Part shown: one piece after another, positions 1 through 64,000 of the stretch
Layout of the letters: each line of letters starts with the position of its first letter
Position numbering within the stretch: position 1 is the first letter of the stretch
Sequence record: OZ317122.1
Length of the DNA stretch: 64,000 nt
DNA from: a phage
Strand: one strand, 5' to 3'
The notes under the pieces: model-generated
What the model saw: only the letters and a program-made list of their open reading frames with translations
Database searches by the model: none
What the model was told of the DNA's origin: nothing
Position numbers and translations under genes: made by a program

Positions 1-11
1 AATTTTCCTTA

Positions 12-2189
12 TTAGGCCGCAAGGGCCTTCATAGTTTTAGCGATTTGAGAAACTTCATCATCACTTAAAGAGTTGCGATATCCGATGAAGTCGGAAACAA
101 TACGGAATTTCTTGGTAAACTCAGCAACCATTTTATCACTGTTTTTTGAAGCATTATTTGATAATACATCAAAAAGATTAGTTACTGTCCAGATGTCATG
201 ACCGATGGTATCTTTTCCACCATTAAAATATACACCGCGCAATGAACTAACTATATTAGCGAGTCGTGTATATTCTTCAGAAACTTCATCTGTACTGAAG
301 TACTTCATCATAAAATCTAGTTCAGGATACTTGATAATTTTATCAATATATCGTTGAGCTGAACTTGAATAACCTACGTACTTATCATAATCTACATCAT
401 CAAAAGCATCTACATATAAATCACGCAGAGTTTCAAAAATACATTGGCACTGACCGAGTTCTTTTACCTTTTTCTGCAAAAGCGGACGAATAACATAAAA
501 CTCATTAATGCCAATAAGATTAGCCATACGAATCAAAATATTCATAGATGGATGACAAAGAGATGTAGTACCATCCATAGAGAAAATATCAGAACGATGC
601 ATATACGCTACATACCCAGTAATTTCATCTGCTTCTGATGTGAGCGTAAATAATTCCTCTTTTTCCCAGCGCCCGTCTTTAATTTCAAACTTAAATGCTG
701 TAGCAGCTTTAGGACGAGGAGCTTTACTTTTAACTACCTTTGGAATATAGCTTTTAACTAAAGCTTCAATTTCTGACAAATAATGAATGTTAACTTCATC
801 ACTTTCAAACATCGCCATAATATCAGGAAGCAAATCAATCTGCGATTCTACTTCTGGATTAATAAACAGAAGGCGTTCGTTGTGATGAATATTCAAAGTG
901 TTATTAAATTCACTATCATCTAATGCACGTGCTAATCCACGGACAATATTAACACGATTTTTAATATTATCAATAACGATATTAATTTTTGTTGTATTAA
1001 TACCAAACAGACGATAACTTGATGCAACGGCTGAAGTTTCATGACTTTGCTTAATGCGTTTCAGTCGAGGGTCAAGATTTACTTCATACACAACTCCCGC
1101 GTTGCATAACTTACTGTCAGGTTCAAACATGCTCTGCATCTTTTTATATGACAGATTTTTAGTCGTGAATTTGACTGAATTACTAATCATATAATCTCGA
1201 GCAGAATACCCCATCTTCATCAATTCACGATATGTGTGACGGGGAGATGTAGATTCTTTAAATCGTTTTACATCTTCATTAAATGCTTTCTCACTAAGCT
1301 CTTTAACTCGTTCAATAATATTTTTACGAGTACGATCATCCAGTGAAAGAGCCTCGCGAGATGGAGCAATATCAAGTGAACCCATTGGAAACTTAATGTA
1401 ATTCACTTCATTGCGAATGCTTAGCCAGTTACGGTCTCTAATAACACCATCGATAGGATAAACAATACCGCCATAGATAGCATATAATCCACCACGATCT
1501 GGCCAGTATCTTTCTGGATTTACGCCATAATAATCATCAAAATCCGGAAAATAATCAATTTCGCGGTCAAGACCATTAATGATAGCCAAATCTTTGAACG
1601 GTCGCATGATATAAGAAACTTCATAAGCAAAGTTTCTAAAGTCTTTTTCTTCAACTGGAACTACAATTTCAATACCAGTTTTATCGTCTGGACCCATTTC
1701 CTTTACGAATGTAGGTTTAATCTGCGGACCATCACCATCCATGTAAGCTACATAACCACGAATTTCACCTTTATGATACGAAGTAATACTAAACGTATCA
1801 GTATAACTAAACGGAGATTTAGAACCTAAACCAAATCCGCCAATAAAGTCATTAGATTCAGCTTTAGATGAACTGAAGTATGAATTATACAACCCAGGAG
1901 AATTATCATCACCCTGAATATCAAAATCACTCATACCCGGACCAAAATCTCGACAAACAAATCGCGGGTCTAATCGTCCTGGAACTTGAATGATAAATTT
2001 TTCAGGATTTCCATTGAGAGCATGGGCATCAATCATGTTAGTAATTAATTCACGGACCACTGCGCGAATCTTGTTTGTATACAAATCAGATGATAGAATT
2101 TTAAATACTTTAGGATTTGCTGCGATGCTAAATGCTTTTGATTTAGAACCATTGCCAAGAATTGTTTCTTTTTCAGTGGTGATAATCAT
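12..2189 (-). CDS. rIIA: rIIA protein (lysis inhibition / exclusion-sensitive membrane-associated protein)
   Basis: 725 aa ORF, N-terminus [16 protein letters not shown] matches remembered T4 rIIA; size identical to T4 rIIA. Confidence 0.9.
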
Positions 2190-2199
2190 AATTTCCTCA

Positions 2200-2403
2200 T
2201 TAATTCATATTACGCTTAATAACTTCAGCAACTTCTAGTAGTTCATCTTTAGTTGCGGTGTCGGATTGAATTTTATCTCTAATATCTTTAAAGCGGTTTT
2301 TAAATTCTTCGGCTTCTCCCATATCGAAAAAGCGTTGAATGATTCTATATTCTCGATGAACTGCTTTATCAAAAAGTTCTAAATTTACTTTATATGATTT
2401 CAT
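2200..2403 (-). CDS. small hypothetical protein (rIIA.1-like position)
   Basis: 67 aa ORF immediately upstream of rIIA in the same operon orientation. Confidence 0.6.
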
Positions 2404-2428
2404 TTCAATATCCTCATTTGCCCAATTA

Positions 2429-2457
2429 ATTATACCACATCCTTGTGGTAAAGTAAA
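2429..2457 (-). promoter_or_regulatory. T4-type early promoter (minus strand: GTTTAC -35 / TATAAT -10)
   Basis: plus strand shows attataccacatccttgtggtaaagtaaac = reverse complement of GTTTAC-N17-TGTGGTATAAT. Confidence 0.55.
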
Positions 2458-4278
2458 CTACTGGCTCATCCATTCTTTACGAAGGTCAGCATTATCTCCC
2501 ATGAGCATTTCAAAAAGCTCTTTCCAATTCTCAGGAAGTTTAACAACATCATATACTGGATTTTGAATCATCTCACGATATTCAGATTTTTCCAAAGAGC
2601 CAAGTCCTTTAATATAACGGATGCTATGTTTAGGTAGAGCATCTTTAGCACTCTCATATTCAGCGACTGTATAAAACCATTCTTGTTTTTTACCGACCTG
2701 AGCGATGATTACAGGAGTTTTGACAAAACGAATTCGTCCTTGCTCAAACAATTCTGGCCAATTACTAAAAAATCCAAGCAGAGAAGGATAAATGCTTCCT
2801 AGGCCATCATGGTCAGCATCAGTCATAATAGCGATATTATGATAATTCAAGTTTTCAGCTTTTTCACCGAGAACTAATCCAGTGATTGCGCAAATATCAA
2901 ATAGTTCTTTGTTTTTAAGCATATCTGCATAAGACATACCCCAACTGTTGAGAACTTTACCGCGCAATGGATAACCACCGTGAAGTTCTTTATCACGAAC
3001 ATCAATAAGATATCCGATAGCCGAATCACCCTCAGTCAAGAAAAGAGTAGTGTCAGCATCTTTACCACAAAGATTCGCTTTGATATGTTTATGAACCTTA
3101 GCTTTAGAAGCCTTTTTAGCTGCTTTAGTTTCTGCTGCTTTTTCTGCCGCCAATTTACGAGCCAAAGCAGCTTCAATAATCGGCATTAGAATTGCTTCAT
3201 TATTTAGAATAGCGCGTGAAATCTTTTTAGCATCAAGCTGAATATGACTACGAATTTCACCAAAAGGAGAAGTAAGTCGTTCTTTAGTTTGAGAATCAAA
3301 TCGCATGTTTTTCATATCACGGACAAACATAACGATAGTCAAACATTCTTTAACACGCGCTTTAGTTACATCAATTTTGAACTTACGTTTGATTTGTGGA
3401 ATAAGGTCTTCACAAATATCATCCATAACACAGTCAATGTGATGGCCACCATTCTTAGTGTGAATGTTATTGACGTATGTTAATTGACGAAAACCATCCG
3501 GTGAACGACCAACCGCAATAGAACAATTTTCTTGTTCTTGAACGATAGCATGCTCATCATATTGGCGTGCATATTTCTTAAAATTGCCCTGAACCTTTTT
3601 ACCATTAAAGGTAAATTGAATATCAGGATAAACTACTGCAAGTGTCTGGAGACGATCTAGTGTAATGTCAAGATAAACTTGGGACAGCTCATTAGTTTCA
3701 AATGACATAAAATCAGGAATGAAAGTAACACGAGTTCCTTTCCATTTTCCAGGAATAGTTTCCCATGATTTATTTTCCATGCCATTTGAACAACGAACTA
3801 CAATATTATTTTGACCATCACCAGTTTCACCGACAAACATCACAGAAAAAATGTTTGTCAAACTAGAACCAACACCATTCATACCGCCAGTGACGCGTTC
3901 TTTATCATCACCGAAGTTACCACCTGCTTTTGGAATAGTCCATGCAGCAACAGGACCAGGAATTTCTTCACCGGTAGGTGTTTTAACCATCGCCTGCGGA
4001 ATACCACGACCGTTATCTTCAACTGTTACTTGATTGTTTTTAATAGTAACATTAATTTTATTTGCGAATTTAAACTTAGTACGAATACCTTCATCTACTG
4101 AGTTATCGATAATTTCATCAATAAGCTTAACAAGACCAGGTACATACTGAACACTTTCCCATTTACCAAACAGAAAGCGCTCATGCATTTCATTAGCAGA
4201 AGAGCCAATATACATGCCACTACGCTTTTTGATATGCTCAATATCGCTCAGAATTTTAATTTCATTCTTAATCATCAC
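2458..4278 (-). CDS. 39: DNA topoisomerase II large (ATPase, GyrB-like) subunit, contiguous form covering gene 39 plus gene 60 equivalents
   Basis: 606 aa; N-terminus MIKNEIKILSDIEHIKKRSGMYIGS; GHKL ATPase motifs; one uninterrupted ORF. Confidence 0.9.
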   Translation of the reverse strand: MMIKNEIKILSDIEHIKKRSGMYIGSSANEMHERFLFGKWESVQYVPGLVKLIDEIIDNSVDEGIRTKFKFANKINVTIKNNQVTVEDNGRGIPQAMVKTPTGEEIPGPVAAWTIPKAGGNFGDDKERVTGGMNGVGSSLTNIFSVMFVGETGDGQNNIVVRCSNGMENKSWETIPGKWKGTRVTFIPDFMSFETNELSQVYLDITLDRLQTLAVVYPDIQFTFNGKKVQGNFKKYARQYDEHAIVQEQENCSIAVGRSPDGFRQLTYVNNIHTKNGGHHIDCVMDDICEDLIPQIKRKFKIDVTKARVKECLTIVMFVRDMKNMRFDSQTKERLTSPFGEIRSHIQLDAKKISRAILNNEAILMPIIEAALARKLAAEKAAETKAAKKASKAKVHKHIKANLCGKDADTTLFLTEGDSAIGYLIDVRDKELHGGYPLRGKVLNSWGMSYADMLKNKELFDICAITGLVLGEKAENLNYHNIAIMTDADHDGLGSIYPSLLGFFSNWPELFEQGRIRFVKTPVIIAQVGKKQEWFYTVAEYESAKDALPKHSIRYIKGLGSLEKSEYREMIQNPVYDVVKLPENWKELFEMLMGDNADLRKEWMSQ

Positions 4279-4328
4279 TTATCCTCGTTTGGTTTCGGGA
4301 ATATTATACTCCGGTAATCATAAAGCTA

Positions 4329-4344
4329 AAGGCCCTAAGGCCTT
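4329..4344 (-). other. intercistronic GC hairpin (AAGGCC-loop-GGCCTT)
   Basis: perfect 6-bp stem, 4-nt loop, just 3' of ORF 4345..4614. Confidence 0.35.
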
Positions 4345-4614
4345 TTATTTAAAACGAATAGTTGAATCCTTAAAGAACAGCCCAGAACATACTGTTCCTT
4401 CTACTTTCTGCCCGGTAGGTCCAATAGCACGAAATCCAGTATGCTGGAAATCATTTTCAGAGCAACCGAACCAGTTATATCCAGTGATTTCAATATTAGT
4501 AAACCCACTTGAAGACAAAACTTTGGTTGCATTATCAGCATCAGTACATCCTACTAAAGATACTGCTAATACTAATGCCGCGATAGAACGATTAACATAT
4601 TTCATAATTTTCAC
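4345..4614 (-). CDS. putative lipoprotein (signal peptide with LVGC lipobox)
   Basis: 89 aa; N-terminus MKIMKYVNRSIAALVLAVSLVGC. Confidence 0.6.
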   Translation of the reverse strand: MKIMKYVNRSIAALVLAVSLVGCTDADNATKVLSSSGFTNIEITGYNWFGCSENDFQHTGFRAIGPTGQKVEGTVCSGLFFKDSTIRFK

Positions 4615-4982
4615 TTAAATTTAATGGCTTGAAGAAGACTAATAACTCTCAAGCGACTTCTTTCATCTTTAACTGTAAAAGAAAGAGGGTCACCAGACTT
4701 CATAGTAATAGTGCATTCAAAATCAAAATCTTCGGAAACTTCTTTGAAGAAGTCAAATTCTTCATCATAAATTAAAACTTCACTCCGAAGACTGTGAAGA
4801 ATTTTTCCGTCATTTCCAGATGCTGTACTAATCATTGTAACATTATTACCTTTCATATCTTCAACGATAAATTCGCTTGTAGATATTACAGCATTAATAG
4901 AACCATTCCTATAAATAGCAGAAAATAGATATTTCTTTTCTTCACCTTCGCGAATGCGATATTTCTTACCTATTTTAAACAT
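4611..4982 (-). CDS. hypothetical protein
   Basis: 123 aa ORF, ATGA overlap with downstream gene. Confidence 0.55.
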   Translation of the reverse strand: MFKIGKKYRIREGEEKKYLFSAIYRNGSINAVISTSEFIVEDMKGNNVTMISTASGNDGKILHSLRSEVLIYDEEFDFFKEVSEDFDFECTITMKSGDPLSFTVKDERSRLRVISLLQAIKFK

Positions 4983-4984
4983 AA

Positions 4985-5161
4985 TTACCCTTTAAGTAAG
5001 TCGTAAAATCCGCCATTCACATGCTTAGGGGCAGAGACTAACCGAATAGCAATCCGATGACAATCAGGACATACATCAGTATCTCTTTCAGAAATTTTCT
5101 TGATTTTTTCGTATTCTTTTGCGCAGTCTTTTGATTGACATTTATAATCATAAAGCGGCAT
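4985..5161 (-). CDS. small zinc-ribbon protein (YDYKC...C / CPDC pairs)
   Basis: 58 aa ORF found by hand translation (MPLYDYKCQSKDCAKEYEKI...CPDCHR...); TAATTATG junctions on both sides; below the 60-aa track cutoff. Confidence 0.5.
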   Translation of the reverse strand: MPLYDYKCQSKDCAKEYEKIKKISERDTDVCPDCHRIAIRLVSAPKHVNGGFYDLLKG

Positions 5162-5163
5162 AA

Positions 5164-5577
5164 TTATTCCTTAAAGTGAGCTTTCAACATCTGATACAAG
5201 GACCATGCCTGTTCATCATTTTCAATAGTAACTTTCATTACAGGGAATTTAGATTGATCAGTTATCGGTGCAGATTCTTCCTGCTCTTCAGCTGCCTGGT
5301 ATGGATTTTCAACTTCATTAAAGAATTCAGCTTCATTCGATGAAAGCCAAATAAAATCTTCATCCAAAATATCTTTACCAGAAGATAGTACTAAATTTCC
5401 AGCAAATGACATAATTTTAATAGGACGCCCAAGAGCATCCACATCTAAAATTTTAAAAGGATGCATACCTAAACGGCGTGCATAGATTCCGTTATCAGTA
5501 TGGTCTTTAATAAAATTTTCTTGAGCTTGTTTATTTTTGAATTGATACCATTTATTAACTTCAAATTTAATAGCCAT
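5164..5577 (-). CDS. hypothetical protein
   Basis: 137 aa ORF in operon context. Confidence 0.55.
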
Positions 5578-5792
5578 TAATAAATTTCCTTCCAGTAAGT
5601 TGTGCCATCTTCAGTAATTTCACGAAATACACCATAAATTGGCTGTTTATCACCGACTTTCTCATACACATAAACAGAAGTCAAGTGAGTAAACTTGCTA
5701 GTATGTTCCTTTTGAACTACTACCAAATTTGGATCAAATAATACATCTTCAAATTCATCATTAGTGCAATTCTGAACAATTTTACGTTTCAT
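5577..5792 (-). CDS. small protein, size and position consistent with T4 cef
   Basis: 71 aa ORF between goF-like and motB-like genes. Confidence 0.5.
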
Positions 5793-5891
5793 TACAATTT
5801 CCTCATTAATTAAACATTGGAGCGATGCGTTTCAGAAGAGTATCAGCACCTTTAACGAATTATCCATTTTATTCTCCAAGTTGTTTTCTGT

Positions 5892-5934
5892 ATCAGTAGT
5901 TGATATTGATATAGTACCATAATCAACTACTGAT
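5892..5934. repeat. 13-bp perfect inverted repeat (atcagtagttgat / atcaactactgat) with 17-nt spacer
   Basis: read directly from sequence; the spacer carries a TGGTACTATA -10-like element on the minus strand. Confidence 0.7.
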
Positions 5935-5964
5935 GTATATAGTTTTATGAAAAAATTTTAAACT

Positions 5965-6456
5965 TTATGCATAGCGAGCTTTGCTGTAGTGTTTAATCCA
6001 ACTTTCAGGAATGACTTTGTATGTTCCTAAAAATACCGCGTTGTATAACTTAACGCCATCTTCTACCCATTGATCAGTAATGTATGCACACATAGCGCGA
6101 GTACGCTGAGGAAGTGGTTGTCCACCTTCGGTAAATTCAAACTCATAAGGAGCAATGAACTTGATAGCTTGACCAAGTTTCCACTTAAAGTCTACACCTA
6201 CATGCGAAGTATCAATCGTTTCAATTCCTTTAGCAGGAACAGCTTTCAAAAACGCAGGCTCAAGAAATTTCCATCGAACATAACCAAACTGGGGCTTAGA
6301 CATTCCATCTTTAGCAATGATACGTACTTTTACTTCAGAATCTTCATCTTTAACACCGTGTTTAAGCTGAATGCTTACAACTTCGACCAATTTTCCTGCT
6401 GCTTTAGAACGGGATTTATCAGATACACGAGCAATTTCACCGATATTAATATTCAT
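5965..6456 (-). CDS. MotB-like protein (size and position of T4 motB)
   Basis: 163 aa; shares a C-terminal domain with the next ORF. Confidence 0.55.
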   Translation of the reverse strand: MNINIGEIARVSDKSRSKAAGKLVEVVSIQLKHGVKDEDSEVKVRIIAKDGMSKPQFGYVRWKFLEPAFLKAVPAKGIETIDTSHVGVDFKWKLGQAIKFIAPYEFEFTEGGQPLPQRTRAMCAYITDQWVEDGVKLYNAVFLGTYKVIPESWIKHYSKARYA

Positions 6457-6529
6457 AATTATCTCTCACTTGTTAAAAAGATTTTATACTCCACAGGACC
6501 ATTATACTCTGGTCCCAAGAGTTTGTAAA

Positions 6530-7078
6530 CTAGCTTACACGAACATTAATCACTGCGCTACGAGGAACTACAGAGTATTCTCCAGCATGAACTACGTTCA
6601 GAAGTTCAACGCCATCTTCAATCCACTGGTCTGTTACCCAACCACAGATAGGATTATCAAAAGGACGACGGATAGACACAGCAGCACACAACAGGTCTGT
6701 AGGGTCTTGTTCTTCAACTTCTTGGAACAGGATGAACTCATCTTCATAAACCAGGTTTTTCTTTATTTTGTTATTATCTAACCGGCGACCGTGGATGACG
6801 TAAGATTTGTCAAACCACTCACTTTTGGCAAATTCTTCAACAATAAATTCGCCTTCGCCAAAAACATCAGTCAGAGTTTTATGACCAGAAATCAAGGCAT
6901 TAGTTTTAATTTTAGGTTCAACCAGTTTGTAGGTTTTGCCGATTTCAATAGCGGTAGTCATAGTAGGTTCCTTAATTTCCAGTGGTTTAACAGGGCATAC
7001 ATAAGTGCTTACAACATCAAAATCAATCAGTTTAGCTACCGGATTTGGTATGTATTCAGGATTATAATTAAATTTCAT
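6530..7078 (-). CDS. paralog of preceding gene (shared C-terminal domain)
   Basis: 182 aa; C-terminus CGWVTDQWIEDGVELLNVVHAGEYSVVP versus CAYITDQWVEDGVKLYNAVFLGTYKVIP. Confidence 0.55.
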   Translation of the reverse strand: MKFNYNPEYIPNPVAKLIDFDVVSTYVCPVKPLEIKEPTMTTAIEIGKTYKLVEPKIKTNALISGHKTLTDVFGEGEFIVEEFAKSEWFDKSYVIHGRRLDNNKIKKNLVYEDEFILFQEVEEQDPTDLLCAAVSIRRPFDNPICGWVTDQWIEDGVELLNVVHAGEYSVVPRSAVINVRVS

Positions 7079-7080
7079 AA

Positions 7081-7581
7081 TTATCTCATTTCAATAAAAT
7101 CTACGAGTTCAGCATGCGATTTGCGGAACATTACTTGGTGCCCACCAATGATAACTTCATCTTCAGGAACTTCGTATACAGCGAGATAAAATCCTTTAGA
7201 AGATAATTCTTCCCGCTCTTCTCGTGTGAACCATCTCATCATATCATATTCACTAGCGAAAGCAAAATGATAAAGACCTATAAACCATCCTGGAATATGA
7301 TATTCTACTCCAACATAATCTTTCTTGAACTTAGTATTAATTACTATATTAGCGTTTTTAACTAATAGTTTATCTTCGTGTGGTAAAGGAATTCTTTTAT
7401 TATTATCGCTATGATGCATAAAATTAGGTCTGTCATAACCTACGTGTAATAGCCACTCTTCGCTACATGAATCTATTATACTCCTGTACGGCGTTATTTG
7501 AACACAAAGATTTCGACGTATTGTTATAGCATCTTCATAATCAAGAATACTAAACGATGATTCAACACGATAAATTTTCAT
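7081..7581 (-). CDS. hypothetical protein
   Basis: track ORF 7081..7620; start moved to internal ATG (MKIYRVE) with GAGGA SD because an early promoter lies at 7606-7640. Confidence 0.5.
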   Translation of the reverse strand: MKIYRVESSFSILDYEDAITIRRNLCVQITPYRSIIDSCSEEWLLHVGYDRPNFMHHSDNNKRIPLPHEDKLLVKNANIVINTKFKKDYVGVEYHIPGWFIGLYHFAFASEYDMMRWFTREEREELSSKGFYLAVYEVPEDEVIIGGHQVMFRKSHAELVDFIEMR

Positions 7582-7605
7582 TTTATTATCCTCAGTAGCT
7601 ATGGT

Positions 7606-7640
7606 GTTATAATACCACAACTAACCGAGGAAGTAAACAA
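7606..7640 (-). promoter_or_regulatory. T4-type early promoter
   Basis: plus-strand ttataataccac...gtaaac = reverse complement of GTTTAC / TATAAT. Confidence 0.45.
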
Positions 7641-7644
7641 CTTT

Positions 7645-8328
7645 TTATCGTTTTGTTGGAAGAGATAGAGGATCGCAATCTTCCTCTGACGGAGCATCTT
7701 CAAGACCCATAGCATATCGCAAAGCATACTTCATCATCAGAATATCTTTCGCACAGTCATGAATAGAATCATGCGCAACGAATCCATCTAAAGTTCCTTT
7801 TGGAAGAGGACACGTGGTCATATCACGAACAAGCAGAAGTGCTTCAATTCTGGTACGAATATCACGCTGATTCCAGAATTTACATGGTTCTAACTTAAAT
7901 GTGTCAAGCTCATTCTCAGAAACACCATTAAAACGTTGAATATCACGAATAAGATCGACTAAAATTGGAAAATCAAACGACATTCCACGGCACCAGCCTT
8001 GAGATTTCCAAGGATCGATATTATGTGCATTGATGTAATCATTAAATTTTGCAATACCATCGATAGTGCTTACATCTTCATCTGATGGTGCAATATTTTT
8101 TCGAGCTTCAGGAGATTGATTCTTCCACCATTCGATAGTGCTTTTAGTAAAAAGACGATGTCCTTTTTGGCTTTTTAAATCAAACTTGATTTTAATGCCG
8201 CGTGAAACTAATTCATCAAATGTTTCAACTACTTCTGGATTAGGGTCAAAGGCAATAACAGCCAAATCAATAACAGCTGCCTTTTCACCGCTTCCCATTG
8301 TTTCAAAATCTATAATAAAATCAAACAT
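7645..8328 (-). CDS. dexA: exonuclease A (DEDD-type 3'-5' exonuclease)
   Basis: 227 aa; N-terminus MFDFIIDFETMGSG. Confidence 0.85.
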   Translation of the reverse strand: MFDFIIDFETMGSGEKAAVIDLAVIAFDPNPEVVETFDELVSRGIKIKFDLKSQKGHRLFTKSTIEWWKNQSPEARKNIAPSDEDVSTIDGIAKFNDYINAHNIDPWKSQGWCRGMSFDFPILVDLIRDIQRFNGVSENELDTFKLEPCKFWNQRDIRTRIEALLLVRDMTTCPLPKGTLDGFVAHDSIHDCAKDILMMKYALRYAMGLEDAPSEEDCDPLSLPTKR

Positions 8329-8570
8329 TAAATTTTCCTCGCTAAATCGCGAATTTGGCCTACAGTATAGTCTTGAATATAAACTTTATTAATAGGTTCA
8401 TCAATAAATTTTGCCATAGATTCAATATCTTTTTGCATCTCTTCAAGACTGTATATTATCTTTAAAGCTTTTTCGCGAATAGTAATATTTTCAGGACCAG
8501 AATTTTTCTCAATGACAGCTTTAACATTTGTCATAAGAGATTTAAACTGACACCAACTTAATTCAATCAT
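8328..8570 (-). CDS. hypothetical protein (dexA.1 position)
   Basis: 80 aa ORF. Confidence 0.5.
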   Translation of the reverse strand: MIELSWCQFKSLMTNVKAVIEKNSGPENITIREKALKIIYSLEEMQKDIESMAKFIDEPINKVYIQDYTVGQIRDLARKI

Positions 8571-8823
8571 TAATAATCGCCTTATAAAGATAGCTAATTT
8601 CGCCTAAAATATAATCATTGATTGTAACAGTTTTCACTTCACCGCAAAAGAATTCTAACGCAATCAAATCTCGTTCAATTTCTTCCAATTGAAGCATTAA
8701 CTTGCCTGATTCAATTTTCACGTTTTTGCGATTTTTACTATAAGCTATTTCATAAATTTCGCTCACTTTATCTTGAAGCAGATAAAACTGGTCTTTAGTT
8801 ATTTCCACGAATAGCTTCCTCAA
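8563..8823 (-). CDS. hypothetical protein (dexA.2 position)
   Basis: 86 aa ORF. Confidence 0.5.
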   Translation of the reverse strand: MRKLFVEITKDQFYLLQDKVSEIYEIAYSKNRKNVKIESGKLMLQLEEIERDLIALEFFCGEVKTVTINDYILGEISYLYKAIIND

Positions 8824-9055
8824 ATTTAATCAGCAGCTTACAGACACTTTCATCTAATGTAATTACCGTGTCTGTATTACTATGATATGATTGTTTTTCA
8901 ATTCGTTTAATTGCTAGTATAGTATCACTTATAAGATTAAGTTTATAAAGGAGCTCAGCTCCTGTTACCATAACACTGAGGTTATCTTGCTTATCAGTAT
9001 GCTTCTTTATACCATCTATTAGACGATTTAAATATTTTGAATTGATGTTAATCAT
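8795..9055 (-). CDS. hypothetical protein
   Basis: 86 aa ORF. Confidence 0.5.
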   Translation of the reverse strand: MININSKYLNRLIDGIKKHTDKQDNLSVMVTGAELLYKLNLISDTILAIKRIEKQSYHSNTDTVITLDESVCKLLIKFEEAIRGNN

Positions 9056-9061
9056 ATATCC

Positions 9062-10381
9062 TCACACATAAAACACATCATAACGACCACGAGTAACACC
9101 AACATAAAGAAGTTGCTGAGCTAGTTCAGCGTCTGCATAATGAATACAAGGCGTATAAATGAAAGCACGGTCTACAGACATACCTTGAGCTTTATGGAAT
9201 GTTGATGCAGGAAGTGCTTTCACTTTACTAAACTGTGATTTAGCATCCCAAAAATCACTCCATGGAGCTTTTCCGCCTTTGTTCCAATTTTTATAAGTTT
9301 CTGCCGTTTTACCTAAAAATAGGTTAAACTTATATAACTCTTCATCAGATGAAATTATTTTAATCTTTTCACGATAATATTCATCATCGCCGTAAGTTTC
9401 TACTGTTAAATCCCAATGACGAATTAAGTATTCTCCAGGAACACCACGAGCTTTAACAAACGTCGATGTATACTCTGCTTCTATAATACGAACTAATTGT
9501 CCGTTATTAAAAATAATTTCTGACACAGGCTTTCCATCAATTTTATATGTTTTAATTAATGGTTCCTGCATTACAATAATTTCACCGACAATAAAATCTT
9601 TATCAGTTTCAAAAATCTTTTTACGAATAATGCTATTTAACTTGTCAACAGATTTATTTGTAAATGCCATTACGCGATTTTCAAACAAATCGTCTAGTGA
9701 TTTTACGATTGAAAAATAATTTACCATAAAATCGCGTAAAGCGGTATCACCAGTAAATCCACGTACTCCATGCCCGTCAACAACTTTATCATAAATCCAC
9801 TTACCGTTACGAACGTCAGTAGCTACATCAATAATAGGAGCATTACTGCGTTTAACTTCAGTGAGTTCACACTGATAAAAATCTTTATGTGTAAAGAATG
9901 GACTGATATAAGCAGTATTTTCTCCTGGATCAACAGGTCTAATTTGCTTATTATCACCTATTCCAATTATAGTACACCAAGGTGGAATAGTTGAAAGCAG
10001 AATTTTAAATAGCTTTCTATCATACATTGACACTTCGTCGCAGATTAATACCCTGCATTTAGCTAAATCTGGTACTTCCTTCTGTTCAAAAAGAACGTTT
10101 TCTTCATACGTAACTGGGTTAATTTTAAGAATACTGTGAATAGTACTCGCTTCTTTCCCCGACAGTTTTGAAAGAATCTTTTTAGCTGCATGTGTAGGAG
10201 CTGCTAAAATAATACCAGTTTCACCCGTAGATATTAAAGCTTCAATGATGAACTTAGTAAGAGTAGTCTTACCAGTACCAGCAGGTCCATTAATAGTTAC
10301 ATGATGTTTCTTTTCTTTAATAGCCCTCATAACGATGTTAAAGGCATTTTTCTGGCCTTCTGTCAAATCATCAAATGTCAT
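9062..10381 (-). CDS. dda: Dda DNA helicase (SF1B)
   Basis: 439 aa; Walker A GPAGTGKTT; size equals T4 Dda. Confidence 0.9.
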   Translation of the reverse strand: MTFDDLTEGQKNAFNIVMRAIKEKKHHVTINGPAGTGKTTLTKFIIEALISTGETGIILAAPTHAAKKILSKLSGKEASTIHSILKINPVTYEENVLFEQKEVPDLAKCRVLICDEVSMYDRKLFKILLSTIPPWCTIIGIGDNKQIRPVDPGENTAYISPFFTHKDFYQCELTEVKRSNAPIIDVATDVRNGKWIYDKVVDGHGVRGFTGDTALRDFMVNYFSIVKSLDDLFENRVMAFTNKSVDKLNSIIRKKIFETDKDFIVGEIIVMQEPLIKTYKIDGKPVSEIIFNNGQLVRIIEAEYTSTFVKARGVPGEYLIRHWDLTVETYGDDEYYREKIKIISSDEELYKFNLFLGKTAETYKNWNKGGKAPWSDFWDAKSQFSKVKALPASTFHKAQGMSVDRAFIYTPCIHYADAELAQQLLYVGVTRGRYDVFYV

Positions 10382-10689
10382 CGGAAAGTCCCTGCAATTG
10401 GAATACTAACAATACGCCCAGTATCTAGAATTCGTTGATATAATCTTTGTGTATCTACATCAGGCTTAACATGTTTAACTTCTATTTTATTAAACCAAAA
10501 CTTGCGTGGAGTCTCAACTAGTCTTGGAATTCCCATACCTAAAGCTAGTTTATATTGGTCTTTGAGAGTAGTAAAAACTCTATCAGCAATCTCTCTTTCA
10601 AAAAACACAGCAGGACGATGTTCATCAAGTGGAACTGGCGCCGTAAATCCGTCTTTGTCTCGGTAAACTATCGCATATACATAAACCAT
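10378..10689 (-). CDS. hypothetical protein (dda.1 position)
   Basis: 103 aa ORF. Confidence 0.55.
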   Translation of the reverse strand: MVYVYAIVYRDKDGFTAPVPLDEHRPAVFFEREIADRVFTTLKDQYKLALGMGIPRLVETPRKFWFNKIEVKHVKPDVDTQRLYQRILDTGRIVSIPIAGTFR

Positions 10690-10690
10690 A

Positions 10691-11437
10691 TTATCCTCGG
10701 ATAAGTTTAAAAATTGAACAATTTAGCGGGTATCCTCTTTTCAGTTTAAGTTTATCAATAAAAGACAAATTTTGATACCGCTCTACACCTTGAATAATTT
10801 TATCACACATATCATATTGCATTTCTGCTTCTGACAGCTTTTTCACAATTTTCCAATCCGAGCCTTTAAGAAGAACGTTCAATTTAACAACTTCAGCGCC
10901 TTCTGCTATGCGAGAACCATCAATACGTGCTTTAAGTGCTATAATCCTTAGCTTAATGTCAGAGGTCTGTTTTGATTTAGAAAGCTGAGAAATGTGTTCA
11001 ATTCGGTTTTCACGTTTTTTCTGTATAGCTTTAATTTGATTATAAGTCTTTTTGATTTTAGCCCATTTCTTTTCATCTAAATTTAGTTTATGAACTTTTT
11101 TCGCAGATGAACGACCAATTCGCAAAGCAAATAAATCACGCTTTTCAATCAACTCTTCTAAAGTATAATCAGAACGAAATGTATTATACTTTTTCTTTAC
11201 TGCAATAACATTCCCTTTAATGTATCCAACGTTATTATCAAAACGTTCTAATGATAATTTCTCTCCTTCAATACGATTATCAAAAGGTTCTCCCGAGTAA
11301 GCACAAACTTTTTGATCTAAAATGTTCTTAATGTAATTGAAGTCTAAGTTAAAATCTTTAGAACGTCTTTTTGCAGATGCCTGAGTATGCTCTAGACGAC
11401 GTTTAATTTTACGAATTTGGTTATTAGACAGCTTCAT
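10691..11437 (-). CDS. Srd-like protein (position of T4 srd)
   Basis: 248 aa basic protein between dda.1 and modA. Confidence 0.5.
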   Translation of the reverse strand: MKLSNNQIRKIKRRLEHTQASAKRRSKDFNLDFNYIKNILDQKVCAYSGEPFDNRIEGEKLSLERFDNNVGYIKGNVIAVKKKYNTFRSDYTLEELIEKRDLFALRIGRSSAKKVHKLNLDEKKWAKIKKTYNQIKAIQKKRENRIEHISQLSKSKQTSDIKLRIIALKARIDGSRIAEGAEVVKLNVLLKGSDWKIVKKLSEAEMQYDMCDKIIQGVERYQNLSFIDKLKLKRGYPLNCSIFKLIRG

Positions 11438-11559
11438 ATTTTTCTCACATCTTACGGACGGTTAACTACTTATACTATAACATTTTTACTTTAACTTGTA
11501 AACAACTTTATGAAAAATGCTTTAAAACTTTCATGGTATAATGAATCTAAGTCCTTCCA

Positions 11560-12162
11560 TTATAGATTAAATCCTTCAAAATCAAGAGTATAGATAGTAT
11601 ATGTTGAATACTTTTTGTACTCATATCTATCTGCAATTCTAAATACACTTCCAGCTGGTATCATTACTTCTTGTTCATCTGAAACTAATTCCATATTACG
11701 ATAACGATGACTATCCGGAAACTTAAAGTTTGGATTGTATTCTTTACAGCGTAGAGCTTTTATAGCATACTCCTGGAAATTGAATACCATAGGAGCTTTG
11801 AATTCAAAAATAACTTGTGTGTTATACTCTAAACCGGAAGCAAAATGTAGAGCTATATTTTTATCATATGAAGCTGATACGACTTTATCAAATGTAATAA
11901 TATCAATTCCTTGATTTAACACCTGCTTAGTCTCAGCTGGAACACCTCTCCAAAGAGGTTTATCGTTTGGAACCAAACGAGATTTGATTATTTCATTTAA
12001 CCAAGAATGATCGTCTGGTTTATTAGTAATACAATGAATTAAAAGTTCAATTTCAGATAAATTAAACCCTTCAGAAAGTAATTCTTCACGAATAGAAGCA
12101 CGCACCGATGCATCCATTGATTTTATTTTAAAATCTTTTAGTTGCATTACTGAGTATTTCAT
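11560..12162 (-). CDS. modA: ADP-ribosyltransferase ModA
   Basis: 200 aa; R-S-ExE motif (LWRG, SAS, EQE). Confidence 0.75.
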   Translation of the reverse strand: MKYSVMQLKDFKIKSMDASVRASIREELLSEGFNLSEIELLIHCITNKPDDHSWLNEIIKSRLVPNDKPLWRGVPAETKQVLNQGIDIITFDKVVSASYDKNIALHFASGLEYNTQVIFEFKAPMVFNFQEYAIKALRCKEYNPNFKFPDSHRYRNMELVSDEQEVMIPAGSVFRIADRYEYKKYSTYTIYTLDFEGFNL

Positions 12163-12782
12163 TCAACTACCTCAATATCATAAACTTTAAATGTTCCAAA
12201 TGAATCGTGTAATTTTTCTTTTGAAATAGAAGTTATTCTATACTTTCCAATTGGAATCATCCATTCTTGTTCACGCACAATCATCATTAAGTTATCAGTA
12301 CGCTCTGAATCTAGCCCATCAGTATCTTCATACGTGTACTTAAACTCAGTATTAGGAGAAGAAAGTATAATATCGCTGATATGGTCAGAATAATTAAAAG
12401 CTTTATCAGTTTTTAAGCGAAATATTATTTCAGTGAAATACTCAACATAAGAAAAACCACATGCTGTGTGCAAACTAGTAGTAAATGAATCTACCCTATT
12501 CGTTGAAAACACTTCTCCAACTTGTAAATCTTTAATGAGTTCTTTTGTCGATTTTGATATACCACGATATAACTGATAAGGTGATTTAGTTAAATGCTTT
12601 TTAACGATTTTATTCAACTGCCGATGAAGAGCTTCATTCTTTTTAGCTTCCATACATTGCCAAAGAATTGACTGCTCAAAGTCAGTAAATTTTTCACAGA
12701 CTTTTTTATACATATCATATTGAAAATCAACGCTTTCAGCTTTTATAGATAACTGTTCAACATCTGCAAGATTAATAATCAT
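12159..12782 (-). CDS. modB: ADP-ribosyltransferase ModB
   Basis: 207 aa; R-S-ExE motif (LYRG, STN, EQE); tandem paralog of modA. Confidence 0.75.
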   Translation of the reverse strand: MIINLADVEQLSIKAESVDFQYDMYKKVCEKFTDFEQSILWQCMEAKKNEALHRQLNKIVKKHLTKSPYQLYRGISKSTKELIKDLQVGEVFSTNRVDSFTTSLHTACGFSYVEYFTEIIFRLKTDKAFNYSDHISDIILSSPNTEFKYTYEDTDGLDSERTDNLMMIVREQEWMIPIGKYRITSISKEKLHDSFGTFKVYDIEVVE

Positions 12783-12849
12783 GATAGCCTCCGTATACTT
12801 CAGAAGCTATCATATCATCGTTAGAAAGGAAAGTAAACAACTTTTTGAA

Positions 12850-13032
12850 TTATTTTGCCCAGGGAGCCCAAGGCGGAGGGTCAAGATGGTATGAAGCTAG
12901 TTCTTCTAGAAGAGCATCTGGGGCTTCAATTCCATAATTCTGTAATACTATACGGTACTCTTTCTTATAATCACTAGAATCATTCTGGTTATTCGTAGAA
13001 TGATTATCTTCTAACATCTCAAATAAATCCAT
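12850..13032 (-). CDS. small hypothetical protein (srh position)
   Basis: 60 aa ORF. Confidence 0.45.
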   Translation of the reverse strand: MDLFEMLEDNHSTNNQNDSSDYKKEYRIVLQNYGIEAPDALLEELASYHLDPPPWAPWAK

Positions 13033-13040
13033 ATTAATTC

Positions 13041-13523
13041 CTAGCGATAAAAACCAAATTGACGATTAGCTTCAATAATCTTTCTTTCTTCTTCGGACAT
13101 TCTCCAGCGTAGTCCAACATCAAAATGGGCCCAGACCATCTTAACAAATGCATTTATGTCTTTAATATCTTCAATGATGAATGTTTTACTTTTAGAAGGT
13201 TGACCTGCTAAATTAAGTGCTAATTTAACTTTATCATCTTCAAACAGGTTAAAAAGACCATATTCATGAGCTCTTTTATAGCCTTTAATAGTTAAAGCTT
13301 CAGAAGAAGAAAACGGTGAATCAGTATTCTGCAAAATATCTTCAGTATGCTTTATAATTAGAATAATATTTTCTGGATATTTTCTTTCTTTTATATCTTT
13401 AATTAAAAAATCCGGATTTTCTGCTAAAGGAATAATTAATGAGCATTTTTTATCAAGTGTATTTACTGATTTACCTTCTTTAGACATAAATTCTATTGAA
13501 TAATGTTTTGCTACTTCAATCAT
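13041..13523 (-). CDS. hypothetical protein (mrh position)
   Basis: 160 aa ORF. Confidence 0.5.
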
Positions 13524-13676
13524 GTGATTTCCTTTTGCCTACTAATGGACCATCGGGAATTTTGTTTTCCTGGATATATTTCTCATTTTCTTCCATCATT
13601 TTACTGCCAATTTTAAGAAGCAAATCCAGTGCTTCATTTGCTTTTGCTTTAGCCTCTTCCAATGTCATATCTTTGT

Positions 13677-13880
13677 TCATGATTTATCACCATAGATGTC
13701 TCTCATCAATTTAAGCGCTGAGCGTTCTAATTTCTTTTCTTTCTCAGCACTAATCATTGATTTCATCCATTCTTCCGATTCGTTCTGCATTTCTTTATTT
13801 GCTTGTTCAACCCAACCATCGTCAATATACATCGAGTTTGGTCTATTGAACCATTCAAGAATCTTCTTGAGAGCTTTCAT
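13677..13880 (-). CDS. hypothetical protein
   Basis: 67 aa ORF. Confidence 0.45.
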
Positions 13881-14352
13881 TTATTTTACCTAAAACAATA
13901 GTAGGAGCATCGTCAAATTTATGAATTTTTAGTAAATTTGGATTTAACTTATTCCATAAAGAGGTAATAAAATATGATAGCGCACTTTCGTCCGTAATTA
14001 TAAATTTATTTCCTTTATCTATTTTCCAATCATATATTGAATCATATGAATAGAAGGATAACGGTTTATTATTATAATATGCTTCACTAACATCAATATA
14101 GTTAGATTTAGTAAATGCTTGAATTGCCATAAATGGAGAATTTTGTACAGTTTCAATAATTCCGATCTTTTTAAGTTTTATTTCAACATCTTCTGGAATT
14201 TGCATTGAAATAAAATCTTCTACTAGATACATGTTATTGTCATATCTTTTATCAATCATTACTGCTACGGTAATTGGAACATCCTTGACAAACGCCATAC
14301 TAATACTATTGATAGACATTTCAAACAAAATTGCTTCCATAATTTTCCTCAA
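13855..14352 (-). CDS. hypothetical protein
   Basis: 165 aa ORF. Confidence 0.5.
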
Positions 14353-14690
14353 TCACAAGATGTAGATGAACAACTAGAATCACAAGAACTTCCACATGAA
14401 TCGCCCGTCCATACATGAACAGGAACATTTGTATCATATGAATCAGAACTAGACTGTGTTTTCTGTGCATTAGATGATGTAGTAGGTGTTGACCAGCGCC
14501 AAGGATTTTTATAATATTCTTGGGCTTCTTCATAAGTCATAGTAACTGCTTCTACTGTTCCATCTCCCATATAAACATACTCAACTACAGTTAAAGGAAG
14601 GTAGTCATTTGAAATAGGAACTACACCTTCTCCAGGAGTCGTAGAGAAAAAATCTGTAAAGAAATTTTTAAACCAATTAAAGATAAACAT
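14349..14690 (-). CDS. hypothetical protein with Cys/Ser-rich C-terminal tail
   Basis: 113 aa; C-terminus [20 protein letters not shown]. Confidence 0.5.
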
Positions 14691-14902
14691 TACAAAAAGC
14701 CTCTTTGAAATTCGACTCTTTGAAATCCACCCCAGTCAGTGTATCGCATTTCAGCATTGAACTCGACTGAACCATCTGCATACATCATGAATGAATGCGT
14801 GACGATATCACAATCCCAGCTTTTCATACCCCATTTATCAGAGATAGCTTTATCAAGAACCTTCTGGAGGTCTTCATTTGGTTTAATCCAACGATTTAAC
14901 AT
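14690..14902 (-). CDS. hypothetical protein
   Basis: 70 aa ORF. Confidence 0.45.
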   Translation of the reverse strand: MLNRWIKPNEDLQKVLDKAISDKWGMKSWDCDIVTHSFMMYADGSVEFNAEMRYTDWGGFQRVEFQRGFL

Positions 14903-14924
14903 GGTGTTCTCCTCTATAAGATAT

Positions 14925-14962
14925 TTTTATTATACCATACTCATTTTGGAAAGTAAACCGTT
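14925..14962 (-). promoter_or_regulatory. T4-type early promoter
   Basis: plus-strand ttataccat...gtaaac = reverse complement of GTTTAC / TATAAT. Confidence 0.45.
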
Positions 14963-14973
14963 TAAATGAAAAA

Positions 14974-14993
14974 AGGACTCCCGAAGGAGTCCT
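14974..14993 (-). terminator. rho-independent terminator after soc (UUCG tetraloop hairpin plus U run)
   Basis: ggactcc-cgaa-ggagtcc preceded by A6 on plus strand, i.e. hairpin then U-run on the minus transcript. Confidence 0.7.
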
Positions 14994-14998
14994 TAAAT

Positions 14999-15244
14999 TT
15001 ATTCACCAGTTACTTTCCACAAATCTTCATTTGCAGCAATCCATGCAGCACGTTGATTTTCTTCATATACTGTAGAATATGCTGCTTTTTCTGAAGGGAA
15101 TATCTGGTAATGAGCACCAGAAATTTTGTGAACGTCAGAATAAAGAGGGAAAGCTACAGAAATTTCCTTTCCTTCAATTTTCTTATTTCCATCTAATTTC
15201 TGCTCAAATGTTTTGATATTAACATAACCGCGAGTACTAGCCAT
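14999..15244 (-). CDS. soc: small outer capsid protein Soc
   Basis: 81 aa; N-terminus MASTRGYVNIKTFEQ. Confidence 0.9.
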   Translation of the reverse strand: MASTRGYVNIKTFEQKLDGNKKIEGKEISVAFPLYSDVHKISGAHYQIFPSEKAAYSTVYEENQRAAWIAANEDLWKVTGE

Positions 15245-15274
15245 GTAATTCTCCTTTTATTTAAATTACATGAT

Positions 15275-15282
15275 TATTTATA
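15275..15282 (-). promoter_or_regulatory. late promoter TATAAATA for soc
   Basis: plus-strand tatttata about 30 nt upstream of the soc ATG, followed by AGGAG SD. Confidence 0.55.
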
Positions 15283-15326
15283 ATAATTCTCACGGCTTTT
15301 AAGTCGTCGTTTAAATAAACGAGCTA

Positions 15327-15860
15327 TTAATAACCTCGGTCTTGACGTGCGAAATTTTCAGCATTTTTCAGGTAATAAAGTTTAAAGATTTCTTCAGCCG
15401 TAAGACCAAGACCTTGGAACATGTTCAGAACAAAATGGAGAATATCAATCATTTCAAATTTAATTTCCAACTGGTCTTGTGGAGACAAATCAGTAATCAA
15501 AGTTTCACGGCGTTCACCATGCTGCGACTTCCAAGGTTTCCATACAGCAGATGCATCTTTTTCGCCGTTGCTCATACCACCAAGAGAAGTCAAAAGTTCG
15601 CGAAATTCATCATCAATATAATCTTTCTGATTGCGCAGCCAATCAACAACTTCACCTGCAGTAGCCAAATCATCAGGATGACGGTTATATTCAGGTTTAT
15701 CTTTAGCTAAACGAACCTGCAAAGATTTCTGCATATCAAGCATAACCTGCAGCGGGTCTTTTTCATCACCAAGAATATCCCAGTATTCATTTTGAGCTTT
15801 ATCAGCGCCTTCGATCAGTTGACTACATTCGTTAAAGTAAGCCATTATTTTTCCTTTCAA
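15327..15860 (-). CDS. 56: dCTP pyrophosphatase (dCTPase, MazG-like)
   Basis: about 172 aa from MAYFNECSQLIEG; 82 bp from soc. Confidence 0.8.
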   Translation of the reverse strand: MKGKIMAYFNECSQLIEGADKAQNEYWDILGDEKDPLQVMLDMQKSLQVRLAKDKPEYNRHPDDLATAGEVVDWLRNQKDYIDDEFRELLTSLGGMSNGEKDASAVWKPWKSQHGERRETLITDLSPQDQLEIKFEMIDILHFVLNMFQGLGLTAEEIFKLYYLKNAENFARQDRGY

Positions 15861-15905
15861 TTCATTAATAAGTTAAATAATTATATCATTTGATTATGTA
15901 AGCAA

Positions 15906-17245
<1,340 letters not shown>

Positions 17246-17261
17246 TATATCATCCTCAGCA

Positions 17262-17300
17262 ATTTATTTTATAATACCATAACAAGCTGAGAAAGTAAAC
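17262..17300 (-). promoter_or_regulatory. T4-type early promoter
   Basis: plus-strand ttataataccat...gtaaac. Confidence 0.45.
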
Positions 17301-17344
17301 AAATTTATGAAATTTGTGATAAATATTAATTTAAAGGAGGACAC

Positions 17345-17545
17345 ATGGCACAAAAATTAATGGCACTTGTTGATGCCATAAAAGGTAATAAAAAACGTAT
17401 AGCTTTTACTATTTCTGCTATGGTAGGAATTTTACTCTGGAACTTTATTTTATCACCCATTGCAATTGCACATGGTATTAATATTCCAGTAGTTACTCTT
17501 GATACATTCGTAGATTTAGCATTTGCTTTAGTTGGGTTAATTTAA
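17345..17545 (+). CDS. small hydrophobic membrane peptide on the plus strand
   Basis: 66 aa; strong SD AAAGGAGG 6 nt before ATG; gATAAATA late-promoter-like element at 17318-17325. Confidence 0.45.
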   Translation: MAQKLMALVDAIKGNKKRIAFTISAMVGILLWNFILSPIAIAHGINIPVVTLDTFVDLAFALVGLI

Positions 17546-18570
17546 ATCTTAGCATATTTAGATAACCGCATTTTAGCCATTAACCCCTGGGCAATATTAT
17601 TTTTCATATATTCCATAATTTGTTCAGGGGTTGCACCTTCCTTTCTAATCATATCATTAACATCTTTTGATTTCCAGGGAGATTTATCCCAAAACATAAC
17701 CCTTTCTCCTGCATCAACTAATTTAGTCATTCGCTTAATAGTGTCAGGATGACGAGGTTCATTATCTAAAACCCACACGCGTCTATCTTTAAATGGAACA
17801 ACTTCTAGGTCTAATTGACCACCCGTAATAGCTATACCATTTTCAATAAAAAGCGAATCTATAGGTCCTTCTAGAACATATACATCACCATCTTTAACTC
17901 GTTCGACTCCATAGATTTTTGTTGCCTCAGGATAAGCTTTAATGGTGATATATTTTTGAGGAGCATCTTTCTTTAATGCACGTCCTTGAAAAGACTCAGC
18001 TTTTCCATTAGCATTATAAATTGGAATAACAAGACGAGGCTCAGAAATTTCCTTTTTGTATGTTCCCGGTGCTATGCTATTAACTAATTTAGGCCATTCA
18101 GTTGTAAACCAAAGATATTTCCATTTATCCTTTGGAATACAACGAGCTTTTACGTATTTTATAATTGGATGGTCTTCCGCCAGTTTATCTAATCTAACGC
18201 ATGACGGAAGAGATTTAATTATTTTCTTCTCAGGTTGTTTAGGAAGTTCTTTAGGTTTTTCTACTGGACGACTTTTACCTTTTTCTTTTCTTATTTCAAA
18301 GATATACTCACGATATAAATCAGGTTCAAACTCCTTTAGATATATTCCGATTGGTGCATGATAGTTACAGTTATAACAATGAATATTTCCTTCATTATTA
18401 TCACCATAATACCATCCACGAGCTTTATTCTGGTCGGTTTTTGAATCTCCACAAACAGGGCATCTAAACCGCAATTTAAAAGTTGAACTATTATTTACTT
18501 GTGTGAATTTAGGTAAATGAGCTAATGCACGATACGCAAACTCATTATCAATCCAAGGTATTGATGACAT
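17542..18570 (-). CDS. 61: DNA primase
   Basis: 342 aa; zinc-finger CPVCGDSK...CYNC; size equals T4 gp61. Confidence 0.9.
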   Translation of the reverse strand: MSSIPWIDNEFAYRALAHLPKFTQVNNSSTFKLRFRCPVCGDSKTDQNKARGWYYGDNNEGNIHCYNCNYHAPIGIYLKEFEPDLYREYIFEIRKEKGKSRPVEKPKELPKQPEKKIIKSLPSCVRLDKLAEDHPIIKYVKARCIPKDKWKYLWFTTEWPKLVNSIAPGTYKKEISEPRLVIPIYNANGKAESFQGRALKKDAPQKYITIKAYPEATKIYGVERVKDGDVYVLEGPIDSLFIENGIAITGGQLDLEVVPFKDRRVWVLDNEPRHPDTIKRMTKLVDAGERVMFWDKSPWKSKDVNDMIRKEGATPEQIMEYMKNNIAQGLMAKMRLSKYAKI

Positions 18571-18572
18571 TT

Positions 18573-18737
18573 TTACTCTTCTTTTTCTTTAGATTCCTCT
18601 TTTTTCTTTTTAGGAATCTGTTCAGGACCTTTATTTACTACAGCACCTGACGTTGTTCCAGTAGAGATATTTTCAGGATTACCACCTGAATCTCCAGCGA
18701 CCATATCTTCTTTAATAAATTCTTTATATGTTTTCAT
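18573..18737 (-). CDS. small acidic/lysine-rich protein (61.1 position)
   Basis: 54 aa ORF found by hand translation (MKTYKEFIKEDM...); below track cutoff. Confidence 0.45.
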   Translation of the reverse strand: MKTYKEFIKEDMVAGDSGGNPENISTGTTSGAVVNKGPEQIPKKKKEESKEKEE

Positions 18738-18738
18738 A

Positions 18739-19095
18739 TTAACCTCTATTCATAAAAGCATTAAAAATTTGGTCATCAATAGATGGCGCAGTAATATTTT
18801 CTGCATCATTTAGCAAATCATTAATTTCATCAGATAGCATAACACATGTACCTTTATTTCCTGTAATTGTTACTGCGCAATTACGAACGTTTTCTTTATT
18901 AAATTTTAGGTTAATATTTTCGTAATGAAAATCCTTTAATGCTGAATATATTTTTAAAATAAAATTGTCTTTTACTACAATAAACCCAACCTCACTATTA
19001 AAACGTGGTTCATGGAAACTGTAATAAACCTTTTCATCTATAAAATCGTATGAAATTTTTTCCATTTTTAAATATGAAAATTCAGAACTATACAT
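18739..19095 (-). CDS. hypothetical protein (61.2 position)
   Basis: 118 aa ORF. Confidence 0.55.
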   Translation of the reverse strand: MYSSEFSYLKMEKISYDFIDEKVYYSFHEPRFNSEVGFIVVKDNFILKIYSALKDFHYENINLKFNKENVRNCAVTITGNKGTCVMLSDEINDLLNDAENITAPSIDDQIFNAFMNRG

Positions 19096-19107
19096 ACTAA
19101 CCTCTAA

Positions 19108-19401
19108 TTACTCACCTACCACTTCAGCGATGATATTTTTGTTATTAAAGTTTTTATCGCAATACAGAACATAATTATACTGCATTACACCACCAGACTT
19201 AAGCTGTTTTTGCACTTCGGCTTTCATTTCAGGACGATCGCGCTCAACGATATTCATAATATCTGCTTCAATTTGAGTTTCAACCTCAGTCTGATCAGCA
19301 GTCATAGACCATTCGCACAAATCTTTATCATAACCTGCCATAGCAGGCTGAGCAGCACAAGAAGATAAAGCAAAAATTGTAGCAAAGATAAATTTTTTCA
19401 T
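19108..19401 (-). CDS. sp: periplasmic spackle-like protein
   Basis: 97 aa with cleavable signal peptide MKKFIFATIFALSSCAAQPAMA; size and position of T4 sp. Confidence 0.65.
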   Translation of the reverse strand: MKKFIFATIFALSSCAAQPAMAGYDKDLCEWSMTADQTEVETQIEADIMNIVERDRPEMKAEVQKQLKSGGVMQYNYVLYCDKNFNNKNIIAEVVGE

Positions 19402-19461
19402 GATAATCTCCTCAGTAGTTTATGTTTATATAGTATCTCAATTTCCAACAAAAGTAAACAG

Positions 19462-19719
19462 TTATTTTAAAACTTCTGCGTAATCACATGTTACAAACTG
19501 TTTCTCTAGCTTAACGATCTTACGAAAATACCTTTTACACTGACGAATCTGCCGCTTCGTAGGGCGAACAGCAAACTTAATAAATTCCACTCGACCAAAT
19601 GGAGGACTTTCTTCTGCTGGAATATCTAACACCAATTCCCACGTATCGGCAATAAGTGCTTTGAATTGCGTATTTTTCCTGACGTTATACGGAGTAGGTT
19701 TAAATAAAACAATATGCAT
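19462..19719 (-). CDS. hypothetical protein adjacent to dmd (61.4 position)
   Basis: 85 aa from MHIVLF; TAATATG junction with dmd stop; track ORF 19462..19761 over-extended. Confidence 0.5.
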   Translation of the reverse strand: MHIVLFKPTPYNVRKNTQFKALIADTWELVLDIPAEESPPFGRVEFIKFAVRPTKRQIRQCKRYFRKIVKLEKQFVTCDYAEVLK

Positions 19720-19720
19720 A

Positions 19721-19903
19721 TTATCCTCGGCAATCCACTTCACATACTTTCTTGTCATCAATGAAAGCTTTAACTAATGCTTTATTAACTTCAGCATATT
19801 GAGTAGTAGCCCATTGAACGTCATCTTTCATCATTGTGATTTCTTTAGTAAACATGCTTTCATTCTTAAACCACCCCATAAAAACTACCTTTACCAATTC
19901 CAT
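19721..19903 (-). CDS. dmd: Dmd, antitoxin against host RnlA/LsoA
   Basis: 60 aa; MELVKVVFMGWFKNESMFTKEI. Confidence 0.8.
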   Translation of the reverse strand: MELVKVVFMGWFKNESMFTKEITMMKDDVQWATTQYAEVNKALVKAFIDDKKVCEVDCRG

Positions 19904-19925
19904 AACAATCTCCTCATTTAACCAA

Positions 19926-19962
19926 CAAGACTACTATACCATAGTCTTGTCAGCTTGTAAAC
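19926..19962 (-). promoter_or_regulatory. early promoter for dmd with embedded 7-bp inverted repeat
   Basis: gtaaac at 19957-19962; caagact...agtcttg inverted repeat in the spacer. Confidence 0.4.
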
Positions 19963-21389
19963 TAAAATTTTAATTCATTTGCCAAAGCATCTAACTGTGC
20001 TCGAGTGGATTCATTTCTTTGATAGCGATTCTGCTCAGCCTGAATCTGTTGTGAACCTGCTACTTCACTCACTTCAGTTGGAGTAGAATCTTGTTCAATT
20101 TCTACCCATTTTTGGTTTCCTTTTTGAACACCCATCAAAAACTTATTCCATTTGTTCTTATCGCCATATCGTGATTTGATTTGCTTAATGAGTTGTTGTT
20201 CAGCAGCTGCTAGCTCCTCGGTTTCAATGACCGCAAGCATAAAATCAGCTGTTGCTGGAAGACCGGCAGATTCTGCGATATCACTCATGTTAACATCAGA
20301 AGAATCCCAAGCTTGTTTACCAACCTGTGCTGCAGTCCAAAGAACAGTTTCGGTTTCAACAGCAAGAGCACGCAATTCCTCTGCAATAGCTTTAACAGTT
20401 GTGTAACTATTTTCTGAATAAACTCTGATGCGACAAGATTTACAAATACCTAGATAGTCGACAATAATGATTGTTGGAACAAAATTCTTCTTGAGCTTTA
20501 ATTCATTTAAAAGTGATCGAAATGTATTAGCGTCTGCTCCACCAGTAGGATATTGCTTAACGATTAAACGACCAAGGGTAGATTTCTCACGCCATTTTTC
20601 CATTTTTCCTTTATACTCAGCGTAAGAAATATGTCCATCATCAATATCGTCAAGAGAAACATCGAGCATGTTAGCATCAATACGTTTAGCACAGACTTCT
20701 TCTGCCATTTCCATGGAGATATAAAGAACGTTATGACCAAGCTGCAAATAATCTGCTGCTAATGAACACAGACCTAATGACTTACCAACGTTAACGCCAG
20801 CCATTAAAACGTTCAGTGTTCCAGTCTCAGCTCCGCCTTTAGTAATTTTGTTTAGAATTCTGAGTTTAAATGGAACCTTACGAGCTTTATTCATATAAGA
20901 TAGCCAACGTGCTTCGTAGTCATCCATCCAATCATGACCAACGTAGCTATCAAATGAAATTGATAATGCTTGGCGCATGATGTCAGGAATAGCACCTACA
21001 TCTGGCATTTTCTTATTTCGTTTTTCCGGAGGAAGCTCAGCATTAGTTTGAATTTCGATTATTTTAGACGTAGCATTAAACATCGCCCTTTGCTGAACAT
21101 ATTTTTCTGTTTCTTTTATTAACCAACTGTGGTCTTCCGGAGAATCAGCCAGTTTTGAAATAAGTGTTTTTACACCAGAATATTCTGTTTCAGTAAATGA
21201 ACTATTTTCTAATGCAACATTTAACGCATTAATAGATGGAACGCTATGATACTCATTGACATGAGATTTAATTAATTTGAATGTATTTTTAGCTGGACCA
21301 CTTTCAAAATATTCTGAATCCATATATGGCCAAACTTTTGAAAAATAAGCTTGATCAAATATGAGATGAGAAAGAATAATTTCTACCAC
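19962..21389 (-). CDS. 41: replicative DNA helicase
   Basis: 475 aa; Walker A MAGVNVGKSLGL; size equals T4 gp41. Confidence 0.9.
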   Translation of the reverse strand: MVEIILSHLIFDQAYFSKVWPYMDSEYFESGPAKNTFKLIKSHVNEYHSVPSINALNVALENSSFTETEYSGVKTLISKLADSPEDHSWLIKETEKYVQQRAMFNATSKIIEIQTNAELPPEKRNKKMPDVGAIPDIMRQALSISFDSYVGHDWMDDYEARWLSYMNKARKVPFKLRILNKITKGGAETGTLNVLMAGVNVGKSLGLCSLAADYLQLGHNVLYISMEMAEEVCAKRIDANMLDVSLDDIDDGHISYAEYKGKMEKWREKSTLGRLIVKQYPTGGADANTFRSLLNELKLKKNFVPTIIIVDYLGICKSCRIRVYSENSYTTVKAIAEELRALAVETETVLWTAAQVGKQAWDSSDVNMSDIAESAGLPATADFMLAVIETEELAAAEQQLIKQIKSRYGDKNKWNKFLMGVQKGNQKWVEIEQDSTPTEVSEVAGSQQIQAEQNRYQRNESTRAQLDALANELKF

Positions 21390-21398
21390 ACTTACTCC

Positions 21399-21761
21399 TT
21401 AAAAGAATTTAAATTTTTTCTTTGACCTTTTATTAAATGCATCTTGTAGTTGCATTGTAATACATTTTTCTACATGAGGAGCTAACTCAGCTTTTCTTTC
21501 TTGGTCAAGAACAGCAAAGTCCATTACAACCTTTCCATCAACCCAATCCAGTTTAGTTACATACACTATATGTGTAGAACCATCTTCTAGTTTAATGACA
21601 ATCTCCTGGATAACATTTTCCATAGCAGATTTAATTATCTTAAGAGACTCATTAAAAAGACGTTCTTTTCTTTCTTCTTCCCCCTCCGAAGAGGGGGATT
21701 CATCGATAATTTCTAGATCTAAATCTAAATCATCTTTATTCATTAAATTCTTCCATATCAC
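21399..21761 (-). CDS. 40: gp40-like protein (head vertex assembly chaperone position)
   Basis: 120 aa ORF between 41 and uvsX. Confidence 0.55.
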   Translation of the reverse strand: MIWKNLMNKDDLDLDLEIIDESPSSEGEEERKERLFNESLKIIKSAMENVIQEIVIKLEDGSTHIVYVTKLDWVDGKVVMDFAVLDQERKAELAPHVEKCITMQLQDAFNKRSKKKFKFF

Positions 21762-22917
21762 TTAACTGTTCGAGGTCAGTTTCTAAATCAGCAGCTGATT
21801 TACTTTTACTTTCTGGAGATTTAAATTTTTCAACCTTTGAGTTAATCAATTCATCAACTTCAGCTTCAACAATTTCATTACTATCAATAGCACCTAACTG
21901 ATAAGCACGTTTAATAGCATCTCGGAATGGTTGATGCTTAAATAAAGGACCCCAGAATGTAGTGCAGTTGGTATCTTTTGCACGCCAAGATTTTTCTTCG
22001 CGAATCATCTCGCCGGTTTCTTCGTCAAGAAATTCACGAGCATACCAGCCATTTTTAGGTTTTACCACGAATCCTAATTCTAGAGCCATATCTAACAATC
22101 CAGAATAAGGATCGATACCACCGTCAAATTTAACATCAATAAAGAATTTACTTTTTTCTTTAACGGTACGAGATTTTTCTACATTTAGAACAAATTGATA
22201 CCCCTGAAGATCGGAACCATCTTTAATCTGGCGCTTACCGATAATGAATACAGTATCAGCCGAATACATTACGCCTGTACCACCTGTCATCACGGTTTTA
22301 CTAAACATTTCAATTGTTTCAATTGTATGGTTAACCGCAACACATGGAATGTTTTTAATACTAAAATAAGGAGTAACAATACGGAATAATGACTTCAGTG
22401 ATTTAGCACGAGTCATATCTGCCACAGATTTTTCATTCAAGGCATCTTCCGTTTCTTTCTTAGAAGCCATATTACCAATTGAGTCGATGAATACTATAAC
22501 CTTTTCACCACGCTCAATAGCTTCAAGCTGATTCACCATATCAATTTTCAGCTGTTCAACTGATTGAATTGGCGTATGAATTACACGTTCCGGGTCAACT
22601 CCCATGGATCGCAAATAAGCTGGAGTAATACCAAATTCGCTATCATAGAATAGACAAACCGCGTCAGGATATTTGTTCAAATATGCCGCAACCATAGTCA
22701 AAGACATATTTGATTTAAAGTGTTTAGAAGGCCCTGCGAAAATAGTTAAACCAGACTGCATACCGCCATCAATCGCACCAGAAATAGCAATATTAAGCAT
22801 TGGAATTTTTGTACGAATTACATCCTTTTCATTAAAGAATTTAGATGTAGTCAGTTCAGCAGTCATTTTAGAAGTGGAAGCTTTAATCAAACGGGATTTT
22901 AAATCTGCAATAGACAT
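21736..22917 (-). CDS. uvsX: UvsX recombinase (RecA-like)
   Basis: 393 aa; RecA-fold motifs; N-terminus ...DLKSRLIKASTSK. Confidence 0.9.
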   Translation of the reverse strand: MSIADLKSRLIKASTSKMTAELTTSKFFNEKDVIRTKIPMLNIAISGAIDGGMQSGLTIFAGPSKHFKSNMSLTMVAAYLNKYPDAVCLFYDSEFGITPAYLRSMGVDPERVIHTPIQSVEQLKIDMVNQLEAIERGEKVIVFIDSIGNMASKKETEDALNEKSVADMTRAKSLKSLFRIVTPYFSIKNIPCVAVNHTIETIEMFSKTVMTGGTGVMYSADTVFIIGKRQIKDGSDLQGYQFVLNVEKSRTVKEKSKFFIDVKFDGGIDPYSGLLDMALELGFVVKPKNGWYAREFLDEETGEMIREEKSWRAKDTNCTTFWGPLFKHQPFRDAIKRAYQLGAIDSNEIVEAEVDELINSKVEKFKSPESKSKSAADLETDLEQLSDMEEFNE

Positions 22918-22994
22918 TCATTTTTTCCATAGGCATCATTATATTTTCCTCACTGGTTAAAGATAGAGTAATTATAACACAATAAATTTAGGCA

Positions 22995-23837
22995 TTAATC
23001 AACTGCTATTGGATGAATAGCATTAAACTTATGAAATGCTTCTGATTTTTCTTTACGCGAAACGCACATGCGAAGAACCTTTAATGGCTCGTCTTCTTCA
23101 CCCAACGATTTTCGTTTTTCAATATTAGAAGTTTTCCAACGAGCTTGCTCTGGAAACTCTCTATTGATTTGCTCAAGCGCTCTATTATGTTTAGAATTAC
23201 TACGAATTGAACTACACCCGCCAGGAGCTTGTGCTTTTCCAGATACAACTAGATATTTGAACAAGGCCAAATGCGGATAACCTTGATTAATTAAATTGAG
23301 AAATGCATACATATCTTCGCATAAATCAATTTTTCCATACCCAATTTGTTCTGTCGTAAGTTTTCCGAGGTCATACCATGTATTCGTGAATCCATATGAA
23401 TTTTCACGATAATTACCCCAAGATGAAGTAATTTTAAAAATTGGTAGACGAGCATGACCGTGATAATACCCGCAATCCATGGCATCTTCAACATATTGAA
23501 TCAATTCATAGAACTGTTCACGAGTTAATTGATTAATTTTATCTACGCGCCGTTTATCGTCTCTCTTTCGTATTGAACTCATACGGATAGTAGTATCATC
23601 GTCAATCATCCAGATTCGTTGGCCTGCATACATATCAGTAATTGCTTTACGAGTACCGGCAATTCCGTTTACATCATCAGGAATAGTTATAATTTTAGCT
23701 CTAGACCCATAGGCATCATAATAAGCTTTTTCTTCATGTTCACGCACTACAATATGGGGTTCATAATCAGTCGGAAACATATCAAGGGCAGAAACTGCCC
23801 CGACACGCTGATAACTTGGAATTACGAATTGAATCAT
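22995..23837 (-). CDS. putative DNA-modifying glycosyltransferase at the beta-gt locus (not T4-type beta-gt)
   Basis: 280 aa; DxD-like IDDDTT; sits between uvsX and 42 where T4 has its 351-aa beta-gt. Confidence 0.45.
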   Translation of the reverse strand: MIQFVIPSYQRVGAVSALDMFPTDYEPHIVVREHEEKAYYDAYGSRAKIITIPDDVNGIAGTRKAITDMYAGQRIWMIDDDTTIRMSSIRKRDDKRRVDKINQLTREQFYELIQYVEDAMDCGYYHGHARLPIFKITSSWGNYRENSYGFTNTWYDLGKLTTEQIGYGKIDLCEDMYAFLNLINQGYPHLALFKYLVVSGKAQAPGGCSSIRSNSKHNRALEQINREFPEQARWKTSNIEKRKSLGEEDEPLKVLRMCVSRKEKSEAFHKFNAIHPIAVD

Positions 23838-24475
23838 TTAAGTGCCTTACATTTGTCAAAATGGTATCTTGTCATATTTGGCCCACGTCCTTTTAGTCCG
23901 CAATGCGGACATATTTTTTCTATCAAATTATGAGGTTTTCCTTTACGATTTTTAGACATCGTTTCTTTAATTATTTTAGCTTTTTCTACGCCAAAAATTT
24001 CTTCATAAGTTTTACCAGAATTTTCCTTGGCTCGATTTATAATTCCATATGCCTGCTCATTTTTACCATACATTGGATTACCTTCGCCTTTCATTCTTTT
24101 AGAATGATCAGGACGCTTGATTCCACGAAAGGCATTTCCGCACTTATATCTTTCTTCTGGAGATAGTTTTTTACCGTACATTCCATTTAATTTGCCTGGA
24201 AAACTTCCTCCCCATGCTTCATTCTTTAAATTATATGAATCCGGACAATTAGCAGCATCTAAACAAGTTAAAATAATTTCTTCAACCTGTCTAAACATTG
24301 GTCCTTCATATAATATTTCTTTATTAAAGGATTTTATTCCATATTTCTTTTTAGCATGTTGCCAAACTACACCCGAACCATCATAATTCGGGTTGTGACC
24401 ATCATGACTTCCTATATACCACTTTTTAGTTTTAGGATGTTTATACTTATAAACATGTGGCACATTTACTTCCAT
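23834..24475 (-). CDS. GIY-YIG homing endonuclease (Seg-like) with C-terminal zinc finger
   Basis: 213 aa; VYKYKHPKTKKWYIGS GIY-YIG motif; CPHCGLKGRGPNMTRYHFDKC; overlaps both neighbours. Confidence 0.75.
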   Translation of the reverse strand: MEVNVPHVYKYKHPKTKKWYIGSHDGHNPNYDGSGVVWQHAKKKYGIKSFNKEILYEGPMFRQVEEIILTCLDAANCPDSYNLKNEAWGGSFPGKLNGMYGKKLSPEERYKCGNAFRGIKRPDHSKRMKGEGNPMYGKNEQAYGIINRAKENSGKTYEEIFGVEKAKIIKETMSKNRKGKPHNLIEKICPHCGLKGRGPNMTRYHFDKCKALK

Positions 24476-25206
24476 TTTCCAGTATAATCCTTTTTAGCAA
24501 TATGAGTCTCACCGGTGTTCCACCAATGGTCAACTAAATAAAACTGATTTTCGTACACATGAAGACTTCCAACGTTCCATATAATAGAACCTGCTTTATA
24601 TTGCCGCGATGGGTCGCCTGCATTCAAATCAGATACTAATTTATCTAGTACGTATTTTTGCCAAGCATAATCATTACGATAGCCTGCCCAGCAATCATTG
24701 CTTCTCATGCTAACAACCGCATTGACTTTCTTATCACGAATCAGGTACTGTACTGTATTAGTACACATGAAATCTGACATACCATCTTTATTGTAGTCAA
24801 ACTGCATAGATGGACGAGTATAAATCATGATACCACGTCGAGAATCAGGATTTTGACCAAGTTCAGCTAAACACATATCATACTGGGCATAGTTATCTTC
24901 TGACCAAATAGCCCAACCATAATTCGAGTTAATTTCGCCTTTAGAAGATGCTACCTGCTGCCAAATCTTTGGTGTTTCACCTGGAATATCTTTAACAAAC
25001 AAACTCTTAGATTTATACCATTCAAGTTCACGCTGAATGTATTCATCATTAAGAGCGCCAAAAATAAACGGTTCATCTGCTACAAATGATGCGCCAATAA
25101 TTTCAATAGTTTTAACACCAGTTTTATCAACTACGAAATCTTTTTCTTTTAATGCAAGCCCCAAATGAAGACGGATTTCTTCAACTGTCATAGAGTCACT
25201 AATCAT
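24466..25206 (-). CDS. 42: dCMP hydroxymethylase
   Basis: 246 aa; N-terminus MISDSMTVEEIRLHLGLALKEKDF. Confidence 0.9.
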   Translation of the reverse strand: MISDSMTVEEIRLHLGLALKEKDFVVDKTGVKTIEIIGASFVADEPFIFGALNDEYIQRELEWYKSKSLFVKDIPGETPKIWQQVASSKGEINSNYGWAIWSEDNYAQYDMCLAELGQNPDSRRGIMIYTRPSMQFDYNKDGMSDFMCTNTVQYLIRDKKVNAVVSMRSNDCWAGYRNDYAWQKYVLDKLVSDLNAGDPSRQYKAGSIIWNVGSLHVYENQFYLVDHWWNTGETHIAKKDYTGKWK

Positions 25207-25359
25207 TTAAACCTCAATTGATACATTCATATTTAACTTGTAACAGTAATAAACTCCAACCTAAAATAATAGTTGGAATCATAAGAGGAACCGTTACACT
25301 ATAGTATATACTTATTATAATCATCAAGATTAAAAGCAATGCTGTTATAATTCTGCTTT

Positions 25360-25611
25360 TCATTCCTTCTCTCTGATGATAATTACCTGATTTGGTTGTG
25401 CAGACTTTTTAGTTTCACCCGCAATTGACCAAATAAATGTAATAAACCAACCAATAATTGACCAGTTAAACAGTAAAGATGTGAAAAAGATTCCTACTGT
25501 CGATTTTGACCCACGCATCAAAGCAATAAACCATGGAAGCATGTATATAATAATAGCCAACACGCCTGAAACTAAAACCATAAAAATTGAACCTGCTACT
25601 AAAGTTTCCAT
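25360..25611 (-). CDS. imm: Imm superinfection immunity membrane protein
   Basis: 83 aa, two hydrophobic helices. Confidence 0.8.
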   Translation of the reverse strand: METLVAGSIFMVLVSGVLAIIIYMLPWFIALMRGSKSTVGIFFTSLLFNWSIIGWFITFIWSIAGETKKSAQPNQVIIIREKE

Positions 25612-25618
25612 GTTTTCC

Positions 25619-25999
25619 TCACTTAGTCAAATTTTTTACGCATGAATTATAAGAATTCACTACATACTCCATCGGAGCATTTTTACCAGTACGCCATTGG
25701 TAATTATTGGCCCAATTAGCCCAAAGCTCGGCGCAGTAGTTTTCAATTTTTTCTTCGCGTGTAATTACATCCGAATTACGATATGCTTGAGCAGATTCAT
25801 CTGGACGAATAGCTTCGTCAAAATTCGCCTGCATTTGTTCGACTGTTTGCTTTGGAGCTTCTTTATAACACTTGACATTAGGATTATAAAATTTGCTTGA
25901 ACAGTTTACAATTTTTCCTACATCAGACTGATTTACTACCGGTCCTTGAGCTACACAACCAGTAAGACCTAATGCAATAACCAAAATAGCGATTTTCAT
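25619..25999 (-). CDS. putative lipoprotein (imm.1 position)
   Basis: 126 aa; MKIAILVIALGLTGC lipobox. Confidence 0.6.
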   Translation of the reverse strand: MKIAILVIALGLTGCVAQGPVVNQSDVGKIVNCSSKFYNPNVKCYKEAPKQTVEQMQANFDEAIRPDESAQAYRNSDVITREEKIENYCAELWANWANNYQWRTGKNAPMEYVVNSYNSCVKNLTK

Positions 26000-26009
26000 A
26001 ATAATTTCC

Positions 26010-26243
26010 TCAAATGCAAGTAGTAATTACTCCAGTAGTGCTTATGCAGGTATTACCCATTTGCACACCTAAAGATCCATTTGTATTCACATGAAGATTA
26101 TCATCAATTTTAACTGATATTTTACCATTAGTGTGAATAACGGTGCTAGATTCAATCACAGGTTGAGTATCATTTTCAACACTAACAAATGGAACTGCTG
26201 CTAATGCAACTAAACAAACTGCTAAGCATCCCATAACAATTTT
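26010..26243 (-). CDS. small secreted/membrane protein
   Basis: 77 aa from MKIVMGCLAVCLVALAA; track N-terminal extension is translated promoter/leader. Confidence 0.5.
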   Translation of the reverse strand, partial: KIVMGCLAVCLVALAAVPFVSVENDTQPVIESSTVIHTNGKISVKIDDNLHVNTNGSLGVQMGNTCISTTGVITTCI

Positions 26244-26261
26244 CATTTTATTCTCCAAATC

Positions 26262-26300
26262 CGTATCAGTAGTTGATAGTTGTATAGTACCATGAAAGAA
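26262..26300 (-). promoter_or_regulatory. early promoter with conserved leader
   Basis: plus-strand gtatagtaccat...cttgtaaac; one of at least five near-identical copies. Confidence 0.5.
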
Positions 26301-26400
26301 CATTCTTGTAAACAGTTTTGTGAAAATTTTTTAGGGAATTCTAAATGTCCAGAATCATCTGTTTTTCATAAGTATAGATTTATATTACTTGTATGAAAAA

Positions 26401-26416
26401 GGGACCCGGAGGTCCC
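26401..26416 (-). terminator. terminator after gene 43 (hairpin plus U run)
   Basis: gggacc-cgga-ggtccc preceded by A5 on plus strand. Confidence 0.65.
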
Positions 26417-26429
26417 TAGATTTATTCTA

Positions 26430-29126
26430 TCAGCCAAACAGGAAGTCTAACGAAGCTTTTTCTTCATAGTCCATACCAGCCGATTCACACATGCCCGCAA
26501 GCGGTTTAACAAACGATTTTTGGAACAAAGTTGAGTAGTCAATCCAAGACAGTACGTCAGAACGAATTTCTTTTGGAAGTTCTGTACCCGACGGCCAAGC
26601 AATGCATTTGTCACCAAATGGATTTCCTTCACGTAATGGAAGAACCATTACTTTATTTCCATCCAAAATTGGAGCTACACCCAGACCACTAACAGCTCGA
26701 CGATAAGTTAGCACACCGCGAATATGGAACGGGCATTTAAATCCTGGCCAACCTTTATCATCATATTTCGCTATATCGTTCGCAGTTTTTACTTCAGCAA
26801 TAACTTTATAGTCAAGTTGACGATATTCTTTCTCGAAGTTCTTGTAGTATTCTTGGACAGACTCTTCACCTTCTTGAAGAATACGACGAATACTTTCTTC
26901 GAGAGCTTCTTGCACTGCTTTTGGTGTTGAACTCTGCTGAGTTTCCATACCCATGATTTTTAGATGCGGTTCAGCAAATCGTTTATCTTCCATATCATAA
27001 ACGTTCAGGGCATAACGCTTTTTCGCTTTCCAAAATCCACCAACACCCTTTGAACCAAGTGGAGGGCAAGAAATAGCTTCACGGTCCATATGCATCAGAT
27101 GCTCGCGGTTATTCATATAATCACATAACTCACGATATGCAACATCAATCATAGGTTCCATCTTTTTCTTACCGAACTGATTCATGAATTCAACTAAATC
27201 GTTCTGCTCTTTGAATCGGTCAAGACCAACTTTTTCAATAACTTTATCTACACAAACATATACCGAATCAGTATCACCTGCTGCGATGAAATCTTCACCA
27301 TTAGTTCCGCATACTTTATTCAGATATTCATTAATTTTACGAGCAATCCACTGAATACCAACTTGGCCGAAAATTGTGATAGCAGTAGCATTTCGCAAAT
27401 CATAGTAACGGAAATGAATATTACCAAGAGCACCATAAAGACTGTTAATAAGAATTTTACGGTTCAGCTGATTTGTATTAGCAAGTGTAGCTGCTTTTTC
27501 ACATTCTTCAATCAGACTATTGAGAACAGATTCAGTATAATTCGACAGTTCATTTAAGAAATCATCACTGAACTTAACATATCGTTCAACTTCTGGTTTA
27601 GTTGAACAAGACCCTGCGCCTTTCATAATAATCTTTTTAATAGCTTCGGCATTCATTTCTTCAGCGAACATTTTCTTTTTCCAGTCTTTACGCTGGAAAA
27701 ATACTTTAGCGATTTCCTTTGGAATGATACCTTCTTGATGCTTATCATACATCCATCCATTCGGAGAACAAGAATATTCTTCACTTGGCTTAGGAGCTGT
27801 TCCTGCGATATATTCATGAATTGGATGAACTTTAAATTGTCCACGAATAGTCTCAGGACTAATGTTAACCTGACGAATAATGCTCGGATACAGAGACGTC
27901 AAGTCAAAACTCATAATATATCGACGAGCAATTGGTTTAGGTTCAAACACAAATGCACCCGGAAAACTCTGTTTAACGTGCGAACCTTGTTGAGGAATAA
28001 CCTTATGTTCACCTTTCAATGAGTTAAAAATAATAGCATCCCAAGTTTTAATAGGACTCATTACACCAGAAAAAGGCATTTTAGCATAATAAGACATACT
28101 TAAAACTAGATCGATAAACCCGCGAATTTTATCAATTGCTTGAACTGATTCTACGTCAATGATGTTATAACTAATGTATCGTTGATGATTAGTCTCACGG
28201 AGTTTATTAATAGGACCGTCGTATGGTAATTTACCTTTTTTGGTTTCATGTTGAGCAACTGATTCCAAAGAGAATGACGGCAAATTAGTAAAAGCGAATT
28301 TCTTGTACAAATCTAAATAATCAAGAATAGATACGCCATCAATAGAATAAATTTCTTTGCTACCGTACATATTTTGAATTAGTTTAGATTTTACCCGACC
28401 GATTGGAGAGAAACGTTTCATACTACGTTCACCTAGAATCATTTTAACGCGATTCATGATATACGGAACGTCAAATCCCTCAATATTCCAACCAGTAAAA
28501 ATAGCAGGTCGTTTCTGTTCCCAGAGATTGATATATTCCATGAGCATATCACGCTCATTATCGAATGGCATATAAATTACTCGGTCAAGAATTTCTTGAG
28601 GAACTTCATCACCACCTTCACAGTCAAGCTTAGCAGCTAACTTTGCATCCCATTTTGATACTGAACCGTACATTGAATTCAAAAGGTCGAAAACATAAAA
28701 ACGATCATCAATTGAATCGTAATGAGTGATAGCATCAATTTCATATTCAGCTTTCATTGGGTCAGGAAATTTATCACCAGTAACCTCAATGTCACAGTTA
28801 GCTACACGAACAAATTTTCGGTCATAAACAATTTCTGAACCATACGTATCACTGATATAAGCGAGTTTAAAATCGTTCATACCAAGAGCTTCGAGACCGA
28901 TGTCTTCCATTCGCTTCATCCAATCTCGAGCATCTTTCATTGATTGAAATTTTTGAGGAGCGCAATTTTTACCATAAATGTCTTTGTACTTTGACTCTTC
29001 CTTACAATGCCTAAACATAGTTGGAAGATATTCTACTTCACGAGTACGTTCCTTTCCGTTTTCATCAATATAACGTTCAACAATGTTATTTCCGACTGTT
29101 TCGATAGAGATATAAAATTCTTTCAT
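26430..29126 (-). CDS. 43: DNA polymerase (family B) with 3'-5' exonuclease
   Basis: 898 aa; MKEFYISIETVGNNIVERYIDENGKER; size equals T4 gp43. Confidence 0.95.
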   Translation of the reverse strand: MKEFYISIETVGNNIVERYIDENGKERTREVEYLPTMFRHCKEESKYKDIYGKNCAPQKFQSMKDARDWMKRMEDIGLEALGMNDFKLAYISDTYGSEIVYDRKFVRVANCDIEVTGDKFPDPMKAEYEIDAITHYDSIDDRFYVFDLLNSMYGSVSKWDAKLAAKLDCEGGDEVPQEILDRVIYMPFDNERDMLMEYINLWEQKRPAIFTGWNIEGFDVPYIMNRVKMILGERSMKRFSPIGRVKSKLIQNMYGSKEIYSIDGVSILDYLDLYKKFAFTNLPSFSLESVAQHETKKGKLPYDGPINKLRETNHQRYISYNIIDVESVQAIDKIRGFIDLVLSMSYYAKMPFSGVMSPIKTWDAIIFNSLKGEHKVIPQQGSHVKQSFPGAFVFEPKPIARRYIMSFDLTSLYPSIIRQVNISPETIRGQFKVHPIHEYIAGTAPKPSEEYSCSPNGWMYDKHQEGIIPKEIAKVFFQRKDWKKKMFAEEMNAEAIKKIIMKGAGSCSTKPEVERYVKFSDDFLNELSNYTESVLNSLIEECEKAATLANTNQLNRKILINSLYGALGNIHFRYYDLRNATAITIFGQVGIQWIARKINEYLNKVCGTNGEDFIAAGDTDSVYVCVDKVIEKVGLDRFKEQNDLVEFMNQFGKKKMEPMIDVAYRELCDYMNNREHLMHMDREAISCPPLGSKGVGGFWKAKKRYALNVYDMEDKRFAEPHLKIMGMETQQSSTPKAVQEALEESIRRILQEGEESVQEYYKNFEKEYRQLDYKVIAEVKTANDIAKYDDKGWPGFKCPFHIRGVLTYRRAVSGLGVAPILDGNKVMVLPLREGNPFGDKCIAWPSGTELPKEIRSDVLSWIDYSTLFQKSFVKPLAGMCESAGMDYEEKASLDFLFG

Positions 29127-29165
29127 AGATATTCCTTAGTTTATAGCCCGAGTTATTAGGCTCTT
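29127..29165 (-). promoter_or_regulatory. gene 43 translational operator region (hairpin plus AAGGAA SD)
   Basis: minus transcript ...GAGCUAAUAACUCGGGCUAUAAACUAAGGAAUAUCUAUG; gp43 autorepression is established for T4. Confidence 0.45.
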
Positions 29166-29186
29166 GATATATTATACTCCAATTAA

Positions 29187-29200
29187 GGGGCCGAAGCCCC
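29187..29200 (-). other. UUCG-tetraloop GC hairpin
   Basis: ggggc-cgaa-gcccc. Confidence 0.5.
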
Positions 29201-29204
29201 TTGC

Positions 29205-29426
29205 TTAAATTAGTACTATTTGTCGGGTGAAAATTGTCAATCCATCTGCATTAATTGACTTAACGACCGCGGTAAAGTGTTTTTGTTCTGGGTGAACTAA
29301 TTTTTGAAATTCTACCTGAAATTTTAGTTGAAGGTTTTCTGGTAAATCGAAAAGTGTTTCTGTTGCAGAAAGATTATATTTTTCTTTAAGAGACGCCATG
29401 TATTCTTGCGGAGTTATAGCAGTCAT
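29205..29426 (-). CDS. small hypothetical protein between regA and 43
   Basis: about 73 aa from MTAITPQEY; TAATATG junction with regA stop. Confidence 0.4.
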   Translation of the reverse strand: MTAITPQEYMASLKEKYNLSATETLFDLPENLQLKFQVEFQKLVHPEQKHFTAVVKSINADGLTIFTRQIVLI

Positions 29427-29427
29427 A

Positions 29428-29796
29428 TTAATTACCAATCGTATATTTAGGAACGAGTTTCCATTCATGTTTTTGTTTAAAAGAAATAACTCGGAAGTTA
29501 TTAGTTAAATCTTTCATAAAAGTTCTTTGACCAGGAACGATTTCAATCAGTCCCCAATCTTCTAATAGCCATGCAATCGAATCACGACGAACTTCATCTT
29601 CTTCTGTCATTTCAACCTGGCGACCATCCATACGAAGCATTTCTTTAAAATGAACGATATAGTATAGTCCTTTTTTCTGAAGAATATGACAGGACTGATA
29701 CAGAACTTTATCTTTATTATTAGCAATTCCCATACGAGTCAAAGTTTCTTTTACTTTCAGAAAATCTTCAGGTTTTTTAAGAGTAATTTCAATCAT
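29428..29796 (-). CDS. regA: RegA translational repressor
   Basis: 122 aa; MIEITLKKPEDFLKVKETLTRMGIANNKDKVLYQSCHILQKKGLYYIVHFKEM. Confidence 0.85.
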   Translation of the reverse strand: MIEITLKKPEDFLKVKETLTRMGIANNKDKVLYQSCHILQKKGLYYIVHFKEMLRMDGRQVEMTEEDEVRRDSIAWLLEDWGLIEIVPGQRTFMKDLTNNFRVISFKQKHEWKLVPKYTIGN

Positions 29797-29797
29797 T

Positions 29798-30361
29798 TTA
29801 CCATTCCAATGCTAGTTTTTTGAGTTGTTTCTGTTCTTTTACGTTCTTAGTCACTTCTTTCAAAAAATCATCCGTGACTAAACCTTTTAGTTCTTTTAAT
29901 ACTAAAGGAAGTTTTCCATTTTTAGTAAGAATTGATTTATAGTTAATTGCATCATTTGTATTAACTTGATACCGCTTAGCAAGTAACTTAATAATCAATA
30001 CTTCGGTGGAATCTTCAACCAGTTTTGCCCATTTACCATATCTTTTACCACGAGGAACTGCAGCCATTAGATAATTAAAATGAGCTTCATCACTTAATCC
30101 AGAACCGATTAAATTCATAGCATATACAGCTGGCATGCACTCTGGAAATTGTGATAATGCATTTTCAACCATGAATTTTGAATAATCTTTTTGAGCAATA
30201 GAGCATTTAGTTTTATTATTAATAGCTCCAATTATTTCAAAAAATTCATTTTCAGCTTTTTCTTTAAAAGAATCAGCAGCGGATTGGACAGCTGTCCAAT
30301 CTTTTGAATACCAAGCAACTTGATGCTCGTTTAATTGAATATCATCTTCAAATAAGCTCAT
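29798..30361 (-). CDS. 62: clamp loader small subunit
   Basis: 187 aa, ATGA overlap with gene 44. Confidence 0.85.
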
Positions 30362-30362
30362 A

Positions 30363-31322
30363 TCACTTCCACTGCATTTCGCATGCTAATTGAATGAAAA
30401 GATAAGCTAAATGCAATTCAGTATTAGCTGCAATACCATGATACTGATTATTTTCGCCTACAATTTCGTACATACGAATAATACTCTGCGGAGTTACACG
30501 TGAATAGATTTCTTCGGCAAGTTTACCAACGAACCACGAATAATCAGCTGCATATTTTGGTGCTAAAGCTCTGAGTTGTTTAACATCTTTATTTTTGAGA
30601 GACTCAAGAACATCATCAATAGCACCACGATCGTTAGTAACCAGTGATAAAATACCAGCATCCAAAACACCTTTAGATGAATAACTATCGAGCTCGCCAA
30701 TAGTTTTACGAAAATCAGGAAAATTCTTTTTAACCAAAGCTGCTACAACTTTCATATCAGCTATAGCAATTCCTTCATGCTTACAGATTTCAGTCAATCG
30801 ACGAATCATCTGCTTCATCATTTCAATTTTATCTTCATCGGTCGGTTGACCGAACGTAATAACTCGGCAGCGTGACTGAAGTGGTTTAATAATACCATCA
30901 ATATTGTTAGCAGTAATAATAATACTACAGTTTGAACTATAAGCTTCCATAAAGGAACGAAGATGTCGCTGAGATTCTGCTAAACCTGAACGGTCAAATT
31001 CATCAATAACGATTACTTTTTGACGACCATCAAATGAAGCGGCGCTGGCAAAATTAGTCAAAGGACCACGAACGAAATCAATTTTACAATCTGAACCATT
31101 CACAAACATCATATCAGCATTTACATCATGACACAATGCTTTTGCTACAGTTGTTTTACCTGTTCCTGGAGAAGGAGAATGAAGAATAATATGTGGAATC
31201 TTACCTTTACTTGTAATAGATTTAAAGGTTTCTTTATCAAAGGCGGGAAGAATACATTCATCGATAGTAGATGGACGATATTTCTGTTCAAGAATGTGTT
31301 CTTTTTCATTTACGGTAATCAT
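30363..31322 (-). CDS. 44: clamp loader large subunit (AAA+)
   Basis: 319 aa from MITVNEKEH (track ORF starts at upstream TTG); Walker [11 protein letters not shown]. Confidence 0.9.
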
Positions 31323-31357
31323 AATTTCCTCATTCAAGTTTTAGTGTAAATTATAAA

Positions 31358-31369
31358 GGGCCGAAGCCC
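31358..31369 (-). other. UUCG-tetraloop GC hairpin between 45 and 44
   Basis: gggc-cgaa-gccc. Confidence 0.5.
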
Positions 31370-31373
31370 TCTA

Positions 31374-32060
31374 TTAAAAATCATGGGTAGAATCAGCTTC
31401 AAGAGCTACTACATAATTCGCATGTTCACCTTCAAATTTAGCAGCGCCTTGTTTACCTTTTGCCCAAAGCAGAAGTTTATAATTTCCTGGTTGCATTTTC
31501 ATATTTGCCATATTGATAATGAAATTAAATGTGTTTTCACCATCATAATCACCAAGAGTCAAAGAATATTTAACACGGGTCAGAGCAGAATCTTCTACTT
31601 TATTAAAACCGTTAATTACGATTTTACCTTCTTTTACTGTGATAGCAATTGTATCAATCTGCAGACCGCGAGATACACGCAACAACTGTTGAAGGTCTTC
31701 AGCTTTAATTTCGGTAACAACAGATGCTACCGGGAATGGAATTGGTTTATTAGGAGCAACTACTGTACTCGGATCGGCTGCTGGCCAAAAAATTGTTGAA
31801 CGGGCATCAGCAATTTTAATATTTCCATCTTCTGACTGGGAAATTTCTGCATCATCATTAACTAGCGACAGAATACCGAGAAAACCGTTCAAATCGTAAA
31901 TTGCTACATCAAAATCAATAACGTCAGAAATATTTGCTTCCGCGTAAGTTGTACCATTAACTGCGCGAGTCATAATAAATTGACCGGATTTAAGCATAAT
32001 GCCAGAGTTAATAGTAGCGAAATTTTTAAGCAGAGCAGTAGTATCTTTAGACAGTTTCAT
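31374..32060 (-). CDS. 45: sliding clamp
   Basis: 228 aa; MKLSKDTTALLKNFATINSGIMLKSGQFIMTRAVNGTTYAEANISD. Confidence 0.9.
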   Translation of the reverse strand: MKLSKDTTALLKNFATINSGIMLKSGQFIMTRAVNGTTYAEANISDVIDFDVAIYDLNGFLGILSLVNDDAEISQSEDGNIKIADARSTIFWPAADPSTVVAPNKPIPFPVASVVTEIKAEDLQQLLRVSRGLQIDTIAITVKEGKIVINGFNKVEDSALTRVKYSLTLGDYDGENTFNFIINMANMKMQPGNYKLLLWAKGKQGAAKFEGEHANYVVALEADSTHDF

Positions 32061-32115
32061 GTAATTTCCTTCAATTCAAATGAGATTTAATTTTATAACT
32101 AATTTAATAAAGCAA

Positions 32116-32505
32116 TTAACGATTAAAATCAGCCGCAATTGTTTCCGCAACAATTTGAGCAGCAACAATTAGACGTTCATCTGCATTACCGCAATAATCA
32201 TCTTCAAGACGTTCACCACATGAAGTCATAATAAATTTAGCACCGGCGTTTAGGGATTCTGTAGTATGTTTGCGCATTAGTTCAATCCATTTATTACTTA
32301 CTTCACGATCGATAGCTTCATAATACGCATGACGAGCAGGTGCAGATTTAATTTTGTTCTGAATAACTTCCATTGCGTTATCAGAAAGAGACAAAACCCA
32401 TGCTCGACGAATTTTATTTTGGTTTTGTGGATTTGATTCAGAACGCACGTGTTTTGGCTGAATATCTTTTACATCAACAGTATAATTCACAGTAATTTTA
32501 GTCAT
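32116..32505 (-). CDS. rpbA: RNA polymerase binding protein RpbA
   Basis: 129 aa in the expected position after 45. Confidence 0.7.
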
Positions 32506-32514
32506 AATACACCT

Positions 32515-32706
32515 TTAGTCATAATAATCAGTAACAGTCCAAGCTTCATTTCTATTGGACATTATTTTTGTATATTCTGCTTTAAATGCATTCCTAAGCA
32601 TAGATTCAGTAACTATATGCTCTTCATTAGAAAAATTATTTCTCAGAATATATCGTTTTATTTCAGGAATAGTTAATAGATGCTGTCCGGTTGAATATTC
32701 TGCCAC
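32515..32706 (-). CDS. small hypothetical protein (45.x position)
   Basis: 63 aa ORF. Confidence 0.45.
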   Translation of the reverse strand: MAEYSTGQHLLTIPEIKRYILRNNFSNEEHIVTESMLRNAFKAEYTKIMSNRNEAWTVTDYYD

Positions 32707-32716
32707 AATTCCTCCG

Positions 32717-32724
32717 TATAAATA
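32717..32724 (+). promoter_or_regulatory. late promoter TATAAATA for the HNH gene
   Basis: exact TATAAATA on plus strand about 34 nt upstream of ATG 32758, followed by AAGGA SD. Confidence 0.6.
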
Positions 32725-32757
32725 TGTTTATCACTCGCTGTATCAAAAGGATATGTT

Positions 32758-33474
32758 ATGAATTATAAACTAATTTATGAAAAGTTAATCTCTAATGCTA
32801 AATCTCGAAAACTTGATTGCTATACTGAATCTCATCACATTATACCACGCTGTTTAAATGGCAGCGATGATGCTTCAAACTTAGTAGATTTAACACCAGA
32901 AGAGCACTATGTAGCTCATCAACTTTTAGTAAAAATTTATCCTTCTGAACCAAAATTAGTCTATGCTGCTAACATGATGACAGTTTCCACGAAATACGCT
33001 AAACGCAACAATAAAACTTTCGGTTGGATTCGTCGTAAACTCTGGGAAATAGAAAAGAATAAAGAATTCTCCCAGGAGACACGAAAGAAAATGTCTGATG
33101 CAGTAGCTAATAAAGCAAGACTAACTTGTCCTCATTGCGGTAAGTCTGGATTAAGTGGGAATATGAATCGTTGGCATTTTGATAACTGCCCAAATCACCC
33201 TAATCCTAAAGTTAGACCACCAATGTCTAAAGAACATAGAAATAATATCTCAAACGGGCTTAAAGCAATCGTTCTTGAAGAAACATCCTGCGAATTCTGC
33301 GGAATGATAGGCAAGAAATGCGTTATCGCAGCGCATAGAAATTTCTGCAAGAAAAATCCAAATGGACGCAAGAAAACTGAAAAGACTGGTACTTGCGTCC
33401 ACTGTGGTAAAGTTACCACTTTCGGAAATTTATCAAGATGGCATAATGATAACTGTAAATATAAACCTAGCTAA
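32758..33474 (+). CDS. HNH homing endonuclease with three zinc-finger modules
   Basis: 238 aa; ESHHIIPRCLNGSDDASNLVDLTPEEHYVAH; three CxxCG...NxxRWH.DNC modules; opposite strand to all neighbours. Confidence 0.8.
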   Translation: MNYKLIYEKLISNAKSRKLDCYTESHHIIPRCLNGSDDASNLVDLTPEEHYVAHQLLVKIYPSEPKLVYAANMMTVSTKYAKRNNKTFGWIRRKLWEIEKNKEFSQETRKKMSDAVANKARLTCPHCGKSGLSGNMNRWHFDNCPNHPNPKVRPPMSKEHRNNISNGLKAIVLEETSCEFCGMIGKKCVIAAHRNFCKKNPNGRKKTEKTGTCVHCGKVTTFGNLSRWHNDNCKYKPS

Positions 33475-35155
33475 TCTTAGCTAAACTAAATCTACCAACT
33501 TTTTCCATTTGAATATGCTGACCATATTCTTGTGGGTCATGGTCTTTATGCGAAATTATGAAGAAGTTGGTATCCTTCAAACCATCTAAAATTTTAGCTA
33601 CATTTTTAATACCTTCAGCATCAAATGCACCGTCATACACTTCATCAAGAAATAAACAACTTATTTTAACACCTGAAACTTTTTCAGCAATATCACGCCA
33701 AGTAAATAAAAGAGCAATATCAATTCGCGCTTTTTCACCTTGACTGAATGAAGCATAACTAAAATCTTCACGACCACGGGATTTAATTGTCTCATTAAAT
33801 TCTTCATCTAATGTAAACACATAATCCGCTTCCATTATTTTAAGATAATGGTTAATCTGCTTATTAAATAATGGAATGTACTTTTTAATAATAGCACCTT
33901 TAATACCAGAATCTTTGAGCATATCAGTCAAAATTCCTCGGTGGTATTTTTCCATTACTAAATTAGTTTTTGTCTTAACAATTTTATCAAGTTCTTCTTG
34001 AAGCAGTGCTATTTCATCAGCATGGTCAATAAACTCAGAAGATGCTTTTTCTATAGCCGCTTTAACCTTTTTAGCTTTATCTACTGCTGCGATCAGAGAT
34101 TGCTTTTTATTGCGAATATCATTTGCTAACGACTGTTGGGTTTTAATATTATCTCGGTATTCATCAACAAGAACTTTTAAATTATCACGATGTGTTGAAA
34201 GCTGTTCAAACGAATGCGTACATTCAGAAACTTTATCTTTAATTTTAGAAACAACTTTATCACCGGAACTTAATTGTGACAAGCAGGTTGGACATAATCC
34301 ACCTTCGTGATACATATTAATGACTTTATTATACGAGTCAATTTTTGATTTAATTAAAACTGCTTCTTGACCGATTTTATTAAATGCATCAGTCGGGTCT
34401 TCGTCTAAAACAATATTAACTAATCTTTCATTAGCTTCTTCTATTTCCGATTTTAGCGTTCTAGCTTCTTTTGCCAAATCATCATACATATTTTGCAGAC
34501 GAGTAAGGTTGTCACCCGTTAATTTTTTCTGGCGTTCAACGTTATCATTATATATTTTAATTTGTTGGATAATACTATCTTTTTTAACATCAAGCACTTG
34601 GTTTTGTGAATTTAATTCGCGTATTAGTGCTTTATTAAGCTTATCCATTTCAGCTAATGTTCCTACCTCAAGCAAGTCTTCCACAAGCTTTCTTCGCGCA
34701 GGGGTCGACAAACCCATGAAAGGGGTATACCCTGCTGTACCAAGGACAACAATCTGCTTGAAACTGGCATATGACATTCCGATAAGCTGTTCAAATTCTG
34801 CTTGGAAATCTTTACTGCTGGCAGATTCATTAAGACGTGTACCGTTAACGGTGATTTCGAAAACGTTCGGTTTTTGTCCTCTTTTGATATAGTACTTTTT
34901 CTCATCATATTCCATCCACAGTTCAACTAAAAGTTCTTTCTTATTTGTGCTGTTTATTAATTGACCTTTCTTTACATCACGAAATGGCTTGCCAAAAAGC
35001 CCAAATGTGATGGCTTCTAACATAGTAGACTTACCACCACCATTTCGTCCAGTAATAAGAGTTTTTTGAACCTTATCTAATTGAATGTCAATAGGATTTC
35101 CACCTACTGACATTATATTTTGGTACCTAACTCGGTTTAGTTTAAAATTCTTCAC
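33467..35155 (-). CDS. 46: recombination nuclease subunit (Rad50/SbcC-like ATPase)
   Basis: 562 aa; Walker A GRNGGGKST; long coiled-coil; C-terminal signature/Walker B. Confidence 0.9.
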   Translation of the reverse strand: MKNFKLNRVRYQNIMSVGGNPIDIQLDKVQKTLITGRNGGGKSTMLEAITFGLFGKPFRDVKKGQLINSTNKKELLVELWMEYDEKKYYIKRGQKPNVFEITVNGTRLNESASSKDFQAEFEQLIGMSYASFKQIVVLGTAGYTPFMGLSTPARRKLVEDLLEVGTLAEMDKLNKALIRELNSQNQVLDVKKDSIIQQIKIYNDNVERQKKLTGDNLTRLQNMYDDLAKEARTLKSEIEEANERLVNIVLDEDPTDAFNKIGQEAVLIKSKIDSYNKVINMYHEGGLCPTCLSQLSSGDKVVSKIKDKVSECTHSFEQLSTHRDNLKVLVDEYRDNIKTQQSLANDIRNKKQSLIAAVDKAKKVKAAIEKASSEFIDHADEIALLQEELDKIVKTKTNLVMEKYHRGILTDMLKDSGIKGAIIKKYIPLFNKQINHYLKIMEADYVFTLDEEFNETIKSRGREDFSYASFSQGEKARIDIALLFTWRDIAEKVSGVKISCLFLDEVYDGAFDAEGIKNVAKILDGLKDTNFFIISHKDHDPQEYGQHIQMEKVGRFSLAKIS

Positions 35156-35415
35156 AAAAGATTCCTTTTAATGTATCTTTTAGACCATTCTATCATATCA
35201 TCATAATCTAAAAAGTATTCATCAAATTCAGCCATGCAAACAACACCTTGTGCTGTTTTTGATGTAATATAAATTATTCCAACATATCTAGAATCTTCTT
35301 CGGTATAATCAATGTTTGCTATGAATTCATCATTAATGTCAAATGTCGAAAACTTCACAGTATGCATCCTTAATACAAGATACGGCCATATCTCGCAATG
35401 ATTTAGGTGTGTCAT
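35152..35415 (-). CDS. hypothetical protein (46.1 position)
   Basis: 87 aa ORF; overlaps next ORF, start uncertain. Confidence 0.4.
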   Translation of the reverse strand: MTHLNHCEIWPYLVLRMHTVKFSTFDINDEFIANIDYTEEDSRYVGIIYITSKTAQGVVCMAEFDEYFLDYDDMIEWSKRYIKRNLL

Positions 35416-35602
35416 TATCTAAAATGTTGAAGTTAAAAGATACAGCCCAATCTGTACAGACCGTAACTTTTTTAATACAATTATCTTCAACCTCTAGCGG
35501 TTCAAACCAATATTCAATAATTTCTTTATGCCCAATATCATCTTTTACTTCACATTCAAAATGCTGACTCATCATAACATTTTTAAATTCATCAAAAGTC
35601 AT
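35339..35602 (-). CDS. hypothetical protein (46.2 position)
   Basis: 87 aa ORF. Confidence 0.45.
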   Translation of the reverse strand: MTFDEFKNVMMSQHFECEVKDDIGHKEIIEYWFEPLEVEDNCIKKVTVCTDWAVSFNFNILDNDTPKSLRDMAVSCIKDAYCEVFDI

Positions 35603-36618
35603 TGTGTTGCCTCTACATATAACTGATTTGCATATTGAATAAGTGCTTCACGGTCAGAATCAGTGATGTCTGGAATTGCATTAATGTATTCTTCCATCAA
35701 CGTCTGAAGAGATTGAACTTCAACTTCTTCACTGTCATCTGACTCGACAGAGTTATCAATCTTTGACACAACTCGTAATGAATGCACAACTTTTTCTAGT
35801 TCAGATTCGAACTTCGTCAGATTTTTGTCTACTTCAGTTACTATAACACGTACTGATAGATTTGTAAAATCTTTATAGTCAATTTTTCCTTTAAATGGAT
35901 AATGAATTCTACGATGCCAGGTAGTATTGTTTGGAATAAATTCCATTCGTTCTGTTTCTGTATCAAACATCCAGAACCCACGAGGGTCATTCTCGTCACC
36001 TGCAGTTAGTGTCCATGGTGTCCCAATATATCTGACGTTAGCAGCCTCAGAGATAGTATGGAAGTGACCAGACCACACCTCTTTATAAGTCTTAAGGAAA
36101 TCAGGTTCAAGACCGTGAGATTTCATTCCTTTATAAAAATAAAATCCATTCAGTTCCCAGTGACCAACACAAAAAGAAGCAGATGAAGTTTTGATGTGCT
36201 CAAGAATTTCACCAGTATTTTCTTCACACATCCAAGGAATTAAATCAATTAAACATCCGTCAAAATCTACTGTAGTAGGCTTATCATATACTTTAACATT
36301 AGGATATTTAGCCAAAAGCTCAGTAGAGGCATTTGGAGTTAAAGTATTTTTAAAGTGCATATCATGGTTTCCTACAACAGTATGTAGGGTAATACCAGCA
36401 TCATCAAGCATTTGAACTATTTCACGAGCGAACTCCATAGTTTTGTGTGTGATTGCTTTTCGCACATCAAAAATATCACCGTATTGAATCCAGGTAGTAA
36501 TTCCATTTTTCTTAGAATATTCTATTGCTTGTTTAATTCCATCCAACTGAATGGATTGAATCCACTCATCATCGGCTTTAACGCCTAAATGCCAATCACC
36601 TAAATTTAAAATTTTCAT
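35599..36618 (-). CDS. 47: recombination nuclease subunit (Mre11/SbcD-like phosphoesterase)
   Basis: 339 aa; metallophosphoesterase motifs DWHLG, GDIFD, GNHD. Confidence 0.9.
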   Translation of the reverse strand: MKILNLGDWHLGVKADDEWIQSIQLDGIKQAIEYSKKNGITTWIQYGDIFDVRKAITHKTMEFAREIVQMLDDAGITLHTVVGNHDMHFKNTLTPNASTELLAKYPNVKVYDKPTTVDFDGCLIDLIPWMCEENTGEILEHIKTSSASFCVGHWELNGFYFYKGMKSHGLEPDFLKTYKEVWSGHFHTISEAANVRYIGTPWTLTAGDENDPRGFWMFDTETERMEFIPNNTTWHRRIHYPFKGKIDYKDFTNLSVRVIVTEVDKNLTKFESELEKVVHSLRVVSKIDNSVESDDSEEVEVQSLQTLMEEYINAIPDITDSDREALIQYANQLYVEATQ

Positions 36619-36778
36619 ATATCAAGAACCGTCATTGAAATGCAAAATAAAATTATTGAAATAAACCCATCTGGCGTGCTAAAGAACCCAATCCAACATG
36701 CTCTAGTGAATAGATAAAATGCAAGAAAAAGTATCACATATCCAAGAAATATCATTATATCAAACTCCGTATAAAGCT

Positions 36779-36796
36779 AAAGGGCCGAAGCCCTTT
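36779..36796 (-). terminator. terminator after alpha-gt (UUCG hairpin plus U-rich tract)
   Basis: aaagggc-cgaa-gcccttt overlapping the stop codon. Confidence 0.55.
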
Positions 36797-37997
36797 ATTT
36801 TGTAATAATGTCAAACTGTTCTTTAAAGCAGAAGCTTGAATCTTGATGCTGATACAAAAATTCATAAGCTTTTTCGCGTTCACGGTCATAAAGAGTTCGG
36901 TCAGATGACAGTTCTTTAATACGTTCAAATGTTGATTCCATGTCATTTTCATCAAACCAAATGATACCGCTATCATGCGAGGTCAAAGGAGTATTATCAA
37001 CACGGAATTTTAAATTTTCGCCAGTAGATTTCCAAAATACCGGAATTGTTCCACATGCACCAAGCTCGAGATGAGTATATTCTAAAGAACGTTGTAGATA
37101 TTTTTTGTCCAACTTACTCAGCTGATAACCAAATCCGGATTTACTCATGCGTTCAAGCATTTCGCTATTTACATAACGGTCAAGAATTTGCGTTGGCAAA
37201 TTAGGAGCAATTTTAATTTGGTCTACTTGATGAAGACGATAATACTCGTATGGAATTCCTTTTTCTTTAATAGGAATGAACGCTGGAGAACGTTCCAGAC
37301 CTTCCATAATAGTACTTAGTCCTGCAGGTTTAAGATGTTTTTCATGAAAATCAAACATCTGATAAAAACCTTTCCATGTAGTCGTACGACCAATCCAACG
37401 GTTGATATTCATGTTAATTTCAGAAACATCTTTCCAGTAGGTTGACCGAACCTTCGCAATATCCATAGGAGGCTGAAAGTTATATACGGTCGGTGCTTCT
37501 TCAATATCATCAAACAGAGAAACTGTTTCTGGATACCATTCTTTCATCAGAACTTTATTAAAATCACCATTATCAGAATGGCTAAAAATAACATCAGCTC
37601 GACGAACAGTTTCTTCTAATCCCAAATTTCGGCGCAAAGAAAGAGAAGAATGGTCATGTTGATAAACTACAACACGAACAGAAGGTTTAATGTTATCAAT
37701 AATTTTTTTATAGTTATTAATAGTGTCTTCTTCAACCGAAGTAGCAGGAACTGAATTGATAATTAGAATATCACAATCATTTACCAGCTTAAGTGTTTTA
37801 TCGTATTCTTTTGCTAATAAAACCGGAATTGAAAATGATTTATAATCATGCGCACAATTACGAGTAAATGATTTATCTTTAGCATAAACCAAAGTTACTT
37901 CATGACCATTTTTAATAAACCAATCACGTTGCTCGAGTGAGAATTTTGTTACACCACAACCTTCAAGACCTCGAGCCATAAAAATACATACTTTCAT
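36795..37997 (-). CDS. agt: DNA alpha-glucosyltransferase
   Basis: 400 aa; ...CIFMARGLEGCGVTKFSLEQRDWFIKNGHEVTLVYAKDKSF. Confidence 0.9.
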   Translation of the reverse strand: MKVCIFMARGLEGCGVTKFSLEQRDWFIKNGHEVTLVYAKDKSFTRNCAHDYKSFSIPVLLAKEYDKTLKLVNDCDILIINSVPATSVEEDTINNYKKIIDNIKPSVRVVVYQHDHSSLSLRRNLGLEETVRRADVIFSHSDNGDFNKVLMKEWYPETVSLFDDIEEAPTVYNFQPPMDIAKVRSTYWKDVSEINMNINRWIGRTTTWKGFYQMFDFHEKHLKPAGLSTIMEGLERSPAFIPIKEKGIPYEYYRLHQVDQIKIAPNLPTQILDRYVNSEMLERMSKSGFGYQLSKLDKKYLQRSLEYTHLELGACGTIPVFWKSTGENLKFRVDNTPLTSHDSGIIWFDENDMESTFERIKELSSDRTLYDREREKAYEFLYQHQDSSFCFKEQFDIITK

Positions 37998-38048
37998 TTA
38001 ATATCCTCTTTGTTTTGGTTTATTTTACCAAAAATTTATAAAGCAATA

Positions 38049-38066
38049 TAGGAGCCGAAGCTCCTA
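38049..38066 (-). other. UUCG-tetraloop GC hairpin upstream of alpha-gt
   Basis: taggagc-cgaa-gctccta in a roughly 240-nt low-coding interval. Confidence 0.5.
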
Positions 38067-38240
38067 TCCACATAATACGCCATACAGAGGCTCGTTAGAA
38101 CTTTTAAATTTTATGCGCTTATATTTTATAGTTCCTTCTGCTTTAGCTTTATCATGAGACTCTTTAAAGCGTCTCATCATTTCCTCTTTAGAGGAACGAA
38201 TTTTATTATAATCTATTTCAGAAGTCTGGGTGTTCATCTT

Positions 38241-38447
38241 TCATAACTGCCACCATTTTTTGACTTGATAAGAATCAACCCACACTTTCATATTGGGGTC
38301 TGCTCTTACAATAGGAGGATTAACTTCTTTAATTGAACTATCATGGTATTCTTTTTCAGAAATTTTCACACAAAGATGACCATTCAAAGATTCAGTAAAT
38401 CCTGCATTAATTTTAAGACGCTTGAATTTTACGTGTGTAAGCATCAA
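38241..38447 (-). CDS. hypothetical protein
   Basis: 68 aa ORF. Confidence 0.45.
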   Translation of the reverse strand: MMLTHVKFKRLKINAGFTESLNGHLCVKISEKEYHDSSIKEVNPPIVRADPNMKVWVDSYQVKKWWQL

Positions 38448-38730
38448 TCATATCCTCAATCTGCGATCTAGTAGTCTTCCAAAGAATACTGATGAGTTCA
38501 TCGTTATATGGCTGTTTCAGAATATCCCGACTTTTCTTGATAGCATATTCGTATTGAGCAAAATTATTGTTTTCAGCTGCGATCTGAGCGTGCTTATAAA
38601 GACGATTCAGTTCGCGTTTGTTTTTAGACAATACCTTATTTGCTTTTCTTTCTGCTTCAAGACGGTTCTTTTCTTCAATAGAAGAAATAAGCTTTTCCAC
38701 TTCATCATTAATTTCGGGTTTATCAGTCAT
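38413..38730 (-). CDS. hypothetical protein
   Basis: 105 aa ORF. Confidence 0.5.
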   Translation of the reverse strand: MTDKPEINDEVEKLISSIEEKNRLEAERKANKVLSKNKRELNRLYKHAQIAAENNNFAQYEYAIKKSRDILKQPYNDELISILWKTTRSQIEDMIDAYTRKIQAS

Positions 38731-38731
38731 A

Positions 38732-38950
38732 TTATTTCTCTAATATAAAATAAAAATCATCATCTGTTAAATGATACCGATAGTTTAATTCTACACCATT
38801 AGATTTAAAAGCGGTATCATACGGATTTTCTGGATCAATATCAATGTCAAGAGCTAAAACTTCCCTGAGATACATTTTAAGTAAATAGGGAATAGCTTCA
38901 ACTTCAGGTATTTCTTCCAAGAATCCGGAGAGGTTAATCGTTAGCCTCAT
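38732..38950 (-). CDS. hypothetical protein
   Basis: 72 aa ORF. Confidence 0.45.
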
Positions 38951-39491
38951 ATAAAAAATCCAAACTAGGAGAATCGTCTACAACACTTTTCTTTTCAGCC
39001 CCCGGTGTTCTATAGGTTGATTCTTCGTAATGCGTCATTTTATCGTAGATGTCTTGAATAAAAGTTTCATCTACTAACGCAACCATATCGTCGTCACGAC
39101 TGTCATAGACATTGTGAACGAAGTAACTATATTTCTTTGCAACTTCCTTACGTTCTTTTTTAATACGTTGGACAAATGCATTAAAACAAGCTTGAGTTAT
39201 ATACGCATGTGGGTTTTTATATTTCGTTTCATCAAAATTGTGAAGCCCCTTAATAGAAGCTTCTATACCATCTGCAATCATTTCTTGTTTCCAAGACTGG
39301 GTGTATCCTGAAAAGTTGAAACGTTTAGATAAGCCTTCTGCAATAAGCATAATGGCTAATCCGATAGTATCATTCTGACGAACTACTTTATTTGGGTCTT
39401 TATTATTTGCTAATTCTGTTTTCCAATCAATAATAGCTTGTAAAAGCTCTTTATTGTTTACGTAATTATATTTAGGCTTAGTTTCTGACAT
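38934..39491 (-). CDS. 55: late-transcription sigma factor gp55
   Basis: 185 aa from [24 protein letters not shown]. Confidence 0.85.
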
Positions 39492-39569
39492 TTTCACCTC
39501 TTAGCTCAATTCATAGATCTATTATATCATAATATTTGAAGATCTATCTTAAAGCATAGAGGATATCAG

Positions 39570-39839
39570 TTATCTAAGTAAGCAGTATGCTTGGAACACT
39601 TTCTCCATCATCTTTTTAAATTCATGAATATCTATGTAATGATCATTAATATCAGCGCGATATAAAAAGTCTAAAAACTTTTTATGGGTATTAGAATATT
39701 TACTTCCAGTTAATTCAGAAACATGGCTTTCCCAATATCCAACACCAGTTTTATTTGGGAAAAATGAAATTTTCATGTATTGGTCAACATAGAAAATACC
39801 AAAATTTTCAATAGCAATAGAAATATTAATTAATTTCAT
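39570..39839 (-). CDS. hypothetical protein
   Basis: 89 aa ORF. Confidence 0.45.
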   Translation of the reverse strand: MKLINISIAIENFGIFYVDQYMKISFFPNKTGVGYWESHVSELTGSKYSNTHKKFLDFLYRADINDHYIDIHEFKKMMEKVFQAYCLLR

Positions 39840-40051
39840 ACATTCATCAACTTAGCCGCTTCAAGAGCTGCATCTAGTGAATCAAATTGGTCAACATATT
39901 CAATCAATTCGCCGTAATTGGCATATAACCACCATTGGCTAAATTCATACTCAAGGATGAATCCGTTTCCTTCAATTTGAGTTAAACCAATGCCATTTGT
40001 ATTTACTTCATATCCAGCAAGACGCAAATCGTTAATAAGAGCTTCGTTCAT
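39836..40051 (-). CDS. hypothetical protein
   Basis: 71 aa ORF. Confidence 0.45.
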   Translation of the reverse strand: MNEALINDLRLAGYEVNTNGIGLTQIEGNGFILEYEFSQWWLYANYGELIEYVDQFDSLDAALEAAKLMNV

Positions 40052-40053
40052 AA

Positions 40054-40380
40054 TTATACCTTAGTAATTTTCAGGTCTGCAAATTTTTTCTTACGTTGAT
40101 TTTTCATGCGACGAATAGTTTTATCGGAAATTTCATGCTTTTGATAAGCTTTAGATTCTACACCAAAAGCTTTAACATCAAATTCTGACAAGATATATTG
40201 AACCAACAATTCACGGACAGTATTGCGTCCAATCTTCTGATCATTCTGTTTCATCGTCTGATGAAGCTCTTTTTCCCATTTATCCAAAATTTGAGGAGTT
40301 ACAATATCGCCTTTTTCTAGCAAAGAAACTACTTTATCATATGCGTAAGAATTGATGGCGTTTTTAATTTGAATAGTCAT
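40054..40380 (-). CDS. hypothetical protein
   Basis: 108 aa ORF. Confidence 0.5.
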   Translation of the reverse strand: MTIQIKNAINSYAYDKVVSLLEKGDIVTPQILDKWEKELHQTMKQNDQKIGRNTVRELLVQYILSEFDVKAFGVESKAYQKHEISDKTIRRMKNQRKKKFADLKITKV

Positions 40381-40418
40381 ACATTATCCTCAATTACGTT
40401 AAAATTTTATTATCCAAA

Positions 40419-40434
40419 AAGGGCCGAAGCCCTT
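40419..40434 (-). terminator. UUCG hairpin terminator
   Basis: aagggc-cgaa-gccctt preceded by A5 on plus strand. Confidence 0.55.
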
Positions 40435-40633
40435 AGCTAAACTTTTTGGCACCCTTCCAGCCTTCGTACATCATTGCGACTGACAATGACAAAGCTCCTT
40501 CACATGCTGCATACTTATTATTCCAGAACCAATTTAGAAAAACTTCATCCTCAATACCATTGTGTTTCATGTTCTGGAAAAATTTGGCGCGTTCTTCAGC
40601 AATTCGCTGCGATAATTTAGATTCAGGATTCAT
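40433..40633 (-). CDS. hypothetical protein
   Basis: 66 aa ORF. Confidence 0.45.
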   Translation of the reverse strand: MNPESKLSQRIAEERAKFFQNMKHNGIEDEVFLNWFWNNKYAACEGALSLSVAMMYEGWKGAKKFS

Positions 40634-40849
40634 TTAAATTTCCCAATTACCATTTTCATCAATAAATTTAATCCAGTCATTTACTGACCACTTAGTTGTA
40701 TCACCTTTTGGAGTAACATTTAAAATATATAGCCCTTGCTTAAAAAGCATTCGTTTGATATTCATATTTTCCTCAGCTGTAACGATAGCACTCGTTTGAT
40801 TTACGTTTAGCAACTCGTTGAGAAATATTATAATCAAAATCATCGTCAA
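40634..40849 (-). CDS. hypothetical protein
   Basis: 71 aa ORF. Confidence 0.45.
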   Translation of the reverse strand: MTMILIIIFLNELLNVNQTSAIVTAEENMNIKRMLFKQGLYILNVTPKGDTTKWSVNDWIKFIDENGNWEI

Positions 40850-41105
40850 TGTAAACTGATTTTTTCAACTTTCTTACTTCACCACGTAATTGACGATTCA
40901 ATTCATTCTTAACCTCTGAATCAACACCTCGCATACGTCGCCATTTATCTGAGCGAAAAATGTTTTCAACCATATCTTTATGACTTACACCATCAGGAGC
41001 TTTACGCTTTCCGAAATAGTCATAATCACGCACTTTTAAGTCTTTACGACGATACGTTTTACCCATGGAGTTTAATTTCCTTAGCAACTGAACTAAATGC
41101 AGCAC
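40773..41105 (-). CDS. hypothetical basic protein
   Basis: 110 aa ORF; 5' part overlaps neighbour, start uncertain. Confidence 0.4.
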   Translation of the reverse strand: MLHLVQLLRKLNSMGKTYRRKDLKVRDYDYFGKRKAPDGVSHKDMVENIFRSDKWRRMRGVDSEVKNELNRQLRGEVRKLKKSVYIDDDFDYNISQRVAKRKSNECYRYS

Positions 41106-41241
41106 GATCGCAAATCATGCGTTTATGTAACTTGAGTATAATATAGCAAACTTCAAAACTATTTACATGAGTAACACGAACAGCATTACCATTAATGAGA
41201 TAATACTGTCCCTTTTTAATTTCTTTATCAACCATAACCAT
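41059..41241 (-). CDS. hypothetical protein
   Basis: 60 aa ORF downstream of an early promoter at about 41265-41300. Confidence 0.45.
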   Translation of the reverse strand: MVMVDKEIKKGQYYLINGNAVRVTHVNSFEVCYIILKLHKRMICDRAAFSSVAKEIKLHG

Positions 41242-41399
41242 ATCAATTCCTCAAAGGCAATTCATATGTTAATAATACCACAGTTTGAGCTCGTTGTAAA
41301 CAACTTTGTGAAAATTATTTTAGGGAATGATAAGAAGGGAACGATAGCTTAGAATGGTAATATACAGAATGTGAGAAAGAAGGACCCAGAGGGCCCGTC

Positions 41400-41723
41400 T
41401 TAGTCTTCTATGATATCTCTATCATATCCAAGTGAAATGAGAGTTTCTTTGAAGTGTTTAATGTTCTTTTGTCTAGAATCATTAATGAAAATGACTGGAT
41501 AACGAATGTTAAGAGATGTGAATCCAGCGCGTTTAGCAAGAGATACAATCAGCGGACGATCATACTCAATCTTACCGTTATTTGTAAGAACTTTATAGAA
41601 AGTAAAAGGAGCATTGAGCTCCTTTAGAAGTTTTGTAACTGATTGACATCCAGGACAACGACCTACTTCTTCGGGGATGCCATAGATTTCAATCTTATTC
41701 TTTAAGTTCGAGTTTTGTTCCAC
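41400..41723 (-). CDS. glutaredoxin-like protein (NrdH-like), start uncertain
   Basis: CPGC active site in KIEIYGIPEEVGRCPGCQSV; track ORF 41400..41852 is over-extended into the upstream gene. Confidence 0.5.
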   Translation of the reverse strand: MEQNSNLKNKIEIYGIPEEVGRCPGCQSVTKLLKELNAPFTFYKVLTNNGKIEYDRPLIVSLAKRAGFTSLNIRYPVIFINDSRQKNIKHFKETLISLGYDRDIIED

Positions 41724-42006
41724 GAGAAATAATTCCTTGATAAGCCCAGTATGGCGGGTTAACAGAATCCTCACCAGAGTTTTCTTCAGGAAAATAAACC
41801 TGGATAACGAAGCCGGATTCATCAAAGGTGAAATAAGTAGTAGGCAGTTCACCTAACAAATCGGCACGAGCGTTGATTTCTTCGAGGTCTTGTTCACGTC
41901 CAGCCCAGAAGCTTGGGTTCAGACTACATTCATAGAAATAATAGTCATTACCGAACATATCAAAACCATTCCAACTCTCTACTACATACCGCTCAAAACT
42001 AATCAT
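41695..42006 (-). CDS. hypothetical protein
   Basis: 103 aa ORF with TAATTATG junction. Confidence 0.5.
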   Translation of the reverse strand: MISFERYVVESWNGFDMFGNDYYFYECSLNPSFWAGREQDLEEINARADLLGELPTTYFTFDESGFVIQVYFPEENSGEDSVNPPYWAYQGIISRGTKLELKE

Positions 42007-42008
42007 AA

Positions 42009-42224
42009 TTAAGCCTTTTTATCAAGAACAGCATTCAGCTTGTTAGTAATTTTATCCAGACGCTCATTAAACTCACTAGAAGATAATCCCTTTTCTGGAG
42101 AAATTAAACTAATCACGAAAAATATAGCAATAAAAGGAATAAGGAAAATAGCTCCAACTGCCATAAACAGAAAGAATGTTACAGTTGTAAGAAAATCAGC
42201 TAAACCTTTACGAAATTTATACAT
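42009..42224 (-). CDS. small membrane protein
   Basis: 71 aa, hydrophobic core. Confidence 0.5.
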   Translation of the reverse strand: MYKFRKGLADFLTTVTFFLFMAVGAIFLIPFIAIFFVISLISPEKGLSSSEFNERLDKITNKLNAVLDKKA

Positions 42225-42339
42225 ATTTTACCCTTAATTAATTAACCAAGCATTGATAAGCACTAAACTATATTGGGAATAAAATTCTGGACCAAAATGA
42301 AAAATCATATCATTTATAGTATCCATAATGTAATTCAGT

Positions 42340-42810
42340 TTAATCATGTTTCCACACCCCATCGGTATTTGACCAAAGTCGCTGATTATCTGATCCTCGC
42401 CACAGCTTTTTAGTCGGAAGATTTTTCTCATACTTCCCATCAATAATAACATCAACATATTTAAGCATTTCTAGCTGTTTAATATCTTCAAACTTATATC
42501 CTGTCCACAACCAAATGCTTTTATTGGGATAAAGATTTTTAATAGTTTGAACCACAGAGTGAATCACGTCTCTGTTATCAGGATAAAGAGGGTCTCCTCC
42601 AGTTATAGTTAATCCTTCTATATAATCATTATTCAAACATTCAATTAATTGTTCTAGTGTTTCACCAGTGAATGGAACGCCATTTCTAGCGTTCCATGTT
42701 GATTTATTATAACACCCTTCACATTTATGCAAACAACCTGTAACGAAAAGAACGACCCTGCATCCAGGGCCATTCACAAAATCGCAAGGATAAAATCTAT
42801 CATAATTCAT
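42340..42810 (-). CDS. nrdG: anaerobic ribonucleotide reductase activating protein (radical SAM)
   Basis: 156 aa; CxxxCxxC cluster GCLHKCEGC. Confidence 0.9.
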   Translation of the reverse strand: MNYDRFYPCDFVNGPGCRVVLFVTGCLHKCEGCYNKSTWNARNGVPFTGETLEQLIECLNNDYIEGLTITGGDPLYPDNRDVIHSVVQTIKNLYPNKSIWLWTGYKFEDIKQLEMLKYVDVIIDGKYEKNLPTKKLWRGSDNQRLWSNTDGVWKHD

Positions 42811-44679
42811 TGGTGTTTAACCCTATGCATGATTTCTTTATTTTTGCCGAGATTAAATCCACGTTCGTTCGGATTTCCCAAATAACCACAAGTTCTTCTT
42901 ATTGTGTTCATCTTTTTAGGATCAGTTTCTCCACAAATAGAACAAACAAACCCGTTTTCAGTAGGAGTCATTTCATGGGTACTTCCACACGTAAAACATT
43001 TATCTACTGGCATGTTAACACCAAAATAATCTAAATGTTGTGCAGCATAATCCCAGACAGCCTCAAGACCTTTTAGGTTATTTTTCATATCAGGAAGTTC
43101 AACATAAGAAATGTGACCACCTGTCGCAATGAAATGATATGGCGCTTCACGAGAAATTTTTTCAAACGGAGTAATATTTTCTTCTACTGAAACGTGGAAA
43201 CTATTAGTGTACCAGCCTTTATCGGTAACATCTTTTACACTTCCATATTTTTCTGTATCAAGTTTACAGAAGCGATAACAAAGGTTTTCAGCAGGAGTCG
43301 AATATAAACTAAAAGCAAATCCAGTTCTTTCAGTCCACTGTTTAAGATGAGCATTCATTTTAGTTAAAATTTCTTGTCCAATATCACGACCGACAAGAAT
43401 ATTCAATTCGTGAATACCAATGTATCCTAGGGACACTGAACTTCTACCATTTTTAAATAACTCAATTATATCGTCATCAGGTTTAAGACGAACCCCGAAT
43501 GCACCTTCTTGGTAAAGAATAGGAGCAACAGTCGCTTTAACTCCTTTTAAGGAACTAATTCTACACATCAAGGCTTCAAAGCACAGATCCATTCGTTCAT
43601 TAAATAGCTCAACAAATTTCTGTTCATTGAACTGTGTTCCAATATAAGAATCTAATGCGATACGAGGAAGATTCAGTGTTACAACACCGAGATTATTACG
43701 TCCATCAAGAATTTCATTACCAGTCGAATCTTTCCATACGCTCAAGAAACTACGGCAGCCCATCGGAGAAACAGGAATAGATGAACCAGTGATAGCTTTA
43801 TTGTTCTTAGCTGAAATAATATCAGGATACATCCTTTTGCTTGCACACTCTAGAGCAAGCTGCTTAATATCATAGTTCGGATCGTCTTTATAAAGATTAA
43901 CACCTTCTTCAACGAACATAACAAGCTTAGGGAAAATAGGAGTTATCCCATCACGACCGAGACCTTTAATACGATTTTTCAGAATTGCTTTCTGAATCAT
44001 TCGTTCAGTCCAGTCAGTTCCCGTACCAAATGTAATTGTTACAAAAGGTGTTTGCCCGTTTGAACTAAAGAGAGTATTTACTTCATATTCATAAGCTTGA
44101 AATGCATCGTATACGTCTTTTTCTGTTTTAGATTGAGCATAATTCAACGCATCGGCGATTTGCCATTTTTCTGCATCCTCAATATGTTTTGCATAGGTGC
44201 GTTTAACATAAGGAGAAAGTACTTTATCTACATTCGCAAAAGTCGTTCCGCCGTATTGGTGAGAAGCAACCTGTGCAGTAATTTGTGCCATAATTGCAGT
44301 AGCAACGCCAATTGATTTAGGAGTTTCAATCTGTGCATTACCTAGCTTAAATCCGTTTTCAAGCATTCCTTTTAAATCTACTAAACAACAATTAGTAAAT
44401 GGAAGAGCAGGGGAATAATCAATATCATGGAAATGAATAATTCCGCTTTCATGCGCTTTCATAATAAAAGTAATCAATATCATGGAAATGAATAATTCCG
44501 CTTTCATGCGCTTTCATAATAAAAGACGGGACCATATTTTTGGCAATGTGTTTAGACACAATACCAGCCATAAGGTCCCGTTGAGTTGGAAAAACACGAG
44601 AATCTTTATTAGCATTCTCGTTTAAAAGGTCTTTATTAGTTTTATGAATCAATCCTTCAATTTCTTTTTCAATTGTCAT
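42807..44679 (-). pseudogene. nrdD: anaerobic ribonucleotide reductase nrdD, frameshifted by a 55-bp tandem duplication
   Basis: track ORFs 44449..44679 (76 aa) and 42807..44507 (566 aa) both encode FIMKAHESGIIHFHDIDY; removing one repeat copy restores an 1818-nt ORF with C-terminal RTCGY glycyl-radical motif. Confidence 0.85.
44416..44525. repeat. perfect 55-bp tandem duplication (2 copies)
   Basis: 44416-44470 equals 44471-44525: taatcaatatcatggaaatgaataattccgctttcatgcgctttcataataaaag. Confidence 0.95.
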
Positions 44680-45149
44680 TTTAAACTCTTTCTAAGCTGC
44701 TTCTTAAATGAAGCTATTAACTGTGTTTTGGTGTCAGATTCATTATATTCAAATCCTCTTTGAAGCATCTCGGCCATCATTTCCTCTTTTCCTAAACGAG
44801 AAAATTCCTTTGATTTATCTCCAACAAAGTTAGGGTGAATATTATTTTGGGTGTAATCGGATTTTAAATAAGTAAGTAAATTTTCTAACCATTCAAGATA
44901 ATCAACACCTTGTCCCTTTAAGCCAGAACGATTAAATTTATGCTTCATTTGACCTTCTGCGGCATTGCAGAGATTACAAAGCAATCCACGTATCTTTCCT
45001 GCTTTTGGTCCATTTAATTCATGGTCATGGTCGAGGTGATTAGCTTGAACATCAGGATTTAGTTCTCGTTGGCAAATTAAGCATTTACCGTTTTGTGCAT
45101 TATAAAATTTTTGTTTTTCTTCTTTGTATAATTTGCCAGTCAATAACAT
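44676..45149 (-). CDS. 49: endonuclease VII (Holliday junction resolvase)
   Basis: 157 aa; zinc-binding CLIC...HLDHDH...CNLCN motifs. Confidence 0.9.
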   Translation of the reverse strand: MLLTGKLYKEEKQKFYNAQNGKCLICQRELNPDVQANHLDHDHELNGPKAGKIRGLLCNLCNAAEGQMKHKFNRSGLKGQGVDYLEWLENLLTYLKSDYTQNNIHPNFVGDKSKEFSRLGKEEMMAEMLQRGFEYNESDTKTQLIASFKKQLRKSLK

Positions 45150-45155
45150 AATAAA

Positions 45156-45180
45156 ACCCTTACCTTAAATAGATAAGGGT
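45156..45180 (-). promoter_or_regulatory. hairpin immediately upstream of gene 49 start (may sequester its SD)
   Basis: accctta-N11-taagggt 7-bp stem; on the mRNA the AAGGGU arm sits 4 nt before the AUG. Confidence 0.4.
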
Positions 45181-45191
45181 ATTTATTATTT

Positions 45192-45368
45192 TTAAGTATT
45201 GTAAAACATTCGATGCAATCGTTTATACTGTCGAATCATCTTTTTAGTAGGACGAGAATAGGTTCCTACGCAAGTGGTCATATGAGGGTCCGTAGAATGT
45301 CCTTTAATAAAAAGTTTCCAAACCTTACCGCCATTTAACTTTTCAGTATAAACCAATTCGGTTTTCAT
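45192..45368 (-). CDS. small protein with C-terminus repeated in the next gene
   Basis: 58 aa by hand translation; C-terminus IRQYKRLHRMFYNT. Confidence 0.4.
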   Translation of the reverse strand: MKTELVYTEKLNGGKVWKLFIKGHSTDPHMTTCVGTYSRPTKKMIRQYKRLHRMFYNT

Positions 45369-45404
45369 TAAAATGTCCTGTCAGAAAAAGAATTTTGAGT
45401 TTTT

Positions 45405-45890
45405 TCAAGTATTGTAAAACATTTGATGCAATCGCTTATATTGCCGAATCTTTTGGTCAGAAAAAGAAATTTGAGTTTCAAGCCATTCAATGTACTCTGC
45501 GGCAGCTTGCATCAGGTTACCTTCATAGCCATCGTTATTTTCTTGCGCAGCTAATTTAGCTAATGCATATGAAATACGTTCACCTTGAAAAGCGGCTTTA
45601 GGCTTCTGAACATCTTGGCTAGTTCTCTCTACAACTTCCTCGATTTCACCATTTTCAACGGATTCAGTATTCCACAAACACCAATACGTAATTGGCTTAT
45701 CATAGATGTTAATAATTTTTCCATCAGAAAGTTCAATTTCAATAATTCCAGTGTCAGGCTCTATATCATCTTCACATTCTTTTGCAAGTTCACGAACTTT
45801 AAAGACAGTACCTGCACTAAGTTCCGGCCAGTAATTACACAGCCCTGTATCAGCACGATTAATTCTAAACCACTTATCTACTGTAATCAT
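45405..45890 (-). CDS. Pin-like protein (protease inhibitor position)
   Basis: 161 aa from MITVDKWF; track ORF starts at upstream TTG; C-terminus IRQYKRLHQMFYNT. Confidence 0.55.
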   Translation of the reverse strand: MITVDKWFRINRADTGLCNYWPELSAGTVFKVRELAKECEDDIEPDTGIIEIELSDGKIINIYDKPITYWCLWNTESVENGEIEEVVERTSQDVQKPKAAFQGERISYALAKLAAQENNDGYEGNLMQAAAEYIEWLETQISFSDQKIRQYKRLHQMFYNT

Positions 45891-46185
45891 GTCCCATCTC
45901 CATATCAATTAAGTCATTTATCGTTGGTTCATTATATACTGTTTCTTCATCAGTGTAAACCGGTTCTTCCGGCTCTGGCTCTACAGTTTCCCATCTAGCC
46001 GCCCACCAAGGTTTAACCCCGAAGCTTATTAAGTTCTTCATAATCAATCCAGGATTCTAATCCTGATGGCAAATCAGATTCAATTTCCCAAAGAAGCTCT
46101 TCAATTTTCTGAAGACGATCTAGTTCTTCGGCTGGAATAGTAACCATTGACGGAGCTCGTGATACATTAATATCGTAAATCATAT

Positions 46186-46401
46186 TTACCCCAATTTAAC
46201 CATACAATCGCCGTATTTCCACTTAGAAATAGACTTTTCACCATTAGAATAATAAACTTCGAGTTTAGCACGATTATTTTTAATTTGAATAACCTTGGCT
46301 GTCATCAAAGTTCCATACCCATAATAAACTGCAACTTCATCACCTACATATACCGCGCTTCCGCGGTAATCATGAATATAGTCAGTTCCTTCGAGCATCA
46401 T
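46186..46401 (-). CDS. hypothetical protein
   Basis: 71 aa ORF. Confidence 0.5.
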   Translation of the reverse strand: MMLEGTDYIHDYRGSAVYVGDEVAVYYGYGTLMTAKVIQIKNNRAKLEVYYSNGEKSISKWKYGDCMVKLG

Positions 46402-46661
46402 TTAAAATATTCTCGCAGTTGGTCAAATCCACCAATATGACTTCCATCAGGAGCAAATACCTGAGGCATTGTCAAGCCGATTTGAGTATCACGACCTAGT
46501 TTAGTCAGAAGCTCAGCGATTTTCTCATCATCAAAAACACCTTTTTCCGGCATAATGTTGATAAATTCAAACGGCTGTTTCTTCACAGTCAAAAGACGTT
46601 TTGCATTATCGCAATACACACATTTATGGATGTTGCTATCATAACCATATACTTTAAACAT
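46398..46661 (-). CDS. nrdC: thioredoxin/glutaredoxin NrdC
   Basis: 87 aa; CVYC active site; MFKVYGYDSNIHKCVYCDNAKRLL. Confidence 0.9.
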   Translation of the reverse strand: MFKVYGYDSNIHKCVYCDNAKRLLTVKKQPFEFINIMPEKGVFDDEKIAELLTKLGRDTQIGLTMPQVFAPDGSHIGGFDQLREYFK

Positions 46662-46662
46662 A

Positions 46663-46920
46663 TTATTCCTTAATTCCTAGTACTTGTTTAAAAGTCTCGT
46701 CGTAATCAAGACTTTGGCCCGTTTGTTCTTTATGTTTGTATATAATATCACTTACTTCTGATAGCATATTTTTATATGAACGAGTTAAAGCAGATTTAAG
46801 CACGCTGTATCTATCAGGAAATTTACCATGTTCATTATAATAAGCTATTGCTAATTCACGGACTGCCTTTTCAGCAGTCTCCATATATTCTTTACGCTTT
46901 GTCATTTTCTTCTCGGTCAA
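46663..46920 (-). CDS. hypothetical protein
   Basis: 85 aa ORF. Confidence 0.5.
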
Positions 46921-47206
46921 ATCGGTGTTTACAATGGCGACATTTATAACGAAGAATACTAGTCTGCCAATGAATCAATTGAACCTGTTCAGTTCCACAT
47001 TCAGGGCAATTAGGAACGTTTTTAGAAGCCCTTTCACGACGTTCAACCATGACCATTACAGAATCCCAATTAACAGGAGGGCTATAATCATCACAACCAT
47101 AAATCTTTCCACGCATTTCCATATCATCTTCCTCACCAGCCATAATAATTTTAATTAGACTAGAATTACTTGAAGCTGCAATGTCTTCTAATAGACGCTT
47201 TTTCAT
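46892..47206 (-). CDS. zinc-ribbon protein
   Basis: 104 aa; CPECG...CRHCKH. Confidence 0.5.
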
Positions 47207-48132
47207 TTCAATACCTCAATAGCATTACGTAAACCATTTGCTTTTGCATTAAGAGCTTTTAACAATTTGGTGTGTTCTGCAATTTGGGCTTCAACTTCAA
47301 TCAAACGGGCATTGAGATATTCACGTTCTTCACTCAGATTATCAACCTTTTCTACTTTAGGCTCTTTTACAACTGTCTTATATGTATTAGGGTTCTTCAG
47401 TTTAATTAGAATGCGTGAACTGTATAACATTGAACCATTATCTTCGGTTTCGTCATACATTTCCACTACGTCCATAATTTTTAACATCATGCGGAGTTTA
47501 TAAGACAACGAACGAATAGTTTTGTTGTGCTTATTAATTTCTTTAGCTGTCATGGTGCCAAGATTACGTGAGTAATAATAAGGAACCTGGATATTAATTA
47601 ATACTGATGAACCACCTGGCTTGTGTGTTACTTCATCAGCAATAACCCAGTCCTTAACATGAACTGTATTTGTACGGTCATCGCCCGCGGTAAATAGTTT
47701 GCGAGCATGCTTAAAAAGCATATTCACTTGGTCATTGAATTGACAAGCAAATTTATCAGCAAATTTAGTTTCAGGAATGGTAGAAAACCAATCAGCCAAA
47801 TGAGTCTTTTTAACATCATTAACAATAGTAAATTCAACCAAATCGGTTATAGATGTCTCAGATTTAATGAAGCTCGGCTTCATAAAGTTTTTAATGTTCT
47901 CATGAGCTACAGTAGAAGATAACATACGAGAACGTTTAAACCATTCAAGCAAATTGCCTAACGAATGAGAATAAGCGTTTTGAGTATCTTTACAGATATG
48001 ATTTTCCTGACCAACATATTGAAGGAAATCACGAAGAATATTATTGATTACTGCTCTGTGCCCGATCTGATAATTACGGTGTTTAGTAATAAGACTGTCA
48101 AAATAATCAATATAATGTTTACGAGTTTTCAT
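47203..48132 (-). CDS. hypothetical protein with C-terminal coiled coil
   Basis: 309 aa. Confidence 0.55.
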   Translation of the reverse strand: MKTRKHYIDYFDSLITKHRNYQIGHRAVINNILRDFLQYVGQENHICKDTQNAYSHSLGNLLEWFKRSRMLSSTVAHENIKNFMKPSFIKSETSITDLVEFTIVNDVKKTHLADWFSTIPETKFADKFACQFNDQVNMLFKHARKLFTAGDDRTNTVHVKDWVIADEVTHKPGGSSVLINIQVPYYYSRNLGTMTAKEINKHNKTIRSLSYKLRMMLKIMDVVEMYDETEDNGSMLYSSRILIKLKNPNTYKTVVKEPKVEKVDNLSEEREYLNARLIEVEAQIAEHTKLLKALNAKANGLRNAIEVLK

Positions 48133-48184
48133 ATTCTTCTCACTTGGTTAATGGTTTATACTCCGAGCCATCCTTGGCTTTAAA

Positions 48185-49186
48185 TTACTTAATTAACTGT
48201 AAAGCTTGTTCAAGACGATCAAGACGATTAACGGATTCTTCCCAAATCTTTTTAGCCTGCTCATATTCTTTCTGCGCTTTATTAGAAATTTCTAGAACTT
48301 CTTTATAAGCTTTTTCTAGTGCAATAACTTCTGGACGAATTTCTACTGGTTCAGGCGAATCGTCAAGACATTCCATTAGTTCCTCAAGGGTAGTTTCTTC
48401 TTTAGGAGTATTCACAATTTCATCACATTTTTGTTGGTAAATTTCTTTATCAGTCGGTGAGTACGCACACTTTACTTCACGGAGACTAACTACAATTTTA
48501 TATCCTTCCCAACCGCATATATTCTTAAAAGGATAAGTATGAATATTTTCTACTGTTTCCATACAAAGTAATGCGGTCTCTAACTGACGAGTTATATCAC
48601 TAGCAATTGAGAAAAATTTATTAATGTTCTTTTGATTAGCTTCTGGTGTAAAAAATTCATAATTCACAAAAATAGCTGCTTTATTTTTATCAAGTTCATA
48701 TTCTTTTATGATAATCATATCAGAAGCCAAAGGATGAATTTGACGATAATCGCCATAACATAATTTAGAAGCTGATTTTAGAATTTGCTTCTTGAAAAGT
48801 CTAAAATTACTAATCCAACGACGAGTAAAAATATTCTCAGGGTCTTCTTTATTATTAAGATGATAAGAATTAACATCACCGAACCAACTGTATCCTACTA
48901 CATCTTTGGTTCGTTTAATTTCTTTCCCAAAATTACTAAGAATATCTTGATTAACTAAATATGAAAGAAGACGAGAACCTTTAAAAGTTTCCTTAATATC
49001 ATCTTTATATTCGCGACTAGAAATTTTATGAACTTCATGAATAAATTTGCTTGAAGAAACAATACTTGCATCAATATTATTGAGCCATTGATTGATAATG
49101 GAAAGAACGCTATTTTGGCCAAACATCGGTATAGCTTTATCATCAATAACGCTATTGAATGATTTGATATATTCGTTACGAGTCAT
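48185..49186 (-). CDS. hypothetical protein with C-terminal coiled coil
   Basis: about 333 aa from MTRNEYIKSF with GAGGAG SD; an early promoter lies inside the track N-terminal extension. Confidence 0.55.
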   Translation of the reverse strand: MTRNEYIKSFNSVIDDKAIPMFGQNSVLSIINQWLNNIDASIVSSSKFIHEVHKISSREYKDDIKETFKGSRLLSYLVNQDILSNFGKEIKRTKDVVGYSWFGDVNSYHLNNKEDPENIFTRRWISNFRLFKKQILKSASKLCYGDYRQIHPLASDMIIIKEYELDKNKAAIFVNYEFFTPEANQKNINKFFSIASDITRQLETALLCMETVENIHTYPFKNICGWEGYKIVVSLREVKCAYSPTDKEIYQQKCDEIVNTPKEETTLEELMECLDDSPEPVEIRPEVIALEKAYKEVLEISNKAQKEYEQAKKIWEESVNRLDRLEQALQLIK

Positions 49187-49209
49187 ATTAATCTCCTCAG
49201 TAGAAAGTA

Positions 49210-49245
49210 AGAACATTATACCACATCCTTGTGGCAAAGTAAACT
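49210..49245 (-). promoter_or_regulatory. T4-type early promoter (near-identical to the one at 2429-2457)
   Basis: attataccacatccttgtggcaaagtaaac. Confidence 0.55.
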
Positions 49246-50263
49246 AGTTTAGTGCATTTAGTGCATTGTTCAGTTTAGAACGTTGCTTCGTAAGATTTTT
49301 GACTTTTTCTTGAGCTTTTTCTAGCATCTTTTCAGCTTCTAACACTTCATTAGTTGCTTTAACGAGTTCATCATCTACTGCCTTAAGAGACTTCTCAATC
49401 GCGTCAGCGTGCCATTTTTCTACAGGTTTAAAATTTGAATTTTCAGTAGGAAGAAAACTCACTTTATTAAGTTTACATGCATCTATATTGCTTGAGCTAT
49501 ACATCCAAAATTTAGGATCGTTTGATGAGCAATTAGATAAATTTAAGTTATCTTGCACTTCCTGCTTTTTCTCTTGCGGGACTTCATCCTTTCTCAAAAA
49601 ATCGTATTTAAATGAAACGATCATATCAAGTTCATACGTTGTTGTATGTTCCCAATTTCGCTCAAAATGAGGTAAAATCTTAGACTGAACAGCGGCAACA
49701 ACATCCATATACTTAAACGCTTCTGTCAACTGTGATTTAAGGCATTCACAAATTGAAAGAGAATTTTTTGTATTAGGTTTAAAGCTAATTCGTGCAGTTC
49801 TATTATTTTCTTTTAATGGTCTTACTTCCATCTGAAGAGTATAACCATCAAATTTCAGGTTCTTTAAGTTAATGTCAGAACCTTTTAATCGACTAGCCGT
49901 CGACAAAATTTGTTTTAATTGTTTACGGAATAGAGCAATAAATCTCCATTCAAGACGGTAATGATTTGGATTAAAAAATCCTGTTGATAAATCAACCTTA
50001 CTCTGACCAACGCCTTGAACAAATAGAGGATTTTTATAATCAATAGTTTTACAGAAATCGGTGAGCTGTTCGCGAGCAGTCATTTGCGTAATATATCCAG
50101 CTTTATCAAAATGTCGCAGCCATTCACTGCTATTCATATACTTAAAGTGAATGGAACTATTAACTCTATCAGGGTCTAAATTATTTTGGCACAAAAATGT
50201 CATAACATCACGAGTATAACTGGCATTACGAACCATATCTTCAATTTGAGAACGAGTTTTCAT
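49244..50263 (-). CDS. hypothetical protein with C-terminal coiled coil
   Basis: 339 aa. Confidence 0.55.
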   Translation of the reverse strand: MKTRSQIEDMVRNASYTRDVMTFLCQNNLDPDRVNSSIHFKYMNSSEWLRHFDKAGYITQMTAREQLTDFCKTIDYKNPLFVQGVGQSKVDLSTGFFNPNHYRLEWRFIALFRKQLKQILSTASRLKGSDINLKNLKFDGYTLQMEVRPLKENNRTARISFKPNTKNSLSICECLKSQLTEAFKYMDVVAAVQSKILPHFERNWEHTTTYELDMIVSFKYDFLRKDEVPQEKKQEVQDNLNLSNCSSNDPKFWMYSSSNIDACKLNKVSFLPTENSNFKPVEKWHADAIEKSLKAVDDELVKATNEVLEAEKMLEKAQEKVKNLTKQRSKLNNALNALN

Positions 50264-50271
50264 GGTGTTCC

Positions 50272-51180
50272 TTAAGATTTAAGTAAATCAACAATTTTAA
50301 TTAACTTTTCACGCTCAGATTTAGCTTTACTACTCAATCCAGATAGTCTGAAAATTTCATCATCATATTGTTGAATAGAAATATTCAGCTCTTCAATCTG
50401 TTTATTAAAATAATCAATTTGTTCAGAATGTTTTTCGTTACTACGAACTGGTACAGGTTTTGTAGGCAATTTAGTTGAACTGGATTCATCCGGGCGATAA
50501 ATTAAAATACAATTTGAACCAATCGGGCATTTAGCACCAGACACATATTCTAGTGTTCCAGCTTCTTTTAAAACTTCAAAAGCTAAACAAAGATGATGAC
50601 CCATATTGACATAATCTGTAGAGTGAGCTCTGATGTAATAATCATCTCCACGAGTACTAAATTTAAAGCATTTAAGGTCTTCTGTATTATTGGTCTTAAA
50701 AATCATTTGTTTATCTAGACCTTTAGCTAATCGAGCGCCTAATGCTAATAATCGTCGTTGATTTTCCCACAAATCCGCAATCATTTGGTCAAATGATAAT
50801 TTCGGCATTAGTCGACCATAAAGGTCATATCCTTTATTATAATTGCGAAGGATTTCACTCGCATTAATACGAGACAACGCTCCAATTTTATTAAGGGCTT
50901 TCATGATGCGATTAGATAAACCCATTCCAGATCCGTTTGTTCGTTGCAAATGTTTATCTAACCCAAACCCAATATCAACTTTAAATTTATCTAAAATTTC
51001 AGCATGAACATCTCTGTCAATAACATTCAAATCCAAAGTTGGGTTAAATCTATGAAAAAATTTATCTGGCTCTCCACGACGAAGTACAGTCCATTCATTT
51101 AATTTTTTATTAACTAAAGATTTAATTACTGCATTGACATTATTAATTACTACTGACATATTTTCCTCACTCAATTTCAA
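50272..51180 (-). CDS. hypothetical protein with C-terminal coiled coil
   Basis: 302 aa. Confidence 0.55.
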   Translation of the reverse strand: MKLSEENMSVVINNVNAVIKSLVNKKLNEWTVLRRGEPDKFFHRFNPTLDLNVIDRDVHAEILDKFKVDIGFGLDKHLQRTNGSGMGLSNRIMKALNKIGALSRINASEILRNYNKGYDLYGRLMPKLSFDQMIADLWENQRRLLALGARLAKGLDKQMIFKTNNTEDLKCFKFSTRGDDYYIRAHSTDYVNMGHHLCLAFEVLKEAGTLEYVSGAKCPIGSNCILIYRPDESSSTKLPTKPVPVRSNEKHSEQIDYFNKQIEELNISIQQYDDEIFRLSGLSSKAKSEREKLIKIVDLLKS

Positions 51181-51574
51181 TTTTACTAAATATACAGAAT
51201 AAGATGGAACAGACTATATAAGCACCACACACAGATTGAACTAATACCATTCCAAAGAACCAAACAATATTATCAAACAATGTCTGTTTTACGTCGAAAG
51301 GACGTAAACTTACAGTAATATTATCGCCTTTTTCTATTGATGAATACATCTCTGGTGAAATATATTCACTAAATCTATAACCGTCTTTGAGTTCATATAC
51401 GGCAATAAACGATAAACTAGACCCCTTTCCTTGAGTTCCTGTAAGGGTATTAACTACAGTAACATCATAATCTTTATAATGCATATAATCATTAATTGCG
51501 TAATAACCATATGCAATTGCTATACATAAACAACATATCAATAAATTCAATCTTTTAATTATCAACTGTTTCAT
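51167..51574 (-). CDS. membrane protein (N- and C-terminal hydrophobic segments)
   Basis: 135 aa. Confidence 0.5.
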   Translation of the reverse strand: MKQLIIKRLNLLICCLCIAIAYGYYAINDYMHYKDYDVTVVNTLTGTQGKGSSLSFIAVYELKDGYRFSEYISPEMYSSIEKGDNITVSLRPFDVKQTLFDNIVWFFGMVLVQSVCGAYIVCSILFCIFSKIEIE

Positions 51575-51629
51575 AATAATCTCAATTAAAAGGGCTTAGA
51601 ACCATTATACCATCCTTGGTATAAAGCGG

Positions 51630-52157
51630 TTATGCGAGTACCGTCTTTAACCGTTCTTCAAACTTCCGAAGAGTATTCTGGCGTTCAGCTCTTTGCTTTT
51701 TGTAAGTTTCAATACGCTCTGAAATGAGAGTGTATCGTTCATTTACTGATTCTTTCATAAAATCAGGAATTTCACGAGAAGCTTTAATCTCATCAAATTT
51801 ATCAATAACAGCTTGCTCTTCAGCAATTAAGTTATCATACATCAAAATATCTTTCTTGATGAACTCAATATCTTCTTGAGTTACACGAGATAATTTAGAT
51901 GCTTTATCCTTTTTGTACTGTTCGTTAGTATCACGAGACCAGTGTAATGTACGATTTTTATTCGTATTCTTGTAAATTTCTACAATACCAATCTCATCGA
52001 TAATAACGATCCAATTCCAACGAGATTTGTAAATTTGTCCTCCGTCAACCGTGATTTCACCTCCGATTGAGATGTCATTAAAGAACTTACTTTGTGCTTC
52101 AGATTTAAATTTACCATCGTTGTAATTTACCAGGTTGAAAATATCTTTAGCGTTCAT
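51630..52157 (-). CDS. hypothetical protein
   Basis: 175 aa from MNAKDIF; track extension is translated promoter/leader. Confidence 0.5.
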   Translation of the reverse strand: MNAKDIFNLVNYNDGKFKSEAQSKFFNDISIGGEITVDGGQIYKSRWNWIVIIDEIGIVEIYKNTNKNRTLHWSRDTNEQYKKDKASKLSRVTQEDIEFIKKDILMYDNLIAEEQAVIDKFDEIKASREIPDFMKESVNERYTLISERIETYKKQRAERQNTLRKFEERLKTVLA

Positions 52158-52217
52158 TTTGTGTTCCTCCGTAGTTGATAGTTGTATAGTACCACAGAGG
52201 AACAGTCTTGTAAACAA

Positions 52218-52532
52218 CTAAAAGAAACTTCTTTCACAATTTTTTCCACTGAACCACGCGCTCACTGCTTTCTTAGTCTCAGGAGCAGTGTTATCCATAA
52301 ACCATTCAAAGGCAGCCTTTTTATGATTCTGGAGGGCTTCTCGGGCTTTAATCTGCTCACGGTCTATTAACACTAACATATGAGCCTTTCTTGTCACCAG
52401 GGGCTTCTTATGATTTTTTGAATACTCCCAATCATTTGTCCATCGCATCGTTGTTGCGAATTGAAGTACAGCTTCCTTAATCTTAGTTTCGTAAATTTCA
52501 CGAGCCTTTGAGTATAACATCATTACCTCCAT
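52218..52532 (-). CDS. hypothetical protein
   Basis: 104 aa ORF. Confidence 0.5.
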   Translation of the reverse strand: MEVMMLYSKAREIYETKIKEAVLQFATTMRWTNDWEYSKNHKKPLVTRKAHMLVLIDREQIKAREALQNHKKAAFEWFMDNTAPETKKAVSAWFSGKNCERSFF

Positions 52533-52623
52533 TTACCAGTTTAATTCTAGTCATCTTTTTGATGGCAGTCCCATATAATCTATTTCTGAACTGCCTTTTT
52601 GTCTTAGAAGGCCTCTTATGAAT

Positions 52624-53592
52624 TTATTTCAGAAGAGTAACCGTAGCGATTTCTTCCCAACCGTTTTTGTCGGTCATAATGAAGTCAGCAAGATAAAGAG
52701 CAGTACGCAGTGAAACATTACGTAAACGGTTAACATTGACTTTCATCCATGATAATGCTTTATAAGTTTCTTCATCAGAAAGACCGCGCTTTTGCATCAT
52801 GTCGGTTGAAAGAATAACATCTTCAACCCTGACCATAATTTCTTCATTAGTGTGAACACCCAAATCTAAATAAACTGAGCGGGACACTAATGCTTGTAAA
52901 TGTGGAGCAAGTTTAGTACCACGGTCTAATTCGCGGTCAATATCAACGTTTGTGATAAAAACAATCGTTCCTTTAAATTCAAACTCACGCTCAATGCCTT
53001 TTTCTTCTAAGTAAGAAGATGCAGTGCTCCAGCAGACTTTACGGGTCTCTCCAGTGTCCAGAGCAGCTTTCAGAAGATTAAGAATGTCCATATCAGAGAA
53101 AACATCCACATCATCAATCAAAAGGACAGAATTCTCTTCACGATTATTCCAGAGCTGCTCATAAAGACCGATACCTGAGATTTTACCATTAATGCTTTTA
53201 TACTCAATGTATCCAATATCATTTGCTTTATTTAAAGCTTTATCTAAAGAATACGTTTTACCAATACCCGCCGCACCAGAGATAATTAATGAACGAATGT
53301 TTCCGTTAATAATACCATTCGTCATCATTCCCATAACATTAAATCTTTTATTAATGCGGGTTTTCATATCTTCATATGATTCTTTAACTTCTTCAACTTT
53401 TACACCATCATATGAAATGTCTGATTTGTAAACCCAAACACCGCGACGCTTACCGTCAATTTCAACAAAAACTTTACCATCTCCTTGTGCATCCACCGGA
53501 GCATTATCTGGGAACCATTCGCCTAAGAGCTCAAAAGTTCCAGAGATTTCTTTACCAAAGTAGATACCCTTATTGATAGTTACAGTTTTCAT
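52624..53592 (-). CDS. P-loop NTPase (Walker A GAAGIGKT, Walker B VLLIDDVD)
   Basis: 322 aa from MKTVTINKGIYFG; track ORF over-extended through promoter and terminator. Confidence 0.6.
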   Translation of the reverse strand: MKTVTINKGIYFGKEISGTFELLGEWFPDNAPVDAQGDGKVFVEIDGKRRGVWVYKSDISYDGVKVEEVKESYEDMKTRINKRFNVMGMMTNGIINGNIRSLIISGAAGIGKTYSLDKALNKANDIGYIEYKSINGKISGIGLYEQLWNNREENSVLLIDDVDVFSDMDILNLLKAALDTGETRKVCWSTASSYLEEKGIEREFEFKGTIVFITNVDIDRELDRGTKLAPHLQALVSRSVYLDLGVHTNEEIMVRVEDVILSTDMMQKRGLSDEETYKALSWMKVNVNRLRNVSLRTALYLADFIMTDKNGWEEIATVTLLK

Positions 53593-53687
53593 TTTATTCT
53601 CCAAATCCGTATCAGTTGATAGTTGTATAGTACCATAAAGCTTTATGCTTGTAAACCGTTTTGTGAAAAATTTTTGAAATAAAAAAA

Positions 53688-53705
53688 GGGAGCCCGAAGG
53701 CTCCC
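53688..53705 (-). terminator. UUCG hairpin terminator
   Basis: gggagcc-cgaa-ggctccc preceded by A7 on plus strand. Confidence 0.65.
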
Positions 53706-53707
53706 TA

Positions 53708-54721
53708 TCATTTATAATAACTTCGGTGGTTTTCAAGATAGACCTTCTCAAGGAAGTCATCCCAGAAACCCATGTCTACTTTTTGCTGCATACCGTTCTT
53801 AGAAGCTTCAGTAGATGCTGCTTCTACTTGATCGACCACATCTTCCAAAAACTCTTGAACGGTTTTAAATGGATGTTTACCCAACTTCACGTCGAGAATA
53901 AATGGAGCGTCTTGAAGTGGATAGACTAAGTCGCCAGTTTTGTAAATTTCCAATAGTTGGAGTCCACCACGGCAAGCATGACTCAAAGCTTTCCAGTCAA
54001 TACCTTCATTGGCTTCGGCCTTACGAGCACGTTCACCGTATTCAGCATCTAATTTATTCAGTGACTGCTTAAGCTCAATAAGAGAAAGCGTTGTCTGATA
54101 TTTACGACCCAACACTGTGTAGAACGTTTGTGGGCCTGTTTTCTCATGATTATGGAACACCCATTCACAGAATTCGTTTTCTGGAAGACGATGCTTAATA
54201 TCTTCAACTTTAGTACGACGCTGCTTAATGGAACCGTCTTCTTGGTAATCAACCCATTGCTCAGGGATTTGATTAACTACTTTCAATACATCACGCAATG
54301 CGGCCAAACGAGAACCCTTAACACCATATTTAGAAGCTTGCTTGCGGACATATCCTAAATAGGATTTCATGTTAGTCGTATAAAAACGAGAACGATTGTC
54401 TTGAATAAACTTCCATACATCAGGCAAATCTGATTTAACCACTAGCTCAGGTGGAGTGTGAAGCATATCCAACGCTACAGTTTCACCATCTGCTGCTAAT
54501 TTAAAGAAATATTTAAGACTGTATAGTTCATGGTCAATATCATCTTTAGTGTTTTTAGATGATGTGTTGTTAGTGTTTTTACTCATGTGCTCTTTGACAT
54601 TTCCGATAAGAATATCGCGAGCAGGAGGAACAAAGATTTCTTTAAAATCGACATCAGATTCTGGTGTAGAAGTTCCATAAAGATGACTACCAAAATAACT
54701 TTTCATTACTGTTTTCATCAT
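53708..54721 (-). CDS. nucleotidyltransferase-fold protein (Pol-beta superfamily signature)
   Basis: 337 aa; YFGSHLYGTSTPESDVDF fits GS-x3-G-x5-SD[IV]D. Confidence 0.55.
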   Translation of the reverse strand: MMKTVMKSYFGSHLYGTSTPESDVDFKEIFVPPARDILIGNVKEHMSKNTNNTSSKNTKDDIDHELYSLKYFFKLAADGETVALDMLHTPPELVVKSDLPDVWKFIQDNRSRFYTTNMKSYLGYVRKQASKYGVKGSRLAALRDVLKVVNQIPEQWVDYQEDGSIKQRRTKVEDIKHRLPENEFCEWVFHNHEKTGPQTFYTVLGRKYQTTLSLIELKQSLNKLDAEYGERARKAEANEGIDWKALSHACRGGLQLLEIYKTGDLVYPLQDAPFILDVKLGKHPFKTVQEFLEDVVDQVEAASTEASKNGMQQKVDMGFWDDFLEKVYLENHRSYYK

Positions 54722-55179
54722 TCAGCCTTATATTCAATAACAGGACACACTTTAGCTTTACGAGCTTTTAAAAATTCGACGATAATAGATTTCTTGGGTT
54801 GAATAGGAGGTAAACCTTTATACGCCCTATCAATATTTTCTACATGTAAAGCATAATCCTTTTTCCATTTATAATCTTTATATTTTTCATGCAGTTGTGC
54901 AGGAATAACAAATGAACCAATAATAAGTAAAATAAGCAAAATGGCAAGTATAAATGCTGATGGAATAAGAGTCCATAAACTACCAAAAATAAGCCATTTC
55001 TGTATGATTTCTGCACAGATAATAGTTAGACCTGCGAGTATAGTACATCCGAAAAAAGAAACGAAAAATGTAGGGATAACAATAGACCAAAAGTATGCAC
55101 ACAGTGTCTTAGGTCGTTTCCATTCGTCGTTAAACAGTTTGAATAATTTATAGTGCCAAGAGTTTTCATTAATAATCAT
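54718..55179 (-). CDS. integral membrane protein
   Basis: 153 aa, several hydrophobic helices. Confidence 0.55.
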   Translation of the reverse strand: MIINENSWHYKLFKLFNDEWKRPKTLCAYFWSIVIPTFFVSFFGCTILAGLTIICAEIIQKWLIFGSLWTLIPSAFILAILLILLIIGSFVIPAQLHEKYKDYKWKKDYALHVENIDRAYKGLPPIQPKKSIIVEFLKARKAKVCPVIEYKAE

Positions 55180-55181
55180 AA

Positions 55182-55703
55182 TTATCCTTTCATTGAAGGT
55201 GTAACAGTTGTTAAATACTTAATCATAGCTTCAGCTTCTGATTTTGATAATGAAATTTCTCCATTGTTTTGACGAATAGAAATAAAATCCGGATGACGGT
55301 CACCACCAGCTTTTAAAACACACATATAAGTATCAGTTTCATCTTCAATATCTGAAATGATTGAAGCAGTTCCACATGAATGTGGTTTTTGATAAATCAA
55401 TACAGCTTTTCTTCCACCGTTTGACTGCTCATAAACTTTTAACACATCAAACAAATCGCTTCTTTTATCAATAGCTAAGATGTTGTTTTCATCTTCAATA
55501 TTAAATCCTTCGGATACTTCATAAAGTGTCACCCATAAATCACCAATATCAATAACAGCGTTCACTTTTCCATGACTTTCAAGAGCATTACAAATTTTCT
55601 TAATTTCATCATAACTCATTTTAATAATATCATCTCCTTGAATAAGGAAGATGTCATTTTTAAATTCAACACGAATTAAACCACTTCCACTTGAAATAAA
55701 CAT
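55182..55703 (-). CDS. hypothetical protein (tandem paralog of next gene)
   Basis: 173 aa; C-terminus MIKYLTTVTPSMKG. Confidence 0.5.
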   Translation of the reverse strand: MFISSGSGLIRVEFKNDIFLIQGDDIIKMSYDEIKKICNALESHGKVNAVIDIGDLWVTLYEVSEGFNIEDENNILAIDKRSDLFDVLKVYEQSNGGRKAVLIYQKPHSCGTASIISDIEDETDTYMCVLKAGGDRHPDFISIRQNNGEISLSKSEAEAMIKYLTTVTPSMKG

Positions 55704-55709
55704 ATTTCC

Positions 55710-56267
55710 TCACTTTGAAATCATAGTTGGAATGACAGAATCGAGATAAGTCTTTAGCGCAATAGCTTCGTCTTTGGTAAATGTGACAATATACGATCGA
55801 AAATCATCAATTTGACGAATAGTTAAGACATCACCATCTTCATAGCATTTTGATACGTTTAAAACAGTTTCATCATTCTGATTGCAAGCGTTAGTAATAA
55901 TAGCATTGCAATTTTTGAGCCATTTTAAACTATGTTTTCTTTCATTAGAATAATAAAAATATTTAATCTTATCTATAAAACTATCCCAATGGATAACTGA
56001 TAAACACATTGACTCACTTTTAATATTAAATCCTGGGCATGAAGAATAAAAATGAATTTTGTGCTCATCATTGATGCTTACTATTTTATCAGTATAAGGA
56101 TATTCAATTTGGGTTAAATGAATGATTTCACTAGGCGTAAAATATAGCATATCGTCTTCTTGTGTCAAACGATACATATTATTTACTTTTTCTATAGCTA
56201 ATTCACCAAAAAGCGGACTAACTTCTAATACTAATCGTTTCATATTGATTCTCTTCGACTCACCCAC
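55710..56267 (-). CDS. hypothetical protein (tandem paralog of previous gene)
   Basis: 185 aa; C-terminus LKTYLDSVIPTMISK; probable GTG start with AAGGAG SD. Confidence 0.5.
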   Translation of the reverse strand: MGESKRINMKRLVLEVSPLFGELAIEKVNNMYRLTQEDDMLYFTPSEIIHLTQIEYPYTDKIVSINDEHKIHFYSSCPGFNIKSESMCLSVIHWDSFIDKIKYFYYSNERKHSLKWLKNCNAIITNACNQNDETVLNVSKCYEDGDVLTIRQIDDFRSYIVTFTKDEAIALKTYLDSVIPTMISK

Positions 56268-56434
56268 AATTACATACTCCTTTGAATAATATCAATAATG
56301 TTGTTCACCAGATTATAAGTAAACATTGGATAATTATATTGAATCATCACATACACAACAAACAAAACTTTCATTCTCTTCTCCTTGGCAGTTGACAAGA
56401 TTACTATATCATAACCTTGCCAACTTGTAAACCA

Positions 56435-56608
56435 TTAAATGACGTTTTCAATAAAATTCTGAAGCTTTGTGTGAGCATCAACCATGATTTTCATTTCTTC
56501 CTTTGCGAAAGCTGTACCTCTTTCCCTAGCAGAATACTCATAGTCAGAAACTGCATTAGCATATTCTTCAATTAGCTTCATTAAAAACATCTGCTTTTCA
56601 GTTTTCAT
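56435..56608 (-). CDS. small hypothetical protein
   Basis: 57 aa by hand translation (MKTEKQMFLMKLIEEYANAV...). Confidence 0.4.
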   Translation of the reverse strand: MKTEKQMFLMKLIEEYANAVSDYEYSARERGTAFAKEEMKIMVDAHTKLQNFIENVI

Positions 56609-56792
56609 TATTCCACCTAATCATTTCAAGATATTGAACTAACTTAGCTTTGGATTTATCCAAATCCTTTTTAGCTGCTTCTATACCATCGTATGAGTAT
56701 CCTTCACAATGCTCAACTGCTAATTGATATGAATCTATTTCAACATCACGTGCTAATTTAATAATTTTTTCAAACTGTTCACGTGTTAGCAT
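56598..56792 (-). CDS. hypothetical protein
   Basis: 64 aa ORF. Confidence 0.45.
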   Translation of the reverse strand: MLTREQFEKIIKLARDVEIDSYQLAVEHCEGYSYDGIEAAKKDLDKSKAKLVQYLEMIRWNNEN

Positions 56793-56794
56793 AC

Positions 56795-56998
56795 TTAAAC
56801 TCTCGTATTATGATCGATAATTTCATCAAGAAACATATCTAAAGCTTCTACAGCATTATCAACTTTAGCTTCAAATTTTTCAATACCTTTATTTGCAATG
56901 CCTGCCGAAAACCAAGCAAAGTCACTAAGTTCCTCATCTGCTTTGCGAATTAAAGCTACCAATTCTTTAATTTTATCTGCTTGTTCAATTCTAGTCAT
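56795..56998 (-). CDS. hypothetical protein
   Basis: about 67 aa from [12 protein letters not shown]. Confidence 0.45.
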   Translation of the reverse strand: MTRIEQADKIKELVALIRKADEELSDFAWFSAGIANKGIEKFEAKVDNAVEALDMFLDEIIDHNTRV

Positions 56999-57231
56999 TA
57001 TTCCACCACATATGAAAGAGAGAATATTGCACACGCCATATGAGTTGCAGCTTCATCACACATATCATAACGTTTCTTAAGAAGTTCTACAAGTTCTTCA
57101 CTAGTAACTTCATCCATGTCGACGAAAAAATCACCATTAATGATGACGTAGATATTTCCTTCTTGATTAAGTGCTTCAATTTTCATGATGTTCTCCTCTT
57201 TATCCGATAGTTGTATAGTATCACAGCTCAA
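56998..57231 (-). CDS. hypothetical protein
   Basis: about 58 aa from MKIEALNQ; conserved leader upstream. Confidence 0.45.
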
Positions 57232-57259
57232 ATGGAAAGTAAACCGGTAAAATGAAAAA

Positions 57260-57277
57260 AGTCTCCCGAAGGAGACT
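57260..57277 (-). terminator. UUCG hairpin terminator
   Basis: agtctcc-cgaa-ggagact preceded by A6. Confidence 0.6.
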
Positions 57278-57281
57278 AATG

Positions 57282-57668
57282 TTATTCGAGGGAAAGAAGA
57301 TATTTACTCTGGTAAAACATCCCAGTAATATCATCTATCGTGCTTTGAATGGCTGGAGGCATTTCTTTATAAATGCTGTTAGATTGGTCTAGTATGCGAT
57401 CAATCATTTTAATTGTGTCAGTAGGAAGTTTACTGGCATCTGGAATAGAAGGCGTGTATTTTCTACCAGAATACCCCAAATATTGCTCACCAAATTTATC
57501 AATCAAATCTGGCAACTCAGAGAAAATAAAATCGTATGCTTTGTGTCTAGCATAACTTTTAGTTTCAAAATGCGCAGAATGAAAATAAGCTTGTGCAGCC
57601 ATTAATAAACCTAAGTATTCATCTGCCTTTGAAGGTTTTCCACTTTGTGAAAAGTCGCTGAATTTCAT
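57282..57668 (-). CDS. hypothetical protein (rI.-1 position)
   Basis: 128 aa ORF. Confidence 0.5.
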
Positions 57669-57958
57669 TCAGTCTCCAATTTAATGTTCATAATTCTAGC
57701 GTATGATTGTGCCATCTCCGCGCCTCGCTCTATACATTCAAAATCGGAAGAGCACGGGTCATTTTTATAAGTCGTTCGCATAAAACTATAGAACTGTTCA
57801 GATGATTCTACGCTTTTGTTTTCAAAAAGCATATAAACGTGTCTAATACCAGATTCCATAAATTTATCAAAATGAGGATCGACATTCGCTTCAATTGGTG
57901 GAGATAAAGCAAACGCTAATCCTAGCATGGCAAATAGTGCCGTTGCTTTTAAGGCCAT
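57665..57958 (-). CDS. rI: lysis inhibition regulator rI
   Basis: 97 aa with N-terminal signal/anchor MALKATALFAMLGLAFALSPPIEA. Confidence 0.75.
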   Translation of the reverse strand: MALKATALFAMLGLAFALSPPIEANVDPHFDKFMESGIRHVYMLFENKSVESSEQFYSFMRTTYKNDPCSSDFECIERGAEMAQSYARIMNIKLETE

Positions 57959-57987
57959 AAAGGCCTCCTATCATTTTTGTCCTGTAT

Positions 57988-58182
57988 TTACTTTATGCCG
58001 ATGCACGGCCTTAACTTTATCAAGGTATTTTCAAAATTTCGCAATCTAGTATAGTCTGCCGGAGATTGGTTGAGTGATACTTCTCGACGCAAAGCTGAAA
58101 TGATATTTCCAACTTCCCTACGAATTTCATCTAATTGAAGCACAGTAAGATTGCGAAGTTGCTTTTCAGTTAATTGTAGCAT
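57988..58182 (-). CDS. hypothetical protein
   Basis: 64 aa ORF. Confidence 0.45.
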
Positions 58183-58224
58183 ATATACCCCTTTAGTTAG
58201 ATAAACCTATTTATAACTTTTGCA

Positions 58225-58806
58225 CTAACCGAGCTTTTTAGTTAATTCATTCCAATGTTTTCTACACAAAGAAACATAAATTTCATCACCAATACAGATT
58301 TGATTACCTTCTTTAACTGGTGTTCCATCTTCCGTTAATCGAGCTGTCATAATCGCTTTTTTACCGCAATGACAAACCGCCTTTAGTTCAATAAGTTTAT
58401 CTGCAATCGCTAAAAGTTCTTTAGAACCTTCAAACAATTTTCCAGCGAAATCAGTCCTTAATCCATAAGCCATAACAGGAACATTATATGTATCAACAAT
58501 TCGACTTAATTGATGCACCTGTTCAGTTTTTAAAAACTGAGCTTCATCTACAAATACGCAATGAATATCTTTTTGTGCTTCAGCCCATTTATAGAACTCG
58601 AAAATATCCATATCATCTGTAATAATATTTGCTTCCTGCCTAATTCCAATGCGAGAAACGACTTCACAGACAGAATCGCGAGTATCAATAGCAGGCTTAA
58701 GAACTAATACACCCATTCCGCGTTCTTTATAATTATGTGCAGCAGTCAAAAGAGAAGCAGATTTTCCAGCATTCATTGCTGCGTAAGTAAAAATTAAACT
58801 CGCCAT
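58225..58806 (-). CDS. tk: thymidine kinase
   Basis: 193 aa; P-loop MNAGKS; C-terminal zinc ribbon CHCGKK...C..HW. Confidence 0.9.
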   Translation of the reverse strand: MASLIFTYAAMNAGKSASLLTAAHNYKERGMGVLVLKPAIDTRDSVCEVVSRIGIRQEANIITDDMDIFEFYKWAEAQKDIHCVFVDEAQFLKTEQVHQLSRIVDTYNVPVMAYGLRTDFAGKLFEGSKELLAIADKLIELKAVCHCGKKAIMTARLTEDGTPVKEGNQICIGDEIYVSLCRKHWNELTKKLG

Positions 58807-58815
58807 ATCACCTTC

Positions 58816-59001
58816 TTAAAGCATATTCACATAAGCTATTAATTCGTTTTCTTTCTTATCAAACCGATCAGCAAATTCTTCTTGCTGTTCGGGAGATAGC
58901 GGGCCGTATTCATCATAAAAGGTGTTTGCTTCTGTATGCTCATCTAGAAGTTCATGGATAAGCTCAAACAATTTATCTTTTTGTTCTTTACTCAGACTCA
59001 T
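58816..59001 (-). CDS. small acidic protein
   Basis: 61 aa ORF. Confidence 0.45.
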   Translation of the reverse strand: MSLSKEQKDKLFELIHELLDEHTEANTFYDEYGPLSPEQQEEFADRFDKKENELIAYVNML

Positions 59002-59171
59002 ATATTAATTTCCAGGAGTTTTAAAATAATTCGCTTTTGCTTAAATATTTCCATAGTTAAATGACCAGTATCTTTTTGACCGATTCCAATGGCAAAACCT
59101 TTATTAACAGCGAGTTCAATTAAATTATCAAGCTCACGTAACACTTCATACTGTAACTCAAAACTATTCAT
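58998..59171 (-). CDS. small hypothetical protein
   Basis: 57 aa by hand translation (MNSFELQYEVLREL...). Confidence 0.4.
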   Translation of the reverse strand: MNSFELQYEVLRELDNLIELAVNKGFAIGIGQKDTGHLTMEIFKQKRIILKLLEINI

Positions 59172-59380
59172 TTCGGTTTACCTTCTTTAACGAAATCTGG
59201 ATAAGGATAAAATCCCGAATAAAATCCTTCACCTTTATGATTGATGCATCCTTTATTAGAACAATAGCACCAATAATCGAAATCACAAGCCATTTCATCG
59301 TTGCATAAAGCAAAAACAACTGGCCATTTACACTTTTCACAATGGGCATTTTTAAGAATACTAGTTTGGCTCATAACCAT
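59168..59380 (-). CDS. Cys-rich small protein
   Basis: 70 aa; CEKCKW...C...C.C...C.NHKG. Confidence 0.45.
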   Translation of the reverse strand: MVMSQTSILKNAHCEKCKWPVVFALCNDEMACDFDYWCYCSNKGCINHKGEGFYSGFYPYPDFVKEGKPK

Positions 59381-59598
59381 GTAACCTTTAAGCAGTATTC
59401 TTCTACATGCTGTTTACGACCTTTCTTATCAATAAAGGTATATTCAACGAATGTTCCAATGTAGTCTTTATCTACATCATGCGGACTATTAATTGGACAT
59501 TTAGTACGGCAAATGCGTTCCCATTGACGAATAATTACTGCCTTATTCTTTGGGTCATATGGATGTGGATAATGTATATTCATAATAACGGTTCCCAA
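59371..59598 (-). CDS. hypothetical protein
   Basis: 75 aa ORF. Confidence 0.45.
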   Translation of the reverse strand: MGTVIMNIHYPHPYDPKNKAVIIRQWERICRTKCPINSPHDVDKDYIGTFVEYTFIDKKGRKQHVEEYCLKVTWL

Positions 59599-60047
59599 TC
59601 AACAATCACAATTTCTAATTTAGAGGAATATGTATCTAAAATCCCCTCAATAATATCCCAGTTCCCTTTACCTATGCCTGCACCAATCCTAGGCATATAG
59701 ATTGTAGGTTTAATCAGTTTATTTTCACCAAACTCATTTAATTCTAACATACAATTCATTAAAGCGGAATACTCAAAATTTGGCCCTGGTTGAAATTGAG
59801 TATAAAGGTTGAAGCAATACGCTTTATGAGTCCTAAAGTATTTTTCATAGACTGAGTAAGAACCGAGTTTAGTTACATCACCCCATTCAGTCTGTAATTT
59901 ATCAGCTTCCAAAATTTTAGGGAAAGCTTTGGTTAATTGACCCGCTACGCCTGAACCCATAGTATGAAAACAATTGCATCCATGCGCAATATTTTTACCT
60001 TCAGCGAAAAGGGCGACAATATCGCCCTTGATATATTTTACAATCAT
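59580..60047 (-). CDS. macro-domain protein (putative ADP-ribose binding/hydrolase)
   Basis: 155 aa; KGDIVALF, GSGVAGQL and PRIGAGIGKG resemble macro-domain motifs. Confidence 0.5.
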   Translation of the reverse strand: MIVKYIKGDIVALFAEGKNIAHGCNCFHTMGSGVAGQLTKAFPKILEADKLQTEWGDVTKLGSYSVYEKYFRTHKAYCFNLYTQFQPGPNFEYSALMNCMLELNEFGENKLIKPTIYMPRIGAGIGKGNWDIIEGILDTYSSKLEIVIVDWEPLL

Positions 60048-60385
60048 CTAGTACTCAATCCTCGATTATAAGAATCTACCAAACGGTCAACCATTGAATG
60101 ACAAGCGGCTTTATCTTTCTCCTCCGCAACTGAACATTCTAAGGTATTCCACTTTTTAGCATATCGTTTTAATAATGTATCGTTTTTGTATCTGCTTGAT
60201 TTATCTCTTTCTCCGTCTTTATATGCATATATTAATTTCTGCGCAAATTCAGCTTGGCATGCTTTATTTTTCCCACAATAATCTGCCGCAGTGCGATTTA
60301 CATATTCTCTAATTTCAGTATATGATGTATCTGCTAACGCAGAAAATGAAATTAATCCTATACATAAAACCAAAATTTTAGTCAT
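60044..60385 (-). CDS. secreted protein (signal peptide)
   Basis: 113 aa; MTKILVLCIGLISFSALA. Confidence 0.5.
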   Translation of the reverse strand: MTKILVLCIGLISFSALADTSYTEIREYVNRTAADYCGKNKACQAEFAQKLIYAYKDGERDKSSRYKNDTLLKRYAKKWNTLECSVAEEKDKAACHSMVDRLVDSYNRGLSTR

Positions 60386-60923
60386 TTACTATTTCCAAAA
60401 GTTTATTATTTTTAAGGTAATTAGCCTTTTCTAGGACTTCAGAAGCATATTTAGAACCTGCTTTAACATTCCATCCCGAATTATAAGAGGATATTGCTTT
60501 TCTTATATCGCCCTTATGTATATTTAACCAATAAGAAAGTTCAATGTACGCCCAGGAAGCTGAATTGGACCGTTTATTCAACATTCTTTTTATTTCAGCA
60601 TCGGTCATATTATAACCAAGTTCCTTAACTCTTGCTCGCATAGTAGGCAAATAATTTTGGAACATTCCATAAGCGTGATGCTTTGGTTTAGATTTTAAAT
60701 TAACTCCGCCAGAGCTTTCTTGCCATAAAATAGCAGCCATTATATGACCTAATCCGCTCTTGTGGATATTTTTGTGTGTTTTATATTTTCCATCCTTAGA
60801 AAATTGTTCCCCGAATTGATACGCGTAACGCATGTTATCGAGTTGGACATTACTGAAAGTATGCTCGGAGCTATGTGCCATCATTGAAATGGCCAATAGA
60901 CCAGCGAGTAGTGCTTTTCTCAT
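60378..60923 (-). CDS. secreted lytic transglycosylase-like protein
   Basis: 181 aa; signal peptide; SLT-like ILWQESSGG catalytic region. Confidence 0.55.
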   Translation of the reverse strand: MRKALLAGLLAISMMAHSSEHTFSNVQLDNMRYAYQFGEQFSKDGKYKTHKNIHKSGLGHIMAAILWQESSGGVNLKSKPKHHAYGMFQNYLPTMRARVKELGYNMTDAEIKRMLNKRSNSASWAYIELSYWLNIHKGDIRKAISSYNSGWNVKAGSKYASEVLEKANYLKNNKLLEIVND

Positions 60924-60930
60924 GCTTACC

Positions 60931-61392
60931 TCATTGAGTTTTAATTACTGCTTTAGAAGCCTTTCCTGGTAAACGACGACTATTGATAATTGCCATCCTG
61001 CATTGAAGCGACGGGTCTTTGAACTTCGCATTAGGTTTACAAACTGTAAATCCAAGCCAAAGATTTCCATCTGTGATTTCTAAACGTCCAGGACGGTATT
61101 CAACCCCATCAATAAAATCCTCATCAATGTCAGGACGCGGAGGCATACTCAGGAATTCATTAACTTCTAAAACATGGTCTTTTATTTTGTGGAATAATTC
61201 AAAAACATATGTCTCATCAATCTCCCGTTGAATTGCACGATCAAGAAGATGCTGAGAATATTTTAGATGAAACGATGAGACCCCTGCTGCTTTTGATGCC
61301 TCACGAATCTCATTGTTAATTTGACGAAACTCCGACTCAAAATGACGACGAAGCTTATTTCGACGGATAAAAACTTCTGTATTGATAGTCAT
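60931..61392 (-). CDS. regB: RegB site-specific endoribonuclease
   Basis: 153 aa; MTINTEVFIRRNKLRRHFESEFRQ. Confidence 0.85.
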   Translation of the reverse strand: MTINTEVFIRRNKLRRHFESEFRQINNEIREASKAAGVSSFHLKYSQHLLDRAIQREIDETYVFELFHKIKDHVLEVNEFLSMPPRPDIDEDFIDGVEYRPGRLEITDGNLWLGFTVCKPNAKFKDPSLQCRMAIINSRRLPGKASKAVIKTQ

Positions 61393-61451
61393 GTTGTTCT
61401 CCTCTTAACTGATAGAAAAATTATACCACAGTCAAGAGGAAAAGTAAACAG

Positions 61452-61772
61452 TTATTCTTTAAATCTAATCAATTTATTCATAGACTTTGAAACTTCTGCA
61501 CGAACCTCATGTAGATTTTTGAGCTGTTCAAGACGCTGCGTATAGTAAGCAATTTCATCTTCTTCGAGACAGTCCTGTGAATCTTCTTTAAGATACCGTG
61601 CATAGTCCTGGAAAGCGTTACGGACTACTTCCTGGAAGTCATCAAGACTTTGAATTTTCTTAGGAGCAGCAGACACACGACGAGGGGCAGTATAATACTC
61701 ATAACCAAACCCTGCGCTTAATTGAGCCATTAGTATTTTTCCTCTGGTTGGAACACAGCACGACAAGCCCAC
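61452..61772 (-). CDS. hypothetical protein
   Basis: 106 aa ORF; early promoter at about 61410-61450. Confidence 0.5.
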
Positions 61773-62032
61773 ATACTGGCTTCTTTGAGTTTCGTTTTAG
61801 CAATAGCTAACTGATCGAGGCTTTCAGCATAATTCTTCGCGAGTTCAAAGTCTTCGCAATTATCTAGTGCTTCCCAGAATTCATCATATAAAGCATCAAA
61901 GATAAGTCCTAAACGAACTTCAGCGTCTTTAATAGCATTTACTTTACCGATTTTTTCGTCGGTATGTGGCTTATAACCTTTAATATCTTCAATCATATTT
62001 GACTTCCTCACCAGTACATAAATCGTATTCAA
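61730..62032 (-). CDS. hypothetical protein
   Basis: 100 aa ORF. Confidence 0.45.
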
Positions 62033-62210
62033 CTAAACGAATAGGTTCATGAATGCCATATCCCTGAACAGAAATTTCTGTCGTAGGATAAATTCCACTA
62101 ATATCACCCATATTCCACGCTTCATTAAATTGCTGTTCGCCTGAATTACTAAACCACTCGGCGAAAGCATTTAGCACATCTTCAGAACCTTCAATAATTA
62201 TCTTTGCCAT
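61989..62210 (-). CDS. hypothetical protein
   Basis: 73 aa ORF. Confidence 0.45.
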   Translation of the reverse strand: MAKIIIEGSEDVLNAFAEWFSNSGEQQFNEAWNMGDISGIYPTTEISVQGYGIHEPIRLVEYDLCTGEEVKYD

Positions 62211-62572
62211 TACAAACTCTCGGTGAAGGTACGAGCGATAACGTCGCGCTGCTGTTCCGGAGTCAGAGAGTTAAAGCGAACTGCATAACCGGATACACGG
62301 ATGGTCAGCTGCGGATATTTTTCCGGATGCTTAACTGCATCTTCCAGAGTTTCACGACGCAGAACGTTAACGTTCAGGTGTTGACCACCTTCAATTTTAA
62401 CTGTAGGCTGTTGCTCAATTTCAATTTCACGGGCATGCAAACCATAGAAAATTTCTGGGTCTACAAAAGAGTCCTCTTTAAAGGTTTTAGAGACAATAAT
62501 TCGTGCTTGAATACCATCTTCAAAATAAATAGTACCTTTATGTGTGCCTTCAAGAATTTGATATGCTTTCAT
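62210..62572 (-). CDS. autonomous glycyl radical cofactor (GrcA/YfiD-like)
   Basis: 120 aa; C-terminal RVSGYAVRF glycyl-radical motif; locally high GC. Confidence 0.75.
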
Positions 62573-62578
62573 ATAACC

Positions 62579-62959
62579 TCAATTAGAAAATAAATTTATC
62601 CAAGATTGTTCTTTAATTAAAAATGGCTCAGAATCATATGCCATTAAACTCTGTGTGATTAGTTCTTTAAAAGGCCCATCAATAAATTCCATGGTAAAAT
62701 ATGGAATTTTATTCATTAGCCGTGCATTAGGAGCCGTGCACAAAACTCTGCATCCTTTGAATACGCCTTTTTGTAATTTGTATTGCTTGGGATAAAATTC
62801 GCTCAAAATGTTATTTTTTGCCAAAATTTCAAAATGATTCACCAATTTATTTTTAATAGTTTTTGGCGAAAAATAAAGATATTCGAAAAGCTGAGTGTCT
62901 GTCATCATTGCATTCCGATTACGAAAAACTGTGGACGAGTAATACCACCAATGCAACAT
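62579..62959 (-). CDS. hypothetical protein
   Basis: 126 aa ORF. Confidence 0.5.
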   Translation of the reverse strand: MLHWWYYSSTVFRNRNAMMTDTQLFEYLYFSPKTIKNKLVNHFEILAKNNILSEFYPKQYKLQKGVFKGCRVLCTAPNARLMNKIPYFTMEFIDGPFKELITQSLMAYDSEPFLIKEQSWINLFSN

Positions 62960-63444
62960 TTAATATTACAGCAGCAGTGTACAGTGTCAATATGGACACT
63001 ATAAATCTTATCCATATCAGGAGATTTGACAGGCTCATCAATTATATACAAAATTCGCGAAAGTGATAAACCTCTGAACTTGCTTCCTTTATTACCAATA
63101 AAACTGCGCACAGAATCAGTAAATAAACGAAAACGTATATCATCATTAGAATAACGCGAAAATTCCTTTTTAATATTATCTGCGGAAATTTTAGCGTAAG
63201 CTGAAGTATTAGAAAGAACAATAACTGTTCCACCGTCATACAACCAATTAGCGGCAAAATTAGTTACTGCAGTTGATTTACCAGATTGACGCCCACCATC
63301 TAGTCGAAGTGTGCAATACTGTTTAAGTAAGTCTTCAAATGGTGGGATATAATCGTTTTTACAAATTTCTTCTACTCTAGCATTAGAATGGTGTGTAAAA
63401 GCATTCATCAGGGATAGATAAGGACCAGTTAAAAATGTTCTCAT
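62905..63444 (-). CDS. hypothetical protein with P-loop-like GRQSGKST
   Basis: 179 aa ORF; 5' part overlaps neighbour, start uncertain. Confidence 0.45.
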   Translation of the reverse strand: MRTFLTGPYLSLMNAFTHHSNARVEEICKNDYIPPFEDLLKQYCTLRLDGGRQSGKSTAVTNFAANWLYDGGTVIVLSNTSAYAKISADNIKKEFSRYSNDDIRFRLFTDSVRSFIGNKGSKFRGLSLSRILYIIDEPVKSPDMDKIYSVHIDTVHCCCNIKCCIGGITRPQFFVIGMQ

Positions 63445-63590
63445 TTTTGTTCTCTCTAGGTTTGGGCCATTCCATGGCGCATGAATTGTCCATTTCTGTA
63501 TTTACCCATTACCGCACTTGGGCTCGACCTTATTACAGGTTGGCGGGAATCCCTCACAGAATCATGAGGTCCAGGTTATTCCCATGTTAT

Positions 63591-64000
63591 TTAAATGTAA
63601 ATATTTTTGCCGTAATACTTATACCAGTGTGGCTTCATTAAAATTTTTTCATCGAGTCGTTGTTGACTCAACTTAATAGCTGATTTGCATGGATTATAAT
63701 CATTTTTCCATTCTACTGGAATATCGCTGATGTCAGGAACTTCAGTATCTTTTATACTGAACCCGCGTTTTAAGCATTCCGTTATAATGTCCGATTGACG
63801 CTTTCGCAAAAATTCTAACTTATCGTAAAAGAAAGTAACATGACCAGAACCTAAAATAAATTTAGAAGATATTTTAAAATCTTTAACGCGCTTACCGTTT
63901 GCCACATGCTTACGAACTATACCAAAAACACGCGGCAATTCACGGTATTCTGCGATTAAATGTTGATCAGCAAGTTCAGATACTAAAGTCAAATTAATAC
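63591..64000 (-). CDS. denV: endonuclease V (pyrimidine dimer DNA glycosylase), 5' end beyond window
   Basis: C-terminal 133+ aa ...[26 protein letters not shown]...; true ATG lies past position 64000. Confidence 0.85.

Follow-up and report, generated by a model that had tools for sequence, protein, structure and literature searches.

What is the short open reading frame (ORF) that lies between gene 42 and a glucosyltransferase gene of a T4-like phage, how does it persist at this site, and how did it come to share a zinc finger with an HNH endonuclease gene encoded on the same stretch of DNA? [quoted passage not shown] Here, we address these questions in a 64-kb window, by which we mean the whole stretch of sequence record OZ317122.1 that was analysed (64,000 nucleotides). 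The phage belongs to Tequatrovirus, is T4-like and has glucosylation of the T2/T6 type; over the 2.4-kb region around the ORF, it is 99.4% identical to Shigella phage ESh29.

A precise insertion between gene 42 and a glucosyltransferase gene

The gene order on the minus strand is DNA polymerase, the imm region, gene 42, the ORF under study, the beta-glucosyl-HMC-alpha-glucosyltransferase gene and uvsX. The ORF (23834..24475, minus strand, stop codon included) encodes 213 amino acids with the features of a free-standing GIY-YIG homing endonuclease, and is hereafter called the seg-like gene. Its upstream neighbour, gene 42 (24466..25206, minus strand), encodes dCMP hydroxymethylase (PF00303, 1.3e-14; gp42 in the annotation of relatives) and is the probable target gene. 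The downstream neighbour (22995..23837, minus strand) encodes a 280-aa transferase of the T2/T6 type, as indicated by a match to PF20691 (TAGT, 3.2e-10) and by the annotation of relatives. The ATG of the seg-like ORF lies 10 nt within the end of gene 42 (ATGGAAGTAA), and its TGA stop shares the letters ATGA with the transferase start, a 4-nt overlap. These are the coordinates and the two overlaps that a first, sequence-only reading of the locus had given. The sequence AAGG is found upstream of the transferase start, and the last codons of the ORF recreate the ATGA overlap.

The ORF is present in 78 of the 541 phage records that match the region. As only this minority of related records has it, the gene is dispensable. 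Among the matches listed, most records without the ORF align at 73% coverage in two pieces and span 1,769 bp, compared with 2,401 bp. In phages e11/2 and RB14, the end of gene 42 overlaps the transferase start directly through ATGA. We compared six carrier and seven non-carrier genomes out of the 541 records, and found that the insertion is exactly 632 bp long, is located at the gene 42 stop and the transferase (ba-gt) start, and is missing from all seven sampled relatives without the gene (gap at 23838..24469). The gap was placed from alignments of 2.4-3 kb; MAFFT alignments with short, 170-nt non-carrier pieces misplaced it. The end of the insert recreates AAATGA, and the start context of the transferase is therefore kept. 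The gene had been described as wedged between its two neighbours, and the comparison proposed for this, an alignment of the junction with relatives lacking the endonuclease gene, confirms the description: the sampled relatives without the gene join gene 42 and the transferase gene directly, with precise presence or absence at one site.

The insertion site is unlike those in T4, where none of 15 endonuclease genes is located at the junction of gene 42 and the transferase gene; segA is found one gene away, at the uvsX/beta-gt junction (PMC2988022 Table 1). In several GenBank records the gene carries labels such as 'homing endonuclease', 'similar to segC' and 'SegD'. Our literature search, which is incomplete in coverage and weak as evidence of absence, returned no named Seg endonuclease at this junction. 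Among the matches listed, the carriers REP2, PYps5T and BCH953P2 match the ORF in two pieces, which may reflect frameshifts or sequencing errors. Scans of IMG/VR for exact patterns of the two junction types yielded four loci and one locus, too few for use.

Near the seg-like gene we found no late-promoter motif TATAAATA, sigma-70-like sites at chance level only, and no hairpin beyond chance that would sequester its ribosome binding site (z-score -0.54). The gene thus probably resembles segC, segF and segG, which are promoter-less cassettes (PMC2988022), and would be translated from the gene 42 transcript.

The Seg-type nuclease domain and its linker

The predicted GIY-YIG catalytic domain covers residues ~6-90 (24206..24460, minus strand), with Y9, Y20, G22, E65/E66 and Y81-N82 as its key positions. 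The motifs VYKY...WYIGS occupy invariant or nearly invariant columns in an alignment of 30 homologues (Y20 and G22 invariant, Y9 in at least 90%), and the GIY...YIG motifs that had been read from the sequence are thus present. Y9 and Y20-I-G22 align to Y6 and Y17-V-G19 of I-TevI, and the invariant N82 of the Y81-N82 pair aligns to I-TevI Y89-N90, which contains the catalytic Asn90. E65-E66 are located in the second helix, and their equivalence to the catalytic Glu position (I-TevI Glu75) is uncertain by one or two positions. These Tyr, Gly, Glu and Asn positions are conserved across the 30 homologues, as is the whole C-terminal finger. Structure prediction gives the N-terminal domain a beta-beta-alpha-beta-alpha core, the fold of the GIY-YIG superfamily. 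When the family profile was searched against the PDB, its sole match was the catalytic domain of I-TevI (E 0.05), with GIY, YIG and YN in register. A PDB search with the single sequence suggested an ABC transporter (E 0.52); this match was spurious, and the family profile and structure prediction resolved the fold.

Curated models recognise the protein poorly. A Pfam scan of the ORF gave no GIY-YIG match at E <= 0.1 (the thresholds of PF01541 and PF19835 were not reached), and TIGR01453, the group I intron endonuclease model, scored 24 bits, below its curated cut-off of 56. PHROG 314, 'homing endonuclease', matches the ORF at 2e-31. The ORF has 70 homologous clusters, and among the 30 aligned homologues PF19835 (SegE GIY-YIG) matches 10, PF01541 matches six and NUMOD3 matches 18, the latter with a best E of 4.5e-10. 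The linker between nuclease domain and finger (residues ~94-178; 23942..24196, minus strand) is basic and forms helical segments in the structure model. Lys/Arg-rich repeats had been described in the protein. The repeats are there, and their identity can be corrected to NUMOD3-like units on the basis of the homologue matches, the modelled helices and a sub-threshold match of this protein to PF07460 at residues 125-138 (18 bits against a gathering cut-off of 20.4).

No residue of the ORF aligns with the catalytic Arg27 of I-TevI. The segment is missing in the subfamily, which reads YIGSHxGxxxxYxGSG at this point, and the His31 segment is missing likewise; the homologue P0058 retains RRKKGH in the Arg27 segment. 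Candidates that may stand in for Arg27 are H23, K44 and R62. The same deletion is found in T4 SegA and SegC, both of which Table 1 of PMC2988022 gives as active. For this reason, we treat the missing segment as a trait of the subfamily, not as a sign of inactivity. The likeness extends to the whole variant of the N-terminal domain (Y..YxGxH......YxGSG....A.KKYG..F, ...YN..GG) and to the free-standing position of the genes, each flanked by conserved genes. The closest T4 match is SegC, with 35% identity over residues 7-138. Unlike the ORF product, SegA and SegC have no CCHC finger. I-TevI (PDB 1ln0/1mk0) differs further: it is encoded in the td intron, and its zinc finger lies in the linker, where it serves as a distance ruler ahead of a helix-turn-helix, whereas the CCHC finger of the ORF is a C-terminal module. 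By its predicted features, the protein is an uncharacterised GIY-YIG homing endonuclease of the T4 Seg type.

A linked tract in gene 42 and probable homing of the seg-like gene

Next to the insertion, the end of gene 42 differs systematically between genomes with and without the seg-like gene. The comparison of six carriers and seven non-carriers gives 41 fixed differences, every one of them between 24475 and 24705 (the final ~235 nt of gene 42); the transferase side has none. The two groups diverge by 0.209 in this tract and by 0.035-0.041 elsewhere, the latter being equal to the diversity within groups. We therefore regard the 3' end of gene 42 (24470..24705, minus strand) as a candidate target or immunity region. 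The most prominent change is a recoded loop at gp42 residues 172-176 (24679-24693, minus strand), which reads VVFGF in non-carriers and CWAGY in carriers and sits between S169-N170-D171 and R177-N178-D179. In T4 gp42, we take Cys148 to be the nucleophile and Asp179 the residue that confers cytosine specificity, and the residue numbering agrees here. Carriers further have PS in place of ST at residues 199-200 and ENQ in place of SRH at residues 219-221, and the C-terminal residues form a fourth cluster of differences. A carrier-type tract at an identity of at least 95% occurs in 81 records, compared with 78 carriers of the gene. Direct inspection of CJY920 revealed that the gene is absent and that the carrier-type tract is present except for its last ~40 nt. 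A chimeric query that joined a carrier-type gene 42 end to the transferase start did not separate the classes, as BLAST merged pieces 632 bp apart.

The insert itself bears signs of mobility. Among carriers, the insert has a nucleotide diversity of 0.0038, ten-fold below that of the flanks (0.037-0.043), and such low diversity on diverged backgrounds looks like that of a recently spreading element. Homologues that are 65-70% identical directly follow gene 42 in the Klebsiella phages Roth78 and KP185 (Jiaodavirus) and in Yersinia phage MHG19; in MHG19, the gene downstream of the homologue is a beta-gt of the T4 type. The gp42 proteins of all three phages contain CWAGY/F and (E/Q)NQFY. The alternative, VVFGF with xRHFY, is found in Tequatroviruses without the gene and in T4, Merlin and CkP1. 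At the junction, T4 and Merlin (Moonvirus) have no gene, and CkP1 (Karamvirus) has a different, HNH gene. As diverse carriers share the CWAGY signature and T4, Merlin and CkP1 have VVFGF/xRHFY, the signature, judged from these genomes, tracks the endonuclease gene and not phylogeny in three lineages. Between lineages, dN/dS is ~0.1-0.17 with dS saturated, which indicates purifying selection. The copy in Roth78 is frameshifted, and vB_KpnM_GF retains only the finger-coding end beside a truncated gene 42. Together with CJY920, these represent decay stages that are typical of such elements.

Differences confined to the tract, a signature shared by three lineages and low diversity of the insert all fit intronless homing with co-conversion. 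We thus consider it likely that this gene, with its Seg-type GIY-YIG domain, NUMOD3-like linker and CCHC finger, homes by cutting gene 42 and co-converting the adjoining tract. In a mixed infection, the enzyme would cut the gene-less allele within the last ~240 bp of a VVFGF-type gene 42, and the break would be repaired from the carrier genome. Repair would copy the 632-bp gene as well as the adjoining gene 42 segment, and the carrier substitutions, including the change from VVFGF to CWAGY beside Asp179, would render the allele resistant to cutting. Seg enzymes are known to cut away from their own gene and to co-convert its flanks, and intronless homing with a distant cut has been described for SegF and gene 56, SegG and gene 32, and MobE and nrdB (PMC2988022). 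The ORF resembles SegF/56 and SegG/32 in that a free-standing gene adjoins a conserved gene, and its 235-nt linked tract has the form expected from them. Unlike in those systems, a different enzyme would act on gene 42; we infer cleavage and co-conversion from population data, and the cleavage activity, the cut position and the resistance of the CWAGY allele are putative.

A more specific version of homing is that the endonuclease targets the stretch of gene 42 coding for the loop adjacent to Asp179 and spreads across lineages together with a cleavage-resistant, recoded loop (VVFGF to CWAGY, SRHF to ENQF). We put this forward tentatively, as a possibility against which the balance leans. If it is true, an enzyme that is essential for nucleotide modification would have part of its active-site region rewritten repeatedly by a selfish element, and nuclease pressure, not enzyme function, would keep both the VVFGF and the CWAGY type of dCMP hydroxymethylase.

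Instead of an immunity determinant, the linked tract could simply be foreign DNA brought in along with the gene. The gene may also be an inactive or decaying relic that entered Tequatrovirus once, with its gene 42 block, by ordinary recombination from a more distant T4-like phage and then spread only through general recombination and descent. Such a history would account for the catalytic Arg that cannot be aligned, the curated GIY-YIG models that are not reached, the frameshifted and deleted copies, and the residues in the gene 42 tract that are typical of other carrier lineages. We regard it as unlikely, as a relic would not be expected to combine ten-fold reduced insert diversity across diverged backgrounds with the low dN/dS between lineages and with conservation, in the 30 homologues, of the entire finger as well as the Tyr, Gly, Glu and Asn positions. 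Moreover, the variant N-terminal domain is shared with T4 SegA and SegC, which are listed as active (PMC2988022), and the CWAGY association holds in three lineages, against phylogeny.

It is distinctly improbable that the protein is kept mainly for the benefit of the phage, through marker exclusion or as a DNA-binding regulator, with homing of its own gene being secondary. Homing endonucleases of T4 do account for marker exclusion when phages infect together, I-TevI is also an autorepressor (PMC2988022), and the tight packing of the gene in its operon, with start and stop overlapping the neighbours, would suit such a role. However, a gene found in 78 of 541 related records is dispensable, and the sequence indicates no regulatory site. 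A benefit to the phage would also be compatible with homing by the seg-like gene, and is not an alternative to it.

The zinc finger shared by GIY-YIG and HNH endonucleases

The C-terminal zinc finger of the ORF (23849..23911, minus strand) is of the I-TevIII type, with ligands C189-x2-C192-x12-H205-x3-C209 that fit the pattern CX2CX12-13HX3C as defined for I-TevIII (PMC1865063). The C-terminus is predicted to form a beta-hairpin and a helix (beta-beta-alpha) that bear C189, C192, H205 and C209. In the six frames of the 64-kb window, the pattern C-x2-C-x8-16-H-x3-C occurs four times, once in the seg-like ORF and three times in a Mob-like HNH homing endonuclease (32758..33474, plus strand), which was identified by PHROG 655 (8.6e-69) and aligns over its full length to T4-type MobE at 35%. 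The three fingers of the HNH protein, found by pattern scan and profile, are located at 33127-33189, 33289-33348 and 33394-33456 (plus strand).

The ORF finger and HNH finger 1 have 13 of 21 residues in common, including the non-ligand P, G, G, N-M, R and H-F-D. Over the 17 non-ligand positions, finger 1 scores 51 (BLOSUM62), a score that was reached by none of 100,000 shuffles in which the four ligands were fixed; the score of finger 3 was reached by 25 of 100,000 such shuffles. Finger 2 has a different spacing (Cx2Cx11Hx3C) and matches weakly (domain E 0.018). The sequence-only reading had called the ORF finger nearly identical in pattern to all three HNH fingers, which holds for fingers 1 and 3 and only weakly for finger 2. 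The pairwise alignment of the fingers that was proposed with it places their similarity far above chance level. In a BLASTP comparison of the whole proteins, the seg-like ORF matches the HNH protein at E = 5e-9.

We built a profile from 28 fingers, all from homologues of the GIY-YIG family, and searched 380 sequences with it (the 375 ORFs of the window and five controls). Besides its own protein, it matched the HNH protein (1.4e-18), I-TevIII (7.4e-9; each of its fingers at ~7e-5) and MobE (9.2e-7). There was no further match in the 375 ORFs of the window, nor any in T4 SegA or SegC. HNH fingers 2-3 are also hit by PHROGs 27406 and 12324, which probably represent the I-TevIII families, as the lengths of these two profiles (97 and 269) are identical to those of the defective T4 form and of full-length RB3 I-TevIII. 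A single finger of this type sits at the C-terminus of T4-type MobE; the defective I-TevIII contains two.

I-TevIII, encoded in the RB3 nrdB intron, and T4 MobE thus resemble the ORF in their finger. They differ in that their nuclease domain is HNH, not GIY-YIG, and their target is nrdB, not gene 42; I-TevIII also contains two fingers and functions as a dimer, whereas the ORF has one finger. For I-TevIII, a PAR assay together with Cys-to-Ala mutants showed that both fingers bind zinc and that the enzyme requires them to bind and cleave DNA (PMC1865063). By its modelled fold, the ORF finger may likewise bind zinc and anchor the protein on DNA.

A search of 1.84 billion cluster representatives with the finger profile retrieved 8,708 proteins at E <= 0.001. 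The best 149 of these comprise 57 Seg-type GIY-YIG proteins, 33 Mob-type HNH proteins and 59 others, which include other HNH and canonical GIY-YIG types. Some finger proteins contain seven to nine tandem copies (e.g., P0071 and P0088). As GIY-YIG and HNH proteins are both found among the best 149, the I-TevIII-type CCHC finger is a module that has repeatedly been combined with different nuclease folds. The suggestion that domains have been shuffled between the two kinds of endonuclease is thereby supported, with the finger found in ~8,700 clusters and behind both nuclease domains. Convergence on a short metal-binding motif is highly improbable: the motif has just 21 residues and DNA identity is low, yet the non-ligand identities, the ligand-preserving shuffles, the matches of a GIY-YIG-only profile to HNH proteins and the presence of both nuclease classes in so large a family argue for common descent. 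As the DNA of the ORF and HNH fingers is only 60% identical (38 of 63 positions), the exchange, on this sequence evidence, is ancient.

Finger shuffling at this locus exemplifies a principle that was known before. The idea that GIY-YIG and HNH homing endonucleases exchange DNA-binding modules is established (PMC1865063; Sitbon and Pietrokovski 2003 on NUMODs, as cited in PMC2330249), and module shuffling was proposed in general terms by Robbins et al. (2007). A description of this finger on GIY-YIG enzymes did not emerge from our literature search, the coverage of which is incomplete and its evidence of absence weak. No Pfam model matches the finger, and none matches it even in T4 I-TevIII.

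Our analysis adds a well-delimited endonuclease of the Seg type, for which the insertion site is defined and the candidate target region is short. The putative natural resistant and susceptible alleles, together with a gene-less relative that has a resistant-type tract, make this locus convenient for the study of co-conversion and intronless homing. CCHC fingers of the I-TevIII type constitute a large family that lacks a Pfam model, and knowledge of it would be useful for annotation and possibly for nuclease engineering; proteins with seven to nine tandem fingers are natural counterparts of engineered zinc-finger nucleases. We consider two new points the most useful: the recoded gene 42 loop that is linked to the gene, and how large the finger family is.

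Hairpin at the transferase start and altered copies of the seg gene

The opening codons of the transferase gene contain a hairpin rich in G+C and, after it, a T-rich run (GGGGCAGTTTCTGCCCT TGATATGTTT; 23785-23801, minus strand). They lie 33 nt beyond the stop codon of seg, the GIY-YIG endonuclease gene that lies between gene 42 and the transferase gene. In the records of phages fPS-2 and DalCa, this region bears a terminator annotation. As the hairpin sequence is also kept in relatives that have no seg gene, it is not part of the seg insert.

Escherichia phage CJY920, whose record is marked UNVERIFIED, has no endonuclease gene at its gene 42/transferase junction (locus L027, gene 42 at 1497-2237 and ba-gt at 661-1500). 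Its gene 42 tract is nevertheless of the carrier type (CWAGY, GDPSRQ and ENQFY), and the final ~40 nt of the gene are of the non-carrier type. A T4-type segA sits between the transferase gene and uvsX (segA-like ORF within L027:1-700). The CJY920 gene 42 is possibly a resistant allele without an endonuclease gene, or the result of a precise loss of that gene.

The partial genome of Klebsiella phage vB_KpnM_GF contains gene 42 codons 1-214 joined directly to the end of a seg homologue (L006:1864-2590). This end comprises the last ~30 codons, which encode the finger, in a frame that differs from that of gene 42, and the transferase gene comes next. Either a deletion across the 42/seg boundary left this remnant, or the genome is misassembled here. 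The seg copies of Roth78, REP2, PYps5T and BCH953P2 each matched in two pieces: that of Klebsiella phage Roth78 (L004:2501-3117) carries a frameshift near codon 42, and that of REP2 spans 638 nt rather than 639 nt. These two-piece copies could be pseudogenes or sequencing errors.

The Mob-like HNH gene and tandem finger arrays

The Mob-like HNH gene of the window (32758-33474, plus strand) is oriented opposite to its neighbours and overlaps the start of the divergently oriented gene 46 (33467-35155, minus strand) by 8 nt. The T4 late-promoter consensus TATAAATA has only four matches in the whole window, one of which (32717-32724, plus strand) lies 34 nt upstream of the HNH gene ATG. At a threshold of at least 95% identity, this gene was found in 60 phage records.

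Five metagenomic proteins (P0071, P0072, P0074, P0088 and P0196) contain 7-9 tandem CCHC fingers of the I-TevIII type, preceded by a GIY-YIG or HNH domain. The fingers of P0071, P0088 and P0196 mostly recur every 33-45 aa or so, and those of P0072 and P0074 are irregularly and more widely spaced, at up to 55 aa. We found no description of CCHC nucleases with 7-9 fingers in the searchable literature. These proteins are natural poly-zinc-finger nucleases.

A different nuclease gene at the CkP1 junction

In Citrobacter phage CkP1 (Karamvirus), the gene 42/transferase junction is filled by a gene other than seg (L025:653-1192), a 179-aa Mob-like HNH ORF (HRHHVIPR...NLVYLTPEEH). Like the seg gene, this ORF overlaps gene 42 by 10 nt; the CkP1 gp42 is of the VVFGF type. 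With an HNH ORF at this position, genes of both nuclease classes, GIY-YIG and HNH, appear to share the gene 42/transferase junction as a hotspot.

Follow-up and report, generated by a model that had tools for sequence, protein, structure and literature searches.

A probable T2/T6-type beta-glucosyl-HMC-alpha-glucosyltransferase gene at the b-gt locus of a Tequatrovirus

The window that we analysed is a stretch of 64,000 nucleotides of phage DNA. In the interval between uvsX and gene 42, where T4 carries its beta-glucosyltransferase gene (b-gt), it holds an intact open reading frame (ORF) that starts with ATG and has a product of exactly 280 aa, as a preliminary description of this DNA had reported. 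It belongs to a block of T4-type genes for replication and recombination, all read in the same direction. The features of this block, together with the alpha-glucosyltransferase gene further along, are as follows:

19962..21389, gene 41 helicase (ORF listing)
between gene 41 and uvsX, gene 40
21736..22917, uvsX, downstream of ba-gt; Pfam T4_UVSX_C (E 5e-39) and RecA
22995..23837, minus strand, ba-gt (also called ggt or TAGT), 280 aa; predicted GT-A fold, putative beta-glucosyl-HMC-alpha-glucosyltransferase
23595..23603, minus strand, codons of D79-D80-D81 within the DxD-type motif IDDDTT (residues 78-83)
23834..24475, minus strand, 213-aa homing-endonuclease-like ORF, between ba-gt and gene 42
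24466..25206, minus strand, gene 42, dCMP hydroxymethylase, 246 aa, upstream of ba-gt; Pfam Thymidylat_synt (E 1.3e-14)
between gene 42 and gene 43, imm and imm.1
26430..29126, gene 43 DNA polymerase (ORF listing)
36795..37997, minus strand, alpha-gt, DNA alpha-glucosyltransferase, 400 aa; Pfam PF11440 AGT (E 4.3e-237)

The counterpart of gene 42 is labelled dCMP hydroxymethylase in both the T4 and the T6 records. The earlier placement of the 280-aa ORF between uvsX and gene 42 holds for the window, with the addition that the 213-aa ORF keeps it from abutting gene 42. The T4 arrangement described earlier, a 351-aa b-gt in the interval from uvsX to gene 42, agrees with NC_000866, where b-gt has 1056 nt. 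One detail is added: segA separates uvsX from b-gt there. The alpha-gt gene had been described as conserved and is indeed full-length, its PF11440 match spanning profile positions 1-354 of 355. Over 24 kb around the gene, many Tequatrovirus genomes match the window at 96-98% identity, which makes the window part of an ordinary phage of that genus.

The GC content of the 280-aa ORF (0.35-0.37) equals that of the neighbouring genes, so composition shows no sign of foreign origin. The ORF is a real gene. Codon differences are mostly synonymous, both from T2 (23 synonymous, 6 non-synonymous) and from T6 (33 and 8), which fits a gene under purifying selection. Given this divergence pattern and full-length copies in 475 phage records, we rejected a pseudogene or chance ORF. 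Two ORFs on the plus strand that overlap ba-gt (23068..23280 and 23619..23933) were dismissed as mechanical and without support. A scan of 22700..25500 for promoters and terminators returned sites no more numerous than in shuffled sequence, and a minus-strand hairpin at 23801..23785 was not taken as a terminator because it lies within the coding region.

Profile searches consistently assign the protein to one glycosyltransferase family. It matches PHROG 842, 'beta-glucosyl-HMC-alpha-glucosyltransferase', over residues 1-275 (E 1.5e-88). A second match is to Pfam PF20691, TAGT (TET-associated glycosyltransferase): its 40.7 bits exceed the gathering score of 27.5, and ORF residues 3-207 align to profile positions 2-205 of 205. 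The Pfam search of the 280-aa protein found no family besides TAGT, and homologues in the protein database bear the same precomputed TAGT domain. NCBIfam has no model for either glucosyltransferase. At the same locus in T2 (AP018813), the product of an 843-nt ORF is identical at 274 of 280 residues (98%), and the ORF products of both T6 records are 97% identical to the window protein. The suggestion that the locus encodes a T2/T6-like second-glucose transferase is thus borne out by homology search.

The protein is equally clearly not the T4 enzyme. When the 280-aa protein was compared with T4 b-gt by BLASTP, no similarity emerged (best E = 4), in line with the lack of resemblance to the T4 N-terminus noted earlier; nor does the protein belong to the family of the T4 beta-glucosyltransferase (Pfam PF09198, cited in PMC13216743). 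A tblastn search with T4 b-gt against the 64-kb window (of a ~168-kb genome) gave nothing better than E = 1.4. As a T4-type beta-gt is absent from the 64-kb window, beta-monoglucosyl-hmC is not expected in the DNA of this phage.

This arrangement is widespread. By megablast, ba-gt is present full-length at 90% nucleotide identity or more in 475 phage records, from Tequatroviruses of Escherichia, Shigella, Yersinia, Salmonella and Citrobacter; many of these records name the gene beta-glucosyl-HMC-alpha-glucosyltransferase. T4-type b-gt occurs in only 29 phage records. T4, RB55, RB59 and laboratory derivatives of T4 make up most of them, and about a dozen come from other isolates, among which are the seven Pu-Krd-SF phages. 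None of the window's nearest relatives is among these 29. Likewise, an alpha-GT or a beta-GT together with a TAGT has been described as the normal state across RefSeq and nr, and alpha-GT and beta-GT occur together in only 6 of 753 phage genomes (PMC13216743). With 475 records against 29, what the preliminary description framed as an unusual replacement is the majority state of the genus: ba-gt is the rule and T4 the exception. Note that three records, KM607002 (RB55), KM607003 (RB59) and PP434423, label a T4-type b-gt as 'beta-glucosyl-HMC-alpha-glucosyl-transferase'. These mislabelled genes are 97-100% identical to T4 b-gt, and the naming error could mislead annotation transfer.

In a search through 5.8 billion proteins we obtained homologues with 78%, 64-66%, 49-52% (a group that includes the homologue of Serratia phage PS2) and 28% identity to the 280-aa protein. 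The DxD-like motif IDDDTT had already been singled out at residues 78-83; D79, D80 and D81 are unchanged in 10 of 10 homologues, down to about 30% identity. Further invariant positions in the same alignment are I6-P7-S8-Y9-x-R11, G58-I59, T62-R63, G206-G207 and R212.

A PDB sequence search with the 280-aa protein found nothing at E <= 1, and the evidence on fold is therefore drawn from a predicted model. The AlphaFold2 model, built on the homologue alignment, has a pTM of 0.76 and a mean pLDDT of 73; confidence is 82-94 over the first ~120 residues and low at residues 127-141 and 197-211. It consists of one Rossmann-like domain, layered alpha/beta/alpha, and is similar to solved GT-A enzymes of the nucleotide-diphospho-sugar transferase fold, among them cellulose synthase BcsA, WrtF, chondroitin synthase, AvpGT, GalNAc-T1, mannosylglycerate synthase, GlfT2, TarP and TarS. 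The DDD directly follows the strand formed by residues 74-79, at the end of beta-4. From what is generally known of GT-A enzymes, this DDD presumably binds metal and the UDP-sugar. The predicted GT-A fold agrees with published work (PMC13216743), in which TAGT was identified as the ba-GT, the T6 TAGT was assigned a GT-A fold, phage TAGTs were placed as the sister group of GT2, and the alpha-GT and beta-GT of T4 were assigned to GT-B.

On this evidence, the minus-strand gene at 22995..23837 is very probably a T2/T6-type ba-gt of the Pfam TAGT family, which would give gentiobiosyl-hmC together with gene 42 and alpha-gt. The present analysis supplies the identity and synteny of the gene, its predicted fold, the conservation of its motifs and its occurrence alongside alpha-gt; for the chemistry and phenotype we rely on publications about T2, T6 and their close relatives. 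We infer that the window's own ba-gt allele has glucosyltransferase activity.

All three genes of the proposed pathway lie within the window. The gene 42 product would make hydroxymethyl-dCMP, through which hmC is incorporated into phage DNA, and alpha-gt would then move glucose from UDP-glucose onto hmC in alpha linkage. With its predicted GT-A fold, and with the DDD binding metal and UDP-glucose, the ba-gt product would add a second glucose to the first through a beta-1,6 bond. The outcome would be gentiobiosyl-hmC, a doubly glucosylated base that would alter which defences act on the DNA, among them Brig1-type glycosylases, BapA and GmrSD/BrxU.

Published work on relatives describes both the chemistry and its consequences. 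T6 lacking ba-gt has only alpha-glucosyl-hmC and no gentiobiosyl-hmC (PMC11078745; bioRxiv 10.64898/2026.02.25.707755). The same deletion makes T6 more sensitive to Brig1 glycosylase (PMC11078745), and the DNA of T6 delta-g-gt becomes a BapA substrate (bioRxiv 10.64898/2026.02.25.707755). The earlier expectation that the sugar pattern changes susceptibility to host nucleases is supported by published effects on host defences (Brig1, BapA, GmrSD/BrxU). Environmental Tequatroviruses with alpha-GT and TAGT and without beta-GT were found by HPLC/MS to contain 5-hmdC, alpha-glucosyl-hmdC and gentiobiosyl-hmdC, and beta-glucosyl-hmC was not detected in them by LC-MS (PMC13390438). The gentiobiosyl share of hmC is 5% in T2 and 72% in T6, with ~25% left bare (PMC6024577, PMC11078745, bioRxiv 10.64898/2026.02.25.707755), and about 40-67% in environmental Tequatroviruses (Durham phages) with alpha-GT and TAGT (PMC13390438). 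Conversion thus varies widely among near-identical ba-gt genes, and the extent of gentiobiosylation is not predictable from sequence.

This variation bears on how active the window's allele would be. It might be a true ba-gt orthologue that is as weak as the T2 enzyme, leaving DNA that is mostly alpha-monoglucosylated, with ~5% gentiobiosyl-hmC and ~25% bare hmC. The window protein is, after all, 98% identical to that of T2, which converts only ~5% of hmC; alpha-gt, the level of expression or its timing may also influence how much hmC is converted; and upstream of ba-gt lies an endonuclease ORF in place of gene 42, a change that could affect translational coupling. Nevertheless, the window has the family consensus at R11 and P251, where T2 has H and S, and environmental Tequatroviruses of the same gene set reach the much higher contents given above. 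We therefore regard weak, T2-like activity as distinctly unlikely.

Two other explanations concern the reaction itself. A position syntenic with T4 beta-gt might suggest a first-step transferase that glucosylates bare hmC as a functional analogue of the T4 enzyme, and some family members may act on other acceptors, given that 288 of 753 phage genomes hold a distant TAGT homologue with neither alpha-GT nor beta-GT (PMC13216743). Yet T2 and T6 keep ~25% of their hmC unglucosylated despite having ba-gt, T6 without ba-gt keeps ~75% alpha-glucosyl-hmC and loses the second glucose alone, and beta-glucosyl-hmC goes undetected in relatives of the same gene set (PMC13390438). With a window protein 97-98% identical to the T2 and T6 enzymes, this explanation is very improbable, and the results published for the T6 deletion and from LC-MS led us to reject an hmC-directed transferase. 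The ORF could also encode a protein with a Rossmann-like fold that is not a glycosyltransferase, such as a nucleotidyltransferase; sugar-1-phosphate nucleotidyltransferases of the same fold class score similarly to GT2-type enzymes against the model. However, these nucleotidyltransferases belong to the same nucleotide-diphospho-sugar transferase fold class, and the GT2-type enzymes score equally well over longer alignments (165-178 residues). Pfam and PHROG both assign a glycosyltransferase family, and the T6 deletion loses the second glucose, which leaves this last alternative barely credible. A second-glucose transferase of the T2/T6 type is the reading that we retain.

The T2 and T6 alleles carry changes of their own. 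The ba-gt of T2 (AP018813, 4283..5125) differs from the window protein at 6 residues, and two of these differences fall at conserved family columns: R11H at an invariant position and P251S at one that is at least 90% conserved. Judging from these sequences, R11H and P251S could be a cause of the low (~5%) gentiobiosylation of T2. Both public T6 records have lesions in ba-gt. In MH550421 (4138..4980), codon 10 is an amber TAG and the CDS is annotated from M20 (261 aa), so that the invariant IPSYxR segment is lost. In AP018814 (3135..3974), a one-codon deletion removes one Asp from the invariant DDD. Such lesions are odd in a phage reported to have the highest gentiobiosyl content, and they may be laboratory-stock mutations.

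The 213-aa ORF next to ba-gt is seg-like, of the GIY-YIG/NUMOD3 homing endonuclease type. It matches PHROG 314, 'homing endonuclease' (E 2e-31), has sub-threshold NUMOD3 and TIGR01453 matches, and is 32% identical to T4 SegA (E 4e-9). It shares 10 nt with gene 42 at the stop of that gene, and at its other end the sequence ATGA holds both its own stop and the start of ba-gt; through these overlaps the insertion keeps the gene 42/ba-gt coupling junction of T2, T6 and e11/2, phages from which this ORF is absent. We found it in 78 phage records at 98-100% identity, always at this site and mostly annotated 'hypothetical protein'. In a nucleotide alignment with the endonuclease-free phage e11/2, the first ~535 nt of gene 42 are identical. 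The last ~250 nt (24466..24720, minus strand) carry clustered, mostly synonymous substitutions, including a recoded patch from SMRSNDVVFGFRN to SMRSNDCWAGYRN and a change from SRH to ENQ near the C-terminus. This pattern looks like a cleavage-resistant endonuclease target with a co-conversion tract.

Both alternative glucosyltransferase cassettes of this locus adjoin a GIY-YIG seg-type gene: segA with b-gt in T4, and the 213-aa ORF with ba-gt in the window. One might propose that gene conversion driven by the endonuclease actively spreads the sugar-modification cassette, or swaps it, between T-even phages that infect the same cell and that, separately, R11H and P251S explain the 5% gentiobiosylation of T2. 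We put this forward tentatively, as a possibility that we think rather unlikely. If true, cassette conversion would link selfish homing to the diversification of DNA hypermodification.

The gene, its product, fold class, distribution and counter-defence role were all published before. The value of the result lies in annotation: the gene at 22995..23837 receives a definite name and function, and no new biological question is raised. It also has practical uses. The DNA of this phage is predicted to contain hmC, alpha-glucosyl-hmC and gentiobiosyl-hmC, without beta-glucosyl-hmC, and the predicted modification bears on the choice of restriction enzymes and sequencing chemistries. Furthermore, it helps to predict how sensitive the phage would be to Brig1-type glycosylases, BapA and type IV systems of the GmrSD/BrxU kind in hosts treated by phage therapy.

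The closest known systems are the ba-gt genes of T2 and T6. These share with the window gene the product length of 280 aa, the uvsX-to-gene 42 locus, the alpha-gt partner and the DDD, IPSY and R11 motifs. In T2, T6 and e11/2, ba-gt and gene 42 overlap directly, whereas in the window the 213-aa endonuclease ORF intervenes. The window gene also differs in having neither the R11H and P251S changes of T2 nor the lesions of both T6 records. T4 b-gt (351 aa, PDB 1JG7 as cited in PMC13216743) shares the uvsX-to-42 neighbourhood, and the two enzymes are alike in using a UDP-glucose donor, in forming a beta-linked product and in completing glucosylation started by alpha-gt. They differ in fold (GT-B for T4 b-gt, predicted GT-A for the window protein), in acceptor (bare hmC versus the glucose of alpha-glucosyl-hmC) and in product (beta-glucosyl-hmC versus gentiobiosyl-hmC). 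Among cellular proteins, the GT2 GT-A enzymes, such as the cellulose synthase catalytic domain, TarP/TarS and the PglH-like AvpGT, resemble ba-gt in predicted fold and, like it, place a DxD-type acidic motif after the fourth beta-strand.

Follow-up and report, generated by a model that had tools for sequence, protein, structure and literature searches.

The gene at the 45.2/46 junction of this T4-like phage is very probably a selfish, free-standing Mob-type HNH homing endonuclease, flanked by two conserved genes of replication and recombination and carried on a cassette that is found at the same place in only a minority of related phages. The window (the whole stretch of 64,000 nucleotides that was analysed) belongs to Tequatrovirus, with 99.6% identity to vB_EcoM-fFiEco06. 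The gene is not new, because it is annotated in RB32 and in dozens of other records: RB32 ORF054w (ABI94878, DQ904452) and about 60 Tequatrovirus equivalents hold the same gene in the same place, at 98–100% nucleotide identity over 45-rpbA-45.2-endonuclease-46, with no difference of substance and with annotation as their only information. The RB32 label of 2006 reads 'putative site-specific intron-like DNA endonuclease, similar to mobB', and others read 'homing/HNH endonuclease'; the protein encoded here is 99–100% identical to proteins labelled homing or HNH endonuclease (RB32, fFiEco06 and others). A literature search returned no paper that names the gene, whether by its locus tag or by its accession, or that joins homing endonuclease, Tequatrovirus and gene 46. 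We regard the element as an ordinary, already annotated yet uncharacterised free-standing homing endonuclease.

The original prediction singled out this gene as the only clearly real plus-strand gene of its minus-strand surroundings, and this holds: most other plus-strand open reading frames of at least 110 aa lie within or overlap minus-strand genes, and the single other one checked (4214–4618) is without a PHROG match. The endonuclease stop codon, TAA, occupies 33472–33474 and that of gene 46, read on the plus strand as CTA, occupies 33467–33469, such that the convergent frames have 33467–33474 in common, the 8-nt overlap that had been foreseen. The palindrome TAGCTAATCTTAGCTA across both stop codons (Table 1) folds into a hairpin of −5.6 kcal/mol on plus-strand RNA (z −3.1) and −11 kcal/mol on minus-strand RNA (z −2.2), and a scan for sigma-70 promoters and intrinsic terminators detected no terminator-like site there. 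The same scan, which is not designed for T4 late promoters, gave nothing relevant to the endonuclease gene.

Table 1 Features of the endonuclease cassette and its flanks (window coordinates)
Feature	Position	Strand	Basis or remark
Homing endonuclease gene, 238 aa, ATG start	32758–33474	+	ORF list; PHROG 655 match, 8.6e-69
T4-type late promoter consensus TATAAATA	32717–32724	+	Exact match, 34 nt upstream of ATG
Ribosome-binding site AAGGA	32747–32751	+	6 nt before ATG; AAGGAT in Dhakavirus and Mosigvirus orthologues
Mob-type HNH nuclease domain, aa 1–95	32758–33042	+	Invariant residues, MobE homology, McrA profile match
Predicted catalytic codons H26/H27; N41; H50	32833–32838; 32878–32880; 32905–32907	+	
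Predicted zinc finger 1, aa 124–144, CPHCGKSGLSGNMNRWHFDNC	33127–33189	+	CX2CX12HX3C pattern match; C124-X2-C-X12-H-X3-C144
Predicted zinc finger 2, aa 178–197, CEFCGMIGKKCVIAAHRNFC	33289–33348	+	CX2CX11HX3C, divergent finger; C178-X2-C-X11-H-X3-C197
Predicted zinc finger 3, aa 213–233, CVHCGKVTTFGNLSRWHNDNC	33394–33456	+	Aligns to I-TevIII finger 2; C213-X2-C-X12-H-X3-C233
Small palindrome TAGCTAATCTTAGCTA	33468–33483		Spans both convergent stop codons
Carrier-specific cassette, 786 bp (~770)	32701–33486		Stands in place of ~70 bp of 45.2/46 junction sequence of T4 type
Altered start of gene 45.2	32698–32706	−	Carriers GTG-GCA-GAA (M-A-E); empty genomes ATG-GAA (M-E)
Last six codons of gene 46, from the cassette	33467–33486	−	gp46 ends ...GRFSLAKIS*; in T4 ...GRFTVMV*
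Carrier-linked allele, last ~60 codons of gene 46	33487–33666	−	Divergence profile; read as a co-conversion tract
Predicted target position, altered (putatively immune) form CATTTGAATATG	33506–33517		Comparison of carrier and empty loci

Upstream of the gene, both signals that had been proposed, an exact late promoter and an AAGGA Shine–Dalgarno sequence, are in place. The consensus TATAAATA is present in only two copies on the plus strand of the 64-kb window and is depleted overall, with 4 copies in total compared with 11.1 expected from shuffles. It recurs 44 nt (Dhakavirus) and 53 nt (Mosigvirus) upstream of the orthologues, followed in both by a conserved leader, GCTGTATCAAA..AAGGAT. The late promoter is part of the inserted segment and is conserved before orthologues in these two other genera, and we infer that TATAAATA works as the late promoter of the endonuclease gene. 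Folding of the late-transcript leader was no better than that of shuffled sequence (z −0.8), and this comparison gave no sign of a regulatory hairpin like the one restricting I-TevI translation. A similarity at 9 of 13 positions between the leader TATCAAATAAGGA and the predicted target CTTCAAATGAAGA, considered as a possible basis for I-TevI-type autoregulation, was discarded, as a rough estimate indicates that several such matches are expected by chance.

The protein is, on the evidence of its sequence, a Mob-type HNH endonuclease, and its architecture points to nuclease activity. The motif reads ...ESHHIIPRC..(N41)..(H50) and appears to supply the general-base histidine, structural asparagine and metal-ligand His/Asn that characterize HNH (His-Me finger) endonucleases. 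Across 28 homologues, E24, H26, H27, P30, G35, N41, H50 and H54 are invariant, and hence all four residues of the proposed HNH core (H26, H27, N41 and H50). In addition to the PHROG 655 match, homing endonuclease identity is supported by a match to MobE (36% identity over aa 1–141, E = 2e-23, with more than 50% identity in the first 60 residues) and by alignment of the family profile to the HNH motif of McrA (E = 5.7e-4); T4 mobD is 53% identical over aa 1–70, and the profile also aligned to the HNH motifs of a group II intron maturase, IscB and Cas8-HNH. AlphaFold2 (AF2) predicts strands at residues 24–27 and 42–45 followed by a helix at 47–60, with pLDDT above 93; mean pLDDT is 88 for the whole protein and 93–95 over the nuclease domain. 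The Pfam HNH family (PF01844) scores 16.9 bits, below the gathering cut-off of 21.4 (E = 0.0072), and NCBIfam gave only a sub-threshold IscB HNH match. Mob-type HNH domains are divergent, so the sub-threshold Pfam score weakens the database filing and not the motif evidence. Structure searches with the whole AF2 model gave nothing significant, and phmmer of the endonuclease against PDB sequences nothing meaningful.

The C-terminal part carries three predicted zinc fingers of I-TevIII type, all three modelled by AF2 as beta-beta-alpha units (in finger 1, strands 121–123 and 130–132 and helix 133–143). They had been described as three repeats of an 'N..RWH.DNC' form; this wording fits fingers 1 and 3, whereas finger 2, CEFCGMIGKKCVIAAHRNFC, keeps the ligand pattern with a different filling. 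Finger 1 is conserved in all same-site orthologues, and the finger 3 ligands C213, C216, H229 and C233 are invariant in 28 of 28 aligned homologues. Fingers 2 and 3 align to the two fingers of I-TevIII (BLASTP, 37% over 65 aa, E = 7e-8), with finger 2 opposite I-TevIII finger 1. The CX2CX12–13HX3C fingers of I-TevIII bind zinc and are required for DNA binding (PMC1865063); the X11 of finger 2 is one residue under that published range.

These two halves relate the protein to different known enzymes. MobE (T4/RB3 group, between nrdA and nrdB) shares a homologous N-terminal nuclease domain and is likewise free-standing, intergenic and sporadic in T-even phages, with a neighbouring conserved gene as its target (PMC2790892, PMC2988022), the target here being predicted. 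The present gene is antisense to its neighbours and has its own putative late promoter; for mobE, by contrast, no separate promoter is evident, and its transcription is shared with nrdA, which lies on the same strand (PMC2790892). In the RB5 copy of MobE the C-terminal half gave no alignment with the one here and showed no finger array; MobE has been shown to be a nickase. I-TevIII, from the RB3 nrdB intron, has HNH residues H26, H27, N39 and H48, compared with H26, H27, N41 and H50 here, and the same CX2CX12–13HX3C finger motif. It differs in being intron-encoded, in having two fingers and not three, in acting as a dimer that makes a double-strand break and in targeting nrdB and not gene 46; BLASTP gave no alignment between its HNH domain and the one described here. 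Endonucleases of the GIY-YIG Seg type are also free-standing and sporadic and, on cutting a neighbouring gene, cause flanking markers to be co-converted (PMC2988022), but their catalytic family is GIY-YIG and not HNH. The Seg-like open reading frame of the window itself (23834–24475) ends in the same type of finger, CPHCGLKGRGPNMTRYHFDKC.

Absence of the gene from the T4 order, which had been given as 45.2 followed directly by 46, was confirmed, since in T4 genes 45.2 (33058–33246) and 46 (33302–34984) are 55 bp apart. Among the matches listed, about 60 of 500–600 matching Tequatrovirus records have the gene, and the remainder, including T4, T2 and RB14, have a spacer of about 56 bp instead. 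Far from being present at this position in all relatives, the gene is therefore missing in some 90% of the Tequatrovirus records. Each record sampled has either the cassette or the ~56-bp spacer at the locus, with match spans of 1985 bp in carriers and 1271 bp in empty genomes. This alternation at one site, found on comparing the junction with relatives, supports the suggestion that the gene is a mobile insertion, and such sporadic presence and absence is what is seen with free-standing Mob-type genes. Orthologues occupy the same junction in the same convergent orientation in Dhakavirus, Mosigvirus, Pseudotevenvirus and Slopekvirus, making five genera with Tequatrovirus, and identity to those in the four other genera is 64%, 58%, 44% and 42%; in Mosigvirus 14 of about 155 records have the gene. 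A record named 'T4_ev240' (LR597657), considered as a laboratory acquisition by T4, was ruled out as such, as its gene order is that of another T-even isolate and not of T4.

When 8 carrier and 11 empty Tequatrovirus loci are aligned, homology breaks after GAATATTC (32700) and picks up again at TAAATC (33487). These limits come from gap-tuned pairwise alignment and a 19-locus alignment; a global MAFFT alignment of the window with the T4 junction was dropped because in it the short spacer of T4 was spread in pieces over the insert. The cassette is not a clean insertion, for about 70 bp have been replaced, among them the 45.2 start codon and the final codons of gene 46. The 45.2 start codon, an extra Ala codon and the ribosome-binding site TTCCTCC (32710–32716) all lie within the cassette, and this additional Ala codon is found in the Mosigvirus cassette too. 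Clean loss should be difficult, because the cassette supplies the 45.2 start codon and ribosome-binding site as well as the last six codons of gene 46. Both flanking genes are intact, with the endonuclease gene between them as is usual for Mob-type genes; given this intergenic position, with no flanking gene interrupted, the gene is not to be filed as intron-encoded despite the 'intron-like' of the RB32 label.

Next to the cassette, carriers have their own allele of the end of gene 46. Divergence between carrier and empty loci is 0.14, 0.31 and 0.30 in three consecutive 60-nt windows and 0.00–0.07 elsewhere, whereas carriers differ from one another by about 0.01 in the two windows of highest divergence and by 0.05 in the one nearest the junction. 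All fixed differences outside the cassette fall in 33493–33658, and on the 45.2/rpbA side there are none across 885 bp. The tract includes the Walker B coding sequence, which gives LFLDE in carriers and LILDE in empty genomes. Among the matches listed, 60 records have the carrier allele at at least 95% identity, none lies at 90–95% and all others are below 90%; with a query that joins the 3′ end of the endonuclease gene to the carrier allele, 59 records are covered over at least 80%. That the allele records are the gene records follows from these matching counts (60 and 60) and the contiguous query (59). Dhakavirus repeats the pattern, with 27–35% divergence over 240 nt and 0–2% thereafter. 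Empty genomes themselves have two deeply diverged gene 46 tail alleles, 15–18% apart in Tequatrovirus and 23–28% in Mosigvirus, so the causes of hypervariability in the tail may not be limited to the element.

A target close to the insertion had been thought probable, and comparison of loci supports this through the private, ~30% diverged 180-nt gene 46 allele and through one codon that is changed in three genera. Empty genomes read CATTTGAAGATG at 33506–33517, encoding gp46 His-Leu-Gln-Met. The position equivalent to 33514 is G in 15 of 15 empty loci and altered in all 11 carrier loci (Tequatrovirus, 8 carriers and 11 empty; Mosigvirus, 2 and 3; Dhakavirus, 1 and 1), carriers within one genus being related and not independent. 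The replacement is T in Tequatrovirus (AAT or TTTAAT) and A in Mosigvirus (TTGCAAATG) and Dhakavirus (TTGTAAATG), so that the same Leu codon is altered in carriers of three genera whereas empty genomes retain the G in AAGATG. The Tequatrovirus carrier form is TTGAATATG, compared with TTGAAGATG in tails of the T4/T2 type; the linked tract of this genus does not pinpoint the site by itself, given its length and the amino-acid changes it contains. Between Mosigvirus carriers and RB69 there are three silent changes within 7 nt at the predicted target and then 110 nt without a difference. Because the same Leu codon is changed in carriers, the target is predicted to lie 20–30 bp from the insertion point, the candidate being gene 46 around CATCTTCAAATG, where single substitutions are predicted to confer immunity. 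By this comparison carriers combine a variant of the predicted target, which would resist cleavage, with co-inherited flanking markers, as known for Mob-type elements.

We propose the following course of events for a free-standing Mob-type homing endonuclease. Late in infection the gene would be transcribed from its own TATAAATA, on the strand opposite its early and middle neighbours, as the consensus and its conservation before orthologues suggest. The protein would combine the N-terminal HNH (His-Me finger) domain, a short NUMOD3-like linker and the three Cys2-His-Cys beta-beta-alpha fingers into a presumptive site-specific nuclease. In mixed infection with a cassette-free phage, it would recognize the 3′ end of that phage's gene 46 near 5′-CATCTTCAAATG-3′ (coding strand) and nick or cut it at the candidate site, as placed by the comparison of loci. 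Repair off the carrier genome, a step that is established T-even homing biology, would then copy the cassette together with the adjoining part of gene 46, which would account for the private, diverged last ~60 codons of carriers. The carrier's own gene 46 would escape cutting through Leu to Ile in Tequatrovirus and through silent Leu changes in Mosigvirus and Dhakavirus.

Signs of continuing function are that the frame is intact in the 7 of 7 copies translated, from five genera, with catalytic and zinc ligands invariant, and that dN/dS is 0.05–0.2 within and between genera, indicating purifying selection. They bear on whether the endonuclease has stopped moving and is kept since its cassette provides the 45.2/46 signals, its spread being ordinary recombination. 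That reading, which we consider unlikely, draws on the origin in the cassette of the essential 45.2 start and ribosome-binding site and the gene 46 end codons, and has precedents in the defunct I-TevIII of T4 and in the host promoters embedded in some seg and mob genes (PMC2988022); the Tequatrovirus copies, at least 95% identical, could equally be one recent lineage spread by recombination. A dead nuclease should, however, gather damage, as T4 I-TevIII did, and unless self-cleavage is, or recently was, selected against, it is difficult to account for alteration of the same gene 46 codon in three genera, silently in two of them.

Distribution and the locality of the linkage weigh on the remaining explanations. 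A late HNH nuclease adjoining the gp46/47 recombination nuclease genes might serve mainly to exclude or degrade co-infecting relatives, with marker exclusion as a competitive weapon, or in late DNA processing, with mobility as a by-product, and T-even homing endonucleases do cause marker exclusion (PMC2988022). A housekeeping role is ruled out by the absence of the gene from this locus in about 90% of close relatives, and the linkage signature does not extend beyond the surroundings of the insertion site. At the molecular level, homing and the exclusion of a competitor's local markers are one event, which makes the difference mostly one of emphasis; we judge this explanation very unlikely. The gene 46 tail allele might instead reflect shared ancestry, or diversifying selection on the gp46 C terminus, and the target site be coincidental: the tail is hypervariable among empty genomes too (two alleles, 15–28% apart), the loci sampled are few, and carriers of one genus are related to each other. 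Yet carriers differ as much among themselves in the flanks as the two groups differ from each other, and hence do not form a clonal clade; fixed differences are confined to 172 bp adjoining the element, on one side; and three genera show this pattern, the substitutions differing but the codon being the same. In Mosigvirus the rest of the carrier tail is nearly identical to that of RB69, an empty phage. Coincidence of this kind seems to us highly improbable, and we retain a homing endonuclease that would target gene 46 as the best account.

Gene 46 tail alleles differ by 15–35% in nucleotides, against a background of 1–4%, in at least three genera, and we propose that hypervariability of the tail in three genera may be linked to the endonuclease element. 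As a possible but tentative extension, the endonuclease lineage may target the codons of the conserved His-Leu-Gln-Met near the C terminus of gp46 (Rad50/SbcC-like), and repeated homing within and between genera may have made a conversion hotspot of the final ~60 codons, Walker B included, in what is an essential gene. If so, the split alleles of empty genomes would be relics of past invasions followed by loss, a selfish nuclease would be among the main forces shaping the sequence of one part of a core phage recombination protein, and the three-finger array would offer a tractable natural beta-beta-alpha array of a bacterial virus reading a defined site. The value for annotation is small, as the gene is already labelled a homing endonuclease and belongs to the well-studied Mob/I-TevIII world of T-even phages; what our analysis adds is a testable cut-site prediction, gene 46 around CATCTTCAAATG, for an uncharacterised member. 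Targets are known for two of the five T4 mob genes, those of MobA and MobE (PMC2988022). A third mapped Mob target, read by a three-finger recognition domain, would help to explain how these modular enzymes choose their sites and how sequence is shuffled across genera.

Between 45.2 and gene 46 lies a plus-strand gene for an HNH homing endonuclease, which was found, together with its late promoter TATAAATA, its AAGGA ribosome-binding site and its 8-nt overlap with gene 46, where the original prediction had placed them. The overlap arises because the stop codons of the two ORFs overlap. In the window, TATAAATA occurs four times against 11.1 expected from shuffles, with only two copies on the plus strand, so that a copy just upstream of the sole convincing plus-strand gene is unlikely to be incidental. 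The other plus-strand copy (4910–4917) is inside a minus-strand ORF (4611–4982). Most other plus-strand ORFs of at least 110 aa lie within or overlap minus-strand genes, and the one checked had no PHROG match.

Features of the endonuclease locus and of a second endonuclease gene in the window
Feature	Position	Strand	Remarks
Endonuclease ORF	32758–33474	+	238 aa, ATG start
45.2, left neighbour	32515–32706	−	PHROG 1045
Gene 46, right neighbour, SbcC-like	33467–35155	−	PHROG 77 at 6e-201
Late promoter TATAAATA	32717–32724	+	34 nt upstream of endonuclease gene
AAGGA, ribosome-binding site of endonuclease gene	32747–32751	+	6 nt before ATG
Endonuclease stop, TAA	33472–33474	+	
Gene 46 stop	33467–33469	−	CTA on +
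Palindrome TAGCTAATCTTAGCTA	33468–33483		16 nt; spans both stops
Zinc finger 1	aa 124–144		CX2C-X12-H-X3-C
Zinc finger 2	aa 178–197		CX2C-X11-H-X3-C
Zinc finger 3	aa 213–233		CX2C-X12-H-X3-C
Second free-standing endonuclease gene	23834–24475	−	213 aa; PHROG 314 at 2.3e-31

Over 32000–34500 the window matches two Tequatrovirus phages, Escherichia phage vB_EcoM-fFiEco06 at 99.6% identity and RB32 at 98.2%. RB32 (DQ904452, deposited 2006) annotates the same ORF as ‘putative site-specific intron-like DNA endonuclease, similar to mobB’ and many other records label it a homing or HNH endonuclease; the finding is thus correct and already annotated. A 2012 phylogeny of Mob-type endonucleases sampled the RB32 genome among others (PMC3468402), and our literature search found no paper on this gene itself. 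The element belongs to a well-known class and is annotated, though uncharacterised by experiment.

The protein is matched by PHROG 655 ‘homing endonuclease’ (8.6e-69), scores under the Pfam HNH threshold (16.9 versus 21.4 bits) and belongs to a large family (2,299 proteins at E ≤ 1e-5). Invariant positions across 28 aligned homologues include E24, H26, H27, P30, G35, N41, H50 and H54 together with C213, C216, H229 and C233; a profile built from this alignment finds the HNH motif in McrA of E. coli (E 5.7e-4), in a group II intron maturase, in IscB and in Cas8-HNH. MobE of RB5 shares 36% identity over aa 1–141 (E 2e-23), and the nuclease domain is, judged by sequence, Mob-type. All three fingers lie in the C-terminal half; the repeat CxxCG...NxxRWH.DNC originally proposed for each describes fingers 1 and 3, finger 2 having the same ligands with a different filling. 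The two fingers of I-TevIII align with fingers 2 and 3 (37% over 65 aa, E 7e-8). In that enzyme, each CX2CX12-13HX3C motif binds one zinc and is required for DNA binding, and the catalytic residues are H26, H27, N39 and H48 (Robbins et al., PMC1865063). An AlphaFold2 model from the 28-sequence alignment (mean pLDDT 88) predicts a strand–strand–helix unit in the HNH core and every finger; whole-chain structure searches with it were uninformative.

T4 lacks the gene, as the original prediction stated, its 45.2 and 46 being 55 bp apart. When the two joined flanks were used as a query, sampled records gave match spans of either 1,985 bp (cassette) or about 1,271 bp (spacer only), with no third type of occupant seen among them. 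The cassette is covered by 60 of 600 matching records, and the protein is encoded at ≥95% identity in 60. This sporadic distribution supports the suggested mobile insertion, through comparison of carrier and empty loci rather than by experiment.

The cassette is not a clean insertion. Homology with empty genomes ends after GAATATTC (32700) and restarts at TAAATC (33487), and the cassette therefore supplies not just the endonuclease gene with its late promoter but also the start and ribosome-binding site of 45.2 and the six final codons of gene 46: 45.2 begins GTG-GCA versus ATG in empty genomes, and gp46 ends ...GRFSLAKIS versus ...GRFTVMV in T4. It also takes the place of a strong hairpin in the minus-strand 46–45.2 spacer RNA of T4 (−20.5 kcal/mol, z −5.5, 0/200 shuffles as stable; T4 locus 9250–9310), which is present in other empty genomes too and closely precedes the ribosome-binding site of 45.2; carriers thus lack any part it may play in terminating, processing or coupling 46/45.2 expression. 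Tequatrovirus carriers start 45.2 with GTG, not ATG. In Tequatrovirus and Mosigvirus carriers alike, an additional Ala codon follows the start (M-A-E-Y versus M-E-Y; window 32698–32706, Mosigvirus carrier locus ~2415–2423), which places a common cassette boundary inside 45.2. NIC06P2 and ESH35 share a right-end sub-variant (equivalent to 33458–33540), with a 237-aa endonuclease ending ...CKHKH, gp46 ending ...GRFSVATIN and extra changes in adjoining gene 46 sequence, TTTAATATGCTGTCCATAATCCTGCGGATC.

Homologues occupy this junction in four other genera too, where they either converge on the stop of gene 46 or abut it: Dhakavirus 04086 (64% identity), Mosigvirus 348Ecol098PP and G2285 (58%; 14 of ~155 Mosigvirus records), Pseudotevenvirus Cronuts (44%) and Slopekvirus phT4A (42%). 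All keep three fingers. Upstream of the Dhakavirus and Mosigvirus genes, TATAAATA is followed by a conserved leader, GCTGTATCAAA..AAGGAT; the more distant Pseudotevenvirus and Slopekvirus genes have only (C/T)TAAATA there. Endonuclease dN/dS (0.05–0.14 within Tequatrovirus, 0.09–0.21 between genera) indicates purifying selection on the protein. The empty Dhakavirus JS10 has no spacer, its 45.2 and gene 46 sharing 4 nt (locus 1485–1488), whereas 04086 carries a full cassette; the ancestral junction thus differs among genera.

Aligning 8 carrier with 11 empty loci of Tequatrovirus showed no fixed difference over the 885 bp towards rpbA/45.2; in the direction of gene 46, fixed differences beyond the cassette edge all fall in 33493–33658, with none from 33659 to 34400. 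Carrier-versus-empty divergence in three 60-nt windows from 33487 is 0.14, 0.31 and 0.30 (elsewhere 0.00–0.07), whereas carriers diverge from one another by ~0.01 in the second and third of these windows and by 0.05 in the first, which is closest to the junction. A lineage artefact, which has some support, could produce such linkage; in the outer flanks, however, among-carrier diversity equals between-group divergence, and hence the carriers do not simply form one clone. Across the database, the carrier-type tail occurs at ≥95% identity in exactly 60 records, none at 90–95% and the rest below 90%; 59 records match a query of endonuclease gene end plus tail. Dhakavirus repeats this pattern: carrier 04086 and empty JS10 differ by 27–35% in the 240 nt of the tail that come first and by 0–2% in the next 300 nt.

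Mosigvirus is the most informative case for a candidate target: its carrier tail is nearly identical to that of empty RB69 except for a 7-nt stretch with three silent changes (CATTTGAAGATGTTG to CATTTGCAAATGCTG), 25–31 nt from the junction and followed by 110 nt without difference. The same codons read TTGAATATG or TTTAATATG in Tequatrovirus carriers (Leu to Ile) and TTGTAAATG in the Dhakavirus carrier (silent), and the G equivalent to 33514 is kept in 15/15 empty loci of three genera, within (T/C)TG(A/G)AG(A/G)TG. From this recurrent alteration in carriers and retention in empties, in small and partly non-independent samples, we predict that the endonuclease recognises or cuts gene 46 around coding-strand 5′-CATCTTCAAATG-3′ (encoding His-Leu-Gln-Met in gp46); the copy in the window (33506–33517) would be the immune form.

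The best-supported reading of these sequences is a working free-standing homing endonuclease that would be expressed late, bind DNA through its fingers and nick or cleave the gene 46 allele of empty genomes, whereupon repair would copy in the cassette along with the neighbouring part of gene 46. Such a mechanism agrees with that of MobE and the Seg enzymes (PMC2790892, PMC2988022). MobE nicks, whereas I-TevIII dimerises and cuts both strands, and the sequence here favours neither. There is some support too for an immobile remnant, retained since the cassette now supplies 45.2 and 46 signals, and for a nuclease selected chiefly for between-phage competition; both, like a lineage artefact, fit the conservation and recurrent codon changes less well than does a working homing endonuclease.

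The second endonuclease gene separates gene 42 from a 280-aa glucosyltransferase ORF; in T4_ev240 the glucosyltransferase and gene 42 are directly adjacent (locus 983–1825, 1822–2562), so this endonuclease gene is also sporadic. Its product has a GIY-YIG-like N terminus, NUMOD3-like repeats and a C-terminal finger, CPHCGLKGRGPNMTRYHFDKC, of the same type as in the HNH gene; one DNA-binding module thus accompanies two nuclease families within this window.

Among empty genomes, too, the gene 46 tail (33487–33666 and equivalents) comes in two strongly divergent alleles, T4-type versus T2-type differing by 15–18% and Mosigvirus RB69-type versus moskry-type by 23–28%, against 0–6% in neighbouring sequence. 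These alleles may record earlier invasions and losses. The main interest of the element lies in its testable target-site prediction and in this tie to gene 46 hypervariability.

Follow-up and report, generated by a model that had tools for sequence, protein, structure and literature searches.

Is the anaerobic ribonucleotide reductase gene of this phage really broken, or is it broken only in the record? The window, the whole stretch of 64,000 nucleotides analysed from phage sequence record OZ317122.1, carries gene 49, nrdD and nrdG in that order on the minus strand, and all three are confirmed by Pfam. As written, nrdD is split into two open reading frames (ORFs) by a perfect 55-bp tandem duplication. 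The original prediction, made from the sequence alone, had described this arrangement and offered three explanations for it: a real mutation, a reversible duplication or an assembly artefact. Its reading of the sequence stands. Its biological lead is the less favoured part, and the artefact, listed last of the three, is the option that most likely applies. Specifically, it is highly probable that the duplication arose during assembly or finishing, as a de Bruijn k-mer overlap that was left untrimmed, and that it is not a mutation of the phage.

The repeat itself is not in doubt. Direct comparison finds the two copies (Table 1) identical at 55/55 bp, as had been claimed, and TRF describes the same repeat with a period of 55, 2.0 copies, 100 % matches and a score of 220. 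The period-55 identity stops abruptly, with 0 bp of extension past either border of 44416-44525. The flanks read GGGGAA/TAATC on one side and AAAAG/ACGGG on the other (the slash marks the border), and microhomology or a short direct repeat is absent from the borders of the duplication (0 bp either side). This is the sole tandem repeat with a score of at least 60 in the 64-kb window. Among perfect tandem duplications with a period of 20-300 it is again the only one in the window, and 289 kb from related loci yielded none. We estimate the probability of an exact adjacent 55-bp repeat arising by chance in 64 kb to be negligible, of the order of 4^-55 x 64000.

A smaller repeat is found inside the larger one. 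Each 55-bp copy contains a native 10-bp near-tandem repeat (CGCTTTCATG x1.9), at 44444-44462 and 44499-44517. It codes for M-K-A-H-E-S, is the same in most aligned relatives and is not located at the borders of the 55-bp duplication.

The effect on nrdD follows from the length of the unit. Because 55 = 54 + 1, the reading frame shifts after Tyr70. The shorter ORF has the authentic residues 1-70 followed by FYYESA and a stop codon, whereas in the longer ORF authentic NrdD sequence restarts at F52-I-M-K-A-H... (Table 1). This ORF layout agrees with the frame break first proposed. Deleting one 55-bp copy and recomputing the ORF likewise returned the predicted single nrdD gene of 1818 nt and 605 codons, and nrdG downstream overlaps the nrdD stop codon. 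The NRDD and glycyl-radical domains, which are distributed over two ORFs as written, are contained in one polypeptide after the removal of one copy. The repaired protein matches PF13597 from end to end (E = 1.9e-171) and PF01228 with E = 1.2e-25. It is identical to the crystallised T4 NrdD (1H78) at 601/605 residues, and of the four mismatches one is due to G580A in the crystal entry. Besides the 55-bp duplication, nrdD has no decay and no other lesion.

The obvious point of reference is the class III anaerobic ribonucleotide reductase of T4 (NrdD, 1H78/1HK8) together with NrdG. Once repaired, the window's NrdD has the same length of 605 aa and the same domains, and in T4, too, the genes run 49-nrdD-nrdG and overlap at their start and stop codons. 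The difference is that the window gene, as written, is split into ORFs of 76 aa and 566 aa.

Table 1. Features of the nrdD locus and of the start of the window (window coordinates; a slash marks the junction between copies).
Feature	Position	Strand	Remarks
Window start (AATTTTCCTTATTAGGCCGC...)	1..60	+	Aligns from T4 reference position 1, the conventional rIIA origin
nrdG, activase, radical SAM, intact	42340..42810	-	Start overlaps nrdD stop (ATGA); Pfam
nrdD 3' fragment, 566 aa, re-encodes FIMKAHESGIIHFHDIDY	42807..44507	-	PF13597 E = 3.5e-163; Gly_radical E = 1.1e-25
Copy 1 of 55-bp unit (TAATCAATATCATGGAAATGAATAATTCCGCTTTCATGCGCTTTCATAATAAAAG)	44416..44470		Would be one original contig end if artefactual
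nrdD 5' fragment, 76 aa, ends ...HFHDIDYFYYESA	44449..44679	-	PF13597 positions 1-53, E = 4.5e-12
Novel junction 32-mer (GCTTTCATAATAAAAG/TAATCAATATCATGGA)	44455..44486		Matched nowhere else searched
Copy 2 of 55-bp unit, 100 % identical to copy 1	44471..44525		Would be the opposite original contig end if artefactual
Gene 49, endonuclease VII, intact	44676..45149	-	Upstream of nrdD, overlaps nrdD start; Pfam

Does this arrangement occur in any other phage? The junction between the copies was searched for with a 32-bp query; a 70-bp query could not separate one piece from two. The 32-mer had 0 matches in 50,697 phage records, and the exact junction had 0 matches in IMG/VR, JGI metagenome contigs and GTDB genomes. 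A longer query of 451 bp matched 737 phage records. Among the matches listed, all span 396 bp, which is 55 bp less than the query, and each of these therefore has a single copy of the unit. A comparison set was also assembled from 20 independent contigs that encode exactly the window's gp49 or NrdG, and in 20/20 of them nrdD is either intact or interrupted only by mobile-element ORFs. The most telling sequences are a metagenome scaffold (L023) and an NCBI assembly (L026). Their nrdD is the window's allele apart from 3-4 mismatches over 1818 nt, and in both the 55-mer occurs once and the 605-aa ORF is unbroken.

The window belongs to a Tequatrovirus, being ~98 % identical over 20 kb to ASO78A, ESCO58 and T2/T6-like phages. 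The loci that encode exactly its gp49 are at most 97.8 % identical to it over ~20 kb, and the closest of those that encode its NrdG are 99.2-99.4 % identical over ~8.5 kb. Product look-ups returned no exact match on record to the 76-aa fragment or to gp43. The first base of the window corresponds in alignments to position 1 of T4 NC_000866, and the same holds for other T4-ordered records. T4-type genomes are packaged by a headful mechanism and are circularly permuted, with no fixed end. A record of such a genome that begins at the conventional rIIA origin must have been rotated, manually or by a tool, after its assembly, and the ends of the original contig are therefore internal to the record. 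In other words, the genome has demonstrably been re-opened at the T4 origin after assembly. Four deposited relatives were inspected for leftover terminal overlaps and had none, but 3/4 are rotated to the terminase gene and this sample is too small to inform.

How might an assembler have produced the duplication? SPAdes has a default largest k of 55 for reads shorter than 150 nt. Short reads of a circularly permuted, T4-like genome would assemble as a "circular" path, which a de Bruijn assembler would print as a linear contig with its first k bases repeated at the end. With SPAdes and a largest k of 55, the result would be an exact, perfect 55-bp repeat at an arbitrary site, in this case within nrdD. 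If the depositor then cut the sequence at rIIA, the T4 origin, and joined the old ends with neither copy of the overlap removed, the joined ends would become an internal, perfect 55-bp tandem duplication. The nrdD frame would be broken on paper only, and the phage itself would keep an intact 605-aa nrdD coupled to nrdG. The repeat with its length and borders, the rotation, the lack of the junction elsewhere and the intact near-identical alleles are direct observations. From them we infer that the assembler used was of this kind, that its k was 55 and that the trimming step was omitted.

Such overlaps have precedents. Assemblers open circular templates at a random site, so that each end of the contig carries the same k-length repeat, and the authors of CheckV found that terminal repeats pile up at exactly 55, 77 and 99 bp (Extended Data Fig. 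3; PMC8116208). According to the work on COBRA, the end overlap of metaSPAdes contigs equals maxK (PMC10914622). Philipson et al. routinely trimmed artificial overlaps of 127 bp from SPAdes phage contigs (PMC5923482). The closest parallel is the T4-like phage 132, for which SPAdes 3.12 gave a contig with 55-bp overlapping ends that were trimmed before the genome was reopened at the T4 start (PMC8483715). If the same contig had been reopened and that trim skipped, the structure seen in the window would be the result.

The likeness to such an "artefactual DTR" of SPAdes or metaSPAdes is close. There is a perfect direct repeat, its length is the default k of 55 and it occupies an arbitrary position in a circularly permuted phage genome. 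The phenomenon has been documented in viral contigs (PMC8116208), in phage isolates (PMC5923482) and, at 55 bp, in a T4-like phage (PMC8483715). However, one aspect differs: the copies in the window lie side by side inside the record, whereas a DTR would occupy its ends. This is the outcome expected of rotation without trimming, which is what we infer for this record. An artefact is favoured because the length is exactly 55, a default SPAdes k, at 100 % identity, because borders without microhomology are expected of an arbitrary cut, because the junction is found nowhere else and near-identical alleles are intact and single-copy, and because the genome has been rotated to the T4 origin.

A separate feature of the region is a mosaic boundary within nrdD. 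With one repeat copy removed, L023 matches the window at 100 % over 41071-44342, and ASO78A/ESCO58 match it at 100 % over 44254-48543, the latter end lying at ~48598 in window coordinates. The boundary is sharp, with the window 3-7 % divergent from each partner on its other side. The two blocks of complete identity place a crossover in 44254-44342, which is 74-162 bp from the repeat. This proximity could suggest a recombination-associated event or a place where contigs from a mixed sample were joined. Mosaic blocks of 3-4 kb are normal in T-even phages. With blocks of that size we estimate that the chance of lying so close to a boundary is ~10 %, and the crossover is treated here as a coincidence and a side observation.

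What if the duplication is real after all? In this scenario the phage stock acquired its 55-bp tandem duplication very recently. The duplication would have inactivated nrdD, or left at most an N-terminally truncated product, and been tolerated as class III ribonucleotide reductase is unneeded in aerobic growth; recombination between the copies could revert it. T4 generates duplications, and it can do without nrdD when cultured aerobically in the laboratory, so that a real knockout would be tolerated and could persist in a stock. The sequence as written does have both the duplication and the frame break. Intact nrdG and gene 49, and an nrdD without further lesion, are as expected of a fresh event, a very recent event would also be perfect and unique, and the site is close to the point where an L023-like block meets an ASO78A-like block. 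Nevertheless, a real duplication is unlikely. Its length would have to coincide with a default assembler k, although nothing would make a biological event favour 55 over other lengths, and we put the prior for exactly 55 at ~1 % or less. The lack of microhomology is atypical of slipped-strand or unequal-crossover events, no second example of the junction turned up in phage records, IMG/VR, JGI metagenomes or GTDB, and the genome was re-opened after it was assembled. The spontaneous tandem-duplication frameshifts of T4 (rII, lysozyme) resemble the window case in that a short duplication changes the frame of a gene that is non-essential in the laboratory. However, the classical T4 duplications usually have short direct repeats at their borders, span only a few bases or reach kilobase scale, whereas the one in the window has no microhomology and the length of an assembler parameter. 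If the duplication were real, reinitiation at Met55 could give a product without residues 1-54: the Met55 ATG in the second copy as read along the minus strand (44462-44460) is 11 nt upstream of the TGA of the 76-aa fragment (44451-44449). No Shine-Dalgarno-like sequence precedes this internal ATG and termination-reinitiation has no conservation behind it either, so it is not supported. The fuller proposal, that a fresh and real duplication beside the crossover at 44254-44342 switches off the anaerobic ribonucleotide reductase and can be reverted by recombination between its copies, is decidedly improbable. If true, the lesion would turn an accessory gene of nucleotide metabolism on and off in a simple, reversible way.

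Two further explanations deserve consideration, of which one keeps the assembly origin but changes its details. Perhaps two contigs from a fragmented or mixed-phage assembly shared a 55-bp graph-node overlap and were joined by hand without trimming, in which case the flanks could belong to two co-sequenced T4-like phages. De Bruijn contigs share maxK overlaps at their ends (PMC10914622), and the identity of the window does switch from L023 to ASO78A/ESCO58 close to the repeat. An observation that does not fit is the position of the crossover (44254-44342), which differs from that of the duplicated 55-mer (44416-44470). From the positions of the variants we derive that the graph node for the L023 and ASO78A-ESCO58 haplotypes would be 44389-44443. 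The bases beside the 55-bp unit are invariant in close relatives, and a mixed sample should leave several joints, whereas the 64-kb window has one. With the crossover 74-162 bp away and the unit-flanking bases non-polymorphic, a mixed-sample joint is not favoured, and this origin is very improbable. The other explanation is translational. Programmed ribosomal frameshifting by +1, with TAC-TTT-T (44472-44466) as one candidate site, would fuse the ORFs into an NrdD with an 18-residue internal duplication. There is a run of four T in the ORF overlap, and a +1 slip of tRNA-Phe there would presumably reach the correct frame. However, the T-run consists of native S-F-I codons present in every single-copy relative, the slip site has no stimulatory element and no rare or stop codon, and the product would need to accommodate an insertion within a highly conserved region. 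The arrangement is unique to this record, relatives having a single ORF, so that nothing is conserved. Lacking both conservation and a stimulator, programmed frameshifting has a negligible probability. The original prediction had also considered translation of both ORFs as one product by frameshifting, and nothing supports it.

The untrimmed overlap thus remains the preferred explanation, and the main value of the finding is as a data-quality flag. Should the duplication be artefactual, a familiar and intact gene is wrongly annotated in the record as a pseudogene or as two fragments, and the recorded genome has 55 bp in excess. Automated counts of pseudogenes, gene content or indels among T4-like phages would then take over the error. 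A simple screening rule can be proposed: where a circular or permuted genome has been rotated and contains a perfect internal tandem duplication of 55, 77, 99 or 127 bp, an untrimmed overlap is to be presumed until reads indicate otherwise. A real duplication would be nothing more unusual than a loss-of-function mutation in a gene that is conditionally dispensable.

Some minor features of the window and its relatives were also recorded. T4 nrdD itself carries a group I intron. The window's nrdD allele (42807-44679) is without an intron or homing-endonuclease insertion, and relatives show three different insertions around nrdD. A GIY-YIG/NUMOD1 ORF splits nrdD after codon 181 in two loci (L005/L024), a 273-aa NUMOD3 ORF is located between gene 49 and nrdD in two others (L008/L029), and an HNH/NUMOD3 ORF of 210-276 aa separates nrdD from nrdG in a further two (L002/L020). 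Elsewhere in the window, an indel listing against three relatives (L003, L006 and L009) over ~20 kb includes a 1-bp insertion at 52570. It is intergenic, two minus-strand ORFs leaving a gap there at 52533-52623, and breaks no frame. Finally, a glycyl-radical gene had been predicted at 62210-62572, and a C-terminal Gly_radical domain (PF01228, E = 2.5e-18) is indeed found there. The gene is a free-standing, apparently intact 120-aa ORF on the minus strand whose product ends in ...RVSGYAVRF.... It resembles the spare glycyl-radical module of the GrcA/YfiD type described for T4 Y06I.

Follow-up and report, generated by a model that had tools for sequence, protein, structure and literature searches.

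Four adjacent genes of the nrdC-tk region in a T4-like phage are ancient whole-gene paralogues and candidate inhibitors of host immunity

Do four consecutive phage genes of similar size, each ending in a similar helical tail, descend from one ancestral gene, or have different proteins acquired a common tail? This question is raised by a locus in a 64,000-nt stretch of DNA (hereafter the window), which we found to be part of a Tequatrovirus (T4-like) genome, ~98% identical to Tequatrovirus genomes. Four minus-strand open reading frames correspond to T4 nrdC.3 (47203..48132, 309 aa, 62% amino acid identity to the T4 protein), nrdC.4 (48185..49186, 333 aa, with GAGGAG preceding its ATG at 49186), nrdC.5 (49244..50263, 339 aa) and nrdC.6 (50272..51159, 295 aa). 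All four exist as the initial annotation had drawn them, on the minus strand, except for the start of nrdC.6: this had been put at TTG 51180, which would overlap nrdC.7, and is corrected here to ATG 51159, supported by a GAGG Shine-Dalgarno, by the T4 annotation and by homologues. A putative sigma-70 or T4-early-type promoter (49215..49243, minus strand; TTTACT, a 17 nt spacer and tggTATAAT, a consensus match only) sits inside the 57-nt spacer between nrdC.5 and nrdC.4. The four genes lie within the early, non-essential nrdC-tk region.

The genes are already annotated, and their three families are present in Pfam and PHROGs. The window nrdC.5 is the orthologue of T4 NrdC.5, with 89% amino acid identity, a full-length match and the same genomic position, and it matches DUF7235 (PF23882) over model positions 1-307 of 307 with 393 bits (E 1e-117; gathering score 30 bits). 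In contrast, nrdC.3, nrdC.4 and nrdC.6 have no DUF7235 match at E up to 0.1 and share only ~13-20% identity with nrdC.5, of which they are distant paralogues. Both nrdC.3 (E 8e-116) and nrdC.4 (E 2e-167) match phrog_1435 and so belong to one family, to which PF26897 is assigned indirectly, from precomputed assignments on all close homologues. The nrdC.6 protein matches phrog_2257 (E 7e-153), and its assignment to PF26899 is likewise indirect, precomputed on all 109 homologues.

The split into three families fits a history in which bodies of separate origin each acquired the same coiled-coil module, their similar size being coincidental. Pairwise BLAST is compatible with such shuffling, since for nrdC.5 and nrdC.6 it finds nothing beyond short tail matches to the other paralogues, and iterative searching first joins nrdC.6 to a bridging family (P0218) through the tail. 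BLASTP does align nrdC.3 with nrdC.4 (25% identity over 226 aa), and these two are clear homologues by sequence. The earlier remark on a lack of obvious similarity among the N-terminal bodies therefore holds for pairwise BLAST, with the exception of nrdC.3 and nrdC.4, but not for profile and structure comparison. When profiles were stripped of their last 55 aa and compared with hhalign, nrdC.3 and nrdC.4 were joined at 98.4% (E 9e-15), and nrdC.5 and nrdC.4 at 82% (E 1e-5, 131 columns); nrdC.6 (97.4%, E 1e-11), nrdC.4 (94.5%) and nrdC.5 (91.6%) were each joined to the bridging family. Ninety control comparisons, against the unrelated families of the neighbouring nrdC.7, nrdC.8, nrdC.10, nrdC.11 and gp49 genes, reached at most 1.9%. 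Direct profile pairs of nrdC.6 with nrdC.3, nrdC.4 and nrdC.5 are weak (0.3-20%), so that its link to the others runs through intermediate families and structure. Starting from either nrdC.6 or nrdC.5, iterative HMM searching retrieves all four proteins, body and tail, and nothing from 200 shuffled sequences or from the remaining 63 proteins of the window. Furthermore, the paralogue alignments are collinear and triangle-consistent, and nrdC.3, nrdC.4 and nrdC.5 have a common N-terminal M(K)TR..(Y)I motif.

Predicted structures bear on the same point. AlphaFold2 models of nrdC.5 (pLDDT 73.5) and nrdC.6 (pLDDT 77.9), both of moderate confidence, have an identical order of secondary-structure elements, namely a helical N-domain, a β-β-α-β-β domain, a disordered linker and a long C-terminal helix, an agreement to be read with the caveat that both were built from a single merged alignment of all paralogues and may therefore be biased towards a common topology. 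Both models have the same full-length structural neighbours in BFVD, from Enterobacter phage IME523 (2e-8 for nrdC.5, 7e-8 for nrdC.6) and Yersinia phage fHe-Yen9-01 (2e-6 and 8e-4). Together, the tail-free profile links and the common element order argue for whole-gene tandem paralogues and not for domain-shuffled fusions, which we now regard as highly improbable. The present analysis thus establishes the paralogy and, as predicted for nrdC.5 and nrdC.6, the architecture: all four genes belong to one superfamily and are ancient full-length copies of one another. The initial description of a diversified family is borne out, the four being joined by tail-free HMM profile-profile comparison at 82-98%, while its picture of different bodies on a shared tail has to be given up, the bodies being homologous too.

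The coiled-coil-like character of the C-termini, also proposed from the outset, was upheld. Each of the four proteins ends in a proline-free helix of 43-56 residues with heptad spacing, all encoded on the minus strand. In nrdC.3 (aa 267-309, 47206..47334) the hydrophobic residues are spaced by 3-4 and the putative helix right-aligns on the family terminal motif; the helix of nrdC.4 (~aa 283-333, 48188..48340) ends in NRLDRLEQALQLIK; that of nrdC.5 (aa 283-338, 49247..49417) comprises eight heptads and ends in KQRSKLNNALNALN; and that of nrdC.6 (aa 245-294, 50275..50427), whose a positions carry Ile and d positions Leu, ends in SEREKLIKIVDLLKS. The two tail sequences quoted in the initial annotation are the C-termini of nrdC.3 and nrdC.5. 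AlphaFold2 renders the tails of nrdC.5 (residues 283-338, 56 residues) and nrdC.6 (residues 245-294, 50 residues) as single long helices, with pLDDT ~83-92 past the first turns. By a crude a/d measure over the last 42 residues, the four tails score 0.50-0.75 against a mean of 0.24 for the other window proteins of at least 100 aa (n = 63). Those of nrdC.4, nrdC.5 and nrdC.6 exceed all 63 other C-termini, and that of nrdC.3, the weakest, is equalled or beaten by two of them. Against whole-protein shuffles, nrdC.5 and nrdC.6 show a significant heptad signal (~0.01), and that of the nrdC.3 tail is weak; in nrdC.4 the best heptad window lies outside the tail, whose own windows still score at least 0.55.

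These features make the tail a plausible oligomerisation helix. The case for a dimer has two elements: the placement of Ile at a and Leu at d, and a polar a-position residue, which in nrdC.5 and nrdC.6 is an Arg near the end of the tail. A likeness to GCN4-type parallel coiled coils could be considered, since nrdC.6 has the same Ile at a and Leu at d and the family profile matches GCN4 and GCN4-fusion PDB chains through its last ~50 positions only (E 0.004-1), matches that are compositional and sub-significant, the oligomeric state being here a prediction from sequence. Unlike GCN4, the tails have in common, when right-aligned, a terminal motif, (Q/E)R-x-(K/R)L-x-x-A(I/L)-x-x-LK, that is specific to the nrdC.3-nrdC.6 family.

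The superfamily comprises ~36 clusters among 1.84 billion protein representatives, and most of its full-length clusters are ~285-365 aa long. All members that could be traced to a source come from T4-like phages; several clusters derive from metagenome contigs. In five genera, genomes carry 1-4 copies at a single locus, between nrdC.10/nrdC.8 and nrdC. The dN/dS of the four genes is 0.12-0.31 (the highest value, 0.31, for nrdC.3 across 8 Tequatroviruses), compared with 0.01 for nrdC and 0.07 for nrdC.11. Both the distribution and the purifying selection are established here: each of the four is a genuine, conserved gene, and none shows gene-wide positive selection of the kind that a strong arms race might leave.

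What could such proteins do? T4 nrdC.5, described as an early gene that can be deleted in viable phage (PMC9391042), restores plating of a deletion phage on cells with the Dsr1 sirtuin defence (PMC9391042; Srikant et al., eLife 2022), and the sensor domain of Dsr1 recognises phage major capsid proteins (PMC13581612). The anti-defence role suggested in the initial annotation fits this sole experimental datum, which concerns nrdC.5 only; with 11% of its residues different from those of the T4 protein, the window protein need not be active against a given Dsr1. In the literature searched we found no published mechanism of nrdC.5, no activity or experiment for nrdC.3, nrdC.4 or nrdC.6, and no mention of the paralogy or domain architecture of the four. 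Since T4 nrdC.5 is known to act against Dsr1, its three paralogues are good candidates for a similar job.

We hypothesise that the tandem genes of the locus, ancient whole-gene paralogues from an accessory superfamily of Straboviridae, encode early inhibitors of host immunity that are non-enzymatic and probably dimeric, a reading to which we give a probability of roughly 60%. Each protein would begin with a basic helical N-domain and a small β-β-α-β-β domain, followed by a disordered linker whose length varies and an amphipathic C-terminal helix of 43-56 residues. The products would be binding proteins made early in infection; we found no conserved catalytic residues in the family, where conservation is limited to core positions, and a conserved hydrophobic core may preserve the scaffold while the surfaces have diverged. 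The tail would most likely form a parallel coiled-coil dimer, giving bivalent binding, and the role of the proteins would be to neutralise host immune proteins. T4 nrdC.5 would overcome the NAD-depleting sirtuin Dsr1, most likely by binding it ahead of the late capsid trigger, and nrdC.3, nrdC.4 and nrdC.6 are predicted to work in the same mode on other host targets. Direct binding, dimerisation and the anti-defence roles of nrdC.3, nrdC.4 and nrdC.6 are what we infer here.

The basic N-domains (pI 9.4-10.0 and net charge +5 to +9 in all four) could also point to early proteins that bind nucleic acid, perhaps dimeric regulators that bind DNA or RNA, or factors protecting the nucleic acid of the phage, with an indirect effect on Dsr1. 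DNA binders commonly combine a dimerising coiled coil with a basic helical domain, residues 30-86 of nrdC.3 have a sub-threshold match to the N-terminal region of XerD/XerC (E 0.003-0.03), and 4 of 52 members match Phage_int_SAM_1 below threshold (best E 0.08). However, the recombinase-family matches fall far under curated cut-offs, the N-domain profile finds no recombinase and no significant match in the PDB (best E 0.37), nrdC.4 as a whole is acidic (pI 5.6), and the Dsr1 sensor reportedly recognises capsid protein and not nucleic acid; we consider nucleic-acid binding unlikely. As a domain assignment, a tyrosine-recombinase N-terminal SAM-like domain was rejected, its XerD/XerC matches scoring 14-17 bits against cut-offs of 279-335, with no recombinase among PDB matches.

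Host RNA polymerase is the target of many T4 early proteins, and the four proteins could assist host takeover or assembly in some other way, for instance by modulating RNA polymerase or as virion or assembly components, the Dsr1 rescue being a side effect of one member. The fold was compared with the RNA polymerase alpha N-terminal (RBP11-like) dimerisation fold and the tail terminator, as against generic alpha/beta sandwiches. The structural matches lie at 4-15% sequence identity, and de novo designed alpha/beta proteins reach equal scores, so that the match is to a generic fold. Moreover, a conserved surface motif was found in the family in the tail alone, and the location in an early, non-essential region, together with the viability of nrdC.5-deleted phage (PMC9391042), speaks against such a function, which appears distinctly unlikely.

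Returning to inhibition of host immunity, a working analogy for how nrdC.5 could block the capsid-sensing Dsr1 is DSAD1 of Bacillus phage SPbeta, likewise a phage-encoded inhibitor of a defence-associated sirtuin: according to cryo-EM papers, DSAD1 suppresses DSR2, which is activated by phage tail tube protein. The target there is DSR2 and not Dsr1, and phage lineage and host differ, so the analogy is mechanistic only. The locus also resembles counter-defence islands (the dmd-tifA-adfA 'anti-TA island' of T4, anti-CRISPR and anti-RM islands) in that non-essential early genes of small to medium size cluster in a variable region, each presumably tuned to one host defence (PMC9391042). Whereas those islands hold unrelated genes, nrdC.3-nrdC.6 are four adjacent paralogues, probably of a single fold, and the array therefore grew by duplication and divergence and not by collecting unrelated genes. 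A more tentative extension, which we hold to be doubtful, is that the array is a toolkit of T4-like phages in which dimeric non-enzymatic inhibitors built on one scaffold are each tuned to a different pattern-recognition immune sensor, likely capsid-detecting sensors of the Dsr1/Avs7 type, and in which the C-terminal motif would serve for homo- or heterodimers among paralogues or for docking to a common partner.

The gain is incremental, the genes and families being already catalogued and no new mechanism being demonstrated. T4 is the best-studied lytic phage, and most genes of its nrdC-tk region are still without an assigned function; among the four considered here only nrdC.5, as an anti-Dsr1 gene, has a known role. 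Their link to nrdC.5 makes nrdC.3, nrdC.4 and nrdC.6 testable counter-defence candidates, and the predicted architecture can guide mutagenesis, of the body for specificity and of the tail for dimerisation. If the toolkit reading were true, part of the variation in host range among T4-like phages would come down to one fold, and the highly divergent alleles of nrdC.3, 62% identical in this phage and T4, would be the sign of a switch in specificity. For phage therapy, the number of copies at the locus (1-4) and the type of allele may help in forecasting the E. coli strains open to infection by a T4-like phage. The array also suggests that phages can enlarge their anti-immunity repertoire by duplicating one scaffold in tandem and letting the copies diverge, as well as by gathering unrelated genes.

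Comparison with the annotated T4 record identified the four minus-strand ORFs as nrdC.3 (47203-48132, 309 aa), nrdC.4 (48185-49186, 333 aa), nrdC.5 (49244-50263, 339 aa) and nrdC.6 (295 aa), which are transcribed after nrdC.11, nrdC.10, nrdC.9, nrdC.8 and nrdC.7 and are followed by nrdC.2, nrdC.1, nrdC, the pin region, gene 49 and nrdD. The initial annotation had the coordinates of the first three genes right and gave nrdC.6 a TTG start at 51180, which overlaps nrdC.7; we place this start at the ATG at 51159, as in T4 and the homologues, with a GAGG Shine-Dalgarno sequence upstream. Only 8 nt separate nrdC.6 from nrdC.5, and the two are therefore presumably co-transcribed, while the 57-nt spacer after nrdC.5 carries both an nrdC.4 promoter of T4 early type (TTTACT, 17-nt spacer, tggTATAAT) and the GAGGAG ribosome-binding site of that gene. 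Many Tequatrovirus genomes are 97-98.5% identical to the 3,978-bp four-gene stretch. Scans of the four proteins against Pfam, NCBIfam and PHROGs returned only DUF or unknown-function families, with no functional name. In many T4-like GenBank records nrdC.1 to nrdC.11, these four genes included, are labelled 'thioredoxin'; no thioredoxin family match was found, and the label appears to be a spill-over from the neighbouring nrdC gene or the nrdC name prefix.

Homologues were gathered from database searches, from the syntenic Mosigvirus and Dhakavirus loci and, with HMMER, from the complete set of 1.84 billion cluster representatives, and they sort into nine sequence families. Each sequence was then shortened by its 55 C-terminal residues, and the family profiles built from what was left were aligned with hhalign. 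These tail-free profiles joined nrdC.3 to nrdC.4 (98.4% probability, E 9e-15, 211 columns), two proteins that are 25% identical by BLASTP over the first 226 residues, and nrdC.5 to nrdC.4 (82%, E 1e-5, 131 columns). The bridging family P0218 was matched by nrdC.6 (97.4%, E 1e-11), by nrdC.5 (91.6%) and by nrdC.4 (94.5%); direct comparisons of nrdC.6 with nrdC.3, nrdC.4 or nrdC.5 were weak (0.3-20%), with aligned segments that are collinear and mutually consistent. None of 90 control comparisons with the families of the unrelated neighbours nrdC.7, nrdC.8, nrdC.10, nrdC.11 and gp49 exceeded a probability of 1.9%. Iterative HMM searches seeded from nrdC.6 only, or from nrdC.5 only, reached all four proteins across both body and tail, and neither the 63 other proteins of the window nor 200 shuffled sequences gave a match. 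In the multiple alignment, nrdC.3, nrdC.4 and nrdC.5 have in common an N-terminal motif M(K)TR..(Y)I, and further common motifs are F..S(G/R)LS..A..IL..F.K, F...F..N...LL..A.RL..G.D and L..AL..MD.V. The tail-free comparisons contradict the idea of unrelated bodies on a common tail, to which the initial annotation had inclined, and an independent fusion of such bodies to one tail is in our judgement very improbable. With a probability of about 90%, we consider the four genes to be whole-length paralogues of one phage-restricted superfamily.

AlphaFold2 was run for nrdC.5 (pLDDT 73.5) and nrdC.6 (pLDDT 77.9), both times with a single alignment in which all paralogues were merged. In either model the chain starts with a helical N-domain, continues through two strands, one helix and two more strands into a linker of low confidence (nrdC.5 228-281, nrdC.6 227-241), and closes with a long terminal helix. 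A search of BFVD, a collection of predicted viral protein structures, matched the two models to a common pair of full-length proteins from other T4-like phages, one of Enterobacter phage IME523 (nrdC.5 2e-8, nrdC.6 7e-8) and one of Yersinia phage fHe-Yen9-01 (nrdC.5 2e-6, nrdC.6 8e-4), and each found more relatives among Erwinia, Klebsiella, Pectobacterium, Aeromonas and Acinetobacter phages. The nrdC.5 model also matched a 175-aa protein of Klebsiella phage KPV15 (E 2.4e-3), which equals nrdC.8 in length and may or may not be related to it.

The heptad-like C-terminal helices noticed in the initial annotation proved both real and unusual. They are modelled as a single unbroken, high-confidence helix in nrdC.5 (283-338) and in nrdC.6 (245-294), and the full-family profile matched GCN4-type coiled coils in the PDB, through the tail only. 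A simple heptad a/d measure over the last 42 residues gave 0.50 for nrdC.3, 0.60 for nrdC.4, 0.75 for nrdC.5 and 0.63 for nrdC.6, against a mean of 0.24 (sd 0.10) for the 63 other window proteins of at least 100 aa, two of which equal or exceed the lowest tail score, that of nrdC.3 (nrdC.8 with 0.58 and one more with 0.50). Measured against whole-protein shuffles, nrdC.5 and nrdC.6 show a significant signal, nrdC.4 a partial one and nrdC.3 a weak one. All tails right-align on a terminal motif, (Q/E)R-x-(K/R)L-x-x-A(I/L)-x-x-LK; in nrdC.6 the a positions hold Ile and the d positions Leu, and a polar Arg occupies an a position in nrdC.5 and nrdC.6. Judged from sequence, the helix probably forms a parallel dimer. 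At the DNA level the tails gave no sign of repeats or recent gene conversion, the matches between them reaching at most 27 nt, which is chance level.

In T4 (NC_000866, our L001) nrdC.6 is annotated with 275 aa, and a frameshift at ~12067-12140 swaps the coiled-coil tail for ...IFLFNNMMMKFSDYLD, the intact tail ISIQQYDDEIFRLSGLSSKAKSEREKLIKIVDLLKS being readable in another frame; this may be a natural tail-less mutant or a sequencing error in the record. The 175-aa nrdC.8 (51630-52157) likewise ends in a heptad-like helix, ...KKQRAERQNTLRKFEERLKTVLA; we considered it as a fifth member and rejected it, since despite this tail no homology was detectable by HMM or hhalign tests.

The superfamily is narrowly distributed: its profile retrieved only 36 clusters (E up to 1e-3) from the 1.84 billion representatives, about 285-365 aa long except for short fragments and P0235 (597 aa), a probable false positive, and those with a named source belong to T4-like phages, among them Klebsiella phage F48 and Escherichia phage EcS1. 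The locus, which lies between nrdC.10/nrdC.8 and nrdC, contains four copies in Tequatrovirus, three in Mosigvirus (nrdC.3-, nrdC.5- and nrdC.6-like), three in Dhakavirus (nrdC.4-, nrdC.5- and nrdC.6-like) and one detectable by sequence in Karamvirus and Tegunavirus. In Acinetobacter phage Acj61 only the fold reveals a member, a single protein of 304 aa, to which we assign, by its length, an ORF at the locus (L009, 15694-16608). The duplications are old, as no DNA-level repeats connect the paralogues. Over a set of eight Tequatroviruses, dN/dS amounts to 0.31 for nrdC.3, the highest of the region, 0.20 for nrdC.4, 0.17 for nrdC.5 and 0.12 for nrdC.6, compared with 0.01 for nrdC and 0.07 for nrdC.11, indicating that the four genes are functional yet under looser constraint than the adjacent enzymes. 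No positive selection was detected, gene-wide and per-region pN/pS all being below 1 (highest 0.91, in a 19-residue nrdC.3 linker). The window alleles are 62% (nrdC.3), 93% (nrdC.4), 89% (nrdC.5) and 94% (nrdC.6) identical to the T4 proteins, and nrdC.3 averages 76% identity among the eight phages, a pattern suggesting that recombination exchanges divergent classes of allele.

This locus rearranges readily. In Shigella phage Sf25, gp220 (P0104) is an nrdC.6 that an internal tandem duplication of ~85 residues has lengthened to 378 aa, and the homologue P0056 (299 aa) joins the nrdC.5 middle to the C-terminal two-thirds of nrdC.3, with nrdC.4 deleted and the junction at a shared 'NKV'. As a simple deletion fusion at microhomology, this natural chimera is uninformative on homology. 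Downstream, nrdD (42807-44679) carries a perfect 55-nt tandem duplication at 44416-44525 (2.0 copies, 100% match), and the resulting frameshift breaks the gene into two ORFs, 44449-44679 and 42807-44507. The stretch measures 181 nt here and 126 nt, hence one copy, in all eight further T4-like phages listed; either a recent mutation that inactivates the gene or an artefact of assembly could account for the duplication. The gene is otherwise uninterrupted, without the group I intron and I-TevII homing endonuclease of T4. Two adjacent minus-strand ORFs of the pin region, 45192-45368 (58 aa) and 45405-45908 (167 aa), have near-identical last 14 residues, IRQYKRLH(R/Q)MFYNT, which suggests partial duplication of a gene's 3' end.

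Across the superfamily, conservation falls almost entirely on hydrophobic core positions, with one Ser/Thr, two Lys/Arg, one Gly and the tail Arg as exceptions, and no constellation of acidic, His or Cys residues is conserved, a pattern that points to a binding scaffold with variable surfaces and not to an enzyme. The N-domains could instead bind nucleic acid, being basic (pI 9.4-10) and similar to XerD and SAM-like domains, but that similarity is sub-threshold and the N-domain profile matched nothing in the PDB by sequence, recombinases included; we set this lead aside and regard nucleic-acid binding as unlikely. Modulation of RNA polymerase or a role in assembly, to which generic fold matches alone point, seems less likely still. 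On function, a single published experiment is informative, and it concerns nrdC.5: a T4 clone with a deletion removing this gene does not plate on ECOR17 or on MG1655 with ECOR17 dsr1, and its plating is restored when T4 nrdC.5, an early gene by the authors' description, is expressed (PMC9391042). Dsr1 is a NAD-depleting sirtuin defence; according to a 2026 study, its sensor domain, common to Avs7, recognises phage major capsid proteins (PMC13581612). We hypothesise that nrdC.5, made early, would bind Dsr1 ahead of the late capsid trigger, perhaps much as DSAD1 acts on DSR2, and that nrdC.3, nrdC.4 and nrdC.6 could be the same scaffold turned against other host proteins. The literature searched held no function for these three and no mechanism for nrdC.5. 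We find the full model reasonably probable for nrdC.5; for the other three it is a tentative proposal, somewhat short of even odds.

That these genes are annotated T4 ORFs, that they fall into three DUF-type families in Pfam and PHROGs and that nrdC.5 has an anti-defence role were already known. Added here are the evidence for whole-length paralogy, the domain architecture, the shared terminal motif and the copy-number variation across genera, none of which is mentioned in the literature found, nor is the concrete prediction that follows: the three uncharacterised members would be counter-defence proteins.
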